Assembly (NCBI GenBank): GCA_963699705.1
Contig: CAVOUW010000001.1
Location: 33,929 to 97,928 of the forward strand
Source: an uncultured delta proteobacterium
GTDB taxonomy: Bacteria; Desulfobacterota; Binatia; Binatales; Binataceae
DNA: 64,000 bases
Reading direction: 5' to 3'
A model generated the notes under the pieces. It ran no database searches. It saw only the letters and a list, made by a program, of their open reading frames with translations, and was not told the DNA's origin. The position numbers and the translations under genes were made by a program. Below, piece by piece: positions 1-64,000 of this stretch. How positions within the stretch are numbered: the first letter of the stretch is position 1; the number at the start of each line of letters is the position of its first letter.

Positions 1-377
1 TCAGGTCACGCGACTTCCTGCTGTTGCATATCGAGGCGCCCGACGAGGCCGGTCACATGGGCCGCGCCGATCTGAAGAAGGAAGCGATCGAGCGTATCGA
101 CGAGTTGATCATCGGGCCGATGCTCGCGGGGCTTGGCGCGCTTGGCGATTTCACGATCCTGCTGATGCCCGATCACGCGACGCCGAGCCAGCTCAAGACG
201 CATTCGCCGGAACCAGTTCCGTTCGCGCTGATGACCTCGGCGCAGTTCAAGTCGGCCGGCGGCGCAGCTCACCGCTACACCGAAGATGACGGCACGGCGA
301 CCGGCATACTCGTCGGGGACGGCTATCACCTGATAGAATCCCTGTTCGGAAGCCCCTTGAAGACCACGCCGAACTGA
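1..377 (+). CDS. Cofactor-independent phosphoglycerate mutase (ApgM family), 3' part only
   Basis: HIEAPDEAGH and PDHATP...TH metal-binding motifs; runs off the window start; precedes glpX. Confidence 0.8.
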   Translation, partial: RSRDFLLLHIEAPDEAGHMGRADLKKEAIERIDELIIGPMLAGLGALGDFTILLMPDHATPSQLKTHSPEPVPFALMTSAQFKSAGGAAHRYTEDDGTATGILVGDGYHLIESLFGSPLKTTPN

Positions 378-391
378 CCGGAGGCCCCTGG

Positions 392-1345
392 ATGGAGCGG
401 AATCTCGCCCTCGAAGTTGTACGCGCGACCGAAGCCGCAGCGCTGGCAGCGGCGCGCTTCATCGGCAAGGGCGACGAGCGGATGGCGGATCGGGCGGCGT
501 GCGATGCGATGCGCAAGACGCTGAACTCGGTCGCGATGGACGGTAAAATCGTCATCGGCGAGGGCAAAGAGGGCGACGCCGAATTTCTGTATGAGGGCGA
601 AATCGTCGGCACCGGCGCGGGCACCGAAATCGACGTCGCGCTCGACGCGATCGAAGGTCCGATCATCTGCGCGACCGGCGGACCCAACGCCCTGTCATGT
701 GTGGCGCTGGCCGAACGCGGGCGAATCCTGCGATGCCCCGACACTTACATGGACAAGGTCGCATGCGGGCCCGCCGGACGCGGTGTGATCGACATCGATC
801 GATCGCCGACCGACAATCTGAAGGCGCTGGCCGAAGCAAAAAAAGTTTACGTCGAAGATTTACGCGTCGCGATCCTCGATCGTCCGCGTCATGAAAAGCT
901 GATCAACGAGGTCCGGCGCGCGGGTGCGGGGATCAAGATGATTTCAGCCGGTGACCTGTCTGCCGCAATCGCCACTACGCGTCCCGAGAGTGAAATCGAC
1001 ATGCTGATCGGCATCGGCGGAGCGCATCAGGGCGTGCTGGCCGGCGCCGCGATTCGTTCCGCCGGTGGCGAGATGCAATGCCGTTTCGTGCCGCGCAACT
1101 CCGAGGAAGCCGAGGCGTGCCTCGCGATGGGCATCATGGATCTCAAGCATCGCTACACGCTGGAGGAGCTGGCTGGCGACAACGTGATGTTTGCGGCGAC
1201 CGGCGTGACCACCGGTGACTATCTGCGCGGCGTGCGATTTTTTTCCGGCGGCGCGACCACCAACAGCGTCGTGATGCGCTCGAAGACGCGTACCATTCGC
1301 TTCATCGAGGCTATTCATCATTTCGATTTCAAACCCGAGTATTAA
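392..1345 (+). CDS. glpX: Class II fructose-1,6-bisphosphatase
   Basis: MERNLALEVVRATEAAA, IVIGEG and FAATGVTTG motifs; SD GGAGG. Confidence 0.93.
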   Translation: MERNLALEVVRATEAAALAAARFIGKGDERMADRAACDAMRKTLNSVAMDGKIVIGEGKEGDAEFLYEGEIVGTGAGTEIDVALDAIEGPIICATGGPNALSCVALAERGRILRCPDTYMDKVACGPAGRGVIDIDRSPTDNLKALAEAKKVYVEDLRVAILDRPRHEKLINEVRRAGAGIKMISAGDLSAAIATTRPESEIDMLIGIGGAHQGVLAGAAIRSAGGEMQCRFVPRNSEEAEACLAMGIMDLKHRYTLEELAGDNVMFAATGVTTGDYLRGVRFFSGGATTNSVVMRSKTRTIRFIEAIHHFDFKPEY

Positions 1346-1346
1346 A

Positions 1347-1575
1347 ATGGCGGTGAAGAGCGCTTCAAAGTGGCCGAAGCTGCGCGAGGCGCCCTCATGG
1401 CGGGGCACTAGCATCGCTGAACGCGCGCGCGATCGAAAATGTCTGCCGTACCGCGCTCGAACTGCTCGAGGATTCCAAAGATCGCGAGGCCAGACTGCGC
1501 CACATCGATCCGCTTCCAGCTTCGACCTGCGCCCTCATCCGACGCCTCGCCGCCAGTGGCAACCCAAAGCGCTAA
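1347..1575 (+). CDS. Small hypothetical protein (about 75 aa), needs one frameshift near 1425
   Basis: Joining MAVKSASKWPKLREAPSWRGTSIAERAR to a second frame IENVCRTALELLEDSKDREARLRHIDPLPASTCALIRRLAASGNPKR* gives a protein-like helical sequence; junction in a CG run. Confidence 0.3.
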
Positions 1576-1685
1576 GACCGCAGCTCAAATCGCGCGGCCT
1601 GGGACGATCTTGCCCGCGAGCGATGATCTGTCCCGCGCGGCGTCCATCGAATATTATTAATCGAATTCAGGGAAGGTGGTGGGAT

Positions 1686-1880
1686 ATGTGGCTGCGCGTG
1701 ACCATGAAAGATAGAGCGGTGATGATCAATGCCGACCGGGTAGTGAAAATCGTGGAGATCCCGGGCAGCGCTGAACGGAGCCGCGGATGCCACGTGTATC
1801 TTTCGCTCACAGAGTACATGGAAGTCGATCAATCGCTGCACGAGATGATGATTTCGCTCGGCTTCGAAGAGCGGACATAA
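1686..1880 (+). CDS. Small hypothetical protein (64 aa), weak FlbD-like pattern
   Basis: ATG at 1686 after purine-rich GGAAGGTGG; MWLRVTMKDRAVMINADRVVKIVE...MEVDQSLHEMM. Confidence 0.55.
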   Translation: MWLRVTMKDRAVMINADRVVKIVEIPGSAERSRGCHVYLSLTEYMEVDQSLHEMMISLGFEERT

Positions 1881-1989
1881 TCCTTGCCAGATTCGCGATC
1901 GTCGAATCGCATCGCCTGGTCACGACGCAGCGACAACGGAGCGGTGACAGTGCAAAACCCAAAATCACTGGGTGCAGGGGTCACCCCTG

Positions 1990-2445
1990 CTACATCATCT
2001 GAAGGGCCTGGCAGGTATTCGACTCGAGCTTGAACTTCCCGCCGAGACACGACAGCTTGGCCGCGTCGATCAGCGCCGGCTCGTCCCATTTCGTAGGCCA
2101 TGGCCCGGTGTTCACCGCGGCGCACGCCTGGTTGTTGCCCATCGAGCACCAGGTGCTCAATTCACCGTGCAGCACCGCCACTTGCTGGCATGCGTCCTGA
2201 TTGCCAGCATTACAGGCAGGCGTCTGCATTTCGATCGGCGCGGTGGACTCGATCGCAACCTTAGTGTCGCTCACCTGTTGGACGATTGTGTGACACGCAG
2301 CCTGGTTGCCTTCGTTGCACCTCTCGGTAGCTTGCGCGCGAATCTTGGTGACGAAATCCTGCGCCTCCGAACTACATCCGGAAGCAATGAAGATCGTAAC
2401 GGCGAGCGCGAAAAAGGGGACATGCGTTCTGAATCTGACGAGCAC
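1990..2445 (-). CDS. Cys-rich putative lipoprotein with CxxGNxxAC repeats
   Basis: Hydrophobic leader plus lipobox-like IASGC; three C-x2-GN-x2-AC repeats; start codon uncertain. Confidence 0.65.
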   Translation of the reverse strand: MLVRFRTHVPFFALAVTIFIASGCSSEAQDFVTKIRAQATERCNEGNQAACHTIVQQVSDTKVAIESTAPIEMQTPACNAGNQDACQQVAVLHGELSTWCSMGNNQACAAVNTGPWPTKWDEPALIDAAKLSCLGGKFKLESNTCQALQMM

Positions 2446-2527
2446 GTGCGCATTGTTTCGCGCGATATGAGTCTCGCGCAAGCGCACGGGGGTTGACACT
2501 GAAAGCTTACAGGGCGGAATTAGAAGC

Positions 2528-3307
2528 GTGGACCTCAAAAATATTATTTTCGAAAAAGCTGCGATTGCGACCCTCACCGTCAACCGCCCGACGGCGCTCA
2601 ACGCGTTGAATCGCGAAGTCCTCGAGGAAATGGCGCGCGTGATTCGCGAGGTGCGCCACGACCCGTCGGTGCGCGTGCTCATCGTCACCGGCGCCGGCGA
2701 CAAGGCGTTCGTCGCGGGCGCGGATATCGCCGCAATGGCGAAAATGTCGGCGATTGACGGCCTCGATTTTTCGCGGCTGGGTCATCGCGTGATGGAAAGT
2801 TTCGAGGACCTGCCGATTCCCGTCATCGCGGCGGTCAACGGCTTCGCGCTTGGCGGCGGGCTCGAGCTCGCACTCGCATGCGACCTGATCGTCGCCAGCG
2901 AAAAAGCGCGCTTCGGGCAGCCCGAGATAAATCTCGGACTCATCCCCGGCTTCGGCGGCACGCAGCGACTGCCGCATCGAATCGGCCACAACAAGGCGCG
3001 CGAACTGATCATGACCGGCGACATGTTCGATGCGAAGACTGCGATCGAGTTGGGCCTCGCCAACCAGGTCGTCGCGCCTGGCGAACTGATCGAGAAGACC
3101 CGAAAGCTAGCCGAGAAAATTGCCGGCAAATCGGCAGTCGCACTTCGCCAAGCGAAAGCCGCGTTGCGAGCCGCGTTCACGATGGAAGAAGATGCGGGCC
3201 TGCGTTTCGAGCAGGAGGCATTCGGCGTGACCTTCGGCAGCGCGGATCGCGTCGAGGGCACCAGTGCCTTCGTCGAGAAGCGCCCACCCACATGGCAGCA
3301 TAAGTAG
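2528..3307 (+). CDS. Enoyl-CoA hydratase / crotonase family protein
   Basis: AFVAGADI, GFALGGGLELALACD, GQPEINLG.IPGFGGTQRL. Confidence 0.92.
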   Translation: MDLKNIIFEKAAIATLTVNRPTALNALNREVLEEMARVIREVRHDPSVRVLIVTGAGDKAFVAGADIAAMAKMSAIDGLDFSRLGHRVMESFEDLPIPVIAAVNGFALGGGLELALACDLIVASEKARFGQPEINLGLIPGFGGTQRLPHRIGHNKARELIMTGDMFDAKTAIELGLANQVVAPGELIEKTRKLAEKIAGKSAVALRQAKAALRAAFTMEEDAGLRFEQEAFGVTFGSADRVEGTSAFVEKRPPTWQHK

Positions 3308-3322
3308 CGTGCTGCAAGTAAC

Positions 3323-4113
3323 TTGTTGAAGGTCCGCTCATACGGCAGCTCGGGACCTCAAGTCATCGTTGTGCACGGCGGCCCGGGCGGATGCGGATCG
3401 ATGGCTCCGATAGCGCGCGGAATCGCCGAGTCATTCCGCGTGCTCGAACCGTTTCAAAGCAATGTCAGCGCGACGGTTGCCGACCACGTCGCGGACCTGC
3501 ACGAAGTCGTCGAATCTTACGCACCGCGACACCACGCCAGCGCTGGTTGGTCATTCATGGGGTGCGATGCTGGCGCTCGCGTACGCCGCGGCGCATCCGA
3601 GTTCGACCGGACCAATCGTGCTCGATTTGCAGCGGCACGTTCGATTTGGCCGCGCGCGAGCAGTTCAGCATCAATTTGTCGGAGCGCAAAAAGGATGCGG
3701 GCGCTCGGCAGCGATTCCAACTCGCGCTGCAAATCGCGGATCCGAATGAACGATTCCACGAGTTGGGTAAGCAGACACTCGAACTCTATTCATTCGACCT
3801 CGCGACGACTGAACAGGAGATCGACGAGTCCGAACCAGGCACAGGCGCCGAGACTTGGGACGACATGGTGCGTCTGCAGGACGAGGGGGTGTATCCGTCG
3901 TCCTTCGCGGCAATCAAATCACCAGTGCTTATGTTGCACGGCGCCCAAGACCCGCATCCCGGAGAAATGATCAGAGCGAGTCTCGCGCCCTATGTCCCGC
4001 AATTGGAATATCGCGAATGGGAGCGATGCGGCCACTATCCATGGCTCGAAAAAGCCACGCACGACGAATTCTTCTCGGTGCTGCGCACCTGGCTCACGAA
4101 TCATCTGATCTAA
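3323..4113 (+). CDS. Alpha/beta hydrolase split over three frames (probable sequencing indels near 3530 and 3625)
   Basis: VHGGPG, GHSWG nucleophile elbow, HGAQDPHP and CGHYPWLE lie in successive frames. Confidence 0.8.
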
Positions 4114-4138
4114 CACCGCGCTCCTCCACACCGCGAAG

Positions 4139-4182
4139 AACCTAACCCCTAACCCCTTCCCGAGCGGGAAGGGGAACCAGAT
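4139..4182 (-). repeat. Repeat family A (CCCCTTCCC-N4-GGGAAGGGG + TTAGGGGTTAGG)
   Basis: Further copies at about 7123, 8422, 11346, 29101 and 38053. Confidence 0.85.
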
Positions 4183-4238
4183 TCGTGTTTTATGTGACCC
4201 GAGAGCAAAGTAGTGCGCCGCGCACAACTTTGCGATTA

Positions 4239-4305
4239 ATCACTGGGTGCAGGGGTCACCCCTGCCGAAGGAAGCGTGAAACCCACCGCGGGTTTCACAT
4301 TAAAT
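4239..4305 (+). repeat. Repeat family B (GCAGGGGTCACCCCTGC...GTGAAACCC-N5-GGGTTTCAC)
   Basis: Two hairpins; copies at about 1964 (partial), 11131, 15941, 30134, 31572, 32500 and 47961. Confidence 0.9.
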
Positions 4306-4457
4306 AAAGTGATTTCCCCTTCCCTAACTGAGGGTTGACGACCTGTCGGCCCCTGTGGGAAACTCCGGCCAGTGCAGAAGACAGCGCCGCCGAAATAGGC
4401 GGCGTTGGTCATTCTGAGAGCATGATTATATTAAATTGAACTGTCCGGAGGATCTTC

Positions 4458-4901
4458 ATGGCTGAGCAGGCTCAAGCTACTGACACGGGACCGCGCCCAA
4501 TCGTTCCATGGCTCAAGTTGGCGCCCAAGCCCCATCTCGAAGGGATCAAGTGCGAGAAGTGCGGCGCAATCTATCTCGATCCAAAGCGAGTCGCATGCTC
4601 GAAATGCGGCGAGGCGGAGAAGTTCGCGCCCGTGACCTTATCCGACAAGGGCAAGGTGTACGTGTTCTCGGTCGTGCATCAGTCGTTCCCCGGAATCAAG
4701 ACGCCATACGTGACGGCGATCGTCGATTTGCCTGAGGGCATCAGCGTCCGCGCGAATCTGACCGGCGTCGATCCCGAGCAGGCGCAGAAGGAACCCAACA
4801 AGGTTTTCAATATGCCGGTCGAGTTGGTCACCGGCGTCACGGCCAAGGATCGCGAAGGTCACGACGTAATAGCTTTTTCGTACCAGCCGAGTAAAAATTA
4901 G
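4458..4901 (+). CDS. Zn-ribbon/OB-fold (DUF35) protein, thiolase partner
   Basis: CEKC...CSKC ribbon; G.VY.FSVVH and PYV.AIVDL OB-fold motifs; upstream of thiolase. Confidence 0.88.
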   Translation: MAEQAQATDTGPRPIVPWLKLAPKPHLEGIKCEKCGAIYLDPKRVACSKCGEAEKFAPVTLSDKGKVYVFSVVHQSFPGIKTPYVTAIVDLPEGISVRANLTGVDPEQAQKEPNKVFNMPVELVTGVTAKDREGHDVIAFSYQPSKN

Positions 4902-4983
4902 GTACCCATTCAGCTAGCCAAGCGAACTGAACAAACTTTACGACGGACCTGAGCTACGGGCCGGGCCGCCAGGAGGAATCAAG

Positions 4984-6144
4984 ATGCGAAATGTTTATGT
5001 TCTCGGAACCGGGATGATCAAATTCGGACGCTATCCCGAGAAGACCGTTCCGGAACTCGGCGGACAGGCGGCTCTCCTCGCGCTCAAGGACGCCGGAATT
5101 GCAATCAAGGACGTCGAGATGTTCGCCTGCGGAAATCTCTACCAGTCCAACGCGATGGTCGGACAGCGAATCCTGCAGCAGATCGGCCAGACCGGAATCC
5201 CGGTGATCAACGTCTCCAACGCATGCGCCACCGGCTCGACCGCGTTTCGCGAGGCGTACATGTCAGTCGCGTCGGGGATGTATGACGTCTCGATGGCGGT
5301 TGGCGTCGAGCAGATGGGCAAGCAGGGCTTGCTCGGCGGCGCTGGCGGCGGCGATCCCGCGTACTCGACCGAGGGCAAGGTCGGTTCGGGCCTGATGCCG
5401 GCAGTGTTCGGCCAAGCGGGCATCGAACACATGCGCAAGTACGGCACCAAGCTCGAGCACTTCGCCAAAATCTCGGTGAAGTCGCACAAGCATGCGACCA
5501 AGAATCCGTTCTCGCAGTATCGCAACGAAGTCTCGCTCGAAGACGTCATGAATGCGCGCATGGTCGCCTATCCCAACACGCTCTATATGTGCTGCCCGAC
5601 CGGTGACGGCGCGGCGGCAGCGATTCTCGTCAGCGAGGACAAGCTGAAGCAGCTCGCCGGTGGACGCAAGCGCGCGAAAGTCGCGGCGTCGGTGCTCACC
5701 TCCGATCCCTGGACCGATCGCACTGCGACGCTGCCCGACGTCAGCACGCTCACGCGGCGCGCGTCGAAGCAGGCGTACGAGAAGGCCGGCATCGGACCCA
5801 AGGACATCGCGCTTACCGAATTGCATGATTGCTTCGCGACCGCGGAACTCGTGCATTACGAAAACCTCGGCCTGTGCGCCGACGGCGAAGCTGGCAAGTT
5901 CATCGACTCGGGCGGCGGCGTGCATCCGAGCCTCGGCGGCCACGATCCGGTCAACGTATCGGGCGGATTGCTCTCGAAGGGGCATCCTCTCGGCGCGACC
6001 GGCGTCGCGAATATCTGCGAGGTGGTCTGGCATCTGACCCAGGACGATCGCGCGAAAGATCGCCTGGTGCCTAACGCCAAGGCGGGCCAGGCCCACGTAA
6101 TCGGGCTGGGCAGCGCCTGCACGATTCATATCTTGACCGTATAG
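4984..6144 (+). CDS. Thiolase family protein (SCP2/lipid-transfer type)
   Basis: NACATGS, ELHDCF, NVSGGLLSKGHPLGATG. Confidence 0.9.
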   Translation: MRNVYVLGTGMIKFGRYPEKTVPELGGQAALLALKDAGIAIKDVEMFACGNLYQSNAMVGQRILQQIGQTGIPVINVSNACATGSTAFREAYMSVASGMYDVSMAVGVEQMGKQGLLGGAGGGDPAYSTEGKVGSGLMPAVFGQAGIEHMRKYGTKLEHFAKISVKSHKHATKNPFSQYRNEVSLEDVMNARMVAYPNTLYMCCPTGDGAAAAILVSEDKLKQLAGGRKRAKVAASVLTSDPWTDRTATLPDVSTLTRRASKQAYEKAGIGPKDIALTELHDCFATAELVHYENLGLCADGEAGKFIDSGGGVHPSLGGHDPVNVSGGLLSKGHPLGATGVANICEVVWHLTQDDRAKDRLVPNAKAGQAHVIGLGSACTIHILTV

Positions 6145-6177
6145 TTTAACGACCACGCCTAATCGGCACTTCGAGAG

Positions 6178-6210
6178 AGGGCCGCCCCAAACAGGCGGCC
6201 CTTTTTCTTT
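6178..6210 (+). terminator. Intrinsic terminator after thiolase
   Basis: AGGGCCGCC-loop-GGCGGCCCT followed by T-rich tail. Confidence 0.8.
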
Positions 6211-6245
6211 CCGCGATGGGCCGATAAGTTTGACGGAATCGAAAG

Positions 6246-7169
6246 ATGGCAACCGAAACAAAATCGACGGCTGAACGACTCGGCTACGCGCCCGACGCGC
6301 GCGTGCTCATCCTCAACGCCGACGACTTCGGCATGTGCCACGATCAGAACGAAGGCGTCATCCGCGGCTTGCAGGAGGGCGTGTTCACCTCGTCAACCAT
6401 CCTCGTGACCTGTCCGTGGTTCGAGGAGGCAGCGGCGTTCGCACGCAACAATCCCAATGCCGACCTCGGTGTCCATCTCACGCTCACCGCCGAATGGGAC
6501 AGCTACAAATGGGGTCCGGTACTGGGGCGTCGCGCGGTGCCATCGCTCGTCGATGAGCGCGGCTACTTGTGGCAGACCGTCGCCGAGGTTTACGAACATG
6601 CTCACCTCGATCAAGCCGAGGCGGAATTGCGCGAGCAGATCGAAAAGACCTTCGCTGCGGGCATCGACGCGACTCATCTCGATTCGCACATGGGCACGCT
6701 GCAACTGCGCGCCGAGTATCATGAGATTTACGCGCGGCTGGCCGCGGAGTATCGCCTGCCGATTAGGCTAGCGTCGCGCCGCCGGATGCGCACCGACGGG
6801 ATGGGCGCGATACTCGATCAGCTCGACGCAGCCGGCGTCGTCACCACCGACCACTTGGTATTTTACGGACCGCCGTCGGTGTCCGAGACCGAATCTTACT
6901 GGACCAATCTCCTTCGCACGCTGAAAGTGGGCGTCACCGAGATTCTCTGTCATCCCGCAATCGCGCGCGACGAACTGAGGAGTTGTGCGCGCGACGCTCT
7001 CCAGCGCGAAGCCGACTTCCGCTATTTCACCGCCGACAAAACGCGCCAGCTGGTCGAGGAGCAAGGCATCGACATGATCGGCTTCCGCCAACTGCGCGAC
7101 CTGATGCGCCAGGATCCTTCCAAATCCGGTTCCCCTTCCCACCATGGGAAGGGGTTAGGGGTTAGGTAG
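6246..7169 (+). CDS. ChbG/YdjC-family deacetylase
   Basis: ILNADDFG, GVHLTL, THLDSHM, EILCHP; C-terminus runs through repeat A. Confidence 0.88.
   Translation: MATETKSTAERLGYAPDARVLILNADDFGMCHDQNEGVIRGLQEGVFTSSTILVTCPWFEEAAAFARNNPNADLGVHLTLTAEWDSYKWGPVLGRRAVPSLVDERGYLWQTVAEVYEHAHLDQAEAELREQIEKTFAAGIDATHLDSHMGTLQLRAEYHEIYARLAAEYRLPIRLASRRRMRTDGMGAILDQLDAAGVVTTDHLVFYGPPSVSETESYWTNLLRTLKVGVTEILCHPAIARDELRSCARDALQREADFRYFTADKTRQLVEEQGIDMIGFRQLRDLMRQDPSKSGSPSHHGKGLGVR
7123..7166 (+). repeat. Repeat family A inside the 3' end of the deacetylase gene
   Basis: AATCCGGTTCCCCTTCCCACCATGGGAAGGGGTTAGGGGTTAGG. Confidence 0.85.
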
Positions 7170-7170
7170 T

Positions 7171-8457
7171 TTGGAACTGACCCGACTCAGAGGATTTCGA
7201 GATCTAATCGGCGCCGACGCGCGTGCGATGAGCATCGTCGAGGAGCGCGCCCGCGCTGTCTTTGATCGCTATTCGATCAAAGAGATCCGTATCCCGGTAC
7301 TCGAACGCGCTCAACTCTACCTGCGCTCGAGCGGCGAGACCTCGGACGTCGTCGAAAAGCAGATGTACACCTTCACCGATCGCGACGAAGGCGAAACCAA
7401 TGTCGCGCTCCGCCCCGAAGGCACGCCCAGCGTGGTTCGCGCGTACATCGAGGCCGGCCTCGATCGCACCGACCCCGAGCAGCGGCTGTTCTACTCGGGT
7501 CCGATGTTCCGTCGCGAACGCCCGCAAAAAGGACGCTATCGCCAGTTCTACCAGTTCGGCGTCGAGATTTTCGGCCGTCCCGATGCGGCCTGCGACGCCG
7601 AGTTGCTGATAATGATCGCCGAACTCTGCCGCGACCTGAAACTTCCATCGACGATGGAGATTAATTCCATCGGCGATCAGAAATGCCGGCCCGCGTTCCG
7701 CGAGGCGCTCGTCAAATGGGGTCGCGCGCATTGGGACGAGCTCGACGAGGATTGCCACAATCGCATCGACCGCAATCCGCTGCGCCTGCTCGACTGCAAG
7801 CGCGACGCGAAGGTCACAGAGTCGGCGCCCAACAGCCTCGACTACCTGTGCGATGAATGTCGCGCGCATTTCGACACCGTCAAGCAACTGCTCACCAGTG
7901 CGGGCGTACAGTTCGTCGTCAATCCGCGGATGGTGCGAGGGCTGGACTACTACACGCGCACCGCGTTCGAGGTGATGGCGAGCGGTCTCGGCGCGCAGAG
8001 CACGGTAATCGCGGGGGGACGATACGACGGGCTGGTCGAGACAATGGGCGGTGCCGCGGTCGCCGGAATTGGGTTCGCTATCGGCGTCGATCGACTGGCA
8101 CTGGCTCTGGAAGCCGCCGGTACGTTACCAACAGTCGCGCCCGACGCGGTGGTAATTTCCATGGGCGACGCTGCGACGCGTCACGCGGTCAGTGTGGCGC
8201 GCGATCTGCGTGGCGCGAGTCTCAATATTGAGGTGCTTTCCCCAGAGCGCAAGATGAAGACGCTGCTCACGCGCGCGTCGAAAATTGGAGCGCGCTTCGC
8301 GGTGATTATCGGCGACGATGAACTAGCGCGCGGAGTCGTGCAGCTTCGCGACTTGAAACAAAGCACGCAGCGCGAGCTCCCCGCAGCCGAGGCAGCGCTT
8401 GCTATCGCCGACCCCCGCCCACAATCCGGTTACCCTTCCCGCGCGGGAAGGGGTTAG
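7171..8457 (+). CDS. hisS: Histidine--tRNA ligase
   Basis: LRPEGT, FRRERPQKGRYRQFYQ, RGLDYYT, GGRYDGL. Confidence 0.96.
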   Translation: MELTRLRGFRDLIGADARAMSIVEERARAVFDRYSIKEIRIPVLERAQLYLRSSGETSDVVEKQMYTFTDRDEGETNVALRPEGTPSVVRAYIEAGLDRTDPEQRLFYSGPMFRRERPQKGRYRQFYQFGVEIFGRPDAACDAELLIMIAELCRDLKLPSTMEINSIGDQKCRPAFREALVKWGRAHWDELDEDCHNRIDRNPLRLLDCKRDAKVTESAPNSLDYLCDECRAHFDTVKQLLTSAGVQFVVNPRMVRGLDYYTRTAFEVMASGLGAQSTVIAGGRYDGLVETMGGAAVAGIGFAIGVDRLALALEAAGTLPTVAPDAVVISMGDAATRHAVSVARDLRGASLNIEVLSPERKMKTLLTRASKIGARFAVIIGDDELARGVVQLRDLKQSTQRELPAAEAALAIADPRPQSGYPSRAGRG

Positions 8458-8466
8458 GGGTTAGGT
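8422..8466 (+). repeat. Repeat family A supplying the hisS stop codon
   Basis: TAG at 8455-8457 lies within GGGGTTAGGGGTTAGG. Confidence 0.85.
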
Positions 8467-8543
8467 TCCTTGCGCGTGTCTAACTGTTTCTTGCACCTTC
8501 GGGCATAGGTATTCTCGACCGACAGGAAGACAATTCAACTTTA

Positions 8544-10342
8544 ATGCCGAAACCTGAGCAATATTCTCCCCTGCCGCCGTGGCCTCGAACTGATTACTGC
8601 GGCGCGCTTCGATCTTCAGACGTCGGCCGCGACGTCGCGCTCTGGGGATGGGTCCAGACGCGACGCGATCACGGCGGCCTGATCTTCATCGATCTGCGCG
8701 ACCGCGATGGAATCGTTCAGTTGGTGCTGAATCCCGCCAACAATGCGGCCGCGCACGAAGCTGCTGGCGAGACGCGTTCCGAATTTTATGTCGCGGTGAA
8801 GGGCAAAGTCGTTCGCCGCGCCGAGGGCACCGTCAACGCCGAGCTTCCCACCGGCGAAATCGAGATCGTGGTCAGTGCGTTCGAGATTCTGAGCTGCGTC
8901 GGCGCCGATGCCATTTCAAATTGCCGACGGCGAGGCGACCGCCGAGGAGATTCGGCTCAAGTATCGCTATCTCGATCTGCGCCGGCCCGAGATGCAGCGC
9001 AATCTGCGCCGGCGCCATCAGGCGTTGCAGGCCGTGCGCGAGTCATCTCGATCAGAACGGATTTATCGACGTCGAGACTCCGATTCTTTTCAAATCGACG
9101 CCCGAAGGCGCGCGCGATTACCTGGTGCCGAGCCGCGTCAATCCCGGGAAGTTTTACGCGCTGCCGCAATCGCCGCAGTTGTTGAAGCAGATCCTGATGA
9201 TCGGCGGATTCGATCGCTACTATCAGATCGCGCGATGCTTCCGCGACGAGGATTTGCGCGCCAATCGCCAGCCCGAATTCAGCCAGATCGATATCGAGAT
9301 GACCTGCCCGCGCCCCGAAGATATCCAGTCGATTGCCGAAGGAATGATCGCGTCGGTCTATCGCAGCGTGCTCGCAATCGATGTGAAGCCGCCGTTTCCG
9401 CGGATGCCGTACTCCGAGGCGATGGAACGCTTTGGTATCGACAAGCCCGATACGCGCTTTGCGATGGAGCTGAAGAATCTGACGACCGCATTTGCAGGCA
9501 CTTCGTTCAAGGTGTTTGCCGAAATTCTCGCGCGCGGCGAGTCTGTGTATGGAATAAACGTCAGCGCCGATCACACTCTGAGCCGCCGCGAACTCGACGA
9601 ACTTACCGAGTTGGTAAAATCACGACACTCGATGGGCCTGGCCTGGATCAAAGTAGGCGAGGGCGGCGCATGGCAGGGACCGGTCGCGAAATATTTGAGC
9701 GATGCCGAGAGAGCCGCGGCAACCGCCGCCTCCGAATTAAAGACCGGCGATACGTTGCTGATGGTTGCTGGACTGCCCGAAAAGGTGCGCCCGGTGCTTG
9801 GTGACATTCGTTTGCAGCTCGCCGCCAAGTTCGGGCTCGACAAATCCGACGAGCTGAAATTTTTGTGGGTCGTCGATTTCCCGATGTTCGACTACAGCGC
9901 CGAGGACAAGCGCATGGTCTCAGTGAACCATCCGTTCACCGCGCCGAATCCCGACGACCTCGCGATGCTCGAATCCGCGCCGCTCAAGGCGCGCGCACTT
10001 GCGTACGACATGGTGCTCAACGGCCAGGAACTCGGCGGCGGCTCGATTCGTATCCATAGCCGCGAGCTGCAATTGAAGGTATTTGAATTGTTGGGGCTCA
10101 CGCGCGAGGAGGCGATCGACCGGTTTGGCTTCTTGCTCGACGCCCTCAAATACGGCGCGCCGCCCCATGGTGGAATCGCTTTTGGAGTCGATCGGATTTG
10201 CATGATGCTGTGTGGCACCGATTCGTTGCGCGACGTGATTGCGTTCCCGAAAACGCAGAAGGCGGTCGATCCGATGAGCGGCGCACCGTCGGAAGTCGAT
10301 CCGCGCCAGCTCAAGGAACTGTCGATCAAGGTGACGTCATGA
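8544..10342 (+). CDS. aspS: Aspartate--tRNA ligase (two apparent indels near 8895 and 9043)
   Basis: [53 protein letters not shown] across three frames. Confidence 0.95.
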
Positions 10343-11133
10343 AACCCGCTACGACTTCGGCGATCGCGCGGTTGGCACTGGTCGTATCGGCGCTATGGCT
10401 GGCGCCCGGATGCACTACGATTGCGGCCGACGCAGTTAATTCGACCACCGGTGCGGTGAGCGATGCGATCAATCAGCGCGACGTCAAGTCGCATGCGGTG
10501 CGCTCGATCAAAACTATCAGCATCAATCGGGTGGCCGTGATGCCGCTGGTATCGGCCACGCCTGGGATTGGCGAGACGCAGGCTCCGGGAGGGGCCGAGG
10601 CGATCAGCGCCGAGCTCTACAGCCAGGTTGCGGTGGCCGGCGGATGGGAGCCGATCCCGGAGCAGGACGTCGCCGATGCGATGCAAAAGTTGCCGCCGAC
10701 CACGCCGTTTAACCTCGACCAAAACGCCCTCAAGCTGGGCCACGACGTTTCCGCCGACGGCGTGATTTACGGCACCGTCGAAAAGTACCAGGAGCGCGTC
10801 GGCATGGACTATTCGGCGGCGAGCCCGGCGTCAGTCTCGTTCTCGCTAAAGTTCGTCGATCTCAAGAGCAGGCAAGTTGTCTGGACCGCGAAGTTCGCCA
10901 AGTCGCAAGCGGCGCTGAGCCAGAATCTTTTCGACCTTGCCAATTTCGTCCAGCGCTCCGGACGCTGGGTGCGCGCGCATGAAATCGCGCAGGAAGGCGT
11001 CAAGGAAGCCGTCGCCGATCTCCACGGCGATCTGAACCTGTCACAAAACGTCAAGCGCTTCGAGACCGGCACCTACGGCGAACTCAAATCAGGCCAGCAG
11101 CGCTACAACACCGGCCCCAACGGCATTTACTAA
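10339..11133 (+). CDS. Putative lipoprotein (CsgG/DUF799-like fold)
   Basis: Signal peptide ending LAPGC; RVAVMPL, ADGVIYGTV, VDLKSRQVVW pattern; ATGA overlap with aspS. Confidence 0.7.
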   Translation: MKPATTSAIARLALVVSALWLAPGCTTIAADAVNSTTGAVSDAINQRDVKSHAVRSIKTISINRVAVMPLVSATPGIGETQAPGGAEAISAELYSQVAVAGGWEPIPEQDVADAMQKLPPTTPFNLDQNALKLGHDVSADGVIYGTVEKYQERVGMDYSAASPASVSFSLKFVDLKSRQVVWTAKFAKSQAALSQNLFDLANFVQRSGRWVRAHEIAQEGVKEAVADLHGDLNLSQNVKRFETGTYGELKSGQQRYNTGPNGIY

Positions 11134-11488
11134 TTGAATGTGAAACCCTCCGCGGGTTCACGCTTCCGCGGCAGGGGTGACCCCTGCACCCAGTGACCGG
11201 AAATCGCAAAATGGCGAGGACGACATTTCGCTCTCAGGTTTTTCCCTGTGCCATTCCAGTGTCGGTGTCTCGGTTATCCTTTCTGTTCCCCCCTTCCCGC
11301 GGGAAAGGGGGTGAGTGGGATAGGACGGGGCGGAATAGTTGTCTCAAATCCGATTCCGCTTCCCGCTCGGGGAGGGATTAGGGGTTAGGTTCTTCACGCG
11401 TCCGCGCGATTCCGAAATCCAACCTCGCCCGTTATTTTCACGGTAGAGGCGGCCGGCCGCATCGCCGCCGGTAGGTGAGGGGTCTGCG
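11131..11488. repeat. Mosaic of repeat families B (11131-11196), A (11286-11391) and C (11421-11488)
   Basis: Matches to other copies in the window; lies between convergent genes. Confidence 0.85.
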
Positions 11489-11547
11489 ATCACATCCCTT
11501 GCACTAATTCTATGACCGCAGGCCGAAGGGCTACCCTTACTTTCAGC

Positions 11548-12652
11548 TTACCACGGAGAGTGCGGCTTCATCTTGAGCGCTTGCGCCACCGCGGGGTGCA
11601 CGATGTGGCCGTCGAACGTGTTCAGGCCGTGACGGATGGCTGAGCTGGTGAGGCCAGCGTCGAGGATGCCGCGATCGGCGATCTCCAGCGCGTAAGTCAG
11701 CGTCGCGTTGGTGAGCGCGTAGGTCGAAGTATGCGGGACCATCGCAGGCATGTTGGTAACGCAGTAGTGCACGACACCGTTGCGGATGAATGTCGGGCGT
11801 GCGTGCGTGGTTGGCGCGCGAAGTTTCCGCGATACCGCCCTGGTCGATCGACAGGTCCACGATCGCAGCGCCCGGACGCATCCGCGATACCATCTTCGCG
11901 CTCAACAGCCGCGGCGCCCGCGCGCCGGGAACCAGCACCGCGCCGATCACGAGGTCGCAGTTGAAGACTTCTTCTTCCAGCGTCGCGCGATTCGACATCA
12001 CGGTGGTCACGCGTCCGCCGAGCAAGTCGCCCAGGTAGCGCAGACGCGTCGGGTTGATATCCATGATCGTTACTTCGGCACCCACGCCCGCCGCCACCCG
12101 GCATGCGTTGAGTCCCGAAATTCCGCCGCCGAGCACGACCACCTTGCCGGGCCGCACCCCCGACGCACCGCTGAGCAGGACGCCGCGTCCGCCGCTGCGC
12201 GCCTGCAGGCACCATGAGCCGGCCTGGATCGCGAGGCGTCCCGCGACTTCGCTCATCGGCGCGAGCAGTGGCAGACTCGAATCCTCGAGCTGAATAGTTT
12301 CGTAGCCGATTGCCGTCACGCGTCGGCGAAGCAACTCACGCGACAGACGCGGGTCCGCGGCGAGATGAAGATACGTGAAAAGAATCTGCCCCGGACGCAT
12401 CAGCGGATATTCCGGCGGCTGCGGCTCCTTGACCTTGAGAATCATGTCGGCTCGAAGCCACACGCCGCGCGCCCCGTTTACGATCGACGCGCCCGCGTTG
12501 CGATAATCGCGATCGGCGAATCCGCTGCCGACGCCCGCGCCTGCCTGCACCGTCACGCGATGACCGTGAGTGCGGAGCGCGGCGACACCGGCCGGAGTCA
12601 GCGATACGCGCTGCTCGTCGGATTTGATTTCAGTGGGGATGCCGACATTCAT
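11548..12652 (-). CDS. ald: Alanine dehydrogenase (one apparent indel near 11810)
   Basis: IGIPTEIK, KVKEPQ, LFTYLHLAA, LLAPMSEVAGR, HYCVTNMP. Confidence 0.93.
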
Positions 12653-12903
12653 GCTCGAGAATTCCTCTGCCCGCTCCGACGATACGGGCGTAATTCGCTG
12701 CTGGCAATCGCGGGCGGTGAACGCACTAACGCCATCGACGCGCGACAGTCAAGAGTCACGCCGATGATCGATCGCTAGCGGGGTGCGAATCGGAACTTGA
12801 CAAAACTCGCGCCGCTGCGCTTCATGATCATTGGACGTGATCGCGTCGGCCTCGCGCGAGTGGGACCTAAAAATGCGCACCGCTCACGATCTACGGAGGA
12901 GTC

Positions 12904-13293
12904 ATGGAGATCCCGCAGGGACTCAAATATTCGAAAGAGCATGAATGGGTCGCGACTGAAGATACAGTTGCGACCGTTGGAATTACCGACCACGCGCAGG
13001 ACCAGTTGGGCGAGATCGTGTACATCGAATTGCCCGCGGTCGGCGACAAGGTCAGCAAGGACGATCCGTTCGGCGTGGTCGAGTCGGTCAAGGCGGTGTC
13101 GGATATTTACGCGCCGGTGACCGGCACTGTGATCGAGATCAACGAAGACCTGCCCGAGAGTCCCGAGACCGTCAATGAAGATCCGTACGGCGACGGATGG
13201 CTGATCAAGGTGAAGATTACCGACATGAGCGATCTTGAAGACCTGATGGACGCCGACGAATACACCGAGCTGCTCGCGCGCGAGAAAGAATAA
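12904..13293 (+). CDS. gcvH: Glycine cleavage system H protein
   Basis: YSKEHEWV, GITDHAQDQLG, lipoyl-lysine VESVKAV, NEDPYGDGWL. Confidence 0.95.
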   Translation: MEIPQGLKYSKEHEWVATEDTVATVGITDHAQDQLGEIVYIELPAVGDKVSKDDPFGVVESVKAVSDIYAPVTGTVIEINEDLPESPETVNEDPYGDGWLIKVKITDMSDLEDLMDADEYTELLAREKE

Positions 13294-13308
13294 TCGCAGC
13301 GATTGGAT

Positions 13309-14733
13309 TCAGGCCGGGGGCGGGGGACCCAAGCCGGCTTCGGCCTTCGACACCGAGATTCTAATCTTGGCGGCGCCAGTGGGAGGATCGATGAACACCA
13401 TCAGGAACGGCGCCGACGCCGCCGGATCCATCGCGAACGTCTTCGGCGGACTCAAGCCCTGAGAAAATTCGATTTCGCGCGGCGTCATTTCACCGAGCAT
13501 CTTGGCCGAGAGCTCGTTGCCGCAATAGACGCTCTGGCTGGCGACCGGACGCGGACTGGCGCCGATCAGATCGGCGTCGATGCCAACCAGGTGCAACGGC
13601 CGCGGTCCGACATTCTGCGCCGTGCCGGTTATGACCAACGCAGTATGCCCGCCCTTGAGCTCGTAATAGTTCGAGTGGACGTCATGCAGCGCAACCAGCA
13701 TCGCGGGCACGATCGGCCGCGCAAAGTATCCGCCGATTTGCGGCGCTGTGCTGAGAATCCGCGCACTTGCGGCCGGCTCGCCGCAGATAAGCGCGCTCGC
13801 TCCAAGAAAAGCGATCGCCACGAAAAAAAACAGCGCGAGAAAAACTCCCGACGAATGAGTCGCGCCGGCGTATGCCGCTTCAGCAGCTTCGTCCTCGTCG
13901 GCGCGCCCCATCTGGAAAGCGGAGGATTTCGCTGGCGCGGGCGGCGTCGCGTATCGAGGCATCTCTGCTTCCAGCGGAGCAGCCATGCGCCGTACCTGAG
14001 TGGGCTTCGGCGGCGGCGCCGGCTCCTCGTCGGCCATCATCGAGGGCGCTTGACGCAGCGGCGCCTGCTCGAAGTCCTCGGGCGTCTCGCCCACCTGCCA
14101 TCCACCGTCGTGCGGCTCGGGACGCTCGAGCTCGTCCTCTGCCGGCGGCGCGTCGATACTTTGAGCGCGCTCATCGCTGAAATCGAACTTCAGATTTTCT
14201 CCGGTGTCGGCCTTCTGATCGCGGTCGCCGAAGGTGCGATTGAGCGGATCGTCGGTTTCCGGTTCCTGTCGAATTTTTTCCTCTCGAACTTCGGGCTTTG
14301 CGGGCGCGGCCGCGGCTGGAGCCGGACGTTGAGCGGGCGGCGCCGCCGGAGTAGGGCGCTTAGCGGGCGCCGGCGCCGGAGTCGGGCGCTGAACGGGCGC
14401 TGGCCGCATCGGCTCCGATCTCTCGACCCGAGCTTCCGGCTTCGGCGCGACGGTCGGCCGCGCGTCGGTTCGAGCATCGGTACGCTTGACTACGTCGCTC
14501 TCGACCGGCGACTTGAGCGCACTGGGCCTCGGCCGCGCCGGGCGGATCGTTTGCGGCTGTTGCGCCTCATTCTCGGGAGCTTCGGGAGCCGGCTTGCGCA
14601 CTTTCGCAGGCACCGGGTCGGCGTTGAACACGTGGCCGCATCGCGAGCACTTGAAGGTCGGTGTATCGTCAGGCAGGACCCGCTCGTCAATTCGATAACG
14701 GGTGTGGCAACTTGTGCATTGAATCTCGATCAT
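13309..14733 (-). CDS. Zinc-ribbon membrane protein (MJ0042-type finger, Pro/Ala linker, TM helix, DUF3426-like C-terminus)
   Basis: CTSC...CSRC N-terminus, PAPA-rich repeats, one TM helix, VITGTAQN. Confidence 0.78.
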   Translation of the reverse strand: MIEIQCTSCHTRYRIDERVLPDDTPTFKCSRCGHVFNADPVPAKVRKPAPEAPENEAQQPQTIRPARPRPSALKSPVESDVVKRTDARTDARPTVAPKPEARVERSEPMRPAPVQRPTPAPAPAKRPTPAAPPAQRPAPAAAAPAKPEVREEKIRQEPETDDPLNRTFGDRDQKADTGENLKFDFSDERAQSIDAPPAEDELERPEPHDGGWQVGETPEDFEQAPLRQAPSMMADEEPAPPPKPTQVRRMAAPLEAEMPRYATPPAPAKSSAFQMGRADEDEAAEAAYAGATHSSGVFLALFFFVAIAFLGASALICGEPAASARILSTAPQIGGYFARPIVPAMLVALHDVHSNYYELKGGHTALVITGTAQNVGPRPLHLVGIDADLIGASPRPVASQSVYCGNELSAKMLGEMTPREIEFSQGLSPPKTFAMDPAASAPFLMVFIDPPTGAAKIRISVSKAEAGLGPPPPA

Positions 14734-14804
14734 ACCCCCACCTCGCATCCCGCAAAAAAAATTATCACACGGCTAGGTGTCGCGCATCTGCGGAGCGTCG
14801 CGCG

Positions 14805-15930
14805 ATGCGTATAGCGCTGCTTACGCGCCGTTTCGATAGCGCTGGCGGCGGCACCGAACGCGATTTGATCGTTACGGCGAATTGCCTGCGCGAAGCCGGG
14901 CACCAGGTTACAATTTTCGCCGACGAGGTTCGCGGCGCGACCGGTACCTGGAATGTTCGCCGGGTCGGCGGTCGCTTGAGGCTCGGGCGCGCGTTGTCGC
15001 TGATTCGATTCGCATGGACCGCCGCACCCGCGGCGCGCCGCGCCGGCGCCGACCTAGTGCTGAGCTTCGCGCGATGCGTCGGCGCGGACGTAATACGCTC
15101 CGGCGGCGGTGCGCATGCCAGTTATCTCCGTGCGGCGCGCAAGTGGCGCGGCCCTCTCGGCGCGACTGCGATGCGCTTCAGCCCGTATCATCAGGTGCAG
15201 ATGATGATCGAGCGCCAGGCGTTCCGAAATCCCGGCTTGAAGCGAGTGATCGCAGTGTCGAACTTCGTGCGCGACGATCTTATTCGGGAATTCAATATTC
15301 CACCCGAAAAAACGCTGACGATTTACAACGGCGTCGATCTCGACCGCTTCCGGCCGGCCGCCGATTCGTCGCAACGCGACGCGGTGCGCCAGAAGTTTGT
15401 GCTTCCGGCCAGCGCGCGAGTGGTCGCATTCGTCGGCAACGGATTCGCGCGCAAGGGATTGGGATTCTTAATCGAAGCATGGCCGCTGGTCGGCCGGCGG
15501 CGCGTTCCTGCTGGTCGTCGGCAGTGATCGACAGACCGAGAAATTCGCGCGCCGAGCTCACGCCCTCAACGTCGGCGCGCGAGTGGTCTTCACCGGTCCC
15601 CAGCCTAAGGTCGAGGAAATTTTCCACGCCGCCGACGCGTTCGCGATGCCGTCGCTGTTCGAGCCCTTCGGCAATGTCGTGATGGAAGCGATGGCAACTG
15701 GATTGCCCGCGCTCACGAGCGCATTTTCAGGCGTCGCCGAAGTCATCCCTGCGTCGATGCGCGGATTCCGCGTTGATAATCCCGACGACGTCGGCGAAGT
15801 AGCACTCCGCCTCGGCGCCCTGTTCGACGCCCCCGCAAGCCTCGCCAACGAAGCGCGCGCCACCGCCGAGAAATTCACCTGGGAGCGCTACGCCAAAGAA
15901 CTTAACACCCTGCTCGAATCGATAGGGTAG
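14805..15930 (+). CDS. Glycosyltransferase family 4 (RfaG-like), apparent indel near 15495
   Basis: GGGTER, IYNGVDLDRF, GNGFARKG, EPFGNVVMEAMA. Confidence 0.88.
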
Positions 15931-15940
15931 GATAAATCAC

Positions 15941-16102
15941 TTAATTGAATGTGAAACCCGCGGTGGGTTTCACACTTCCCGCGGCAGGGCTAAGCCCTGC
16001 ACCTTAGTATCAAGAAGAGATGCGTGTCCGATTCTTACCTCGCCCGTTATTTTCACGGGAGAGGCGGCTGGCCGCATCGCGGCCAGCGGTGAGGGTTCCG
16101 CG
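15941..16102 (-). repeat. Composite repeat B + C
   Basis: Resembles the reverse complement of the module at 47867-48063. Confidence 0.85.
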
Positions 16103-16134
16103 ATTCGAGCTACATACCAATTGTGGCACGATCT

Positions 16135-16980
16135 TCACCCACCCAGCCCGTCGAACATCCCGCGCGCAATCGCCAGCCTCCGCTCCTCCCGCGCGATTCT
16201 CTCGATGCCAGCGCGCGTCAATTGCGCAATCCTCAGCCGCGTCATCGCGATTGCGTTTTTCAAAATCACATCCGCGGCCGAATGCTTCTCATGCAGCATC
16301 CGGCATCGCCCACGCTCGCGCGCGATTCTGATAAACCGTTCGCGATTGGCGCGCGACGGATCAACTTCATGATAGACGACTGCCTTGGGTGCATAGCCGA
16401 TCCGAAAGCCCGCACGTCGCAGGCGCTGCGACATCTCGGTTTCTTCCTCATGCCCGCCCGCGCCGGGACCAAGGCGCTCGTCGAATGGTCCAACTTGCTT
16501 GAGCACATCTGCTCGGAACGCCATATTCGCGCCGAGCACTCCGCGGACCTCGATAACTTCATCGCCGTGATCGACGATCGGCAGGTCAAGGTACGGTGCC
16601 ATCGGCCCAACTTTCTTTTCGGGATCTTCGGCAGCGAGGATTCTCCCTTTCATCGCGGCGAACTCGCGATGCGTATCGAAGAAATTCTCGACCGCCTCGA
16701 GATAGCCCGGCGCGACGACGAGATCGTCGTCGAGGAAAACCAGGATTTCTCCGCCGGCCTGCGCGATCGCGCGATTCTGAATCCTGCACTTCCCGGCGCG
16801 AGTTTCGTGCAGATGCTTGATAGGTGCGCCTTCGAGCGCGAGTTGCATCGGCGCCGGCGTGCCATTTTCCGCGACGATTATCTCGCGCGAGCCGGTCGCG
16901 AGTTCAGGCGCGAGGCTCGCCACCAGCCGCCGCATCGAATCTGGACGATTATGCGTCGCGATGATGACCGAAGTCTTCAA
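16135..16980 (-). CDS. Glycosyltransferase family 2
   Basis: SVIIATHNR, LVFLDDD, GANMAFR, GPFDERLG. Confidence 0.88.
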   Translation of the reverse strand: MKTSVIIATHNRPDSMRRLVASLAPELATGSREIIVAENGTPAPMQLALEGAPIKHLHETRAGKCRIQNRAIAQAGGEILVFLDDDLVVAPGYLEAVENFFDTHREFAAMKGRILAAEDPEKKVGPMAPYLDLPIVDHGDEVIEVRGVLGANMAFRADVLKQVGPFDERLGPGAGGHEEETEMSQRLRRAGFRIGYAPKAVVYHEVDPSRANRERFIRIARERGRCRMLHEKHSAADVILKNAIAMTRLRIAQLTRAGIERIAREERRLAIARGMFDGLGG

Positions 16981-17678
16981 GGCACCTCGACTTTGCGAAA
17001 TCGCATGATGATATTTTCGTCCATCAGCAGGCTCGCGCTGGTCATGAAACCGAACAGCTCGCGATTTATTTTGCGCTGTCCAGGATCTTTCACGCGCCCA
17101 TAGAGCATCCACGAGAATCCCGCGATGAACGGCCACAGTATCGGCGCGAGGATTCGCGATCTTATCTTGCGGCGGCTGCGTCCAATCGCGTCCATCCGCA
17201 GTCCCGCGCCCCAGGCAATCCAGTGCAGGTCGTTGAGGCCCATCACGTGCCAGTTGCGGCCGTCCGCGACGCGATATTTGTACGCCAGCGGCGCGCGCCG
17301 TCCCTTGTAGTAGCCGCTCAGCAGGTAATGTATCCGCGAGCTCACGTTAAGACGATTCGGCGTCGTGATGATCGCGATGCCGCCGGGCCGCATCACGCGC
17401 GCGATTTCGCCGATCATGTGCGGGATGTCCGCGAGATGCTCGATCACTTCGAGCATCATCACCAGGTCGAAACTCGCGCTGCCAAACGGGAGATCGTTGT
17501 CGAGGTTGACCGCAATCCAGCCGGGCTTGCGCGTGCGATACTCTGTCGAAATTACGCGCCATCCGCGCTCCGCCAGCATCCGGCTCGAAAGACCGTCGCC
17601 CGCACTCAAGTCCAGCGCGAGCGACGACACCCGCGGCGCCGGCGCCAGCGCTACCGCGCCGCGAACCCGTTCACTCAT
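16977..17678 (-). CDS. Class I SAM-dependent methyltransferase
   Basis: LDLSAGDG, LPFGSASFDLV, EVIEHL, RVMRPGG.IITTPN. Confidence 0.85.
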   Translation of the reverse strand: MSERVRGAVALAPAPRVSSLALDLSAGDGLSSRMLAERGWRVISTEYRTRKPGWIAVNLDNDLPFGSASFDLVMMLEVIEHLADIPHMIGEIARVMRPGGIAIITTPNRLNVSSRIHYLLSGYYKGRRAPLAYKYRVADGRNWHVMGLNDLHWIAWGAGLRMDAIGRSRRKIRSRILAPILWPFIAGFSWMLYGRVKDPGQRKINRELFGFMTSASLLMDENIIMRFRKVEVP

Positions 17679-17795
17679 CGTAACCGCAGATTGTGTGTTA
17701 CTGGCACTGCATGCTCAAGACGTGAGCGCGGAAATTCGAATCCCGTCTTGAATTGGAATCATCAGGCGGTTAGACACTATACTCTTGCCGTGTAC

Positions 17796-17881
17796 GCGAG
17801 AGTGGCGGAATGGCAGACGCGCAAGGCTCAGGACCTTGTGAGCGCAAGCTCGTAGGGGTTCAAGTCCCCTCTCTCGCACCA
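17796..17881 (+). tRNA. tRNA-Leu(CAG)
   Basis: Acceptor GCGAGAG/CTCTCGC + ACCA; anticodon arm CAAGG-CTCAGGA-CCTTG; long variable arm; GGTTCAAGTCC T-loop. Confidence 0.96.
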
Positions 17882-17911
17882 ATTTGATCGCGATTCGCCG
17901 CGCGCTGCAAC

Positions 17912-18166
17912 TCAATATGGCGCGGGGATTGCGGTAGTCGAATCCTTGTTGCCTGTGTGTTCGGGACCGTGGCACTTCGCTACGTCGGCTTCGGTGGCGC
18001 TCAAATTAGAGGCGATCTCAGCGTCGGAGCGCCCCGATTGCTGTTGCAGCTTCACGGCATTGCAATCGACGTGGTCAGTGGATATCGAACTGCAAGCCGA
18101 CACCCCTCCAACCAGCAACGTTCCCAGCGCGGCGGCAATCCCCAGTTTGCGAAATGCGTCAGCCAT
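17912..18166 (-). CDS. Small putative lipoprotein (84 aa)
   Basis: SD GGAGGG; signal peptide ending VSAC; two further Cys. Confidence 0.7.
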   Translation of the reverse strand: MADAFRKLGIAAALGTLLVGGVSACSSISTDHVDCNAVKLQQQSGRSDAEIASNLSATEADVAKCHGPEHTGNKDSTTAIPAPY

Positions 18167-18287
18167 GAAAATATCCCTCCGCGGTCGAATACCTCGTCCC
18201 CAACACGAGCATGCGCAAGATATTATTAACCGATCGGTATTTACAAGCCGCAAATCGAATGGACCTGTCGCCGTCACCGCATCGCGC

Positions 18288-18316
18288 TTGAGAGGTGACA
18301 GCGCGGACAATATGAT
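18288..18316 (+). promoter_or_regulatory. Sigma70-type promoter of valS
   Basis: TTGAGA-N17-TATGAT. Confidence 0.65.
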
Positions 18317-18360
18317 TTGAGTGAAGGGCGTTCGCGCCCTTTTTTCGACGGAGCGATTCG

Positions 18361-21006
18361 GTGGAACTGCCCAAAACATTCGATTCCAAATCTGCCGAAG
18401 AGCGATGGTTCCAGTTGTGGATCGACCTCGGCTACTTCAAGGCTGATCCTGCGCGCCCCGGCAAAGTTTTTTCGGTGGTCATTCCGCCGCCCAACGTCAC
18501 CGGCCAGCTCCATCTCGGCCACGCGCTCAACGTCTCGCTGCAGGACATCATCGTTCGCACGCGCCGGATGCAGGGTTACAACACGCTGTGGCTGCCGGGC
18601 ACCGATCACGCAGGAATCGCGACACAGAACGCGGTCGAGAAGGACCTCTCGAAGGAAGGTAAGGACCGGCATCAACTGGGTCGCGACGCGTTCGTCGATC
18701 GCGTCTGGCAATGGCGCGAGACTTACGGCGACCGAATCCTGAATCAGTTGCGGCGCCTCGGCGCGTCATGCGACTGGAGCCGCGAACGCTTCACGCTCGA
18801 CGCTGGCCTGTCGCAAGCGGTGACCAAAGTCTTCGTCGACTTGTACGACAAGAAGCTCATCTACCGCGCGATGCGGCTGATCAACTGGTGCCCGCGATGC
18901 GAAACGGCGCTGTCCGATCTGGAAGTCGATCACACCGACGTCAAAGGCAGCCTCTGGTACATCCGCTACCCGCTCGCCGACGGCAGTGGCTCGATCACGA
19001 TCGCGACGACGCGTCCCGAGACGATGCTGGGCGATACCGCAGTCGCCGTGAATCCGGACGACGAACGCTACAAATCGTACGTCGGCAAAACGCTTCGCCT
19101 GCCGCTGATCGGCCGCGAGATACCGATCATTGCCGACGCCGCGATCGATCGCGAATTCGGCACTGGCGCGTTGAAAGTCACGCCCGCGCATGACCCGGTG
19201 GACTTCGATTTGGGAAAGCGTCACGGACTCGAGCAGATCTCTATTTTCGACGGCACCGCGCACATGAACGAAAACGCCGGGCCGTATCGAGGGATGTCGC
19301 GCGAGGATGCGCGCAAGGAAATCGTCAAGCATCTCGAGATTGCGGGACTCCTTGAAAAGGTCGAGCCGCATCAGCATGCAGTGGGCACGTGCTCGCGATG
19401 CGACAGCATCGTCGAGCCGATGCTCTCCGAGCAATGGTTCCTCGCGATGCGCGCGATGGCCGATCGCGCGATCGAAGCGGTGCGCAAGGGCGACACAACC
19501 TTCCATCCGAAGCGATGGGAGAACGTTTTTTTCAACTGGCTCGAGAACATCCACGACTGGTGTATCTCGCGCCAGCTTTGGTGGGGTCATCGGATTCCCG
19601 CTTACCGATGCGTCCGATGCGACCATCTGATCGTCGCAGCGCAGCGTCCAACGCGATGCCCCGAATGCGACGGTTCCGATATCGTGCAGGACGACGACGT
19701 GCTCGACACCTGGTTCAGCTCGGGCTTGTGGCCGATGTCCACGCTCGGATGGCCCGAAGAAACCGCGGACTTCGCGCGCTACTATCCGACCAGCCTGCTG
19801 CTCACCGGCTTTGACATAATTTTTTTCTGGGTCGCGCGCATGATGATGTTCGGACTCGAGTTCACCGACCAGGTCCCGTTCAAGGACGTGTACATCACGC
19901 CGCTGGTGCGCGATGCGCAGGGCAAGAAGATGAGCAAGACGAAGGGCAACGTGGTTGACCCGCTCGACTTGATGGAACAATACGGCGCCGACGCGGTCCG
20001 CTTCACGCTCGCGCAGTTGGCCGCGCAGGGCCGCGACGTAATCCTGTCGCACGACCGATTCGCCGCATCGCGTGCCTTCGCCAACAAAATCTGGAACGCC
20101 GCTCGCTTCGTTATGATGAATCTCGAAGGCGCGCCGCAACCTCTGCCGAGAGTAGAAATCGCAAAGCTGGGATTAGCCGAGCGATGGATCCTGTCGCGCC
20201 TCGACGACACGATCCGCGAAGTCTCAAGCTCGATCGACGCCTACGAATTCAACGTCGCCGCGATGAAGCTGTACCAATTCATCTGGCATGAGTTCTGTGA
20301 TTGGTACATCGAGCTGTCCAAGGAACCGCTCAAAGCGGGCGGCGAGCGCCAGGCGGGCGCGCGATCGGTGCTAATCAACGTATTCGACAAGATGCTGCGC
20401 CTGCTTCACCCGTTCATGCCATTCGTCTCAGAAGAAATCTGGCAAGTGATCCGCCCGTACATCGACGAGCCAAATCTCGCAGCGCATCTGCCAATCGCAA
20501 AGTATCCAGAACCGTCAGCGACAAATCCGCTGTCAGCAGCGGAAGAACTCGCGATGAATCATTGCATCGAAGCGACGGAGGCAATCAACTCGCTGCGCTC
20601 GCTACTCGGATGGCATCCCGGCCAGCGCGTCATCGCCACGATCAAAGCGGGGGATGCCAAAGAGCTGCCGACATGGCGCCCATATGCGACGACGCTCGCG
20701 AAACTCGACGCACTGAACGTCGATGCATCAGGAGAGCGCGCAGTATTCGCGCATCTCGCATGGGCAGACGTAGGCGTCGACGCGCCCGACGGTTACGACT
20801 TCCAAGTCGCGCGTCAGAAACTACAGAAGCAGCTCGACGAGGTCGGCAAGCATGCCGCTCAACATGAAGCGCGACTGAACGATGAGCGCTTCATGACCAA
20901 AGCCGACCCCGAAACGCGAGTCGAAGTCGCCCAACGATTCGAAGGCCTACAAGCCCAGCGAAAACTGCTAAGCGAACAACTACGCCAACTGGAAGACCGC
21001 GCATGA
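18361..21006 (+). CDS. valS: Valine--tRNA ligase
   Basis: PPPNVTGQLHLGH, DWCISRQLWWGH, KMSKT. Confidence 0.97.
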   Translation: MELPKTFDSKSAEERWFQLWIDLGYFKADPARPGKVFSVVIPPPNVTGQLHLGHALNVSLQDIIVRTRRMQGYNTLWLPGTDHAGIATQNAVEKDLSKEGKDRHQLGRDAFVDRVWQWRETYGDRILNQLRRLGASCDWSRERFTLDAGLSQAVTKVFVDLYDKKLIYRAMRLINWCPRCETALSDLEVDHTDVKGSLWYIRYPLADGSGSITIATTRPETMLGDTAVAVNPDDERYKSYVGKTLRLPLIGREIPIIADAAIDREFGTGALKVTPAHDPVDFDLGKRHGLEQISIFDGTAHMNENAGPYRGMSREDARKEIVKHLEIAGLLEKVEPHQHAVGTCSRCDSIVEPMLSEQWFLAMRAMADRAIEAVRKGDTTFHPKRWENVFFNWLENIHDWCISRQLWWGHRIPAYRCVRCDHLIVAAQRPTRCPECDGSDIVQDDDVLDTWFSSGLWPMSTLGWPEETADFARYYPTSLLLTGFDIIFFWVARMMMFGLEFTDQVPFKDVYITPLVRDAQGKKMSKTKGNVVDPLDLMEQYGADAVRFTLAQLAAQGRDVILSHDRFAASRAFANKIWNAARFVMMNLEGAPQPLPRVEIAKLGLAERWILSRLDDTIREVSSSIDAYEFNVAAMKLYQFIWHEFCDWYIELSKEPLKAGGERQAGARSVLINVFDKMLRLLHPFMPFVSEEIWQVIRPYIDEPNLAAHLPIAKYPEPSATNPLSAAEELAMNHCIEATEAINSLRSLLGWHPGQRVIATIKAGDAKELPTWRPYATTLAKLDALNVDASGERAVFAHLAWADVGVDAPDGYDFQVARQKLQKQLDEVGKHAAQHEARLNDERFMTKADPETRVEVAQRFEGLQAQRKLLSEQLRQLEDRA

Positions 21007-21053
21007 GCGTCTGCCGTAATCGCCCGACATCAGGACACTGCGAACGCGTTGCA

Positions 21054-21239
21054 TCCCCTCTCCCTGAAAGGGAGAGGGTTAAGGTGAGGGTCCTTGTCGA
21101 GCGCGCGATTCTTTTCGCGCGCGGCTCAAGATTCTGCCTTAGTGACTTTCAGAAGATCAGAATCTTGAATCGCGCGCCAAAAGAGGCGCGCTGTATAAGG
21201 ACCCTCACCTTCGATCCTCTCCCTTACAGGGAGAGGGGA
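21054..21239. repeat. About 186-bp imperfect inverted repeat (paired REP / REPIN-like)
   Basis: Arms 21054-21095 and 21197-21239 are near reverse complements; inner segments also pair. Confidence 0.8.
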
Positions 21240-21277
21240 AGAAAAAGTCGCTCAGCGAGAACTTGCGCGGCGAGCTG

Positions 21278-22126
21278 ATGGAACTCTTCAAGCAATTCGA
21301 TCCCACCGACCTTATCAAGCGCGCGCTCGCAGAGGATGTCGGCCAGGGCGATATCACCACCGCCGCGACCGTCGCGCCGGGCGCGATGGGCCGCGCGAGG
21401 ATCACCGTCAAAGAGCCGCGGATGATTCTCGCCGGCGGCGTCCTCATCGACCCCGTGATGCGGCAGGCCGGCGCCGCGCCGCGAATTGTCTCGCTCGCTC
21501 CTGAGGGCGCTCAACTGAAAGCCGGCGACGAGCTCGCGGCGTTTGAAGGCAAGCTCGCGGGATTGCTGATTGGCGAGCGCACTGCGCTCAACTTCGTGCA
21601 GTTCCTCTCCGGAATCGCGACCACGACCCGCGCGTTCGTCGATAAGGTCGCGGGCACTCGCGCGAAGATTATCGACACGCGCAAGACTCATCCCGGGTTA
21701 CGTGTCGTTGAGAAGTACGCGGTCCGCGTCGGCGGCGGGCACAACCATCGCCTGGGCCTCGACAGCGGCGTGCTGATCAAGGAAAACCATATCGCGGCGG
21801 CGGGCACGGTGACGAAGGCTATCGAGGGTGCCCGCCGAATCGCGCCGCATACGCTCAAAATCGAAATCGAATGCGAGACGCTCGCGCAAGTTGAAGAAGC
21901 ACTTAAAGCCGGCGCCGACGCGATCCTGCTCGACAACATGACGCTCGACAATATCCGCAAGGCGCGCGCCCTCGCAGGACCTAAAGTTCAGCTTGAAGTT
22001 TCGGGCGGCGTGTCGCTCGACACAGTTCGCGCGATCGCGGAGGCGGGTGCCGATCTGATCTCCGTCGGTGCGCTGACCCATTCGGCGCGATTTCTGGATA
22101 TCAGCATGAGAATTGACGCGATCTGA
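21278..22126 (+). CDS. nadC: Quinolinate phosphoribosyltransferase
   Basis: EDVGQGDITT, DTRKT.PGLR, NHRLGL, LLDNM, SVGALTHS. Confidence 0.95.
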   Translation: MELFKQFDPTDLIKRALAEDVGQGDITTAATVAPGAMGRARITVKEPRMILAGGVLIDPVMRQAGAAPRIVSLAPEGAQLKAGDELAAFEGKLAGLLIGERTALNFVQFLSGIATTTRAFVDKVAGTRAKIIDTRKTHPGLRVVEKYAVRVGGGHNHRLGLDSGVLIKENHIAAAGTVTKAIEGARRIAPHTLKIEIECETLAQVEEALKAGADAILLDNMTLDNIRKARALAGPKVQLEVSGGVSLDTVRAIAEAGADLISVGALTHSARFLDISMRIDAI

Positions 22127-22168
22127 TTCGCGGGCGCCGTGCGCGCCCGATGTTTGGAACTTAAAGCA

Positions 22169-22966
22169 ATGCCTCAAAATCCATACCTGTCTATCGAACG
22201 AGGCGCGCCGGGCCGGATCGGCTGGCGAATCCATTATTTCGACGAAATAGACTCTACCCAGGAGGCCGCGCGCGAGTTGGCCGCGAACGGTGCCGATCAG
22301 GGCACGTTAGTAATTGCCGAGCGTCAGACCGCCGGGCGTGGCAGGATGGGCCGCACGTGGCATTCGCCGTCCGGCGTCAATCTCTACACCACGATAATCC
22401 TCCGTCCCCCGATTCCGCTGACCGATGTTCCGCGTATGAGCCTGGTCGCCGGCGTCGCGGCCGCTGAAGCCCTCGAGCGCGAGGCGCCCGGGATCGTCGC
22501 GCTCAAATGGCCCAACGACGTCTGGCTGCGCGGCCGCAAGGCCGGCGGCATCATCGCCGAGGCCGTCACCGACGCGCGCCAGAATCTCGACTGCGTGCTG
22601 CTCGGCATCGGCCTCAATATCAATCTCGCCGCCGACGACATCCCCCCAGACCTGCGCGACAAGGCGACCTCGATGCGCATCGCGACCGGCCACGCATGCG
22701 ACCGGATTGCCATCGCCGACTCGCTTTTTAATCTGCTCGACCTTCGCTATATGGAAACCCTGACGCGCGGCTTCGACGCGGTCCGCCCGGCTTGGGAGCG
22801 CTTCTCGGCGCTGACCGGCCGCCGCATCGCGATCGTGGACGGCGACCGGCGTCAATCGGGCGTCGTGAAAGGAATCGACGCGACCGGTGCACTGCTGCTA
22901 GACATCGGAGACCGCGTCGAGCGGGTGGTCGCGGGTGAGGTTAGTGTGGAGGGGGCATACGAGTAA
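22169..22966 (+). CDS. birA: Biotin protein ligase (no HTH domain)
   Basis: QTAGRGRMGRTW.SP, LKWPND, KAGGI. Confidence 0.92.
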   Translation: MPQNPYLSIERGAPGRIGWRIHYFDEIDSTQEAARELAANGADQGTLVIAERQTAGRGRMGRTWHSPSGVNLYTTIILRPPIPLTDVPRMSLVAGVAAAEALEREAPGIVALKWPNDVWLRGRKAGGIIAEAVTDARQNLDCVLLGIGLNINLAADDIPPDLRDKATSMRIATGHACDRIAIADSLFNLLDLRYMETLTRGFDAVRPAWERFSALTGRRIAIVDGDRRQSGVVKGIDATGALLLDIGDRVERVVAGEVSVEGAYE

Positions 22967-23059
22967 TATTTATGTAACGAACGCGAAATAATTGCATCGA
23001 TCGGGGCATGGCGCTCTGAATTCGGCGCGGTCCCGGCGAGCAAGCTGAGAGGTGACTCC

Positions 23060-25179
23060 ATGGCTGTGGAGGAAATCGGAAGGCTTCGGACAATCGCAAT
23101 CGTGGGCCAGGGCGGGACCGGCAAGACGCAGGCCGCCGACGCGATGCTCTTCACTTCAGGCGCTCGCGCCGCGGCTCGGGCGGCCCGACGACGGCTCGGC
23201 CGCGATGGACTTCGAGCCCGAAGAAACCAAGCATCACATTTCAATCAGCTCCGCGTTCAATCATCTCAACTGGAAAAAGACCGAAGTAATTTTCGCCGAC
23301 ACGCCCGGCTACACCGCGTTTCTGCCCGAGACGCTCACGACTCTGCGCGCGGTTGACGGGGTCGTGATGCTGATAAGTCCGGGCGCCGACACCAAGATCG
23401 AATCGGAAAAAATCTGGAGCGGCGACCGAAGAACTCAAGCTGCCGCGGATCGCGTTCGTCTCGCGGCTCGATCGCGAGCGCACCAGCTTCGACGCCGCGA
23501 TGAAGGATCTCGAGAAAGTTCTCGGCGCGCGCGCGGTCGCGCTGACGATTCCGATCGGCGAGGAGCTTGGCTTCAAGGGCGTCGTCGACGTACTCGCGAT
23601 GAAAGCACTGACCTACGCCGACACCAGCGGCAAATTCAAGGAAGAGGAACTGTCCGCCGACCTGAAGACCCAGGCGGAAGCGGCGCGCACCGCGTTGTTC
23701 GAGGCGGTCGCCGAGACCGACGACGCGCTGCTCGAAAAATATCTCGATAAGGGCACTCTCGACGACGCCGAAGTTCGCGCCGCGCTGCATGCGGCCGTCG
23801 TCGATCGCAAAATCACTCCCGTTTTCTGCGGCTCGGGCGCGAAAAATATCGGCATCGGCCCGCTGCTCGACGCCGTCACGACATATCTGCCCGCGCCCAA
23901 CGAGCGGCCGCCGGTGGAATGCCAAAATCCCACGACCGGCGAGCCGGTCAGCCGTCCCGCTGATCCGTCAGCGCCGCTCGCTGCGCTGGTGTTCAAGACG
24001 ATCATCGATCCGTTCGCCGGCAAGCTTTCCATCTTCCGTATCATTTCTGGCCGCGCCCAAAGCGACGGTTCGGTGCTCAACTCGACTCGCGAAACGAAGG
24101 AGCGCTTCGGTCAGTTGCTGCGGCTCGAAGGCAAGAAGCAGTCGCCCATCGCCAGCGCGATTGCCGGCGAAATTGTCGCCGTCGCCAAGCTCAAGGACAC
24201 TACCACCGGCGACACGTTGTGCGACGAGAAGGCGCCGGTGCTCGTAATGCCGCCGTTGACGCGTCCCCACGGCGTCATCTCGTTCGCGGTTCGGCCCAAG
24301 ACCAAGAGCGATGAGGAAAAGTCGTCTGCGGCGATGCAAAAGCTGATCGAGGAGGACCTCGCGCTCGAGATGCATCGCGATCCGCAAACTCACGACATCA
24401 TTCTGTCGGGCACCGGCCAGATGCATATCGAAATCACGGTCGAGAAGTTGCGTCGAAAGTTCAACGTAGACGTCGAGCTGCAAGCGCCCAAGGTTCCGTA
24501 CAAGGAAACGATCAAGGGACGCGCCGAGGCGCAGGGCAAGTACAAGCGCCAGTCCGGCGGTCGCGGCCAATACGGCGATTGCTGGCTCAAGATCGAGCCG
24601 ATGCAGCGCGGCAAGGGCTTCGAGTTCGTCGACAATATCGTCGGCGGCGTCATCCCGCGCAACTTTATTCCGTCCGTCGAAAAGGGCGTGCGCAACACGC
24701 TGCCCGACGGATTCCTGGCCGGCTACCCAATGGTGGACGTTAGAGTGACCGTCTTCGACGGCAGCTATCACGACGTCGATTCGTCGGACATGGCGTTTCA
24801 GATTGCAGCCTCGATGGGCTTCAAGGCGTGCCTGGAAAAAGCCCGGCCGATCATCCTCGAACCAATCGTCGCGATCGAAGTCGCGTGTCCCGACGAATGC
24901 ATGGGCGACGTGATCGGCGACTTGAATTCGCGCCGCGGCAAAGTCCTCGGCATGGACAGTAAGGGCAACGGCCAGGTGATCAAGGCGCAGGTCCCGATGT
25001 CGGAAGTGCTGAAGTACGCGCCCGACCTGCGCTCGATCACGTCGGGTCGCGGCTCGTTCGAGCAACACTTTTCGCACTACGAGGAGGCTCCGGCTCCGGT
25101 CGCTGAAAAAATTATCAAGGAGACGCATGCGGCGCGCGAGGCCGCCGGCGCCAAATCGCACGCCCACGCGCACGCATAA
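23060..25179 (+). CDS. Elongation factor G paralogue (EF-G2-like), apparent indels near 23170 and 23420
   Basis: GQGGTGKT, DTPGY, PKVPYKET, KRQSGGRGQYG, DGSYHDVDSS, ILEPI. Confidence 0.9.
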
Positions 25180-25256
25180 GCGGTGCGAGTGGGCAGGGCG
25201 GCCTTGTATTGCCAGCGCCGCCCGTCTTGTACAATCGGGCCTGAGTATGCACTGCG

Positions 25257-25469
25257 ATGGCGCCGATAGGAAAAAGCCTGGTCTTCGCCGGTATCGCGAT
25301 CATCGTCGTGGGACTGCTGCTGTGGGGATTCTCGTCGGTTCCGTTGGTCGGCAAACTGCCCGGCGATATCTACATCCGTCGCGGCAATTTCACCTTCTAT
25401 TTTCCTATCGTCACCTGCATTTTAATCAGCATCATTGCGACAATCTTCCTCTCGTTGATGAGGCGTTGA
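25257..25469 (+). CDS. DUF2905-family small membrane protein
   Basis: GKLPGDIYI...FYFPIVTCILIS. Confidence 0.88.
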   Translation: MAPIGKSLVFAGIAIIVVGLLLWGFSSVPLVGKLPGDIYIRRGNFTFYFPIVTCILISIIATIFLSLMRR

Positions 25470-25473
25470 CCAA

Positions 25474-27759
25474 TTGGCAGCGGACAAGCAGGTAGGCGCG
25501 CATCGGCTTGCAGAGCGCAAGCGGCGTCGTCGCGAAGCGCAAAAGAACGTAAGCCCACATCGGCTTGCAGAGCGCAAGCGCCGTCGTCGCGAGCTGATCG
25601 CGGTCGGCGTGGCCGGCGCGGTTTTAGTCGCATTCGTATTCGCGCAAACCGAGCTGCCGCCGCTCACGCGTCACACCTCGCTCGCTTCCAATCTCGCCGT
25701 CATCTCGCTCTTCAACCTGAGCTTCCTGCTGCTCGCCTTGATGTTGTTCCTGGTCGGACGCAATCTCGCCAAGGTCTTCTTCGAGCGCCGCCGCGGTTTG
25801 ATTGGCTCGAAATTCCAGGCGCGGCTGGTCTCGGGCTTTATCGCCGTCGCACTGATCCCCAGCGCGTTCCTGCTTTACGTGTCGGGCGTCTTCCTGCACG
25901 CCGACATCAACAGCTGGTTCAATCCCGAGTACGAGCGGATTCTTAACGACTCGCTCGAAATCGCGAAGACCTACTACCTCAACTCAGCCAACAACGCGTC
26001 GCATTTCGCGCGCGTGCTGGCAGAGGAGATCTCGGCACAAGGACTGCTCGCGCCGACTAAGCGCGACGACCTCAAAAAGTTCATCGCCAAGCGTCAGCAG
26101 GAATACAACCTCGGCACTATCGAGGTCTTCTCCGCCGATCGCAAACTGTTGCTGCTCGACATCAGCCCCAAGACGCCCACCGGCATCGGCGCGTCGCCCG
26201 ATTCACCGATCATCTCGCAAACCCTGAAGGGACAGGCGCTCACGCGCACCGACCGCCTCGGCGACGCCGACGTGATCCGCGGCTCCGCGCCAATTTACGT
26301 CTCGAGCGATGCCGACAATGTGCTCGGTGCCGTGCTGGTCGATTACTACCTGCCGCAAAGCCTCGCGACCCGCGCTACCAACATCTCGCGCGTCTCCGAG
26401 GATTATTTCCAGCTCCGAATCCTTCGCCAGCCGATCATGAACAGCTACCTGATTACGCTGGTGCTGATCGGACTGGTGGTGGTCACGCTCGCGAGCTGGT
26501 TCGGAATTTTTCTCTCGCGCGGAATCACCGGCCCGATCAAATTGCTCGCCCGCGGGACGCAAGCGATCGCCGGCGGCGATCTCAACTTTCGCATCCCCGC
26601 CGTCGGCGATGACGAAATTGGGCATCTCGTCGACTCCTTCAACCAGATGACCACCGATCTGCGCTCATCAGCCGCCGAACTCGAGCGTCGCCGGCAGTAC
26701 ACGGAGACTTTGTTGCGCAACGTGTCGGCGGGCGTCGTCGGACTCGACCACGACGGCGTCGTCACCACGATCAATCCATGCGCCGAGCGCCTGCTCGACC
26801 TCAACGCCGCCGACGTCATCGGCCGCAACTATCAGGGCGCGTTTCCGGCCACGCTCGCCCGCGTGCTCGACGACGTCTTCGCATTCGCGACGCGTCCGCG
26901 CGAGGCTCGTTCGACCGTCAAGCTCGAAGTCGCTGGCAGCGAGACCGAGCTGATGATGACGGCGAGTCCGCTCGGAGACACCCCCGGCGAGCCAGCCGGA
27001 ACGGTCCTGTTCTTCGAGGACGTCAGCCAGATCGCGAAGGTCGAGCGCATGGAGGCTTGGCGCGAAGTCGCACGCCGCATCGCGCACGAGATAAAAAATC
27101 CGTTGACTCCGATCCAGCTCTCAGCCGAACGCCTCCGCCGTCAGCTTGGCGCCCGCCCGGGAATCGAATCCGCGCTGGTCGAGGAATGCACCAAGACCAT
27201 CATCGGCGAGGTCGAGGATCTCAAGCGTCTCGTCAATGAGTTCTCGGCCTTCGCGCGGATGCCGCATCTCAATCCCGTCCCCGGCGACATCAACGCGCTG
27301 GCCGGCGAGACCGTCGCGAATTTCCGCGAAGCTCATCCCAACGTCGAGTTTGTGCTCGCGCTCGACCCCGCGATTCCGCTTATCCCGATCGATCGCGACG
27401 CGATGAAGCGCGCGCTCGTCAACCTGCTCGACAACGCCGTCGCCGCCGTAACCGCCTTCAGTCACAACGGCGCCGGCCCGCAAATCGAAGTCCGCAGTCA
27501 CCGGCTTTCCGACAACTCGCTGGTGACCCTCGAAGTCGCCGACAACGGCCCCGGCATCGACCCGCGCCTCCGTACGCGCATCTTCGAGCCGTACTATTCC
27601 GGCCGAAAAGGCGGCACCGGGCTGGGCCTTGCGATCGTTTCCGCGGTCGTAACCGACCATCATGGCTTCGTTCGCGTGACCGACAACCGCCCGCGCGGAA
27701 GTAGATTTGTGCTCGAATTTCCTGTTAAACTTCAGCAATTCGCAAAGGCAACCGGCTGA
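25474..27759 (+). CDS. NtrY-like sensor histidine kinase (TM, HAMP, PAS, HisKA, HATPase)
   Basis: AWREVARRIAHEIKNPLTPIQLSAERL, NLLDNA, DNGPGI, GTGLGL. Confidence 0.92.
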   Translation: MAADKQVGAHRLAERKRRRREAQKNVSPHRLAERKRRRRELIAVGVAGAVLVAFVFAQTELPPLTRHTSLASNLAVISLFNLSFLLLALMLFLVGRNLAKVFFERRRGLIGSKFQARLVSGFIAVALIPSAFLLYVSGVFLHADINSWFNPEYERILNDSLEIAKTYYLNSANNASHFARVLAEEISAQGLLAPTKRDDLKKFIAKRQQEYNLGTIEVFSADRKLLLLDISPKTPTGIGASPDSPIISQTLKGQALTRTDRLGDADVIRGSAPIYVSSDADNVLGAVLVDYYLPQSLATRATNISRVSEDYFQLRILRQPIMNSYLITLVLIGLVVVTLASWFGIFLSRGITGPIKLLARGTQAIAGGDLNFRIPAVGDDEIGHLVDSFNQMTTDLRSSAAELERRRQYTETLLRNVSAGVVGLDHDGVVTTINPCAERLLDLNAADVIGRNYQGAFPATLARVLDDVFAFATRPREARSTVKLEVAGSETELMMTASPLGDTPGEPAGTVLFFEDVSQIAKVERMEAWREVARRIAHEIKNPLTPIQLSAERLRRQLGARPGIESALVEECTKTIIGEVEDLKRLVNEFSAFARMPHLNPVPGDINALAGETVANFREAHPNVEFVLALDPAIPLIPIDRDAMKRALVNLLDNAVAAVTAFSHNGAGPQIEVRSHRLSDNSLVTLEVADNGPGIDPRLRTRIFEPYYSGRKGGTGLGLAIVSAVVTDHHGFVRVTDNRPRGSRFVLEFPVKLQQFAKATG

Positions 27760-27811
27760 TGCGACCCTCACCGCGCTCTGACATGAGCGCGCTTCCCGGA
27801 GAAAATCTAAC

Positions 27812-29089
27812 GTGAATGAGACCGTGCTGGTGGTGGATGATGAGGAGCGGATTCGGTCGTCGTTGCGTGGAATTCTAAGCGACGAAGGCTTTCGTGTGGT
27901 CGATACCGGCAACGCGCCCGGCGTGATGGACCTGATCGCGCGCGAGAGTCCCGCAATCGTTCTGCTCGATGTCTGGATGCCTGAGATGGACGGCATCGAG
28001 TTGCTGCGGCGAATAAAAAGCGAGCAGCCGCGCGTGCCGGTGATCATGATCTCCGGCCATGCCAACATCCAGAGCGCGGTCGCCGCGACCAAACTGGGCG
28101 CCGCCGATTTTATTCAGAAGCCATTTTCGGTCAGTGGATTGCTCGCGTCGATCGCACGCGCGCTCGAGGGCGATTCCGCCGGTCCCGATCGGTCGCACGC
28201 ACGCGGGATGAGCGCAGCGGTCCGCGCCGCCGGCCGCGAGGCAATCCGCGCCGGTGCGATACCGCAAAAAACTGTCGCGCGCTCCATCGTGATGGGCGGG
28301 CAGGGGCTTCACACCGGCCTCAAGACCGGCGTCATCCTTCATCCTGCGCCCGCCGGATTCGGCATCGTGTTCACCTCGCTCGCCGACGAAACCGCGATTC
28401 CAGTTCGCTTCGAGAACGTCACCGACACCGGCTACAACACCACGCTCACCAGCGGCAGCCGCTCGGTCCGCACCGTCGAACATTTGCTGTCGGTACTGCA
28501 TGCGTTCGGCATCACCAATCTCCTCATCAAGACTGACGACGAAGTCCCCGCGCTCGACGGCTCCGCGCTCGAGTTCTGCAAACAGCTGGCCGAAGCCGGA
28601 CTCACCGAACAGGACGCGACCGTCGAACCGATCAACCTCAAGCACAAGATCGTGATCGGCGAGGAAGGCGAGGGCCTCGAGTACATCAAGGTCGAGCCCG
28701 CCGATCATCTAATCATCGACTACACGCTCGATTACCCGAAACCGATCGGCATCCAGCAGTTGCACTTCGAGCTGACTTCTATCGAGGCCTATACACGTGA
28801 AATCGCACCCGCACGAACCTTCGGCTTCGTCTGGGAGTTCCGCAAGCTCGCACAGCTAGGCCTCGGCAGCGGCGCCCGCATCGACAACGCAATCCTGGTC
28901 GACGACGAGAAGGTAGTTAACACGACGTTGCGCTTCCCCGACGAATTCGCCCGCCACAAAGTCCTGGACCTTATCGGCGACCTCTACCTGCTAGGCCGCC
29001 CCCTACACGCGCACATAACCGCCTCAAAAACCGGCCACTCCGACAACCTGGCCCTAGTGAAGGCAATCCACGCCTCTCTACAGAGCTAG
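27812..29089 (+). CDS. lpxC: Response-regulator receiver fused to UDP-3-O-acyl-GlcNAc deacetylase
   Basis: REC: VVDDE, LLDVWMP, ISGH, QKPF. LpxC from about 28262: GLHTG, TVEHLL, DGSA, ARTFGF, HKVLDLIGDL, KTGH. Confidence 0.92.
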   Translation: MNETVLVVDDEERIRSSLRGILSDEGFRVVDTGNAPGVMDLIARESPAIVLLDVWMPEMDGIELLRRIKSEQPRVPVIMISGHANIQSAVAATKLGAADFIQKPFSVSGLLASIARALEGDSAGPDRSHARGMSAAVRAAGREAIRAGAIPQKTVARSIVMGGQGLHTGLKTGVILHPAPAGFGIVFTSLADETAIPVRFENVTDTGYNTTLTSGSRSVRTVEHLLSVLHAFGITNLLIKTDDEVPALDGSALEFCKQLAEAGLTEQDATVEPINLKHKIVIGEEGEGLEYIKVEPADHLIIDYTLDYPKPIGIQQLHFELTSIEAYTREIAPARTFGFVWEFRKLAQLGLGSGARIDNAILVDDEKVVNTTLRFPDEFARHKVLDLIGDLYLLGRPLHAHITASKTGHSDNLALVKAIHASLQS

Positions 29090-29100
29090 TCATCGTTTTT

Positions 29101-29145
29101 ATTCCGGTTCCCCTTCCCGCGCGGGAAGGGGTTAGGGGTTAGGTT
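29101..29145 (+). repeat. Repeat family A
   Basis: CCCTTCCCGCGCGGGAAGGGGTTAGGGGTTAGG. Confidence 0.85.
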
Positions 29146-29175
29146 CCTAAGGCGCAAGCGCCTAGTCTTCTAACC

Positions 29176-29907
29176 ATGGACCTGAAAAACAAAGTAGCCC
29201 TAATAACCGGCGCAGGCCGCCGCATCGGTCGCGCAATCGCGATGGACCTGGCCGCCCACGGCACATCAGTAGCAGTCCACTACCACACCTCGCGCACCGA
29301 AGCGGAATCCGTAGCCTCCGAAATCACCACCAACGGGTGCAAGGCGCAAACCTTCCGCGCCAATCTCGAGCACGTCACCGAAATCGAGCAGATGGTCACA
29401 AACGTCCTTGACGCCTTCGGCCGTATCGACATCCTAATAAACTCAGCCTCAGTCTTTGCCCCAACACCTATCGAAAAAATAACCGAGCGCGACTGGGATG
29501 TGAATCTCGACACCAACCTGAAGGCGCCATTCTTCCTATCGAAGTTCGCCAGCGCTGCGATGCGCAAACAAGGCGCTGGAAAGATCATCAATCTGGGCGA
29601 TTGGGCCGGCATCCGCCCCTACAAGGACTACCTGCCATACTCAGTCTCAAAGAGCGGCCTGATAGGATTGACCAAAGCGCTAGCAAAGGAGCTAGCCCCC
29701 GAAGTCCAGGTCAACTGCATAGCACTAGGAATGGTAATTCCCCCCGAGACTTACACGAAGGAAGAAGTAGATCGCCTCGTAAGTCGCACGCTGACAAAAA
29801 AAATGGGCACGCCCGAAGACGTAGCCCGCGCCGTCCTCTTCTTCTGCGAGACCGACTTCGCAACAGGCGCGGTACTAAGTCTCGAAGGTGGCCGCCTCCT
29901 GGTCTAA
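29176..29907 (+). CDS. SDR oxidoreductase (pteridine reductase/FolM-like)
   Basis: TGAGRRIG, VHYHTS, NSASVF, YSVSK. Confidence 0.85.
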   Translation: MDLKNKVALITGAGRRIGRAIAMDLAAHGTSVAVHYHTSRTEAESVASEITTNGCKAQTFRANLEHVTEIEQMVTNVLDAFGRIDILINSASVFAPTPIEKITERDWDVNLDTNLKAPFFLSKFASAAMRKQGAGKIINLGDWAGIRPYKDYLPYSVSKSGLIGLTKALAKELAPEVQVNCIALGMVIPPETYTKEEVDRLVSRTLTKKMGTPEDVARAVLFFCETDFATGAVLSLEGGRLLV

Positions 29908-29931
29908 GCGAGCGAGCTTTTGTGGTGGAAT

Positions 29932-30215
29932 CGCAGAACCCTCACCGCTGGCCGCCGATGCGGCCATCCACCTCTCCCGTAAAGCTCCCCCTCACCCGCG
30001 CCAGCGGCGCGACCTCTCCCGCAACAAAGCGGGAGAGGCGAATAATCAGTGGCGCGGGACGCAACATCCTAACTTGGGCGAGGGAAAAGTCGGACACTCC
30101 TCCCCAAAAAACTTCTAACAGGTGCGAAGCACCGCATCTTTTCTTGATACTAAGGTGCAGGGCTTAGCCCTGCCGAAGGAAGCGTGAAACCCACCGCGGG
30201 TTTCACATTAAATTA
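29932..30215 (+). repeat. Mosaic of repeats C and B between convergent genes
   Basis: CGCAGAACCCTCACC...CCTCTCCCG, then B at 30134-30215. Confidence 0.8.
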
Positions 30216-31271
30216 AGTTCCCTTCTGCGCCGCGCTCTCCCCGGGCGCCTTCTTGAATTCAATCTTAGCCTGCTTGGCGATCTTCTTGAGCAACGCCTTC
30301 ACGACCATATCCTCATTCTCATCGAGGATGAACATCGCGATCTTCGCCTTCACTTCCGGCAGCGGCGAGATCGTCTCCCCGCGCCGCGCGACCACTTTGA
30401 TAAAGCTGAATCCGAGATTCGACTGAACGATTTGCGTCAACTGCCCGACCGGCGTCGCGAACACCACCTTGTCCACCACCGGCGGCAGTTGCCCGGGCCG
30501 AAAGTAGCCGAGGTCGCCGCCCTTCGCCGCCGATTCGGTATCCTCCGAGTCCTGTTTCGCCAGCGCGGCGAAGTCCTTGGTCGTCTTCGCCTCGTTGTAA
30601 ATCTTGATGATCTTTTCCGCCGCCGCCTTCTTCTGCGCGTCGGTCGCATTCGGCGGAAGCTTCACCGCGATATGCGCCAGCTCCACCTCGCCTGGATCTT
30701 TCACGAACAGATCGCGATGCTCCTCATAATACTTCTGAATCTGCGCATCGGTAGGTTGCACATGATGCGCCCGGAATTCGTCGTCTAACATCTTCTCGAT
30801 CATCATCGACCCGCGCACCGCGTTCATCAGTTGCGCATCCGGCGCGCCCGTCTGAGGCGCAGTCTGTCCGCCCACTCCACCAATCTGGAACTCGCGCGCG
30901 CGCTGCGCCACTTCGGCATCCGAAATCGTGATCTTGCGTCTCGCCGCTTCCTGCAGCAGCAATTGCCGGTTGATTAAATTCTCACTCGCATCGCGAAATA
31001 CCGCCTTCGATTCTTCGGTGCTGGTCGCGTTGATCATCTGCGCTTCGGTCTTCGCATAATCGGTGATTTCCGCCGCCGTAATCGGCGCGCCGTTAACCGT
31101 CACCACCACCGGGTCTTTCGGATCGGGCTTGACCAGCGGAATGATCCCGAGAAAGCGCTGCTGCCAATTGAGCCCCGACTGACCCAGTTGCGCGCGCACC
31201 GGACAAGCGGTTGCAACTGCCACCACAATCGCGACAATCAGAAAGGCAATCGACTTCAGGCTAATGCGCAT
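30213..31271 (-). CDS. SurA/PrsA-like PpiC-type peptidyl-prolyl isomerase
   Basis: Signal peptide, VTVNGAPIT, AHIAVK, FAALAKQDSED, GGDLGYF. Confidence 0.88.
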   Translation of the reverse strand: MRISLKSIAFLIVAIVVAVATACPVRAQLGQSGLNWQQRFLGIIPLVKPDPKDPVVVTVNGAPITAAEITDYAKTEAQMINATSTEESKAVFRDASENLINRQLLLQEAARRKITISDAEVAQRAREFQIGGVGGQTAPQTGAPDAQLMNAVRGSMMIEKMLDDEFRAHHVQPTDAQIQKYYEEHRDLFVKDPGEVELAHIAVKLPPNATDAQKKAAAEKIIKIYNEAKTTKDFAALAKQDSEDTESAAKGGDLGYFRPGQLPPVVDKVVFATPVGQLTQIVQSNLGFSFIKVVARRGETISPLPEVKAKIAMFILDENEDMVVKALLKKIAKQAKIEFKKAPGESAAQKGT

Positions 31272-31366
31272 CAATTCAAATCCCCCAATCGGCAACGACG
31301 CGACGCGATGAATCCACGGCGTACTATCGGCCGCGCCCCGGCGTCAAGGCAATCTGGAGATTCGCG

Positions 31367-31552
31367 ATGGCGCAATTGCGCACGGTGAGCATGGTCTTCG
31401 CGATAATCGCAAGCGTGGTCGCGCTGGTCGCCGGCTTCATCCTGTTCTTCGTAATCGAGCCGCCATTCCTCGCCTCGATTTTCCTGGCCTCCGCCTCAAT
31501 CGCCATCGGATGCTTCATCCTGACCGGCATCGCCGCCTACTTCACCCCCTGA
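31367..31552 (+). CDS. Small two-TM hypothetical protein
   Basis: SD GGAG; two hydrophobic segments. Confidence 0.6.
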   Translation: MAQLRTVSMVFAIIASVVALVAGFILFFVIEPPFLASIFLASASIAIGCFILTGIAAYFTP

Positions 31553-31571
31553 CCTGGCCTCGCAAACCATC

Positions 31572-31670
31572 CTAACAGGGACGAAGTCCCGCATCTTCTC
31601 TTAATACTAAGGTGCAGGGCTTAGCCCTGCCCAAGGAAGCGTGAAACCCACGGTGGGTTTCACATTTAAT
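31572..31670 (+). repeat. Repeat family B (extended form)
   Basis: CTAACAGGGACGAAGTCCCGCATC 5' extension shared with the 47961 copy. Confidence 0.85.
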
Positions 31671-32442
31671 TAAGTGAATTCCTCCCGCTGCGCGGCACGA
31701 GCGCCGGCGCATACTTCGTCACGCACGGCGGACCGGGCGCAAAGTAATGCGCCATCTCCGACCCATCACCCCGCATGAAAATCAAGCTCGACGACCGCGT
31801 CCCATAATTCTCGAGATGCAAGCACAACGCATTGGGCCGTCCCGATCGCGGATCAAGCTGCGTATTGTGATCAGCCAGCAGCGCCCCCAGCGCAGCCCTC
31901 TGCTCAATCGGATCGCGTCGAAAATCCTCGCGATTCCCAAGCGCCGCAAACTTCCCGTACGACGCGCTGATCTTCGGACACTCGAAATCATTCAGATCGA
32001 GATTTGACAGCAGATGGAGTCCCGGTTTGATCTCGACCACTTCGATTGACGCGCCGCGATTGTACGCGACGAAAGCCTCGGTCCGTGACACGATCAACAA
32101 ATTGAACGGATTGTAATCCGACCCGCGCTCCTTCGACGCGAACTCGGCGGCCTCGCGCGCCGTCCGTCGCCGCAGCGCATCGAGGCACAGCAGCCCGCGC
32201 GATCGCGCATCCGGATTGCCGCCATTCTCCGCCCGCCGATTCAGCAGTCCCGCAACGATCCCATTCTGACTAATCCCCAGCCAGGTCCCCCCCGCCTTAA
32301 GATCCTTCCCCCCAACAATGTGTGGATCCTCGAGCAGAGCAACCGGGTCAACCGCGGGCCGCTCGAGAAACTCATCGCGATTAGCCGCAATCACCACCGG
32401 ACAGTCGCCGGTAACCCGAAAATAAATCGCAAGCGTGCACAT
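31666..32442 (-). CDS. NRDE/TANGO2 family protein
   Basis: MCTL start, AANRDEF, GGTWLG, SRGLL, YGTRSS. Confidence 0.9.
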   Translation of the reverse strand: MCTLAIYFRVTGDCPVVIAANRDEFLERPAVDPVALLEDPHIVGGKDLKAGGTWLGISQNGIVAGLLNRRAENGGNPDARSRGLLCLDALRRRTAREAAEFASKERGSDYNPFNLLIVSRTEAFVAYNRGASIEVVEIKPGLHLLSNLDLNDFECPKISASYGKFAALGNREDFRRDPIEQRAALGALLADHNTQLDPRSGRPNALCLHLENYGTRSSSLIFMRGDGSEMAHYFAPGPPCVTKYAPALVPRSGRNSLN

Positions 32443-32499
32443 CCAACAAAATTTGACAGCCCCGCAGCCCCCCGCACAACCCCTAATCAAAAAACTATA

Positions 32500-32550
32500 G
32501 TGCAGGGGTCACCCCTGCCCAAGGAAGTGTGAAACCCAGGCGGGTTTCAC
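32500..32550 (+). repeat. Repeat family B
   Basis: GTGCAGGGGTCACCCCTGC...GTGAAACCCAGGCGGGTTTCAC. Confidence 0.85.
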
Positions 32551-32581
32551 TATTCGTGTTTCGTTCTCCTGAACTAATCGA

Positions 32582-32597
32582 CGTTTCACGTGAAACA
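32582..32597. promoter_or_regulatory. parS-like palindrome
   Basis: CGTTTCACGTGAAACA, 15/16 match to TGTTTCACGTGAAACA; intergenic. Confidence 0.6.
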
Positions 32598-32707
32598 TTT
32601 GTGCGAAATCTTCAATACCCGCGCCCCTAATTCGACCACCCTCCCTGCAAATGACCGCCATTGCGTGCGCGCCATCCTCAATCACTCGACTTTGATAGAA
32701 TCGTTGC

Positions 32708-33931
32708 GTGTTGGCAGGAGAGCGATTCGACGTGATCGTTATCGGCGCGGGCGTCGTCGGCAGTTCGGTCGCGATGGGCCTCGCCGAGCGCTCCCTCAAG
32801 ACCCTCGCCGTCGATATCGATCTCAGCGGACGCCTCAGTTCCAGCGAGAAAAACGCCGGCGGAGTGCGCGCCACATGGTGGCAGCGCGTCAACATTGCGC
32901 TATGCCGAGGGTCGATTGAATATTACCAGCGCGTGCGGGACGAGGTCGGCTTTCGCCAGAAGGGCTACCTCTGGCTCTACGACAAAGATACGTTCGCAGG
33001 TGCGCTCGAGCATATCCCGCTCCAGCGCGAACTCGGCCATCAGATCGAAGCGCTGACACCCGCCGAAGTGAATCGCCGCGTCCCCGAAATCGACAAACTC
33101 GACGGAATTGCCGGCGCGACGTTCTCGCCCGCCGACGGACTCATCAATCCAAACCTGCTCAAGGAACACTATCGCGCCCGCGCGCTGAAGCTCGGCGCCC
33201 AGTTTCTCGATCGTACCTACGTCGTCGCGATCGACGCGAGCGCCGCTGACGTCCGTCTTCAATGCTGGCAGTCTGACGATCCGCACACCGACGAAGGCCT
33301 GGTCCGCATGATGACCCAGGACGGCCCCGGCGAAGCCGAAACGGGCCGCGTCTTCGACCTGAATTCTAACTCCATCGTGATCGCCGGCGGTGCATGGTCG
33401 CCGACTGCGATGAAGCTGCTGAAGCTCCGCAACTGGACGGAACCGGTTCGCCGCCAGGTATGTATCGTGGACAATCGCGAGACCAACTTCGCGAACTACG
33501 GGATGATCGTCGACACCTCAGGCGTCTACTTTCACAACGAGGGCGGGCACATCCTCGCCGGCTACTCGCCGCCCGACGAGCCTCCCGGTTATCACTTCAA
33601 GTACGACGGCGAGCCCTTCTTCCTGAACGAAGTCTGGCCGCGGATGTACGCGCGGATGTCCGCGATGGAACGCCTGCGCCACGTCACCGGATGGGCCGGC
33701 TTGTACGAAGTCAGTCCCGACCGCAGCGCAATCGTCGGCCGCGCCGATCCAACCAAACGCATCTACGAAGCGCACTCATTCAGCGGCCGCGGCGTGATGC
33801 AATCCTACGGCGCCGGCCAAGCCCTCGCCGACCTGATCGCCAACGGCAAGTACGGAACCTTCGACGCCTCCGCACTGTCCCGCGACCGCTTCGACCGCAA
33901 CGAGCAAGTCCGGGAAGAACTCCACATCTGA
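32708..33931 (+). CDS. FAD-dependent oxidoreductase (DAO / sarcosine oxidase beta-like)
   Basis: VIVIGAGVVG, SSEKNAGG, WAGLYEVSPD, FSGRG. Confidence 0.88.
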   Translation: MLAGERFDVIVIGAGVVGSSVAMGLAERSLKTLAVDIDLSGRLSSSEKNAGGVRATWWQRVNIALCRGSIEYYQRVRDEVGFRQKGYLWLYDKDTFAGALEHIPLQRELGHQIEALTPAEVNRRVPEIDKLDGIAGATFSPADGLINPNLLKEHYRARALKLGAQFLDRTYVVAIDASAADVRLQCWQSDDPHTDEGLVRMMTQDGPGEAETGRVFDLNSNSIVIAGGAWSPTAMKLLKLRNWTEPVRRQVCIVDNRETNFANYGMIVDTSGVYFHNEGGHILAGYSPPDEPPGYHFKYDGEPFFLNEVWPRMYARMSAMERLRHVTGWAGLYEVSPDRSAIVGRADPTKRIYEAHSFSGRGVMQSYGAGQALADLIANGKYGTFDASALSRDRFDRNEQVREELHI

Positions 33932-34047
33932 ACTGACCACTGGCCAAGCCACGGTCCTACAGTGGGTTTCCTCCCCTTAACTCGGCGTGATATTTAATCT
34001 ATTCCGCGCGGGGCTTGCCCCTTCGGTTCCGCAGCAGAGGAGCATTG

Positions 34048-35007
34048 ATGTTTTCATCGATCGAGGACGTAGTCGAGCGATTCGCCAAGAACAATTACAT
34101 CGCCAGCCGGCGAATCGCGACTGTCATCTACCTGGCGAGCGAGATGCGCAAGCCCATCCTGGTCGAAGGTCCCGCCGGCGTCGGCAAGACCGACCTGGCC
34201 AAGGTGCTCGCCGCGTCGCTCGGCTTCGACATGATTCGCCTCCAGTGTTACGAGGGCCTCGACGAGGGCAAGGCGCTCTACGAATGGGAGTACGCCAAGC
34301 AGCTGCTCTACACGCAAATCCTCAAGGACAAAATCAGCGAAGTGCTGGTCGGCGCCAAGGGCCTGACCGAGGCCGTCGATCGAATCGCGGCGCAGGACGA
34401 AGTATTTTTCTCCGAGCGCTTCGTGCTGCCGCGCCCGCTGCTCAAGGCTATCTCGAGCCCGGAGCCGTCGGTGCTGCTGATCGACGAGATCGACAAGGCT
34501 GACGCCGAGTTCGAAGCGTTCCTGCTCGAGCTGCTGTCGGATTTCCAGGTCACGGTGCCTGAGTTGGGAACGCTCAAGGCCAAGCACATTCCGCTGGTAG
34601 TGCTGACCTCGAACAACGCGCGCGAAATGTCCGACGCGCTGAAGCGTCGATGCCTGCATCTGTACATCGATTTTCCCGATCGCGCGCAGGAACTTGCAAT
34701 CGTCAAGCTCAAGGTGCCCGAGGCCGCCGACAAGCTCGCCCAGGAAGTCGTCACCGTCGTGCAATCGTTGCGTAAGCTCGATCTGAAGAAGACTCCCGGT
34801 ATCAGCGAGACGCTCGATTGGGTCAAAGCGCTGACGCTGCTCAACGTGAACAGCCTCGATCAGGAACTCGTGACCGAGACGCTCGACACGATCGTCAAGT
34901 ACGAAGGCGACGTTCGCAAGGCGCAGGAAGAGCTGAAGGATTACGTGCGCCGCGTGCGCGCGCGTCGCGGCACCGAGGCCGGCAGCGACAAAGATCTTCT
35001 CAACTGA
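34048..35007 (+). CDS. MoxR-family AAA+ ATPase (CoxD-like)
   Basis: EGPAGVGKT, RLQCYEGLDE, LLIDEIDK, SDALKRRC. Confidence 0.92.
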   Translation: MFSSIEDVVERFAKNNYIASRRIATVIYLASEMRKPILVEGPAGVGKTDLAKVLAASLGFDMIRLQCYEGLDEGKALYEWEYAKQLLYTQILKDKISEVLVGAKGLTEAVDRIAAQDEVFFSERFVLPRPLLKAISSPEPSVLLIDEIDKADAEFEAFLLELLSDFQVTVPELGTLKAKHIPLVVLTSNNAREMSDALKRRCLHLYIDFPDRAQELAIVKLKVPEAADKLAQEVVTVVQSLRKLDLKKTPGISETLDWVKALTLLNVNSLDQELVTETLDTIVKYEGDVRKAQEELKDYVRRVRARRGTEAGSDKDLLN

Positions 35008-35049
35008 ATAAGTGCGTCTGGTTAGAATAGGGCAGGGCACCGCGACACC

Positions 35050-36462
35050 ATGCAAGAGAAGCTCGTAGAATTTGCGAACCTGCTGCGCGAGAATGGCGTG
35101 CGCGTCTCGCTGGCGGAGACGCTCGACGCATTCAACGCCTCCGAAGTCACCGGCCTGAACGAGCGCGACGCGTTCCGAGCCGCGCTGCGCGCCACGATGG
35201 TCAAGCGGGCCAGCGAATTGCCGGTCTTCGAAGAGCTGTTCGATATCTATTTTTCCGGCCTCGGCGAGATCATCAAGCAGGCGAGCCAGGCGGTGCAGAA
35301 TGCGCTCTCGATGTCCGATCAGGAGTTCCAAAAATTTCTGGACGAAGTCGAGAAGATGCTCAAGAAAGAGGGCAAGAATCTTTCCGAGCTCGCCAAGCAG
35401 CTTTTGCAGAACAACTCAGGCGAGATGGAGCGGAAGATCCGCGAGGCCTCGCGCGCGGTGAAGCTGCAAGGTATCGAGCGAACTATCGAGGAAAATTATT
35501 TCGCCCGCGCGCTCGCGCGCCAGCTCGGCCTCGACAAAATCGAAGCCGAGATCAAGGAACTGCGCGAGCAGCTCGAGAAGATGGACATTGGCTCCGAGCT
35601 CAAGGCCAAGATGGAAGAGTACCTCGAGCGGCGGCTCAAGGCGCTCGACGATATCATCCGCCGCTACGTACGGATGGAGCGCGAGAAGCGCGATATCAAG
35701 CAGAAGGAAGATCAGCGCCTCAACCAGATTGGCGAGAAAAGTTTCTACTACCTGACCGAAGAAGAGCTCAAGAAAATGAACGAGGCGGTGACGCGCCTCG
35801 CGCAGCGTTTGAAGAACGTGATCACGGTGCGGCGCAAGCGCTCGAAGAAAGGCCGCTTCGATATCAAGCGCACGCTGCGCCAGAACCTGACCTACGGCGG
35901 CGTCCCGTTCAAACTTCGCTTCGAGAAGCGCAAGAAGGAGAAGCCGCAGGTCGTGATCCTGTGCGACGTTTCCGATTCGGTGCGCAACGCCTCGCGCTTC
36001 ATGCTGCAGTTCGTGTACTCGCTGCAGGATCTCTACTCGCGCGTGCGCAGTTTTATTTTCGTCGCCGATATCGGCGAGGTGACTGAATGCTTCCGCAACA
36101 ACGACGCCAAGGAAGCGCTCGACGTCGCGCTCAAGGGCGATATCATCAATGTCTATGCTCACTCGAATTTCGGCTACGCGTTCCGCAACTTTGTCACCGA
36201 CCATCTCGGGGCGGTGAACAAGCGCACGACCGTGATCGTGCTCGGCGACGCGCGCAACAACTACAATCTTCCGCACGATTGGTGCTTGCGTGAAATCCGC
36301 CAGCGCGCGAAAAGAGTGATCTGGTTAAATCCTGAAAGCCGCAACACGTGGGGCTTCGGCGACAGCGAGATGGATCGCTACGCCCCGCACTGCGACCTGG
36401 TGGAAGAGTGCCGCAATCTCAACCAGCTTTACCGCGTAGTCGATCGCTTGGTCGCAAGCTGA
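35050..36462 (+). CDS. VWA-domain protein (CoxE-like)
   Basis: LCDVSDSV MIDAS-like motif, GDARNNY, WLNPE. Confidence 0.9.
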   Translation: MQEKLVEFANLLRENGVRVSLAETLDAFNASEVTGLNERDAFRAALRATMVKRASELPVFEELFDIYFSGLGEIIKQASQAVQNALSMSDQEFQKFLDEVEKMLKKEGKNLSELAKQLLQNNSGEMERKIREASRAVKLQGIERTIEENYFARALARQLGLDKIEAEIKELREQLEKMDIGSELKAKMEEYLERRLKALDDIIRRYVRMEREKRDIKQKEDQRLNQIGEKSFYYLTEEELKKMNEAVTRLAQRLKNVITVRRKRSKKGRFDIKRTLRQNLTYGGVPFKLRFEKRKKEKPQVVILCDVSDSVRNASRFMLQFVYSLQDLYSRVRSFIFVADIGEVTECFRNNDAKEALDVALKGDIINVYAHSNFGYAFRNFVTDHLGAVNKRTTVIVLGDARNNYNLPHDWCLREIRQRAKRVIWLNPESRNTWGFGDSEMDRYAPHCDLVEECRNLNQLYRVVDRLVAS

Positions 36463-36590
36463 CGGACTGGATCCTCGGGGCTGCGCAGCATGCTCGGTTG
36501 ACCACGCGCCGTCTTTGGGCCAAGATATTTTCTCCGGGTGATGAGCGGAAATCTCACTCGAATCCGCGCGCGCTTGAAGAAAAAAGGTTG

Positions 36591-37136
36591 ATGAGCCCTT
36601 CTATGGCTGGTCACAGGGAAGATTTCATTCTGATGATTGTAGGCGGGATCACGCTCGATCCCTCCACCAAGATGCCGATCGTCGTCCTGAAGGACCCCGA
36701 CAACAAGCTCAACCTGCATATCTGGATCGGCCCGCTCGAGGCCACTGCGATGGCCACTGAGCTCGAGGGAATCAAGCCGCAGCGCCCGATGACGCATGAC
36801 CTGCTGCGCAACCTGATGACCGAGTTCGGCGCGGTGGTTGAGTCTGCCGAGATCACCGAGCTGCGCGAGAATACCTACTTCGCGCGAATCCAGGTGAAGA
36901 CCCGCGACGGCAAGGCGCTCGAAATCGATTCGCGCCCGAGCGACGCGATCGCGCTCGCGCTGCGCACCAAGTCGCCGATTTACGTCGCCAAGAAAGTGCT
37001 CGAGGCGTCAAGCGAGCTCCACGAATCCCAGGGCGAACCGCAGACTTCGGATCAGAACCTCGCCGGGGTTTCGCGCGACAAATGGTCCGAAATCCTCGAG
37101 CGGATGTCGCCCGAGGATTTCAAATACAAGATGTAG
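36591..37136 (+). CDS. Bifunctional nuclease family (DUF151) protein
   Basis: IWIGPLEA, RPMTHDL, DSRPSDAIALALR; start uncertain. Confidence 0.9.
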   Translation: MSPSMAGHREDFILMIVGGITLDPSTKMPIVVLKDPDNKLNLHIWIGPLEATAMATELEGIKPQRPMTHDLLRNLMTEFGAVVESAEITELRENTYFARIQVKTRDGKALEIDSRPSDAIALALRTKSPIYVAKKVLEASSELHESQGEPQTSDQNLAGVSRDKWSEILERMSPEDFKYKM

Positions 37137-37193
37137 GGCGCGTGCGCGCCGACTCCTTGTCCCTCTGCCGGGCGGCGCCCGCTGGAGCATTCG

Positions 37194-37931
37194 ATGCCGC
37201 CGACTACTCATCGCCGTAAGATAACCCAAAAAGAACTCCGCGCGCCCGACGAGTTCACAACTTTCGTTGATAGCGCACGCGACTTCTTCTTCAACAATCT
37301 CACCCAGGTGATTGTCTCGGCCGGGGTCGTGGTCGCGGTCGGCGCGATCGTGATTGGTGTTTACTACTACGAGCGGCATCGCGATACGCTCGCGTCGGCG
37401 CGCTTCTATGACGCGATCACGGCGCTCAACGCCGGCCAGAACAAAACCGCCGAGACGCAGTTTAAACAGCTCGCCGATGAAGAGCCCGGGCGCCGGCTCG
37501 GACGCTTGTCACGCTTCTATCTCGCGAATTCATATCTTGCCGACGGCGATCTCCCGAATGCGCGCGACTCGCTGGTCGCATTTCTTGCCGAAGAGCGTGA
37601 TCCGATGTTCCGCAGCCTCGCACTGACCAATCTCGCGGTGGTTTACGAGCGGATGGCCGACTGGAAAAAGGCCGCAGGCGCTTATCAGCAGGCGGCGGCC
37701 GACCCCGGGCCGGAGCAGGTGAGGGCGGAGCTCGGCGTCGCGCGGATGCTCGCAAAGTCGGGCGATAAACAGGGCGCAATCTCTGCGTATCGCGCGTTCC
37801 TCAACGCGCATCCATTCGCCCAACAGCGCCAGGACGTCCTGGAATCGTTAGCACTGCTAGGCGCCCCCGCCGACATAGCACCACCATCACTAGGCGCCTC
37901 CGCCGGCCCCCAACCCGTCGTCATCCACTAG
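37194..37931 (+). CDS. Membrane-anchored TPR protein (YfgM-like)
   Basis: KELRAPDEF N-terminus, one TM helix, TPR-like helices. Confidence 0.8.
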   Translation: MPPTTHRRKITQKELRAPDEFTTFVDSARDFFFNNLTQVIVSAGVVVAVGAIVIGVYYYERHRDTLASARFYDAITALNAGQNKTAETQFKQLADEEPGRRLGRLSRFYLANSYLADGDLPNARDSLVAFLAEERDPMFRSLALTNLAVVYERMADWKKAAGAYQQAAADPGPEQVRAELGVARMLAKSGDKQGAISAYRAFLNAHPFAQQRQDVLESLALLGAPADIAPPSLGASAGPQPVVIH

Positions 37932-37968
37932 CCCGCGCAACTCGTTCTAATAATCCGGTCCGCTTTTA

Positions 37969-38096
37969 ATTCTGGTTCCCCTTCCCGCTCAGGAAGAGGC
38001 TACTCCCAACAATCTGATTCCCCTTCCCGCTCAGGAAGAGGCTACTCCCAACAATCCGGTTCCCCTTCCCGCTCGGGAAGGGGTTAGGGGTTAGGT
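37969..38096 (+). repeat. Tandem 42-bp units derived from repeat A
   Basis: Units start at 37969, 38011 and 38053. Confidence 0.85.
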
Positions 38097-38183
38097 TGTC
38101 AGTCCCCAAGACCACGCCATCCAACAAGATCGCTGCCCACTAAATTTTGACTATTCATCCCCGCGGTGCGTTATGATGCGCCG

Positions 38184-39661
38184 ATGAATAAAGCCACGGC
38201 GCCCTGTAAAGACCAGCTCAAGAGCATCGCGCGACGTGCGATGCTGCAACGAGGCCTGCTGCCAGACTTCTCCCCCGAGGTCATGGCACAAACGAGTTCG
38301 ATCACGAAGCCGGCTGCCGCGTCGGGCCCATCGTTGAAAGACCTTCGGCGCTCGTTGTGGTGCTCGATCGACAACGACGATTCGCTCGACCTCGATCAGC
38401 TTTCCGTCGCGGAGCAACTCCCGGATGGCGCGGTGAAAATTCTCGTCGCGATCGCCGATGTCGATGCGATCGTAAAAAAAGGCTCTGCTATCGACGACCA
38501 CGCGCGGACCAATACGACTTCGGTCTATACCGCCGCAGAAATCTTCCCGATGCTCCCCGAGAAACTCTCGACCGATCTCACGTCGCTGGCCGACGGCCAG
38601 GAGCGGCTCGCTTTTGTGATCGAGATGGAAGTTGGCGCCGACGGTGCGGTCGGAAAATCCGACATCTACCGGGCGGTAGTGGTAAATCGCGCGAAGCTCG
38701 CCTACAACAGCGTCGCTGCGTGGCTGGATGGAACCGCGCCCGCACCCGCGCCGATCACAAAAGTACCTGGCCTCGACCAGAATCTCCGCATCCAGGATCG
38801 CGCAGCGCAAGCGATGCGAAAACTGCGGCTGCAACGCGGCGCATTGACGCTCGAAACTATCGAAGCGCGCCCCGTGTTCGACGGCGATTCGCTGACTGAT
38901 CTCAAAGCCGACCAGAAGAATCGCGCGACCGAGCTAATCGAAGATTTCATGATCGGGGCGAACGGGGTGACGGCTAGATTCCTCGAGCAGAAAGGTTTTC
39001 CCGCGCTGCGCCGAGTCCTCAAATCGCCCGAGCGATGGGCGAGAATCGTCGAACTCGCGAAGGACCTGGGCGGACAGCTGCCGCCGAATCCGGATTCCGC
39101 GGCGCTCGAGCAATTCCTCGAGGATCGACGACAGGCTGACCCCGCGCGCTTTCCAGACCTCTCACTTTCAATCGTGAAGCTGCTGGGTCGCGGCGAATAC
39201 GATCTCGATCTTCCCGGCCAGAAAGTTCCCGGACACTTCGGGCTTGCGGTGAACGACTACACGCATTCGACCGCGCCGAATCGCCGTTTCCCGGATCTCA
39301 TCACGCAGCGTCTGTTGAAGGCTGCGCTTTCGGGGACGCCGACGCCGTATCGCAACGACGAACTCAGTGAACTGGCGCGGCACTGCACCGATCAAGAGGA
39401 CAACGCGACCAAGGTCGAGCGGCAAGTGCGAAAATCGGCCGCCGCGCTCCTGCTCGAAACGCGCGTGGGTGATCGGTTTGACGGAATTGTGACCGGTGCT
39501 TCCGACAAAGGAACTTGGGTGCGAATAGATCGTCCCGCGGCCGAGGGCAGAGTCGTGCGGAACTACAAGGGCTTCGATGTCGGAGACCAGGTTACCGTCG
39601 AACTGGTCGCTACCGATGTCGATCCGGCTTCGTGGATTTCGCCGGGGTCCGAAAATCATGA
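38184..39661 (+). CDS. RNB-domain exoribonuclease (RNase II/R family), apparent 1-nt deletion near 39625
   Basis: SIDNDDSLDLDQ, LIEDFMI, YTHSTAPNRRFPDL, S1 domain; restored tail GFVDFAGVRKS*. Confidence 0.88.
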
Positions 39662-40461
39662 AAGCGCGCAAATCGGATCCTGCGTCGACTCCACCGCCGA
39701 CCAATCCACCGCTCGCCTACAAGGACGAAAAATTTCTCGACAGCGAAGAAGCCCGGCCAATCCGGATTCTTGCCGAATATCTCGATCCGCTCCGGATGTT
39801 CTGCCGGATGCAGATACACGAGACGATCGTGTTCTTCGGATCAGCGCGGATTACCCCGGACGGCCCGCTCGGACGCTACTACCAGGATGCGCGCGAGCTC
39901 GCGCGACTGATCACGATCTGGTCGAAGGGTCTTCGTTCGAATGCCCACCGTTACGTCGTATGCTCGGGCGGCGGCCCCGGTATCATGGAGGCGGCAAATC
40001 GCGGCGCGTCCGAGGCGGGCGGCAGGACGGTAGGGCTGAACATCGGCTTGCCGCACGAGCAACGGCCCAATCCGTACATCACGCGCGGGCTATCGTTTCA
40101 GTTCCACTATTTTTTCATGCGCAAGTTGTGGTTCGCGCATCTGGCGCGCGCCCTGGTGGTATTTCCCGGAGGCTTCGGCACGCTCGACGAGATGATGGAA
40201 ATTCTGACGCTGCAACAAACGCAAAAGCTCGATCGACCGATCACGGTGCTGCTCTACGGATCGCAATACTGGAAAGAGATCGTCAACTTCGACGCGCTGG
40301 TTCGTCACGGCACCATCAGTCCAGAAGATCTCAAGCTGTTCAGCTTCGTTGACGATCCAGCCGCAGCGCTGCGCACGCTGCAAAAGGGCCTCCGCGCGCA
40401 CCCTGAAGAGGAGCCGCCGGCATTCGCACATTCATGCACGCCTCAACGCCCGAACGGCTGA
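39658..40461 (+). CDS. LOG-family nucleotide phosphoribohydrolase
   Basis: FFGSAR, GGGPGIMEAANRGA, YFFMRK, PGGFGTLDE. Confidence 0.92.
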   Translation: MKARKSDPASTPPPTNPPLAYKDEKFLDSEEARPIRILAEYLDPLRMFCRMQIHETIVFFGSARITPDGPLGRYYQDARELARLITIWSKGLRSNAHRYVVCSGGGPGIMEAANRGASEAGGRTVGLNIGLPHEQRPNPYITRGLSFQFHYFFMRKLWFAHLARALVVFPGGFGTLDEMMEILTLQQTQKLDRPITVLLYGSQYWKEIVNFDALVRHGTISPEDLKLFSFVDDPAAALRTLQKGLRAHPEEEPPAFAHSCTPQRPNG

Positions 40462-40511
40462 GCGCGCGAGAATCGCAGACGTCAGGGCAGGGCGCCGACT
40501 CGGGCTAGCGG

Positions 40512-41444
40512 TTATTCATTAGTCGCCGAGGCCGACGGCGATTTCCCGGCCAGCTCCGAGTCGATCACAAAGTTCAGAACCTTGCCCTCGGGCAATCCCA
40601 CCACCGGGATTCCATTGACGAAGAAGGTCGGCGTCGACGAAACGTGAATCGAGTTGCCGTCGGTTTGATCCTGCTTGATGCGCGCCGCAGTCTGGCTGCT
40701 GTCCATGCACGCCTTGAGCGAGGCTTGGTCAAGCTTCTGCGCTTTCGCGAGTTTGTCGACGTGGTCCTGAACATTTTTGACGTCGATCGATCCCTGGTTG
40801 GTGTAGAAGTAGCGCGCGAAATCCCAGAACGCCGCGGGGTTCTGCAAGCGCGCACATTCGGCGGCCTCCGCGGCTTTGATCGCCCACGGATGCACGTTCA
40901 GCGGGTAGGCTTTGAAAATCACCTTCACCTTGCCCTTGTAGGTCGTGTTCACCAGCGTCTCGAGCGTGCTGAACGCATGCGCGCAGAAGGGGCATTCGAA
41001 GTCGGCGAACTCGACAATCGTAACCGGCGCGTTTGCAGGCCCCTGCGTCGGATGATCGTCGAGGTTCACGCCGCTCATATTGACCCGTCCCCACGGCTCG
41101 GCGCCGGCGTCAATATACTGTCCGATGATCGCCTTGGTCTCGCTCTGGTCGAAGAACAGCGTCGCCGTGACATTCTGTCCCTGTTCGTTGCCGACGATTA
41201 GCTGCCGGGCGAGCAGCCCCTCGATAGGCGACTTGAACGCGGGTCCGAGCTTGATCAGCTCGACGCTCGGAATCTTAAAGTGTTTCTGCAAGTAGGTCTT
41301 CAACGCCGCATCCTTGGCCGGATCTGTAGTGACCGGCGCAGCCGCAAGAGGGGAGAGCCCCGGCGCATTCTGCGCGATAGCAACGCCGCGAGACGCCAGC
41401 AAAATCATCGCTCCGAGCACCAGAAATGTGCCGATACGTTTCAT
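40512..41444 (-). CDS. DsbA/DsbG-like thioredoxin-fold protein
   Basis: Signal peptide, EFADFECPFC, STPTFFVNG. Confidence 0.9.
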   Translation of the reverse strand: MKRIGTFLVLGAMILLASRGVAIAQNAPGLSPLAAAPVTTDPAKDAALKTYLQKHFKIPSVELIKLGPAFKSPIEGLLARQLIVGNEQGQNVTATLFFDQSETKAIIGQYIDAGAEPWGRVNMSGVNLDDHPTQGPANAPVTIVEFADFECPFCAHAFSTLETLVNTTYKGKVKVIFKAYPLNVHPWAIKAAEAAECARLQNPAAFWDFARYFYTNQGSIDVKNVQDHVDKLAKAQKLDQASLKACMDSSQTAARIKQDQTDGNSIHVSSTPTFFVNGIPVVGLPEGKVLNFVIDSELAGKSPSASATNE

Positions 41445-41461
41445 GTTCCCGCCACTATGTA

Positions 41462-41489
41462 ACTTCGCATAAGAAGTATTATGTAAACT
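41462..41489 (+). other. dif site (XerC/XerD dimer resolution)
   Basis: ACTTCGCATAA-GAAGTA-TTATGTAAACT; 11-6-11 layout; intergenic and AT-rich. Confidence 0.85.
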
Positions 41490-41616
41490 AGAAAGTAGGG
41501 TCAAAAATCCAAAAAGGCCTGAAATCATTGCGGGCTTTTACGCTCCTGGTTTCAAAAGTGGTTGTGCCGGCGTGGTTCGGGGCACCTGCCCACGAACGAA
41601 TTCCGCACAGTTCTAG

Positions 41617-42258
41617 CTAATCGCGGCGGCTCCGTACAGCGCCTGATTCCTTTACCTTGGTCGCCGGTTTACGGCCGAGCGCGCTCAACGCTCTGCGCGC
41701 CACGAAATTGCGCGGCTCCAATTTCAACGCTTCCTCGTAGTATGCGATCGCGCTCTGGTTTCGTTCCAACCCTGCCGCGCATTGACCCATCGCGACCAAC
41801 ATCTCAGCGCCGCTGGCGCCAAATTCCCTGGCATGCTTGAGCGCGACCAGCGCTTCCGCGAATTTTTCCTGCTGTGCAAAAACAAGGCCGAGCCTCAACA
41901 TTGCCTCTGCGTTCAGCGGATCGAGGTCGAGCGCGTCGCGATACATCGAGATCGCTGATCGCTTGGCACCCTTCGCATATAAGTCGCGCGCCGCCGCGGC
42001 CATCCGCGTGCCCTCCTCGGACCATCCGCGCGATTCGACTTCCACCGTAATCTCATCGCGCGAAACCTCCGCCTTGACCAGTTTCACTTTGTCGCCCAGG
42101 TATTCGCGAAGTCGCGCGAGCACTGCGTCGCCGTCGGTCTCCGGCGACTCGAGGAATGCGACTCCCACCGGATCGCCAATGTGATCGATTCGCCGGATTA
42201 CGATCGAGCGCCGGCCGCGCGCCCGTCGCGATGTCACCTGCTTGTCAGACCCGCTCAT
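41617..42258 (-). CDS. TPR protein
   Basis: ALDLDPLNAEA and YEEALKLEPRN TPR motifs. Confidence 0.8.
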   Translation of the reverse strand: MSGSDKQVTSRRARGRRSIVIRRIDHIGDPVGVAFLESPETDGDAVLARLREYLGDKVKLVKAEVSRDEITVEVESRGWSEEGTRMAAAARDLYAKGAKRSAISMYRDALDLDPLNAEAMLRLGLVFAQQEKFAEALVALKHAREFGASGAEMLVAMGQCAAGLERNQSAIAYYEEALKLEPRNFVARRALSALGRKPATKVKESGAVRSRRD

Positions 42259-43405
42259 TTGGATCGAACAGTTTGCGATACTCGTCGAGTGCGAAGCGGT
42301 CGGTCATCCCCGCGATATAATCCGCCACTGCCCGCGAGATCGGCTCGCCGTATTTTTCCGCGCGCGCGACCACATGCTCGGGCATCTGGCGCGGCTCGGT
42401 CATGTAAGTTTCGAACAGCGCCGCCAGCACCCTGCCCGCCTTCTCGGTCATCCGGCTTACGCGATAGTGCCGATACAATCGGTCGCGCATCACCTGCTTG
42501 ATCTCATCGACTTTCGGTCCTACTGCAGAGCCGAAGCGCGCCAGCACCCTGCCCGCCTTGCGCACGTCATCGACACTTCGAATTTTGTTGTTCTCCAGTT
42601 CGCCGGCAAGATTGGTCATCAGGTCGGTGGACATCGCGTCGATCATCCTTATGACGGTCTGGTAACGAATCACGCGCATCTCGGCCGACGGATACGCATC
42701 GCGCGCTGCCGCCGCGGACTCGCGGAACAGCGCCGACGTATTGAGTTCCTCGACCGTCAGCATCTGCGCCTTGAGGCCGTCGTCAACGTCGTGCGCCAGG
42801 TACGCGATCTCGTCCGCCAGATCGACGATTTGCGCTTCCAGGCATGGATACGTGCTCACGTCGAACTCCTGCGCCGCCGGACGATCCTGGAAATGCGAAT
42901 GCTTGACGATTCCCTCGCGCACTTCGAAGCTCAGGTTGAGCCCGCGAAAATTCGGGTAGCGAATCTCGATCCAATCGACGGTGCGCAAACTCTGCGCGTT
43001 GTGATCGAAGCCGCCGTACGGAGCCATCAGCTCGTTGAGAATTTTCTCGCCCGCGTGACCGAACGGCGTATGCCCCAGGTCGTGCGCGAGCGCGACCGCC
43101 TCGGCAAGTTCCTCGTTAAGCCCGAGCGCCCGCGCCACCGTGCGCGCGATCTGCGCGGCTTCGAGCGTATGCGTCAGGCGAGTGCGGTAGTAGTCGCCCT
43201 CATGATTCACAAAAACCTGGGTTTTGTATTCGAGCCGTCGAAACGCCGCCGAATGAATCACGCGATCGCGATCGCGCGCAAACACCGTGCGAATCCGATG
43301 CTCAGGTTCGGGAAAACGCCGCCCGCGACTGGCTCGCGACGCCATCGCATACGGCGCCAGTGTGCGCGCCTCTATCTCCTCCAGCTCCTGCCTCGTCCGC
43401 AGCAT
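42245..43405 (-). CDS. dgt: Deoxyguanosinetriphosphate triphosphohydrolase
   Basis: RDRDRVIHS.AFRRL.YKTQVF, RTRLTHTLE, HDLGH, DYIAGMTD. Confidence 0.94.
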   Translation of the reverse strand: MLRTRQELEEIEARTLAPYAMASRASRGRRFPEPEHRIRTVFARDRDRVIHSAAFRRLEYKTQVFVNHEGDYYRTRLTHTLEAAQIARTVARALGLNEELAEAVALAHDLGHTPFGHAGEKILNELMAPYGGFDHNAQSLRTVDWIEIRYPNFRGLNLSFEVREGIVKHSHFQDRPAAQEFDVSTYPCLEAQIVDLADEIAYLAHDVDDGLKAQMLTVEELNTSALFRESAAAARDAYPSAEMRVIRYQTVIRMIDAMSTDLMTNLAGELENNKIRSVDDVRKAGRVLARFGSAVGPKVDEIKQVMRDRLYRHYRVSRMTEKAGRVLAALFETYMTEPRQMPEHVVARAEKYGEPISRAVADYIAGMTDRFALDEYRKLFDPNERV

Positions 43406-43550
43406 CGCAGCCCTATTCGGCGGTTCCGTTCAACACCCGAAATGCTACCACGGCGCCGAGGGCTCTCGAAGCAGTCCACTCGACATCGGTCAACACACAG
43501 ATCATGCCGCGACGGACGCGTTCCTGTACTTTGTGTTCGAGTTAGTCGAC

Positions 43551-44243
43551 GTGGCCCGTATTCGAATAGACCGAGTTGTACTACAAATCGCACTGGCCCT
43601 GGCCCTGTGCGCGATGTTCGCCGCATGCGGGACGTCCCGACCAACGCAGATCTCTCCTCCCAATCTTGCGATGGCTCAGCCAACGCCGACTCCGCAGGTT
43701 GTCGGCATCGCATCCTGGTATGGCCCTGGCTTCCACGGCCGCAAAGGCGCGGCCGGCGGCGTTTACGATCAGGAGGATCTCACCGCCGCCTCGATTGCGT
43801 TTCCCTTGGGCAGCCGCGTGATGGTCACGAATCTCGACAACGGCCGTTCCGTCGAAGTGATGATCACCGACCGTGGCCCGTTTCTAAAGGACCGCAAGAT
43901 CGATCTCTCCCACAAAGCCGCGCGCATGATCGGGATGCTAGACAAAGGCACCGCGCACGTTCGCATCACGCTCATCAGCAAGCCAGCGGGCACTCGCGAC
44001 GTCGGTGCGCCGCTGCGCTACTGGGTCCAGGTAGGTTCATTTTCAAATCAACAGAACGCGGACCAGGTTCGCAACAAATTGATCGCATCCTACGCCGACG
44101 TCCGCGTCGTCGACGTCCTTGATGCTGAGCATCGCCGCTATTACCGTGTACGTATGGGCGCGTTTGCGACTCGATCGGCAGCCGAGGCGCGCGCATCCGA
44201 TTCCGCCCGATTTGGATTTCCAGTCGTAATCATCACCGAATGA
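43551..44243 (+). CDS. rlpA: Septal lytic transglycosylase RlpA with SPOR domain
   Basis: Lipobox FAAC, GIASWYG, DRGPF, IDLS, VQVGSF SPOR; start uncertain. Confidence 0.88.
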   Translation: MARIRIDRVVLQIALALALCAMFAACGTSRPTQISPPNLAMAQPTPTPQVVGIASWYGPGFHGRKGAAGGVYDQEDLTAASIAFPLGSRVMVTNLDNGRSVEVMITDRGPFLKDRKIDLSHKAARMIGMLDKGTAHVRITLISKPAGTRDVGAPLRYWVQVGSFSNQQNADQVRNKLIASYADVRVVDVLDAEHRRYYRVRMGAFATRSAAEARASDSARFGFPVVIITE

Positions 44244-45580
44244 CGCATCGATCTACTTATTTCGCACGACGGCTCTGGTGGCCAATCTGCGCTGTCGCTG
44301 CGCTGATTTTTCTGCGCGGATGCGCCTACGCGCTGTTGAGCGGCGATACCGTCAATTCGCGCAGGGCCGCATCGATCGAGGCCGGCATCCAGGATCTTCG
44401 CCAGCTTCGATTCAAGCAGCCGGTGCCGCTCGTCGTCAAAACGCCCGACGAAGCGCAAGCGATGATGGAAGCCGACCTGATGCGCGACTACACCGACAAT
44501 CGGCTCGAGGCCGACGCGGTCGCCGGCGCGCTCACCGGTCTCTTTCCCGCGGGTCTCGATCTCAAGGCCGCGTCGCTCAAGCTGCTCAAGAGCCAGGTCG
44601 CGGGATTCTACGATCCGCACGGCAAAGAGATGGTGCTGGTGGAAGGCGGCGACGATCTTGGCATCTGGAACAGCGCCGCTCAGTTCATGATTCAGCGCGA
44701 CGTCGTCGGCGAGATGCTGCTCGCGCATGAACTGACGCATGCGTTACAGGATCAGAACTTCGATCTCGAATCGGGTCTCGACAAAGTAAAGGACGACGAC
44801 GATCGCACGCTCGCGCTCAAGTCGGTGGCCGAAGGGGACGCGACCATTTCCGGTTTTGCTTACGTCGTCGGTCGCATGGACGACAGCACCGCCGACGCGC
44901 TTGCGAATAATCTCAAACAGCTCCCGCAGGCTCTGGCAGCCCAGGCGCCCAACACTCCCGAAGGACTCAGCGTTCCTCTTCTCTTCCAATATTCCGATGG
45001 CGTGCGCTTTGTCGCCGAGGCTTATCGGCGCGGTGGATGGCCCGCGGTGGACGCGCTCTATCGCAAGCCTCCGGAGTCCAGTCACCAGATTCTGCATCCC
45101 GCGCTTTATTTCGACAGCAACGCTCCGACCCCGCGCATCCAGCTCGCGGGCTACGACCAGATCATGAGCGGATGGAAAAAAATCGACGACGACACTTACG
45201 GCGAGCTGCTCCTGCGCGTAATCCTCGAGCGCAATCTTGGCAAGCAGTCCAACGAGCTCGGACTCGCCGCGCGATGGACCGCCGACCGCATGATCATCCT
45301 GCAACAGAGCCGCGGCGTGAACGTGATCTGGATGCTCGCATTCGAGGACGCGCAGACCGCCAGCCACTTCGCTGTCGTCTACGAGACTTTGCTCGATCGC
45401 CTGCTCGGCGATTCGACCCCGCATCGCATCGACGCGCGATCGAATGCGGTGCTGGTTGTGATTGGCCAGGGCGCGGATTATTTCGATACGCTCGCGCCGT
45501 CGATTTGGAACGCCAGCGCCATCGAAACCGGCGGCGTAACCGCGCGCATCCAACCGTCGGGCGACTCACTAATCCAATAG
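44240..45580 (+). CDS. Exported zincin-like hypothetical protein
   Basis: N-terminal hydrophobic segment, AGFYDP, AHELTHALQDQ, EGDA. Confidence 0.7.
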   Translation: MTHRSTYFARRLWWPICAVAALIFLRGCAYALLSGDTVNSRRAASIEAGIQDLRQLRFKQPVPLVVKTPDEAQAMMEADLMRDYTDNRLEADAVAGALTGLFPAGLDLKAASLKLLKSQVAGFYDPHGKEMVLVEGGDDLGIWNSAAQFMIQRDVVGEMLLAHELTHALQDQNFDLESGLDKVKDDDDRTLALKSVAEGDATISGFAYVVGRMDDSTADALANNLKQLPQALAAQAPNTPEGLSVPLLFQYSDGVRFVAEAYRRGGWPAVDALYRKPPESSHQILHPALYFDSNAPTPRIQLAGYDQIMSGWKKIDDDTYGELLLRVILERNLGKQSNELGLAARWTADRMIILQQSRGVNVIWMLAFEDAQTASHFAVVYETLLDRLLGDSTPHRIDARSNAVLVVIGQGADYFDTLAPSIWNASAIETGGVTARIQPSGDSLIQ

Positions 45581-45589
45581 CCGCGCACG

Positions 45590-47734
45590 CTACCCCACGT
45601 CGCCCAGGCTGAAACCGAGCGCGAGCATTTGTTTTACCGCCGCGCGCGCGCCGTCGGACTCGCGGCTCGCCAACGACGGGTCGCGCTCGATCCACTCGTC
45701 AGCCAGCTTGCGCGCACGTTCGATCGTGCGATGGTCTCGAACGAGATGCACGAACTTCAGCGGCAGCGCTCCCGTCTGTCGCGCACCGAGCAAATCGCCG
45801 GGACCGCGCTGCGCCAGGTCTGCCTCCGCGACCGCCGCGCCGGTCGTGCACTCCCGCATTGTCGCGAGACGCTCGAGCGCCACTTCGTCCGCATCGCTCG
45901 ACGCCACGATGCAACATCGCGACGCCCTCTCGCCACGCCCCACTCTGCCGCGCAGCTGATGCAACTGCGCCAAGCCGTAGCGCTCGGCCGCGACGATCAC
46001 GATAATCGTCGCCTCCGGCACGTCGATTCCAACTTCCACCACAGTCGTGCACACCAGCACGTCGATCTCGCCGTCACGAAATTCACGCATCACCCGATCT
46101 TTTCCGCCGCAGCCATCCTGCCATGCATCGTGCCGATTCTCGCGCCGCGCAACGCCCCCTTCTTCAACCGCGCCGCCGTCGCCGACACCGACTTGGCCTC
46201 ATCGTCATCGCCTTCGATAAACGGCACGACGTAGTACGCGCGCCCGCCGCCGTCGATCTCGGCGCGCAAACTGTCATGCACTCGAGCGAGATCATCTTCC
46301 GTGTAAATCTCGGTCGCGATCGGCGTCCGCCCCGCTGGCAGCTCGTCGAGAAACGACACGTCGAGATTCGCGAACAGGCTCATCGCGAGGCTTCGCGGAA
46401 TCGGCGTCGCCGTCATCATCAGCAGATTCGCCTTCGGCCCCAATGCTTTCAGCTTCGCTCGATCGAAAACACCGAATCGATGCTGCTCGTCGATCACGCC
46501 AAGCGCGAGTCCCTTCATCCGCACCCGCTCCTGAATCAGCGCATGCGTTCCGAACACTGCACCGATTTCTCCACTCGCGAGGCCGCGTAAAATCTGGACA
46601 CGCGTCGCACCCGTCACGCTCCCCGTCAGCAGCGCATGCCTGATACCCAAGCCGCCCGCACATGCGCGCGAATCCGCGCCAATGCTGCTCGGCGAGCAAT
46701 TCGGTCGGCGCCATCATCGCCGCCTGATGCCCACATTCGATCGCACGAAGCATCGCCCAGAACGCAACGATCGTCTTGCCGCTGCCGACGTCGCCCATGA
46801 GCATCCGGTTCATCTGATTCGGCCGCGCAAGGTCGGCGCCGATTTCATCGATCGCGCGCGACTGCGATCCGGTGAACGCAAACGGCAGCTCATCTATCAT
46901 CTTCGCGCTAAGGCTCTGCGAGCGGTCGAGCGCGATTCCCACCCGGCGCGCGCCCCGCAGGCGCTCAATCGAAAGTGCAAGCTCGAACGCAAACAATTCA
47001 TCGAACGCGAGCGCCAGATGCCCGCGCGACTCGCCCTTTGCCAACGCATTGAAGTCGGCATCATCCGGTGGATCGTGAAGATAGCTAAGCGCTCCACGGA
47101 CCGTCGTCACTTCGCCGCGTACTTCATCGGGGATTGCGCCTCGGATCGAATCGCGCAACTCAACGACGGCGCGTGATACCAAATTTGCGAAGAGCCGCTG
47201 CCCGACAATCGACGGCAAGCGATACACCGGCCGAATTGCTTTCGGTTCGCCATCCGACAAGCGATGAACCTCGGGCTGCACGATCTCGATCCCGCCATCA
47301 GCGTCCGTCGCGACCCGTCCGCGTACGAGCACCCGTTCGCCGCCCGGGAGATATCCGCGCATGTAAGCAGGCAAGTTGAACCACACGACCCGAATCTGAC
47401 GACCGTCAAAGTTGAGCCAACCCGAAGCAAGCCGCCGCCATCGCGACCCGCGCATCGGCCGCTCGGAAATCTTCCCGAGGTCGCCTTCGACAACGACGAC
47501 ATTCCCAGCGCGCAGATCTTTCGCAGTCGAGCGCCCGCGCCAATCCTGGTAACGCACCGGCAAATGAAAAATAAGATCGCCGGCAGTAACGATCCCGCGC
47601 GCTTCCAGAGCCATCGCGCGCTTCGGCCCGATCCCGGGCATCGAGGCCACCGGACTATCAATCCGAAGACCGCTTCCTGCTGATCCCTCGCCCGTTATTT
47701 TACGGGAGAGGTTAGGTGAGGGTTCTGGGCTCAT
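45590..47734 (-). CDS. recG: ATP-dependent DNA helicase RecG (apparent indels near 46645 and 46095)
   Basis: GDVGSGKT, MAPTELLAEQH, DEQHRFG, MTATPIPR, QLRGRVGR. Confidence 0.93.
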
Positions 47735-48063
47735 CGCGGGTTGGTTGATGTACTTGCGAGAAAAACGCAGCGTCCTGCACGACTCAGGGTTCCTTCCCTT
47801 CGCTCAGGATGACACAAAAAAAGGAAGACACAAAAAAGTGGGCAGGCAGAACTTTTGTGGCGCGTCCGCAGAACCCTCACCTACCGGCCGCGATGCGGCC
47901 GGCCGCCTCTCCCGTAAAATAACGGCCGAGGTAAGAATCGGACGCCTCCGCCCAACCCTTCTAACAGGGACGAAGTCCCGCATCTTTTTTCTATCACTGG
48001 GTGCAGGGGTCACCCCTGCCGAAGGAAGCGTGAAACCCACCGCGGGTTTCACGTCAATTAAAT
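47685..48063. repeat. Repeat mosaic: C (47685-47727, 47867-47946) and B (47961-48063)
   Basis: Matches to copies at 11421, 16022, 29932, 4239 and 31572. Confidence 0.85.
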
Positions 48064-48075
48064 GAATGGTTCCCC

Positions 48076-51000
48076 CTATTCCCTGTGATAGTCCTGCAGC
48101 GCGCGCACTTCGAACTTCTCATGCTTCAGCGCGTGGATTCCCTCGACCGCGGCCTTCGCTCCCGCCATCGTGGTGAAATATGGCAGCCGAAGTTCCAGCG
48201 CCGTGCGCCGAATCGAGAACGAGTCCTTGGTACCACTGGCATCCGGCGTGTTGATAACCATCGCGACGCGCCCAGCCTTCATCGCATCCACGATATGTGG
48301 GCTACCCTCGAGCACCTTGCTGACGCTTTCGCACTGGAGCCCGAGGCTTCGAATGTGATTCGCAGTCCCTTGGGTCGCGATCAGATCGAATCCCATCGTA
48401 ACCAGGCCGCGGGCGATGGGCTCGAGATGTTTTTTGTCATCGTCGCGGACGCTGACAAACACCAGTCCCGCATCCGGCAGATTCGACGACGCCGCCAGCG
48501 ACGCCTTCGCAAACGCCATCGCGAAGGTCGTGTCGATTCCCATCACTTCGCCAGTCGATTTCATCTCCGGCCCGAGGATCGTATCGACGCCCGGGAATCG
48601 CCCGAACGGAAACACCGACTCCTTGACCGCGACATGCGCCGGCACGCGTTCCGTGGTAAAACCGATCTCGCTGAGTTTCTTCCCCGACATCACCAGCGCC
48701 GCGTATTTCGCCAGGGGCACGCCGATCGCCTTGCTCACAAATGGAATCGTGCGCGACGCGCGCGGATTGACCTCGAGGATGTAAACGTCGCCGGCATAAA
48801 TCGCGAATTGAATATTTATCAGCCCGATCACGCCGAGTTCGCGCGCCAGCATCCTGGTTTGCGCGCTCAACTCTTTTTGTAGCGCGGCGCTCAACGTCGT
48901 GGGCGGCAACGCGCACGCGCTATCCCCCGAATGTATCCCCGCATGCTCGACGTGCTCCATGATTCCGCCGACCACCACCGTCTCGCCGTCGGAAATAGCA
49001 TCGACGTCAACTTCGATAGCGCCTTGCAGGTAGCGATCGATCAACAGTGGATGCCGCTCGGAGGCTTGCAGAGCCTGCGTCACGTATCTGCGCAATTCCT
49101 CTTCGTTCGGAATCACTTCCATCGCGCGTCCGCCGAGCACATACGACGGCCGGATTAGAACCGGGTAGCCGACTTTCGTCGCGCCCGCGACCGCATCGTC
49201 GAGTCCGCGCGCCAGCACGCCTTCCGGCTGTCGCAGTCCGAGCTTCGTGACCATCGCGTTGAATCGCTCGCGATCCTCGGCGCGATCGATCGCATCAGGC
49301 GTCGTCCCGAGGATTGGCACACCCGCGCGCGCCAACGGCACCGCAAGCTTGAGCGGCGTCTGCCCGCCGAACTGTACGATTACGCCGACCGGACGCTCAC
49401 GCTCGGCAATCGCCATCACGTCCTCGAACGTCAGCGGCTCGAAGTACAGCCGATCCGAAATGTCATAGTCGGTCGAAACCGTCTCAGGATTGCAGTTCAC
49501 CATGATGGTTTCGAAGCCGGCGTCCTTGAGCGCCATGCTCGCGTGCACGCAGCAGTAGTCGAACTCGATCCCCTGCCCTATCCGATTCGGACCGCCGCCC
49601 AGGATGATAACTTTTTTGCGCGCGGTCGGCGGCGCTTCGTCTTCGCCCTCATAAGTTGAGTAGAGATACGGCGTGAAGGCTTCGAACTCGGCGCCGCAAG
49701 TGTCCACCGATTTGAAGACCGGCGCGACCCCTGCGTCACGTCGCGCGGACGCCACCTCCGCCTCACTGACGCTACGGAGATCAGCGATTCGCCGATCGGA
49801 AAATCCCATCGGCTTGAATTCCCGGAAGTACGCCGTACCGAAGGGCTCGCGCGCGACGCGCTTTTCCTCCGCGACCAGGTCCGCGACTGCATCGATAAAC
49901 CACGGATCGATTTTACTGAGTTCGTAAACTTCCGCGCGGGTGACGCCGAGCCGCAGCGCATCCGCCAGATGGTACAAACGATGACTGCTCGCCATCGCCG
50001 TTTGAGCTTTAATCTGGGCCAGCGCCTGAGCGCTCGATGGCTCTGAAAGCCCACTCTCGAGCCCATGCGATCCTATCTCGAGCGAACGCAGCGCTTTTTG
50101 CAGCGACTCCTTGAAGGTCCGCCCAATCGCCATCGCCTCGCCGACCGACTTCATTTGCGGCCCCAGCTCATCGACTGCGCCGCGAAACTTCTCGAACGTG
50201 AAGCGTGGAATCTTGGTCACGACATAGTCGATGGTCGGCTCGAAGCACGACGGCGTCATGCGCGTGATGTCGTTGGGAATTTCATCGAGCCGGTAGCCGA
50301 CCGCGAGTCGCGCCGCGATCTTTGCGATCGGAAATCCAGTCGCCTTAGACGCCAGCGCCGAGCTCCGCGACACGCGCGGGTTCATCTCGATCACGACCAT
50401 CCGTCCGGTCGCCGGATCGATCGCAAACTGGATGTTCGATCCGCCGGTATCGACCCCGATTTCGCGGATGATTCGAATCGCGGCGTCGCGCATCAGCTGG
50501 TATTCCTTGTCGGTCAGCGTCTGCGCGGGCGCGACCGTGATCGAATCGCCCGTGTGGACGCCCATCGGATCCAGGTTCTCGATCGAGCAGATGATCACGA
50601 CATTGTCCGCCGTGTCGCGCATCACCTCGAGCTCGAATTCCTTCCAGCCCTCGACCGATTGCTCGATCAGCACCTCGTGGCTCGGCGATTGTTCGAGTCC
50701 GTACGCAACCTTCGCGCGATAGTCGTCGAGATGGCGCGCGATCGATCCGCCGGTCCCGCCAAGCGTTCGCGAAGGCCGAATTATCAGCGGGATACCCAGC
50801 TCGTCCACCACTCGCTCGGCGTCCGCCATCGAATGTGCGATCGCCGAACGCGGGACTTCGAGCCCAATCTTGAGCATCGCATTTTTGAACAGCTCGCGAT
50901 CCTCGGCCTTCTTGATCGCGTCGAGTTTCGCGCCGATCAACTCGCACTTGAATCGATCGAGGACGCCCGACTCGGCCAGCTCGATCGCGAGGTTGAGCGC

Positions 51001-51282
51001 GGTCTGTCCGCCAACCGTCGGCAGCAGCGCGTCCGGCCGTTCATGCTCGATAATCTTCGTGAGCACCGCCACCGTCATCGGCTCGATATATGTACGATCG
51101 GCCAGTTCAGGATCGGTCATTATCGTCGCCGGATTCGAATTGACGAGAATCAGCCGGAGCCCTTCCTCGCGCAGCGCCTTGACCGCCTGCGTGCCGGAAT
51201 AATCGAATTCGCACGCTTGCCCGATAACGATCGGCCCCGATCCAATCAACAAAACCGACTTAAGATCTTTACGAAGCGGCAA
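48076..51282 (-). CDS. carB: Carbamoyl-phosphate synthase large subunit
   Basis: [40 protein letters not shown]. Confidence 0.97.
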
Positions 51283-51297
51283 CTTGGTAATCCCAAC

Positions 51298-52503
51298 TCA
51301 TAGAATTTGCGATTGCGCCGATGCCTCAGCCGCAATGATTCGTTCGAGCGCTTCCGCGCCGTAACGCGGGAACGTCTCGACCAGTTTTCGAAATCGCGCA
51401 AACAGGTAGCTCGAATCATGCGGCCCCGGCGAGGCCTCGGGATGGTACTGCACGGAAAAAAACGGCACGCCGGTTCCCTGCAATCCTTCGACCGTGTTGT
51501 CGTTCAAATTCAGATGCGACAGTATCGCGCGTCCTTTCAACGACTCGTCGTTAACCGCGAAGCCATGGTTCTGCGCCGTGATCTCGACGCGCCGCGTGCG
51601 CAGGTCCATCACCGGATGATTGGCGCCATGATGCCCAAAATCGAGCTTGTAAGTCTTGCCGCCCAGCGCCAGCCCCAACAACTGATGCCCGAGGCAAATT
51701 CCGAACACCGGCTTTTTGCCCAAAACGCCCGCGATGGCTCTGTAAGCGTACGGCAGCGCCGCGGGATCGCCAGGACCGTTCGAGAGAAAAACCCCGTCGG
51801 GATTGTGCGCCAGGATTTGCTCGGCACTCGACGTCGCGGGAATCACCTTGACGCGAAAACCGGTCGCGACAAGGCGGCGCAGAATGTTCAGCTTGATTCC
51901 ATAGTCGAGCGCGACGATCGCCGGCGCATCGCGCGTCTCCTCGCGACTCGCGCGGACGTGGCCGCTGCCCAATTTCCAATCGCCGAAATCCCAATCGTAG
52001 GCCTCGGCTGACGTAACCTCTTTGACGAGATCGCGGCCGACTAACCCGGGCGACGCTTTCGCCTTGCGCACCAGCGAGTCGGCGTCGAGATCGACGCTCG
52101 AGATCACCGCCTCCTGCGCGCCGCGCGTGCGGAGATGGCGTACCAGTGCGCGCGTGTCGATACCTTCGATACCCACCACGCCCGCATCTTCGAGGTACTT
52201 ACCAAGCGGCATCTCGGAGCGCCAGTTCGACGGCCGCTCCCAATATTCCTTGACGATGAAACCCTCGACGTACACGCGGCGCGACTCCGCGTCTTCGGCA
52301 TTGATTCCGACGTTGCCGATTTCCGGATACGTCATGCACACCAGCTGGCCCTTGTACGACGGATCTGTCAGGACTTCCTGGTAGCCGGTCATCGCGGTGT
52401 TGAAAACCGCTTCGCCGACCGTCTCGCCCACGGCACCGAAAGCGCGCCCGCGGAAAATTCGTCCGTCGGCCAGCGCGAGTATCGCTTCGCGTCCCTTGCT
52501 CAT
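51298..52503 (-). CDS. carA: Carbamoyl-phosphate synthase small subunit
   Basis: [29 protein letters not shown]. Confidence 0.96.
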
Positions 52504-52510
52504 CGCTCCG

Positions 52511-53866
52511 CTACACTTTCCTCCCGTCGTAAACAATTTCGCCGCCAACAATAGTCAGAACCGCCTTGCCCTTCAGGCGCATCCCGGTAAACGGAGTGTT
52601 GCGGCTCTTTGAAAGAAACTTTTCCGGCGCGACGGTCCATTCGAGATTCGGATCGATCAGCGTGACGTCCGCAGTCGCGCCAACCGCAAGCGTCCCAGCC
52701 TCGAGTCGCAGCAACGCCGCTGGATTAACCGACATCATCTCAATCAGGCGCGTCGGCTCTATTAACGATCGATGCACCAGTTGAAGCGCGAGCCCGAGCG
52801 CGGTCTCGAGACCGACGACTCCATTCGCCGCATGAGCGAACTCCTCTGCGCTGTCATGGTCGAGATGCGGCACCGAATGCGCCGGGCCGAAATATGCTCC
52901 GAGTTGCTCCATTCGCTTCGACTTGGGATCGTGCGGCGCATGGTCGGTAGCGATCATGTCGATAGTACCGTCCCGAATCGCAGCGAGCAGGCCTTCGACG
53001 TCGGCTTGACTTCGCAGCGGCGGGTTCATCTTCGCGTTCGGCCCCCATATCATCGCCGCGCTTTCGTCCAGGGTGAAATGATGAGGCGTCACTTCGCACG
53101 TGACCTGCGCGCCATGCCGGCGTGCGGCGCGGATGAGGTCGAGCGACTCGGGCGTCGACACGTGACAGACGTGAACCGCCGCGCCCGAACCGATCGCCAG
53201 CGCGAGATCGCGACGCACGCGCTGCGATTCCGCCGAATCCGAATAGCCACTGACCCCAAGATGCTTCGACACGGCGCCGGCGTTCAATGCTCCGTGGCAC
53301 GACAGCGCGCGATCCTCTTCGTGCAGCGCGACCGCATATCCGAGCCGCTTCGCTTCATCCAACGCGCGCGACAGAACCATCGCATTGTCGATGGGAATGC
53401 CATCGTCTGAAAACAATCGCGCCCCCGCTTCAATCATCGCAGCGAAATCCACCGGATCGATTCCGCGAAGTCCATGCGTGACTGCCGAAACCGGCACCAA
53501 CCGGGCCGAGTGGGCTTCGCGGGCGCGCTCGAGCATGTAACGCGTCGTTGCGGGATTGTCATTGACCGGCGACGTATTCGCCATCGCCGCGACGGTTGTG
53601 AATCCACCAGCCGCGGCAGCGCGCAGGCCCGTTTGGATCGTTTCCTTTTCGGGGAAGCCGGGGTCGCGCAAATGTACGTGCGGATCGATCAGGCCAGGAA
53701 CGATCCAGCATCCGCTCGCGTCAACTATAGTTGCGTCGGGCGGATTTGTCGGCGTCCCGGGTTCGACCGCTGCGATCTCGCCATCGCGCAACAACACGTC
53801 GTACTTGCCGTCGAGTGCGTTGGCGGGATCGATTACTCGACCTCCCTTGAGCAGAATCGAGTTCAA
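52511..53866 (-). CDS. pyrC: Dihydroorotase
   Basis: [35 protein letters not shown]. Confidence 0.93.
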
Positions 53867-55851
53867 TGCGCCGCCTCGGGTTCTTTCATCGGTTCGACGA
53901 TTGAATAAATTGTTACATGGTCGTGGGTTCTGGCTTTCGGATCGCTGCCGCCGGTGCCGAGGCGCACCTGGACGCGCTCGGTGCGCGAGGTCGGGATGTT
54001 CTTGCCGACATAGTTCGGCCGGATCGGGACTGCGCGATGCCCGCGATCGATCAACACCGCCAGCTTGACCGCGGCTGGACGCCCGCGCTGCCAGATTGTC
54101 GCCATCGCGCGCTGCACGGTCCATCCGCTGTTAATCACGTCGTCAACGAGGACGATCGTGCGGTCTTCGACGACGAAGGTTTCGGTGCCATCGATTGGAT
54201 GCAGCGGATCGTCCGGCTTGTACACGTCGAGAGCGGCGCACGGCGGAAAAACCTTGGTCTTGGATCCGATCAGTTCGCGTAATCGAAGCGCGAGCATCGC
54301 TCCGCGACTGACGACGCCGACGATCGAGACGCTCGGCATGTCGAGCACGTCGGCAATCACCTGGTCGGCGAGCGATTCGATCGCGCGAACCACTTCCTGC
54401 TCATTCATAATTTCGCGCTGCGGGCCGCGCTTGTAGGGTTCGTAGCCGCCTTCCTCGGCCTGCTTGACGCTGTCGAACACCGCCAGCGAACCTTCTTCGA
54501 TCCACTGGCGCACATAGCCTTGGAGGTTTTCGTCGAAGCGGTAGTAGCGATGCGAGCGCGCATGACCCACGTACTCGGTCTTCAATTCGCGTTCGCAGTA
54601 GTCGCATTTCAGCGCGAGCACGCTAGTATCCGCGCTCCGCCCGAGCGTGAAGCGCGGAGCCAGATAAGCGCCTTCGAAACGCGTGATGCAGTTCAGATTA
54701 GAGCATCGCGGCGGCGACTCGGCCTTGAAACGAATCGGCTCAGCGGTCACGCGCGGACTGGTAGAGGTGGCGGTGGCTTTTTCCATCAGCCATGCAATCA
54801 AAGCCATCCGGACCGGCACACCGGCGGCAGCTTGCTCGAAATAGACCGCGCGCGGATCGGCATCAAGCTCGTACGCAAGTTCGTTGGTCCGCGGCAACGG
54901 ATGCATCACGACGGCTTCGCTGGTGCGACTGGTGCGAAGCGCGCGCGCGTCGAAGCGGACGTACTCGCCCGCGCCGGCTTCCTTGCCCGACATGCGTTCC
55001 TTCTGCAATCGCGTCACGTAAAAGGCGTCGAGAGAGGTCGGCGGTTCGCTCGCGGGAATTTTTTGAAGCGCATCGCCCCCGGTGAAGAGCGCCATCTGAT
55101 GCGGCGCGCTGGGAGTCAGGTAGAGCGCGTCGAGCCCGCCCGCCAGCGACTTCAGCTCGTCCATCGTGACAGTCGAGAAGCTGTAATTGCGCTCGGCGGC
55201 GAGCCGCTCGAGGACGTAGTCGGGAACGTCCATGCCGCTGGTGGGTACGGCGACGATGTTCGCGCCGAAACGCGCGAGCGCATAGATGAGCGAGTGCACA
55301 GTGCGGCCGAATTTGAGATCGCCGCATAGCGCGACCGTCAGTCCCTTCAGGTGGCCCTTCTTTTTGCGCAGGATGTAGAGATCGCACAGCGTCTGAGTGG
55401 GATGCTCGCGGCTACCGTCGCCGGCGTTGAGTACCGGGCATGGCGCGTACTCGGCAGCGACGCGCGCTGCACCGTCATGCGGATGCCGCAGCACGATCAG
55501 GTCGGCATAGCCGGCGACGACGCGGACGGTGTCGGCGAGGCTCTCGCCTTTGGCGGCGGAGCTTGCCTGCATATCGGCCGAGCTGATCACGGCGCCGCCG
55601 AGGCGATGCATCGAGGACTCGAAGCTGAGACGCGTGCGGGTCGAAGGCTCGTAGAAGAGCGTCGCCATGATGAGGCCGGCGGCGGTCGTGATCTGTTCGC
55701 CGCGCTCGAGCCGGGCGGAGAAGTCGTCGGCGAGCGCAAACACGCGTTCGATGTCCGAGGTCTCGAGATCCTCGATCGAAACGACGTCAAATTTTGCCAG
55801 CCGTGACACTTTAGTATTCGGCGCGTTTTGGGTGCGCGCGTTCGACCTCAT
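53863..55851 (-). CDS. pyrB: Aspartate carbamoyltransferase fused to PyrI-like Zn domain and PyrR-like PRTase domain
   Basis: [42 protein letters not shown]; CSNLNC...CDYCE; [27 protein letters not shown]. Confidence 0.9.
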
Positions 55852-56396
55852 TTTCCGTTTGCGTTTCCAATCACGACCGCGTCTGCGCCGTCTATCTCAG
55901 TGAGCCGCACGTAAACGCGCTGGCCGCGTGGGGCCTGGATGTTCTTGCCGACGTAGTCGGCGCGAATCGGAAGCTCGCGATCGCCGCGATCGACCAGCAC
56001 CGCGAGCTGGACCGATTCCGCCCGGCCCAAATCTGAAATCGCGTCGAGTGCGGCGCGCACAGTGCGCCCTGTGTAGAGCACGTCGTCAACCAGCACGACG
56101 CGCTTGCCGTCGAGCGAGAAAGGGATGTCGCGTCCAATCAGGCGCGGGTCGCCGGGCGCTCCTTTGCCGTCATCGCGGTAGGACGAGATGTCCAGCGTGC
56201 CGACCGGAACCTGACGCTTGCCGTTGGTGCGCAACTCGTCGGCGATCCGTTCGGCAAGCGTCGCGCCGCGCCGAACGATTCCGACCAGCACGACATTGTC
56301 GGCGCCGCCGTTGCGCTCGGCGATCTCCATCGCGATTCGCTTGACGGAACGCCCGACCTGGGCAGCGTCGAGGGCGACGTTGGACGCCGCACTCAT
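55848..56396 (-). CDS. pyrR: Pyrimidine operon regulator / uracil PRTase
   Basis: [41 protein letters not shown]. Confidence 0.93.
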
Positions 56397-56406
56397 CGCG
56401 ACACCC

Positions 56407-56437
56407 AAAAAAAATCCCGGCTGCAAAAACAGCCGGG
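56407..56437 (-). terminator. Attenuator terminator in the pyr leader
   Basis: Minus strand CCCGGCTG-loop-CAGCCGGG, then A and T8, 10 nt before the pyrR ATG. Confidence 0.8.
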
Positions 56438-56465
56438 TCGGGAAACATACACTTTCATTGTCATT

Positions 56466-56496
56466 CCTTTTCGCTATCTCAGTAGCGGATTAAAGG
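56466..56496 (-). promoter_or_regulatory. PyrR-binding-loop-like RNA element
   Basis: Minus strand CCTTTAATC-CGCTA-CTGAGA-TAGCG-AAAAGG, same architecture as Bacillus PyrR binding loops. Confidence 0.75.
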
Positions 56497-56503
56497 TGAT
56501 TAG

Positions 56504-56532
56504 AATTTATGATCGCAAAAGATGTGCGTCAA
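56504..56532 (-). promoter_or_regulatory. Sigma70-type promoter of the pyr operon
   Basis: TTGACG-N17-TAAATT; predicted start just before the binding loop. Confidence 0.65.
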
Positions 56533-56657
56533 CCCCACTGCTCACAATAACGGCTGAATTTCACACAGCGCATGCATCGCTCAGCGTTTTCTTGTATAAC
56601 CTCGCATCAACCAGGAGAAGTTGCACGCAAGGGTTTCCGGTCGAAGGAGGAACGGTC

Positions 56658-56899
56658 ATGCGAAACAAGGACAGGGAGTTCGACTGCTTTTGAGGTAACC
56701 AGCAAGCGCCGAAGAGGGTACGCTTCGGAGACCGCAGTGAAGCGAGGACGTCGGTCGGTGCACGGAAATAAGGAGCTGATGGAAAAACTCGGCCGCAATG
56801 ATCTATGTCCGTGCGGTTCCGGACGGTGCTTTTAAGCGATGCTGTCTTAGCAGCGGTCGGTACGACGGATCTATCCGCAACTACTACCTTAGGGAATGA
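56658..56899 (+). CDS. SEC-C zinc-binding small protein (79 aa) read through two +1 frame changes
   Basis: SD AAGGAGG + ATG at 56658; TGC-TTT-TGA at 56685-56693 and TGC-TTT-TAA at 56827-56835; joined motif [18 protein letters not shown]. Confidence 0.75.
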
Positions 56900-56903
56900 G
56901 CAC

Positions 56904-56935
56904 AAGCGGGGCATTTCGAATGCCCCGCTTTTTTT
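56904..56935 (+). terminator. Intrinsic terminator after the SEC-C gene
   Basis: AAGCGGGGCAT-TTCGA-ATGCCCCGCTT running into a T7 tract. Confidence 0.88.
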
Positions 56936-56994
56936 GCGTCAAGCGATACGATCAGTGCAGCGTTTGCGTTCACGCTTTGCTTGGAGTTGGTCGA

Positions 56995-58296
56995 TTAGTG
57001 CGATTTCTCGAAAGCTTCTTCCATTGCGGCGGCTTCTAACGACAGGCCGCGGGTTTCGGGGAGCGTGAGTGCGACGATTATCGCGTTGGGGATCGCGAGC
57101 AGGCTTAGGTAGCCGACCACGACTGAGAGGCCGCCGAGGTGCGTGGCGAGAATTGCGATCAAGGTCTGGGCTGTGACTGAAGCGACGGCGCCGATCAGCG
57201 AATACCAGCCCATCATCGCGCCGCGGATTGCGGTGGGAAAAAGTTCGGTGCCGAGCGAGTTGCCGCCCACCTGGCCTCCGCTCAGGCCGGCGGTGAAACA
57301 GCAGTACGTGACCTCGATCCATAGCCAGCCAAGCGGCAAGTGTGCGGGCGGACCCCAATAGAAGGCGATCGCGCCGAGACTGGTCATCACGCTCGAAACG
57401 AAGATTGTCGGGATGCGGCCGTAACGCTCGCATCCTCGCGCGCCGAGCGGAAAGCCGAGCATCCCGACGCCGCCGCCGACCAGCATCAGGCCGCTGGCGA
57501 GGCCCGGCTTCAATCCCACGACCGAGACCAGGTGGAAATACGCCCAACTGCTGGCCGCGATACCCGCGATATTGCCGAGCAAGGAGCAGAACAGAACCGT
57601 GACTGCGCGGCGTCGATAGAACTTTCCGAACACGTCGTAGAAGCTGCTGGCCGCGGTCGTGCCGCTCGCGGCGGCGCGTTGCCATCGGCCGCTTTCCGTG
57701 ATGACCCGGGACGCTCTTCGCAGCCCGACCATTCCCATCACCGACGCCAGCACGAGCATCCATCGCCATGAATGATGACTCGTCACCATCGGCATCAGGG
57801 TCAGGCACAAGCCGCCGCCGAGACCGAGACCCAGCCCACCCCAGCTCTGCCCGCGCGCGCGCATCTCGATGGGGAGTTCCTCGGCCAGGATAACCACGCC
57901 GCCGGAGACCGTGGCGCCGATGAAAGCGAAGAGTGCGATCTCGCACAGCGCGAAGGCCGCGTAGTTAGTCGCGACCGCCGCCGCGAGCGCGCTCACTGAA
58001 GTGCCGGCCATACTCACCAGCAGCATCCGGCGGCGTCCCAGCCGATCGATCATCCGCGACAGTCCGAGCGCGCCGATCGCAGAGATCGAAATCCATGCGA
58101 ACAGAGTCGCGATTCCGGACTCGCCGAGGTTAAAGCTCTTTGCGATGAAAGGTGCGCCGATGCCGTTGATCGACATCGCGAAGCCCTGGAAAACAAAGAC
58201 GGTCGCGATCGAGGTGACGAGCTGACGAGTGTTCGGCGCGGAGGCCTGGTCGCCGCTGCCGCGCGCAGCCTCAGCGAGGTTGGCGACGGAACTCAC
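56995..58296 (-). CDS. MFS transporter
   Basis: DRLGRRR and ERYGRIP loops, ELFPTAIRG, LPETRG; many TM segments. Confidence 0.9.
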   Translation of the reverse strand: MSSVANLAEAARGSGDQASAPNTRQLVTSIATVFVFQGFAMSINGIGAPFIAKSFNLGESGIATLFAWISISAIGALGLSRMIDRLGRRRMLLVSMAGTSVSALAAAVATNYAAFALCEIALFAFIGATVSGGVVILAEELPIEMRARGQSWGGLGLGLGGGLCLTLMPMVTSHHSWRWMLVLASVMGMVGLRRASRVITESGRWQRAAASGTTAASSFYDVFGKFYRRRAVTVLFCSLLGNIAGIAASSWAYFHLVSVVGLKPGLASGLMLVGGGVGMLGFPLGARGCERYGRIPTIFVSSVMTSLGAIAFYWGPPAHLPLGWLWIEVTYCCFTAGLSGGQVGGNSLGTELFPTAIRGAMMGWYSLIGAVASVTAQTLIAILATHLGGLSVVVGYLSLLAIPNAIIVALTLPETRGLSLEAAAMEEAFEKSH

Positions 58297-58445
58297 GTCA
58301 TCGGGGCCAGGCGTTGCAGGTTGATAGGCACGATCCTCCGATCAGAACTTGCCTCGAAGCTGGCACGGCACGCGATGAAAGACCACAGGCGTCATGTTAC
58401 TGAAGTAACACCGTTCAGTTAATTTAATTTCGCAGTGCTTGTGAT

Positions 58446-59045
58446 TTATGCGCCGCGCTTGCGTTCGAGTTTTCGCAAGCGCTGATCCTGGTCGCGGGTT
58501 TGGACTGTGATCCGATCGTCGAAGCGATCGAATTTGCGGGCGAGGTCGGCCAACGATTTGCTGGTGTGCTTCAGTTCAGCGCCGAGTTTCTTCGCGGCCA
58601 TCTCGGCTGACATAGCGATTTCGCGCTTGAGAATTTTCGTCGTATCCGTGCCTGAGTCAGCGGCTTGCTTGCCGGTCGATGCGACGGCGCGTGCGGCTTC
58701 TTCGCGAAACTCGATTGCTCTCTCGGCAAATTCGCCACGCAGGCCCGTCTGCACGGCGACCAGATCTTCGCGGAAATCGACGCGCGCCTTGCCGAGCGCC
58801 TCGCCCAGTCGAATCATTTCGGCGCCGAGGTCGTCATGCGTAGCCACGATGCTCCGCCGATTTTCGGCGATTTGCTCGGACAGGAAGCGAATCTGACCGC
58901 CGACTTCGGCGAACTGGCCGAAGATCTCGTCGCGCAGCGTGTCGAGACGGCCGCCAAAACCCGAGACCGCCTCAACCACCAGATCGAAGCGCGCGCCGAG
59001 CTCCTCGAGGATCGCGCCAATCCGGTTCACCGCTTCGTCCGCCAC
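58446..59045 (-). CDS. Hypothetical coiled-coil protein
   Basis: Helical heptad-like sequence; directly follows lepB on the same strand. Confidence 0.65.
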   Translation of the reverse strand: MADEAVNRIGAILEELGARFDLVVEAVSGFGGRLDTLRDEIFGQFAEVGGQIRFLSEQIAENRRSIVATHDDLGAEMIRLGEALGKARVDFREDLVAVQTGLRGEFAERAIEFREEAARAVASTGKQAADSGTDTTKILKREIAMSAEMAAKKLGAELKHTSKSLADLARKFDRFDDRITVQTRDQDQRLRKLERKRGA

Positions 59046-59072
59046 CTGATTTCCCCCTGCCTATTAACCGGG

Positions 59073-59822
59073 TTAGTGCACGATCATCCCGAGACGATCC
59101 CATCTAATGTACTCGAACCACAGGAAGAACTCGCTGAGCGTCGATGCCGCGTCTGCCTTCTCTTCATTCCAGGGCAGATAAATGATCGTGGCGCGTCCCT
59201 CGACGTCGTTGAGATCGACGAAGCCCCAAAAGCGGCTGTCGTAGCTGCGGTCGCGATTGTCGCCCATCATGAAAAGCTTGCCCGGCGGGACGGTGACGGG
59301 GCCGAAGTTGTCGCGCGGCGAAACCGGCGAGCGATCGGTGTCGGCGACCTCGCGATGCGCGTGCGGATCGTCCATCGGCGAGCCGTTGAGCCACACGACG
59401 CCGTTCTTCACGGCAACAGTATCGCCGCCGACGCCGATCACGCGCTTGATGAAATCCTTGGTGCGATCGGGCGGGAAGACGAACACGACCACGTCGCCGC
59501 GATGGACCGGTTCGAGATGGAAAACATACTGACCCAGCGGCAAGCCGGGAATCTCGATGCCGAAAATCGAATCGGGCATCCGCAATCCGAAAACAATCTT
59601 ATTGACGAGGATGTGATCGCCGATGAGCAGCGTCGGTTCCATCGAGCCCGACGGAATTTTGTAAGCCTGGACGAAAAATGTGCGGATGAAGACCGCGAGC
59701 ACGAGCGCGATGATCATCGCCTCGCCGTATTCGCGCGCGACCGACTTCTGCGCAGGCGCGCGATCGGCCTCGCGGGCGTTCAGCGGCTGTATTTTGGATA
59801 TGTTGCGTGCTGGCTCGGCCAC
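59073..59822 (-). CDS. lepB: Signal peptidase I
   Basis: IPSGSMEPTL, DFIKRVIG, MGDNRDRSYDSRFWG. Confidence 0.95.
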   Translation of the reverse strand: MAEPARNISKIQPLNAREADRAPAQKSVAREYGEAMIIALVLAVFIRTFFVQAYKIPSGSMEPTLLIGDHILVNKIVFGLRMPDSIFGIEIPGLPLGQYVFHLEPVHRGDVVVFVFPPDRTKDFIKRVIGVGGDTVAVKNGVVWLNGSPMDDPHAHREVADTDRSPVSPRDNFGPVTVPPGKLFMMGDNRDRSYDSRFWGFVDLNDVEGRATIIYLPWNEEKADAASTLSEFFLWFEYIRWDRLGMIVH

Positions 59823-59829
59823 TGCTGCC

Positions 59830-61632
59830 CTACTCCCCGACCTTGAGCAGGGCCAGGAAAGCCTCTTGCGGAATCTCGACGCGTCCAACTTGTTTCATCC
59901 GCTTTTTGCCTTCCTTTTGCTTCTCGAGCAGCTTTCGTTTTCGCGTGATATCGCCGCCGTAACATTTGGCGGTGACGTTCTTACGCAGCGCCTTGACGGA
60001 TTCGCGCGCGATGATCTTGGCGCCGATTCCCGCTTGAATCGCGACTTCGAACATCTGGCGCGGGATCAACTCGCGCATCTTTTCGCACAACGCCCGGCCT
60101 CGTTCGTAAGCCTTGTCGCGATGCACGATTATCGAAAGCGCGTCAACCACCTCGCCGTTAATCCGTATATCCAATTTAACCAGAGGCCCTGCCCGGAAGT
60201 CCAGAAACTCGTAATCCAGCGACGCGTAGCCGCGACTCACCGATTTCAGCCGATCGTAAAAATCGAAGACGATCTCGGCCAGCGGCAATTCGTAATGCAG
60301 GATGACGCGCTTCTCGCCGAGGAAGCGCAAGTCGCGCTGGATGCCGCGGCGATCCTCGCACAGCTTCATCACGGCGCCGAGATACTCCTCGGGCATGTGG
60401 ATAGACGTGAGGATGAAGGGCTCCTCGATCGCCTCGATGGTGTTTTCGTCGGGCAGATGCGCGGGATTATCGACCGTCGTCAGCGCGCCGGAAATCGTGC
60501 GCACCTGGTAGGCGACCGTCGGCGCGGTGACGATCAGGTTGATGCCGAATTCGCGCTCGAGCCGCTCCTGCGCGATCTCCATGTGCAGCAGCCCGAGGAA
60601 TCCCGCGCGGAAGCCGAAGCCGAGCGCCTGCGAAGTCTCAGGCTCGCAGATGAGGCTCGCGTCGTTCAGCCGCAATTTTTCGATCGCATCGCGCAACGCA
60701 CCGTACTGATTCGCCTCGGTCGGATACAGCCCCGCAAAGACCATCGGCTTCAACTCTTTGAAGCCCGGCAGCGGCGCGACGGCGGGATTGTCGGCGTCGG
60801 TAATCGTGTCGCCGACGCGCATGTCCGCGACGGTTTTGATATTCGCGACGATGAAGCCGACCTCGCCCGGGCCGAGCGTATCGGCGCGTCGCTCGTGCGG
60901 CGTGAAATGTCCGAGCCGCATCACCTCACCGAGCTTGTCGGTACCCATCAGGCGCACTTTCATCCCGACGCGAAGCTCGCCGCCGAAGACGCGCACCAGG
61001 CCGATCACGCCCTCATACACGTCGTACCAACTGTCAAAGATGAGCGCGCGGACACTGTTCTCGTTGGTAGGCTTCGGCGCAGGAATCCGTTTGACGATCG
61101 CTTCGAGGACTTCCTCGATGCCGACGCCTTCCTTGGCGCTGGTGAGAATCGCGTCGGAGGCGTCGAGCCCGATGATTTCCTCGATTTGCTGCTTGGTGCG
61201 CTCGATATCGGCACCGGGCAAGTCGATCTTGTTGATCACCGGAATAATTTCCAGGCCGTGATCGAGCGCGAGATAAACGTTGGCGAGCGTCTGCGCCTCG
61301 ACCCCCTGGCTCGCGTCGACGACTAGCAGCGCGCCTTCGCACGCGGCGAGACTGCGCGAGACTTCATACGCAAAATCGACGTGGCCGGGAGTGTCGATCA
61401 GGTTGAGAACGTAAGCCTTGCTATCTTTGGCCGTGTAGTTGAGGCGAACCGAGCGCGCCTTGATCGTAATCCCGCGCTCACGCTCGAGGTCCATCGAGTC
61501 GAGGAACTGATCCTTCGACTCGCGCATCGTGAGCGCGCCGGTGCGCTCGAGGATTCGATCGGCGAGCGTGGACTTGCCGTGATCGATATGCGCGATGATC
61601 GAAAAGTTGCGAATCGAGGCAGCTTCGGTCAT
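59830..61632 (-). CDS. lepA: Elongation factor 4
   Basis: [37 protein letters not shown]. Confidence 0.97.
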
Positions 61633-61633
61633 T

Positions 61634-62575
61634 TCAACTCGGGCGGTCGCGTTGCTGCTTGAAATATTTGAAGGTCTCTTCCAGTCCGTCGGCGAGCTTC
61701 TTCTCCGGCCGCCATCCGAGTTCCTTTTGCGCGCGCGCGGGCGAGATGACCGAGCGCTTCTGTTCGCCGCCGCGCGCCGGCGCGTGCTCGGCCTTGGTCG
61801 GGAAGTCGGCGATGCTCGCGAGCGTCGAATATAGATCGTTCACGGTAGTCTCGATCCCGGTACCGACGTTGAGTGCGATTCCCGATGCGTTCGATTGCGA
61901 CGCGGCGACCACGGCTCGCACAACGTCACCGACGTAAACGTAGTCGCGGGTCTGCGTGCCGTCGCCAAAAATCGTCACCGGCTGGCCGTCGAGGATCTTC
62001 CCGCAGAAAATCGAGATGACGCCCGCTTCGCCGTGCGGGTCCTGGCGCGGTCCGTACACGTTGCCAAATCGCAGCGCCAGGTAGTCGATGTTGTATTCGA
62101 CCTTGTAAAAAAATAGATACGCTTCGGTCGCCAGCTTGGCGACTCCGTAAGGGCTCACCGGGCGCTTCGGATGATCCTCGGTGCAGGGGAACTCGTCCTG
62201 CTCGCCATAAATCGCGCCGCCCGTTGACGAAAAGACCACACGCTTGAGGCCATGCTTGCGTGCCGCTTCGATCAGGTTGAGAAACCCGACCACGTTCACC
62301 TGCGCGTCGAACGCAGGGTCGGCGACTGAGCGCCGCACGTCCATCTGCGCCGCGAGATGGAAAATAATCTCGGGCCGCGCTTTTTCAACCACTGAGGTAA
62401 TTGCTGCCGCATCACGCAGATCGGTCTGATACAGCGTAGCTTTCGGGTTCACCTGGTGGCGCTTGCCGGTCGAAAAATTGTCCAGCACCGAAACTTCGCC
62501 CGCGCCGGAAGCGACCAACGCATCCACCGTGTGCGAGCCGATAAAGCCGGCGCCGCCGGTCACCAGAATTCTCAT
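61634..62575 (-). CDS. NAD-dependent epimerase/dehydratase (GalE-like)
   Basis: [25 protein letters not shown]. Confidence 0.9.
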
Positions 62576-62590
62576 ATTCGTGTCCTTGTC

Positions 62591-63898
62591 CTAAACCGGG
62601 TGGCGCCCGACCGAGTAATATCGCAGTTCGAGCGCCTTCATCAGATCCGGATCATACAGGTTCCGGCCGTCGAATATCACCGGCTCCTTCAACTCGGCCT
62701 TGATACGCTGAAAGTTGGGATGCCGGAACTCGTTCCACTCGGTCAGAATCAGCAGCGCGTCGGCATCCTTGAGCGCCTCGTAGTTGGTCTTGTGGTAGGT
62801 GACGCGATCGCCAAAAATCTTGCGCGCATTTTCGAGCGCTTCGGGGTCGTGCACGCGACATTTCGCCCCGGCCTGCAGCAGCTCCTCGATCACGACCAGC
62901 GCCGGCGCCTCGCGCATGTCGTCAGTACGCGGCTTGAAGGCAAGGCCCCAAATTGCGAAGGTGCGGCCGTTCAGGTCTTGACCGAAATGCTGCTTGACGC
63001 GCGAGGGAATCAGCCGCTTCTGCCGCGAATTCACCGCTTCCGCCGCCCGCAACAGTGCGAAGTCGAGATTGTGCTCGCTCGCGGTATGAATCACCGCCTG
63101 CACGTCTTTGGGGAAACATGAACCGCCGTACCCCACTCCCGGAAAGAGGAATGATGAGCCAATGCGTTTGTCGGTGCCGAGGCCGCGGCGGACCGCATTG
63201 ATGTCGGCGCCGACTGCATCACACAGCGTCGCCATCTCATTGATAAACGAGATGCGCATCGCGAGCATCGCGTTCGACGCGTACTTGGTCAGCTCCGCCG
63301 AGCGCGGATCCATCACGAGGATCGGATTGTCGGTGCGCACGAACGGGTTGTGAATCTCCTTGAGGATGGCTGTCGCCTGCTCGCTCAGGCTTCCGATCAC
63401 GACGCGATCAGGCCGCATGAAATCCTCGATCGCGGAACCTTCCTTGAGAAATTCCGGCACCGAGCACACGTCCACGCGATGCTTGGCGACGCGGCCGACG
63501 ATCTCACGCACCCGATCGTTAGTGCCAACCGGCACCGTGCTTTTCACGGCGATAATGTGATAGCCGGTGATCGCGTTCGCGATATCCTCGGCGGCTTTAA
63601 AGATTGCCGATAGGTCGGCCGCGCCCGACGCGCTCATCGGAGTCCCGACCGCGATGTACGAGACCATCGATTGCTTGATCGCCTCGCCAATGTCGGTGGT
63701 GAAATGAAGGCGGCCTTCCTTCATATTGCGCCGAACCAGCTCTTCGAGCCCCGGCTCATAGATCGGAATCTTGCCCTCGCAAAGCTGCGCGATTCGTTTC
63801 GTGTCGATGTCGACGCAAAATACTTCGTTGCCGCTTTCGGCATAGCAGGTGCCGCTCACCAGTCCGACGTATCCGCTCCCCACGACTGCGATGTTCAT
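62591..63898 (-). CDS. ugd: UDP-glucose 6-dehydrogenase
   Basis: GSGYVG, KSTVPVG, PEFLKEG, GYGGSCFPKD. Confidence 0.94.
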   Translation of the reverse strand: MNIAVVGSGYVGLVSGTCYAESGNEVFCVDIDTKRIAQLCEGKIPIYEPGLEELVRRNMKEGRLHFTTDIGEAIKQSMVSYIAVGTPMSASGAADLSAIFKAAEDIANAITGYHIIAVKSTVPVGTNDRVREIVGRVAKHRVDVCSVPEFLKEGSAIEDFMRPDRVVIGSLSEQATAILKEIHNPFVRTDNPILVMDPRSAELTKYASNAMLAMRISFINEMATLCDAVGADINAVRRGLGTDKRIGSSFLFPGVGYGGSCFPKDVQAVIHTASEHNLDFALLRAAEAVNSRQKRLIPSRVKQHFGQDLNGRTFAIWGLAFKPRTDDMREAPALVVIEELLQAGAKCRVHDPEALENARKIFGDRVTYHKTNYEALKDADALLILTEWNEFRHPNFQRIKAELKEPVIFDGRNLYDPDLMKALELRYYSVGRHPV

Positions 63899-63909
63899 TC
63901 GATAAGCAC

Positions 63910-64000
63910 CTAGAATTCTTCCCTGATTACGTAGACCGGCTTGCCCTGCGATTCGTGATAGGTCCGCGCGAGCATCTCGCCGAGCAGTCCTATACTCACA
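63910..64000 (-). CDS. GT2 (ArnC-like) glycosyltransferase, C-terminal fragment
   Basis: IGLLGEMLARTYHESQGKPVYVIRE tail; cut by the window end. Confidence 0.7.
   Translation of the reverse strand, partial: VSIGLLGEMLARTYHESQGKPVYVIREEF

Follow-up and report, generated by a model that had tools for sequence, protein, structure and literature searches.

The stretch of DNA analysed here (the window, 64,000 nucleotides in length) comes from an uncultured soil bacterium of the family Binataceae, whose genome is 96.6% complete. At the locus under study, an NtrY-like sensor histidine kinase gene is followed by a gene whose product joins a phospho-receiver domain (REC) to LpxC, which catalyses the committed step in the synthesis of lipid A for the outer membrane. 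Both open reading frames, with the short spacer between them and the uninterrupted course of the second, are present as the preliminary description gave them (Table 1). The GC content of the locus (0.57-0.66) shows no break across the two genes; the spacer contains a GGAG at 27798-27801, 10 nt 5' of the GTG codon of the fusion, and no terminator-like site was found when it was scanned. The transcription unit of kinase and fusion probably ends at the palindrome downstream, which is a copy of a dispersed repeat that has 154 matches per strand of the genome at two or fewer mismatches (none for its reversed control). A spike in read depth occurs at this palindrome in soil runs. In the same window, an EF-G-like gene is split over three frames.

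Table 1. Features of the kinase-fusion locus, in window coordinates.
Feature	Position	Strand	Remarks
NtrY-like sensor histidine kinase ORF	25474..27759	+	761 aa, annotated TTG start
Tandem duplication in first codons of kinase	25479..25592	+	57 nt, 2 copies, 86% identical; repeated peptide HRLAERKRRRRE
Spacer, kinase stop to fusion start	27760..27811	+	52 nt
REC-LpxC fusion gene	27812..29089	+	425 aa, GTG start
Receiver domain, residues 5-114	27824..28153	+	Response_reg profile, E = 1e-30
Linker, residues 122-146	28175..28249	+	~25 aa, predicted disordered, pLDDT < 50
LpxC deacetylase domain, residues 152-420	28265..29071	+	PF03331, E = 3.4e-82
Perfect GC-rich palindrome	29110..29131	.	22 nt; 20 nt 3' of fusion stop codon

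Hydropathy places four transmembrane segments in the kinase (residues 41-59, 76-94, 118-136 and 329-347), the third and fourth separated by a loop of about 190 residues. These are followed by HAMP (346-397), PAS (411-517), HisKA (with its histidine, H538, in the motif HEIKNP) and HATPase_c (640-752) domains, all above the cut-offs of the profile search. The match to the NtrY_N family (PF19312) is borderline, with 22.6 bits (cut-off 23.2) in the protein scan and 24.5 bits in a six-frame search, in which it is the only NtrY_N match of the genome; the homologous kinase of another fusion locus (L033) reaches 35.3 bits. The assignment of the TTG start codon is uncertain, because alignments with relatives begin only near residue 58 and the opening codons are part of the tandem duplication, one copy of which is missing from contigs of two runs (X1 and X16, which jump from 25478 to 25536).

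The receiver domain of the fusion protein matches PF00072 with 106.6 bits (cut-off 30.2) and carries the residues expected of a working receiver: D9 and D10, the phospho-acceptor D53 (codon 27968-27970), W55, S81 and K103, with the motifs DDE at residue 9, LLDVWMP at 51, MISGH at 79 and QKPF at 102. It had been described as NtrX-like on the strength of DDE, the aspartate in LLDVWMP and the lysine in QKPF, all of which we locate in the 425-residue protein. NtrX is also its best receiver-type match in NCBIfam, and the best matches among solved structures are both Brucella NtrX (4d6x, 97 bits; 5m7n, 94 bits; the next best scores 84 bits). The protein is nevertheless not a canonical NtrX, a candidate identity that we reject: the NtrX equivalog NF051870 reaches 124.5 bits where 600 are required, and its alignment is confined to the receiver region (positions 3-123 of 452), and a profile search of the fusion protein matched no AAA+ or HTH family. 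The linker that follows, estimated earlier at about 30 residues and slightly shorter here, varies in sequence among close homologs.

The LpxC domain is complete, as had been claimed from its zinc and catalytic motifs, with PF03331 matched at 276.4 bits (cut-off 27) over profile positions 1-267 of 268 and the lpxC equivalog TIGR00325 of NCBIfam at 245 bits (cut-off 187.25). Its motifs (VEHLL at residue 222, ARTFGF at 334, HKVLD at 382, LIGD at 387 and TGHSD at 407) align with the matching positions of solved Pseudomonas aeruginosa LpxC chains, and its key residues are E223, H224, T336, F337, H382, K383, D386, D390 and H409. By E. coli numbering, we take H224, H382 and D386 to be the His, His and Asp zinc ligands, and E223, H409, T336, K383 and D390 to fill the catalytic Glu, His, Thr, Lys and Asp roles; all eight are present, and the domain appears to be catalytically competent. 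An AlphaFold2 (AF2) model superimposes on Aquifex LpxC (5u86) with a target-normalised TM score of 0.95, an rmsd of 1.6 A and E = 1.3e-32. The models of the full-length protein (pLDDT 89.3, pTM 0.86) and of a homolog 41% identical to it (pLDDT 91.5, pTM 0.83) imply that the receiver packs against LpxC: LpxC makes up 65% of the chain, and a pTM so high would, by the definition of that score, call for low predicted inter-domain error.

The fusion is conserved and widespread. All 120 of the homologs listed (at least 120 in total, 72-97% identical) carry both PF03331 and PF00072, and apart from a few fragments they are two-domain proteins of 422-446 residues from many independent assemblies. Among 201 genomes sampled across the phylum, 48 encode LpxC as a fusion (a short or intermediate form in 34, a long form in 14), in every case in a single frame free of stop codons, and 45 of these 48 have exactly one LpxC match. 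A misjoin that had deleted ntrX, named in the preliminary description as a possible refutation, thus fails to account for the protein, as the fusion recurs in relatives and contigs bridge it: a contig of run X1 crosses the REC-linker-LpxC junction with a single mismatch, and one from another study spans the spacer between kinase and fusion.

Residue conservation was examined in 39 complete fused representatives, clustered at 50% identity or less. W55 and S/T81 are found in all 39, K103 in 38 and D53 in 37; the phospho-acceptor is replaced by N or S in two representatives and the lysine is missing from one, and some members are therefore beyond phospho-switching. On the LpxC side, E223, H224, H382, K383, D386, D390 and H409 are each present in 39/39, and T336 in 38/39, so that both halves of the protein look functional as judged from sequence. 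The tail after the catalytic GH histidine counts 16 residues in the fusion protein and 10-28 across the 39 representatives; E. coli LpxC has a longer C-terminal tail, which acts as a degron.

The relatives also place in context the earlier remark that AAA+ and HTH domains are lacking, which holds for the 425-residue protein itself: the short form derives by reduction from a REC-AAA+-LpxC ancestor. Long forms (14 of the 48 genomes) have the architecture REC, Sigma54_activat, AAA_lid_14 and LpxC; no HTH family was matched in them, LpxC sits in the HTH position, and their AAA+ module retains neither GAFTGA (0/17) nor the Walker-B DE (0/17). In a tree of LpxC domains, all fused forms lie on one side of a single branch (44 versus 59 rows, SH-aLRT 99), while the short state needs at least six changes on well-supported branches. 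The fused clade also includes four receiver-less rows (283-292 aa), which may reflect either truncated gene calls or genuine secondary loss. All the fused forms go back to one origin, and loss of the AAA+ module has occurred repeatedly. The DNA-binding end of an NtrX-like regulator, built of a receiver and a sigma54-type AAA+ domain without GAFTGA, would have been swapped once for LpxC, and the AAA+ module would have been lost later, several times, to yield short forms such as the protein in the window. Because the short form descends from REC-AAA+-LpxC, NtrX was remodelled by evolution and not deleted by misassembly.

Synteny with the kinase, proposed as a check, holds within the window's own class and is not universal. 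Besides the window itself, 6 of the 16 other short-form loci (G162 and members of the window's family or class) have the kinase next to the fusion, and the remaining 10 have no adjacent kinase. None of the 8 intermediate loci has one; among the 14 long-form loci, it is adjacent in 6 and not adjacent in 7, and the last (L151) lies at a contig end. NtrY-like kinases were found elsewhere in the genome in all five of the orphan-fusion genomes tested. At the window, the 52-nt adjacency and this synteny point to a kinase-receiver partnership; at loci with no adjacent kinase, such a partnership would rest on the kinase found elsewhere in the genome.

The fusion is the sole LpxC of its host: a search for a second, stand-alone lpxC gave one PF03331 match in the genome, which also encodes LpxB. 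Searches of the same genome for the LpxC regulators LapB and YejM, suggested earlier as a further check, found neither a LapB ortholog (NF008757, best score 39.6 bits where the cut-off is 363, with the E. coli control passed; no match to the LapB Zn-ribbon PF18073) nor a YejM/PbgA-type DUF3413 protein (PF11893, no match; the control search was positive in E. coli only). No canonical NtrX exceeds its cut-off in the genome either (best 412.8 versus 600), which holds 27 sigma54-type AAA+ matches, many of them in NtrC-like regulators.

All the computational checks named in the preliminary description had a favourable outcome. Taken together, the fusion and its kinase suggest a direct signalling switch on outer-membrane synthesis. 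The best explanation, to which we give a probability of about 0.6, is that the cell's sole LpxC carries a phosphorylatable NtrX-type receiver and is switched through D53 by the upstream NtrY-like kinase, in a protein family that arose once. The kinase would sense an extracytoplasmic or envelope signal and phosphorylate D53; the phosphorylation state of D53 would alter how the receiver packs on the LpxC domain, and the altered packing would raise or lower deacetylase activity. In this way, we infer, phosphorylation could directly control lipid A flux.

A rather unlikely alternative is that the receiver sets the abundance of LpxC and not its catalysis, phosphorylation exposing or hiding a degradation signal for a housekeeping protease (FtsH, Lon or ClpXP, for instance), so that a phospho-degron stands in place of the LapB/YejM adaptor circuit. 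Receiver proteins governing proteolysis exist, and one of them, RssB, is among the NCBIfam receiver matches of the fusion protein; the disordered linker of 25 residues could be an initiation site, and the host is a genome in which LapB and YejM-type proteins were not found. LpxC is, moreover, under proteolysis in E. coli and possibly, via Lon, in alphaproteobacteria (PMC12444477). The high pTM, however, points to a fixed receiver-LpxC interface, which fits allostery more directly; the short tail leaves no extended C-terminal degron of the E. coli kind, and the locus has no linked gene for an adaptor or a protease.

It is quite unlikely that the receiver, as a relic of the NtrX ancestor, serves in structure or oligomerisation on a constitutively active LpxC, with phosphorylation playing no part in lipid A synthesis. 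Such a relic would suit the fusion loci outside the window's class, most of which have no adjacent kinase, the two representatives that have lost the phospho-aspartate, and the decay and repeated loss of the AAA+ module, which indicate ancestral machinery being dismantled; yet the phospho-acceptor set is retained in 37-39 of 39 divergent clusters, the receiver was kept while AAA+ was deleted at least six times (as expected if it is under selection), and the orphan-fusion genomes tested all retain an NtrY-like kinase. Very improbable is a reversed flow of information, in which substrate or product occupancy is relayed from the LpxC domain to the receiver and the protein serves mainly to tune NtrY signalling towards another regulator, as a phosphate sink or competitor. 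Single-domain and enzyme-linked receivers can act as phosphate sinks, and the many NtrC-like regulators of the genome are possible alternative targets of the kinase, but no other regulator gene is encoded beside it, and the invariant catalytic residues of the genome's only LpxC argue that catalysis is the protein's primary job. There is virtually no chance that the fusion is artefactual, a response-regulator gene having been joined to lpxC by misassembly or a frameshift: the broken EF-G-like gene indicates that indel errors or pseudogenes occur in this assembly, but such errors break open reading frames and do not create conserved ones, and we reject this reading given the listed homologs, the phylum survey and the bridging contigs.

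The switch that we favour has parallels in regulators with an enzyme as output. CheB (REC-methylesterase), PleD and WspR (REC-GGDEF) and RpfG (REC-HD-GYP) likewise consist of an N-terminal receiver, a flexible linker and an enzyme domain; the receiver of CheB gates its active site, and that of the fusion is also predicted to pack on its enzyme. Their outputs are signalling enzymes, whereas that of the fusion is a biosynthetic housekeeping enzyme and the cell's only copy. Another natural LpxC fusion, LpxC-FabZ (NF009667), differs in that the added part is C-terminal and a pathway enzyme, not a signalling domain; this model gives the fusion protein 207.5 bits against a cut-off of 465, and the 12 LpxC-FabZ-type rows among the nearest stand-alone-type representatives (C-terminal extension 148-185 aa) fall outside the receiver-fused clade in the LpxC-domain tree.

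Close likeness is also seen to NtrY/NtrX of Alphaproteobacteria (Brucella, Rhodobacter sphaeroides and Caulobacter). The kinase in the window is built like NtrY (a multi-TM N-terminus, which matches NtrY_N weakly, then HAMP, PAS, HisKA and HATPase), NtrX shares the signatures DIW/DVW, MISGH and F[IL][EQ]KPF with the fusion receiver, and the long relatives of the fusion keep a sigma54-type AAA+ domain lacking GAFTGA. The physiological link to lpxC and LPS is also the same: in R. sphaeroides, the lpxC transcript rises 8.8-fold and LPS doubles when NtrYX is lost (PMC7240162), and in C. crescentus NtrYX lowers lpxC expression and LPS, as summarised in PMC12444477. NtrX, however, is a DNA-binding transcription factor whose effect on lpxC is transcriptional and pleiotropic; in the fusion LpxC replaces the HTH, and in the window the AAA+ domain is gone as well. 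A two-component system dedicated to lpxC is also described in a related bacterial group: in Desulfovibrio vulgaris, lpxC is the single target of the DNA-binding regulator DVU2934 (with kinase DVU2931), and in Syntrophobacter fumaroxidans lpxC adjoins the operon of the orthologous regulator (PMC3333781). There the regulator binds DNA upstream of a separate lpxC gene, whereas in the window LpxC is fused to the receiver. In two sampled genomes (G034 and G199), a stand-alone lpxC lies directly upstream of an NtrY-like kinase.

The known controls of LpxC, proteolysis by FtsH/LapB/YejM in E. coli and activation by MurA in P. aeruginosa (PMC12444477), act via separate partner proteins, and those of the LapB/YejM type were not found in the host genome. 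Our literature search found no description of REC-LpxC or of LpxC as the output of a receiver. In the available text of a 2025 review, neither 'fusion' nor 'receiver' occurs, and the only controls listed are proteolysis, activation by MurA, a LapB homolog in Neisseria and pleiotropic effects on transcription (PMC12444477).

For the balance of lipid A synthesis outside the Gammaproteobacteria, the REC-LpxC family offers a directly testable candidate for a post-translational switch on LpxC, in which one protein holds both the sensor-facing domain and the enzyme and a candidate kinase gene adjoins. Such a switch would also have mechanistic interest as a natural allosteric handle on an enzyme targeted by antibiotics. 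The family also shows the stepwise turn of a regulator into the regulatory domain of its own target enzyme. Tentatively, and at somewhat below even odds, an NtrX-type regulator of lpxC transcription may have been captured by its own target, losing first its DNA-binding domain and later, in repeated events, the dead AAA+ ring; the resulting circuit would then take the place of FtsH/LapB/YejM or MurA as the main homeostat of outer-membrane lipid synthesis in Binatota, Myxococcota-labelled, Nitrospinota and related uncultured lineages.

The fusion begins 52 nt past the end of an NtrY-like kinase gene, with a GGAG motif lying 10 nt 5' of its GTG. A Pfam profile search assigns fusion residues 5-114 to a receiver domain (E = 1e-30) and residues 152-420 to LpxC (E = 3.4e-82, covering 267 of 268 profile positions), and found no AAA+ or HTH family in the protein; the fusion also passes the NCBI lpxC equivalog model, at 245 bits for a cut-off of 187.25. 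The kinase matches HAMP, PAS, HisKA and HATPase_c profiles, its NtrY_N match being borderline, and hydropathy gives four predicted membrane segments with a loop of about 190 aa between the third and the fourth, a predicted topology that fits an extracytoplasmic sensor. The preliminary description had claimed a two-component system whose output domain is LpxC, and its observation is right, since the open reading frames, the domain matches and the even GC content across the locus agree with it in every detail. No Rfam family was matched in 25000-30300, and a promoter and terminator scan of the locus gave counts close to the shuffled expectation. The kinase frame carries at its 5' end a 57-nt tandem duplication (copies 86% identical), found by a separate repeat search and not picked up by Tandem Repeats Finder, and a basic peptide is doubled by it; one copy is missing from contigs of two runs, so the duplication is polymorphic or strain-specific, and the real start codon of the kinase may lie downstream of it.

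The neighbourhood holds several further features (table below). Upstream of the kinase, an EF-G-like gene is broken over three frames relative to an intact 700-aa homolog at another locus (L014), with two frameshifts near 23161-23175 and 23417-23434, and is either a pseudogene or the product of assembly indel errors. A perfect, GC-rich 22-nt palindrome stands 20 nt past the fusion's stop codon and is followed by GGTTAGG repeats; it is a copy of a dispersed repeat (154 matches per strand genome-wide with up to 2 mismatches, and 0 for the reversed control) that looks like a REP-like element, and two soil DNA runs reach summed contig depths of about 655 and 7,635 in the bin covering 29083-29200. 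The short-chain dehydrogenase gene downstream also follows the fusion in L014 (54% identity), and beyond it lies an envelope-biogenesis gene, for a SurA-like periplasmic PPIase chaperone (SurA_N and Rotamase domains).

Features of the window, followed by features of other loci in those loci's own coordinates
Feature	Position	Strand	Basis
EF-G-like gene, whole	23060-25179	+	L014 homolog comparison
EF-G-like residues 1-34	23060-23161	+	L014 homolog comparison
EF-G-like residues 39-119	23175-23417	+	L014 homolog comparison
EF-G-like residues 125-691	23434-25137	+	L014 homolog comparison
NtrY-like kinase, 761 aa	25474-27759	+	ORF call
57-nt tandem duplication	25479-25592	+	repeat search
REC-LpxC fusion, 425 aa, GTG start	27812-29089	+	ORF call
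22-nt palindrome	29110-29131
Short-chain dehydrogenase	29176-29907	+
SurA-like chaperone	30213-31295	-
HTH_17 protein of family f16, L017	3559-3963	-
HTH_17 protein of family f16, L021	7318-7740	+
lpxC-kinase pair, L156 (G034:C33)	5133-8457
lpxC-kinase pair, L157 (G199:C232)	1465-5464

Both Pfam domains are present in all 120 listed homologs (72-97% identity), which were drawn from JGI, ENA, NCBI and Logan assemblies and, where named, belong to Candidatus Binatus or Binataceae. The REC-linker-LpxC junction is bridged with one mismatch by one contig of run X1, which is not independent support because X1 may be the source sample, and the kinase-fusion spacer is bridged by a contig of another study, which comes from a relative and differs by 7 mismatches and 2 gaps. 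The runs hold short contigs only, and none covers the whole kinase-fusion stretch; RNA-library contigs (90-95% identical) match parts of the kinase, receiver and LpxC, none of them bridging the REC-LpxC junction, and such libraries can hold DNA. With homologs from many assemblies fused, and contigs bridging junction and spacer, the misjoin that the preliminary description had raised against its own reading is excluded.

Among 201 sampled genomes of the phylum, the whole fusion query was matched in 26 (the window's own included), 8 more carry a single-frame fusion with about 60 aa between REC and LpxC and no stop, and 14 carry a long form with an AAA+ module between the two. Fused LpxC thus occurs in 48 of the 201 genomes, across 20 of the sampled families, a count that leaves out LpxC matches in long open frames of two genomes (1086 aa in G164 and 514 aa in G132). 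Exactly one LpxC match was found in 45 of these 48; the exceptions are G034 and G199, each with an additional stand-alone lpxC, and G074, with a second LpxC match. In the ESM Atlas the architecture appears in 17 clusters with at least 50 members among the 30 nearest, most commonly in Binatota and Myxococcota, and Nitrospinota names attach to one long-form and one intermediate cluster. At least two of 80 loci listed from named genomes have both domains, both in MAGs named 'Deltaproteobacteria bacterium', this listing being no measure of the fusion's distribution. An apparent triple kinase-REC-LpxC fusion at three loci (L015, L016 and L018; ORFs of 934-1354 aa) was rejected, because only REC and LpxC score in frame and the remainder is stop-free read-through in high-GC DNA.

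The long forms point to the fusion's origin. Homologs from L033 and L031 (728-795 aa) carry REC, Sigma54_activat, AAA_lid_14 and LpxC domains, a profile search found no HTH in them, and the L033 gene directly follows one for an NtrY-like kinase. An exhaustive representative search returned 1850 proteins with E values no higher than 1e-30; the complete fusions among the best 150 of these, the window's protein and two locus proteins were classed by how many residues separate the REC match from the LpxC match that follows it, giving 20 short forms (19-65 aa), two intermediates (93 and 115 aa, one retaining only an AAA+ lid remnant) and 17 long forms (260-348 aa). In an LpxC-domain tree of 103 rows, from which incomplete LpxC domains, partial REC or AAA fragments and hits with no LpxC match were left out, all fused forms fall on one side of a single branch (44 versus 59 rows, SH-aLRT 99), and within that clade short and long forms interleave, well-supported branches forcing at least six changes for the short state. 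Among the 44 rows are four LpxC proteins of 283-292 aa that lack a receiver (P0215, P0185, P0165 and P0174) and one N-extended row; these may reflect truncated gene models or genuine secondary loss. Read most simply, the tree implies that an NtrX-like regulator fused to LpxC once and that the AAA+ module was then lost repeatedly. The P-loop is mostly retained in the long forms, and because GAFTGA and the Walker-B Glu are absent from all 17, their AAA+ module, judged by its motifs, is no sigma54 activator and probably lacks ATPase activity. By comparison, two NtrC-like proteins encoded in the window's genome have GAFTGA or GAFTDA, both with DE. The nearest solved structure to the fusion's receiver is Brucella NtrX, with which it has in common a Trp at D+2, MISGH and the KPF motif.

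We propose that the kinase would sense an envelope-side signal and phosphorylate D53, that the phosphorylated receiver would pack differently against LpxC and alter deacetylase activity, in either direction, and that this change would set lipid A flux directly. The window's genome (4.89 Mb, three contigs, 96.6% complete) has a single PF03331 match, the fusion gene itself, and also LpxB, so a lipid A pathway exists. The receiver might instead control the stability of LpxC. In the same genome the best LapB candidate reached 39.6 bits for a cut-off of 363 with a curated model that the E. coli control passes, a LapB zinc-ribbon model (its control being unspecific) had no match, and no YejM-type DUF3413 was matched. 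E. coli LpxC ends in a long C-terminal tail; in 39 complete fused representatives the chain runs on for only 10-28 residues past the catalytic His, so these have no long tail of the E. coli type.

Residues were surveyed in the same 39 representatives, each taken from a different cluster, at no more than 50% identity. The phospho-acceptor D53 is kept in 37 of 39, K103 in 38, and both S/T81 and W55 in all; D9 is kept in 36 (Glu in the remaining 3) and D10 in 38 (Asn in the other). On the LpxC side E223, H224, H382, K383, D386, D390 and H409 are each kept in 39/39 and T336 in 38/39. By this conservation the receiver and LpxC halves are both under selection. A second rival is that the receiver is a relic.

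The AlphaFold2 model of the fusion (pLDDT 89.3, pTM 0.86, 95-row alignment) falls below pLDDT 50 only at residues 122-146, and that of a 41%-identical homolog is similar (91.5 and 0.83, 36-row alignment). LpxC being 65% of the chain, such pTM values need small inter-domain predicted error, and by the definition of pTM we infer that the models put the receiver at a defined position on LpxC. The modelled LpxC half matches Aquifex LpxC with a TM of 0.95, and a structure search found no solved chain covering receiver and LpxC (best TM normalised to query 0.62). Docking of receiver (1-121) and LpxC (147-425) as separate chains, run without controls, gave scores of 0.02 and 0.01 where the mark is 0.32, a result that counts neither for nor against an interface.

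Besides the window, 6 of the 16 other short-form loci have an NtrY-like kinase directly upstream of the fusion (these six come from the window's family, its class and genome G162). So do 6 of 14 long-form loci, one more of which ends at a contig edge, and none of 8 intermediate loci does. The window's kinase is the only NtrY_N match in its genome, and no regulator there reaches the NtrX equivalog cut-off of 600 (best 412.8 bits). Orphan fusions have unrelated neighbours (HTH_17, radical SAM, glyoxalase, OmpA-family and PhoH genes); in family f16 a small HTH_17 protein (MerR/excisionase-type, 134-140 aa) is encoded after the orphan gene. All five orphan-fusion genomes tested have an NtrY-like kinase elsewhere (28-41% identity, with stop codons in two matches), and no regulator was found within about 1.5 kb on either side of these kinases. 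The stand-alone lpxC of G034 and G199 is directly followed by a same-strand gene for an NtrY-like kinase, with no response regulator detected near either pair. A third rival to direct control of the deacetylase is that the fusion serves as a phosphate sink.

The precedents for the proposed mechanism, by analogy, are physiological. R. sphaeroides without NtrYX shows an 8.8-fold rise in lpxC transcript and doubled LPS, no NtrX site being reported upstream of its lpxC (PMC7240162), and in D. vulgaris lpxC is the only target of the regulator DVU2934 (PMC3333781; PMC4114195; bioRxiv 10.1101/2021.11.05.467447). Full-text searches on LpxC, receivers, NtrX and Binatota, as far as the retrieved texts extend, yielded no description of a receiver-LpxC protein. 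Neither 'fusion' nor 'receiver' occurs as a word in the 2025 review 'The regulation of lipid A biosynthesis', which, in the portions seen, presents NtrYX solely as a transcriptional input with pleiotropic effects (PMC12444477). Public databases annotate the fused proteins as LpxC, or as NtrX for some long forms.

REC-LpxC, in which the receiver would regulate the enzyme it is fused to, is a real, ancient and widespread response regulator that seems to have gone unstudied. Its output is the enzyme of the committed step in making lipid A; regulators that join a receiver to an enzyme are already known, and what is new here is LpxC as the output, present as the sole cellular copy.

Follow-up and report, generated by a model that had tools for sequence, protein, structure and literature searches.

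The locus and its three reading frames

The window (the whole stretch of DNA that was analysed, 64,000 nucleotides) carries a gene that appears to be monocistronic. It encodes a basic, ∼80-residue protein containing a C-x-C-x8-C-C motif of the SecA type, and its coding sequence is laid out over three reading frames (Table 1). The frame opened by the start codon runs for 11 codons, the last two of which are TGC TTT, and then meets an in-frame TGA. Stepping over one letter, T 56691, opens a second frame that holds a core of the pattern ..TSKRR..SET.VKRG..KEL.EKLGRND and the first two cysteines of the motif, Cys50 (56806-56808) and Cys52 (56812-56814); its last codons are again TGC TTT, here followed by TAA. 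Stepping over T 56833 opens the third frame, with the second cysteine pair at 56840-56845 and a tail of the pattern ..SGRYDG..R.YY.RE. The slippery runs TTT-T thus occupy 56688-56691, in the context TGC TTT TGA G, and 56830-56833, in the context TGC TTT TAA G, with the second run lying inside the x8 spacer of the cysteine motif. When TTTT is read as a single Phe step at both sites, the result is a basic protein of 79 residues, which we call P0001.

Table 1. Positions of the gene, its shift sites and its flanking signals within the window
Feature	Position	Strand	Basis or remark
Shine-Dalgarno-like AAGGAGG	56644..56650	+	letters; 7 nt 5' of the start codon
Start codon ATG	56658-56660	+	letters
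Segment 1: ATG and 10-codon leader, last codon the first shifting Phe	56658..56690	+	letters
Shift site 1: TTT T (TTT 56688-56690), 0-frame stop TGA 56691-56693	56688..56693	+	
Segment 2: 47 codons, basic core and first half of the metal site	56692..56832	+	
Shift site 2: TTT T (TTT 56830-56832), 0-frame stop TAA 56833-56835	56830..56835	+	
Segment 3: 21 codons (56834-56896), then stop TGA 56897-56899	56834..56899	+	
SEC-C / SecA-type metal-binding motif, residues 46-63, split by the extra T 56833	56794..56848	+	Pfam PF02810
Intrinsic-terminator-like hairpin (12 pairs) and T-run	56904..56936	+	5 nt past the stop

A first-pass annotation, made from the letters, had described a Shine-Dalgarno sequence, an ATG, 11 codons, a TGA and two further frames, and rereading the letters reproduced this anatomy exactly. 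The terminator that it placed right after the gene was found as a hairpin with a T-run, and the two +1 shifts that it proposed at UUU-U, with perfect re-pairing of tRNA-Phe, are borne out by the letters at both sites. Its statement that the metal site is completed only by the second shift also holds, with Cys50 and Cys52 before the junction and Cys61 and Cys62 after it. The same genome contains the canonical prfB frameshift site, CTT TGA C, and MiaA is present in it.

Distribution of relatives

We searched 61 genomes of the genus and class, counting as true homologues those with an E value of 1e-17 or better. Within the genus, 3 of the 37 searched genomes (G000, G003 and G026) have a homologue, in each case at the same locus after pyrR, and across the rest of the class 2 of 24 genomes do (G049 and G051, from two other families). 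All five homologues break frame at TTT-T or TTT-C. The G049 gene is in frame within the metal motif (CGT TTC AAG) and breaks eight codons further on, at a different Phe (CGG TTT T GAC), and both it and the G051 gene have the literal sequence TCC TTT CGA at site 1.

A scan of one genome per species turned up 99 relatives; we retained the best 80, and ∼45 of these are family members. Their carriers belong to the Acidobacteriota, Verrucomicrobiota, Gemmatimonadota, Planctomycetota, Alpha-, Beta- and Gammaproteobacteria, Binatota, Acidimicrobiia and Candidatus Entotheonella. The remaining matches, set aside, share the SEC-C motif alone, one example being a methionine aminopeptidase; the Lachnospiraceae-type loci L078-L111 are such motif matches, L078, the one inspected, being a methionine aminopeptidase with an N-terminal SEC-C motif. 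By record titles the family occurs in at least nine phyla (Acidobacteriota, Verrucomicrobiota, Gemmatimonadota, Planctomycetota, Pseudomonadota, Binatota, Nitrospirota, Cyanobacteria and Actinomycetota), and cultured carriers among the relatives include Pelomonas caseinilytica P7, Microvirga sp. 2TAF3 and Hyphococcus aureus KCTC 62394; a Nostoc strain has the site 2 form. A metagenome collection held at least 556 relatives, the best 80 of which were analysed, and a profile search recovered 888 cluster representatives at an E value of 1e-10 or better.

One family member turned up on a plasmid, that of a Candidatus Manganitrophus, where it is unannotated and flanked by genes for an integrase and SIR2; the other plasmid matches were discarded as the SEC-C motif of YecA-like proteins. 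In the ESM Atlas the clusters nearest to P0010, a naturally in-frame member of the family, consist of small SEC-C proteins, and two of these clusters carry a mostly viral label; the Atlas model of P0010 is poor (pLDDT 0.40). A phage collection returned eight records, all below 60% identity and mostly YecA-like, and the viral lead was not borne out there.

Among the 76 open reading frames (ORFs) flanking the 39 genome loci described below, no recurrent family was found, and a minority of these loci adjoin TIR, DUF4747, DUF2806, FRG or Hen1 genes. Since the neighbors are not conserved, the gene stands alone with its own terminator. The ∼70% identity between phyla, together with the patchy distribution, suggests from sequence comparison that the gene has spread horizontally.

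Frame changes follow a TTT-Y rule

The relatives were read by a script that started at any ATG, GTG or TTG preceded by a Shine-Dalgarno-like motif, allowed an optional +1 step at each in-frame TTT-T or TTT-C and kept the path most like P0001; the presence of that motif before the start in 39/39 genome homologues is therefore a selection rule of the script. Of 50 loci in the genome set, 39 yielded an end-to-end homologous product, of 75 to 96 residues, by way of 109 shifts (58 at TTTC and 51 at TTTT); 10 genes shift twice, 27 three times and 2 four times. Phe codons at which no shift is made in these genes are TTC (53), TTT followed by a purine (7) and TTT followed by a pyrimidine (2). In the metagenome set, an independent collection (the best 80 of at least 556 loci), 74 loci yielded end-to-end products, 73 of them distinct; 5 genes shift once, 36 twice, 30 three times and 3 four times, and no gene goes without a shift. 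These 74 genes contain 179 shifts, 6 internal TTT-Y that do not shift and 21 terminal cases of TTT followed by a stop, in which the +1 frame would append mostly R-E or R-D.

Over both sets this makes 288 shifts in 113 relatives, one to four per gene and never zero, with products of ∼80 residues. Put the other way around, 109 of the 111 in-frame TTT-Y in the genome set and 179 of the 185 internal ones in the metagenome set are points at which the frame changes, and 8 internal TTT-Y over both sets need a no-shift reading. Three rows of the genome set were dropped despite a good score: L004 and L032, which are one and the same contig and have an extra base after site 1, and L034, which has a 1-nt deletion and a lost Cys. 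The eight low scorers were L048 (a break at AAG_G), L050 (CTT_C at site 2), L070 (a break at GGG_G), L052 (which conforms, from a start without a Shine-Dalgarno-like motif), L056 (cut at a contig end), L073 and L076 (degenerate) and L075 (motif only).

In the 39 genes the shifts fall into six columns (a slash marks the shift): the end of the leader (34 genes), ..RGF/NSET or ..RGF/PSET (4), ..RGF/RT (2), the metal motif at ..RF/K.CC (35), ..G.F/DG (10) and ..YYF/RE-stop (24). Genes that are in frame at a shift column carry TTC or another residue there, and at the site 2 column the four in-frame genes all use TTC. A comparison of homologues for frame breaks at the same Phe codons, proposed in the first-pass annotation, accordingly has a clear outcome, with breaks at the site 1 Phe column in 34/39 genes and at the site 2 column in 35/39. 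What had been described as two sites in one gene extends to six alternative Phe positions used by one to four shifts per gene.

The sequence around the shifting TTT is far less constant. The codon before it varies among the 39 genes (TGC, TCC, AGC, CGC, CGG, AGA, AAA, TAC and others), and the 0-frame codon after it is a stop in 41 of 109 cases, CAA in 31, CGA in 14, TTT in 9 and something else in 14, a mix that arises because the +1 codons encode Glu, Lys, Asp or Arg. The matching TGC-TTT-stop context to which attention had first been drawn is thus real at both window junctions and does not extend to the family. Since that context is not conserved, the conserved signal is UUU_Y and not a stop-codon sensor, and the earlier idea of a gate that senses termination at UGA and then UAA, or the decoding of Cys, is not the family's common principle, as 68/109 sites have a sense codon at that position.

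The product and its metal-binding motif

The resemblance of the product to solved or curated proteins (SecA, YchJ, YecA) is limited to the ∼20-residue metal motif. Pfam SEC-C matched P0001 in the shifted reading only (E 1.3e-6; 28.6 bits against a cut-off of 20.4), and a profile of the family matched the C-terminal domain of YchJ (9l6b) and the SecA zinc-domain peptides (1sx0, 1tm6 and 1ozb) over the motif part only. The bodies of YecA (UPF0149) and YchJ (UPF0225) are absent, as the NCBIfam matches cover only residues ∼38-64, at 21-30 bits, far below their cut-offs of 140-158. According to a study of SecA-like metal-binding domains, such domains bind zinc or iron and contact SecB and ribosomes (bioRxiv 10.1101/613315). 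SecB (PF02556) was not found in five carrier genomes, G000 (96.6% complete), G003 (95%), G026 (75%), G049 (100%) and G051 (100%). The analogy suggests that the product may bind the ribosome or another conserved partner.

Probable serial +1 slippage at UUU_Y

We consider programmed serial +1 ribosomal frameshifting at UUU_Y to be very probably the best explanation of this gene, judging from its sequence and those of its relatives. With UUU in the P site and U or C as the next base, peptidyl-tRNA-Phe (anticodon GAA) would slide +1 onto UUU or UUC with full pairing, a classical arrangement for P-site slippage, and UUU is followed by U or C at both window sites and at the 288 sites in the 113 relatives. 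The 0-frame A-site codon at the slip would be a stop or, in relatives, mostly CGA or CAA, and the +1 codon one for Glu, Lys, Asp or Arg, so that ribosomes that fail to slip would terminate immediately or after a few codons. CGA makes up 14% of Arg codons and CAA 29% of Gln codons in the genome, which makes them minor but not rare. The correction would be made by the ribosome and not by an RNA-level event, and the serial sites may act as a multiplicative gate that keeps the protein very low or conditional.

How efficient such slips could be is constrained by the rest of the genome, whose ordinary long ORFs contain 2468 in-frame TTT-Y in 326,254 codons. The bare motif cannot be very efficient, the related influenza PA-X site shifting at ∼1.3% (PMC3498833), and low efficiency per site would mean that two to four serial sites yield very little, barring an unseen stimulator or condition. 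Either an unseen feature boosts efficiency in this mRNA, then, or the full-length protein is very rare or conditional. No stimulator was identified: RNAalifold on the 39 genes revealed no conserved RNA structure (−1.2 kcal/mol and 9 pairs, one of them with a compensatory change, in a single sequence), no Shine-Dalgarno-like block 5' of the sites is conserved in the 39-gene alignment, and no Rfam family matched on the gene. A terminator-like hairpin at 56806-56825, just 5' of site 2, does not recur in the relatives.

A more far-reaching reading, which we regard as unlikely, is that the gene is a self-contained sensor of reading-frame fidelity whose strongly conserved, SecA-MBD-like product acts on ribosomes, either restoring the frame or halting translation. 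Its output would be two to four UUU_Y slip frequencies multiplied together, and a modest rise in slippage by the P-site tRNA-Phe would then give a power-law rise in synthesis. Slippage could rise through under-modified A37 when the supply of isoprenoid or Fe-S fails, and slow release factors or slow decoding of CGA or CAA would be other conceivable triggers. The arrangement would amount to an RF2-like feedback loop for frame maintenance, carried by a small gene that moves between phyla.

Alternative explanations

Serial ribosomal slippage has to be weighed against five other accounts of the same letters. In the first, the transcript loses one U, through editing or through slippage of the RNA polymerase, and is translated in the standard way. 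For transcriptional slippage to be productive, homopolymers of ∼7 or more are required, whereas the runs here are just U3-U4, or U3 followed by C, and a 0-frame stop or minor codon directly after the Phe suits a ribosomal mechanism; we therefore hold correction at the RNA level to be very unlikely.

A decaying pseudogene family, or frameshift mutations that are tolerated without any selected role, would be in keeping with the degenerate look of L034, L073 and L076, with the non-slippery breaks in L048 and L070 and with the patchy occurrence in 3/37 genomes of the genus and 2/24 others of the class, but it is highly unlikely in view of the constraint on the shifted frames. Differences between the 39 products at codon positions 1/2/3 stand at 0.19/0.19/0.57 for the core, at 0.35/0.26/0.54 and 0.35/0.24/0.59 for the columns following sites 2 and 3, respectively, and at 0.35/0.06/0.65 for the two-residue tail; the leader gives 0.59/0.52/0.58. 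The third-position excess in each shifted segment, which is seen across phyla, indicates protein-level constraint on every shifted frame. In the leader the peptide is not conserved; its length (∼10 to 14 codons in most genes) and its final TTT are kept. The sites themselves persist while their flanks drift to saturating synonymous divergence (site 1 in 34/39 genes and site 2 in 35/39, at a third-position divergence of ∼0.57), and decay also fails to account for the near-complete coincidence of in-frame TTT-Y with exact frame-change points in both sets.

P0002, P0005 and P0010 are natural in-frame members of the family, and members of this kind are a minority: among 253 called proteins that have the family core, just 23 are in frame through sites 2 and 3, whereas 77 lose the frame at site 2 or ahead of it, 109 end precisely on the site 3 Phe and 44 diverge beyond that residue. 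A quick tree, weak for a protein of 80 residues, implies at least 20 changes of state (gain or loss) of the sites. At site 3 the shifting forms have Phe and the in-frame forms mostly Tyr, which means that this site required a substitution besides an insertion. From these sequence comparisons we argue that repeated gain and loss, together with Phe for Tyr at site 3, would reflect selection of the gating itself.

It is also exceedingly unlikely that the locus consists of separate small ORFs, of an independently started main body, or of a 117-codon antisense ORF (56561..56914, minus strand) in place of a frameshifted gene. Within the window the open main frame reaches back to an ATG at 56572, and NCBI has named the main-frame ORF of G003 as a protein (P0038). 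Against an independent start, 24/39 genes have no ATG, GTG or TTG in the new frame between the upstream stop and the first site, and 35/39 have no start preceded by a Shine-Dalgarno-like motif in that interval; moreover, the metal motif extends across the junctions, and so does the alignment with in-frame proteins, which is free of gaps. On the opposite strand the frame stays open along the full gene in the window but does so in just 10/39 loci of relatives, and an antisense gene was rejected on that ground.

The extra T's could in principle be homopolymer errors of sequencing or assembly in a gene that is truly in frame. Indels or pseudogenes do exist in this assembly, since at least one other gene of the window, fusA-like and near 23415-23425, is also broken, though not at TTT-Y, and in the close relative G026 (L032) there is an additional base that no TTT-Y rule explains. 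We took read support from Logan contigs of four soil-metagenome runs (X1 to X4) of one study, possibly including the sample of origin; these are contigs and not raw reads, and rare variants could remain hidden in them. One X1 contig (record 1) spans 56560-56866, and thus both sites, with 0 differing letters and 0 gaps. Site 1 is also covered by X2 record 3, and site 2 by X2 record 4, X3 record 6 and X4 record 8, all of them free of gaps. X1 record 2 and X4 record 7 come from a variant strain, with 14 and 18 substitutions and 0 gaps; this strain keeps both sites, with a T>C change at 56833 that turns TTTT into TTTC at site 2. The sole indel listed among the contigs, at 56923, lies outside the gene. 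The four T's at 56688-56691 and at 56830-56833, for which the first-pass annotation had named read support as a check, therefore appear in contigs from four runs without an indel at either site.

As these are contigs and not raw reads, the stronger argument against error comes from the relatives. TTTC sites in close relatives are not homopolymer error, 150 of the 288 shifts in relatives are at TTTC and so are not errors of homopolymer length, and identical columns shift in isolates and metagenome-assembled genomes from many projects. Residues 11-77 of P0001 align to the naturally in-frame P0002 at 81% identity (E 2e-38) with no gaps over both junctions, and because the shifted product aligns gap-free across the junctions, the pattern is beyond chance. 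Error in the letters can be given almost no weight, and the impression that the design looks programmed and not like an indel error is upheld by the gap-free contigs and by the same rule in the relatives. The locus is neither a sequencing error nor a dead gene.

Finally, the near-perfect rule of TTT-Y as Phe plus one base resembles quadruplet decoding, yet a dedicated tRNA with an enlarged anticodon loop that reads UUUY as a four-base Phe codon is extremely unlikely, given that none of the 51 tRNAs that ARAGORN detected in the genome has a four-base anticodon, that the single tRNA-Phe (GAA) has a normal 7-base loop, that the gene sits at unlinked loci in many phyla with no tRNA gene noted alongside, and that thousands of in-frame TTT-Y stand in ordinary genes of this genome.

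Novelty and implications

To our knowledge, bacterial chromosomal +1 recoding so far consists essentially of the one site of prfB and a few isolated cases. What is new here is a small family, spread over many phyla, whose sole conserved product requires the ribosome to slip forward at between one and four bare UUU_Y sites. Efficient slips would mean that there is an unrecognized stimulator. If the slips are inefficient, the protein that cells retain under selection is made perhaps once per thousands to millions of initiations, and the recurrent appearance of sites (a weak tree implies at least 20 changes of state) would then point to selection for gating. A full-text search of openly accessible papers retrieved no account of a SEC-C gene that is frameshifted or of multiple +1 sites in one bacterial gene. 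The main text of the GeneTack survey (PMC3711429) does not mention the family; its supplementary cluster lists may bear on priority. That survey clustered proteins at a BLASTp E value of 1e-50 (PMC3711429), a threshold at which a protein of 80 residues could not be caught.

The family offers a natural multisite reporter of +1 fidelity in diverse bacteria, including cultured ones. There is a consequence for annotation as well, in that gene fragments are misnamed or read in the wrong frame in public records: fragments are labelled "YecA family," "SEC-C domain-containing" or "nucleic acid-binding," and some records, such as P0038 and P0114, read the wrong frame past a site.

Comparison with known systems

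The best-known relative in mechanism is prfB, the gene for release factor 2, which uses an autoregulatory +1 shift at CUU_UGA_C with a Shine-Dalgarno-like stimulator 3 nt upstream. Like the present family, prfB belongs to bacterial chromosomes and depends on a +1 slip in which the P-site tRNA moves to an overlapping codon, cognate or near-cognate; in both, a short leader ORF precedes the (first) site, and a 0-frame stop adjoins it. The present family differs in that the slip occurs on UUU_Y and not CUU_U, that the stop is dispensable (68/109 sites have a sense codon), that there is no conserved Shine-Dalgarno-like stimulator 3 nt upstream, that genes have one to four sites and not one, and that the SEC-C-motif product has no known link to termination. 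A prfB-type cassette of CUU_UGA_C and stimulator was not found at the window sites or in the 39-gene alignment.

With the C-terminal metal-binding domain of SecA and with YecA and YchJ, the product shares C-x-C-x8-C-C and a conserved Ser, but the common part is only ∼20 residues long and none of those genes is known as frameshifted.

The same P-site codon and direction of shift are found in eukaryotic-virus genes. The influenza A PA-X site, UCC_UUU_CGU, shifts at ∼1.3% (PMC3498833), and plant amalgaviruses have +1 sites of the form UUU_CGN (PMC5052127); CGA follows 14/109 of the shifting TTT in our genome set. In those viruses, however, a single low-efficiency site gives a minor extra product, whereas the sites described here are serial, bacterial and obligatory for the only conserved product. 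Within bacteria, UUU_Ynn is described as especially prone to +1 shifts even without a stop, and UUU_Y is apparently also the site of the Yersinia YopN-TyeA fusion (PMC5009743, PMC3498833). Escherichia coli argI and YopN-TyeA are likewise shift-prone UUU_Y sites, but argI is an incidental error site and YopN-TyeA a single optional fusion, and neither is a multisite gene family.

Several obligatory forward shifts in one coding sequence are otherwise known from a Euplotes gene with at least two shifts and from mitochondrial genes with 10 and 12 (PMC5009743). There, lineage-wide changes in decoding or termination affect many genes; here, by contrast, the shifts are confined to one small gene in many phyla that otherwise decode TTT-Y normally.

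Genomic context of the SEC-C family

Most family loci have housekeeping genes as neighbours, and mobile or defence-type neighbours are found at a minority (L112, L065, L041, L066, L035 and L003). On the Candidatus Manganitrophus plasmid (L112, CP114562.1) the family gene lies beside an integrase and a SIR2 gene, and TIR, DUF4747, DUF2806, FRG and Hen1 are neighbours at the other loci of this minority.

The SEC-C gene of the window lies near pyrimidine genes (see the table). The 662-residue ORF among them combines an aspartate carbamoyltransferase (OTCace_N, OTCace) with PyrI_C, the regulatory chain's metal-binding domain, and with a phosphoribosyltransferase domain, and it overlaps the dihydroorotase-like gene by ~260 nt. 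We note that the pyrR leader (56406-56500, minus strand) matches the Rfam PyrR binding site weakly, at 36.9 bits against a gathering score of 54, and that the SEC-C gene has its promoter side in the same intergenic region as this sub-threshold candidate.

Pyrimidine genes near the SEC-C gene, and the split EF-G-like gene (window coordinates)
Feature	Position	Strand	Remarks
Dihydroorotase-like gene	52511..54124		Adjoins 662-residue ORF
662-residue ORF	53863-55851	-	Single frame; OTCace_N, OTCace, PyrI_C and phosphoribosyltransferase domains
pyrR	55848..56426		Adjoins 662-residue ORF
Split EF-G-like gene	23052-25179	+	Two ORFs in different frames
First EF-G-like ORF	23052..23750	+	GTP_EFTU part
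Second EF-G-like ORF	23500..25179	+	EF-G domains 2, III, IV and C; one frame over

Public annotation of family genes

Fragments of family genes are annotated as whole proteins in the protein collection (P0038, P0114, P0093, P0017 and similar entries), one example being a 118-residue main-frame read-through from a Candidatus Binatus genome. Nostocales entries named "YecA/YgfB family" (59 to 68 residues) continue in the wrong frame beyond site 2, the shift column at the metal motif, and many further entries of 55 residues run from an internal Met to the Phe of site 3.

Departures from the TTT-Y rule

Frame changes also occur away from the TTT-Y site, at which TTT followed by T or C is read as Phe plus a one-base step. 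The EF-G-like gene changes frame near 23415-23425, at a site placed by eye (ATC TGG A GCG GCG) that is not of the TTT-Y type. Either the assembly has an indel here or the gene is a broken paralogue, and the case shows that this assembly also contains frame breaks of another kind.

Within the family, the copy in the same-genus relative (L004/L032), at the same locus and 87% identical to the window over 3.1 kb, carries one extra base between site 1, at the leader end, and the TSKRR codons that open the conserved basic core. Under the TTT-Y rule this copy would be read through nine unrelated codons before regaining frame at a chance TTT C, and the extra base is possibly a long-read assembly error. 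Three further members, on genome contigs, need a forward step elsewhere, at AAG G (L048), within a run of five G (GGG G; L070) and at CTT C at site 2 (L050), and these steps represent either other slippery variants or errors. The step of L050 would be a Leu slip like that of prfB. In the prfB of the window's own genome (L193 1431-1515, contig C3), a first ORF of 27 codons leads into the canonical programmed +1 site, CTT TGA C.
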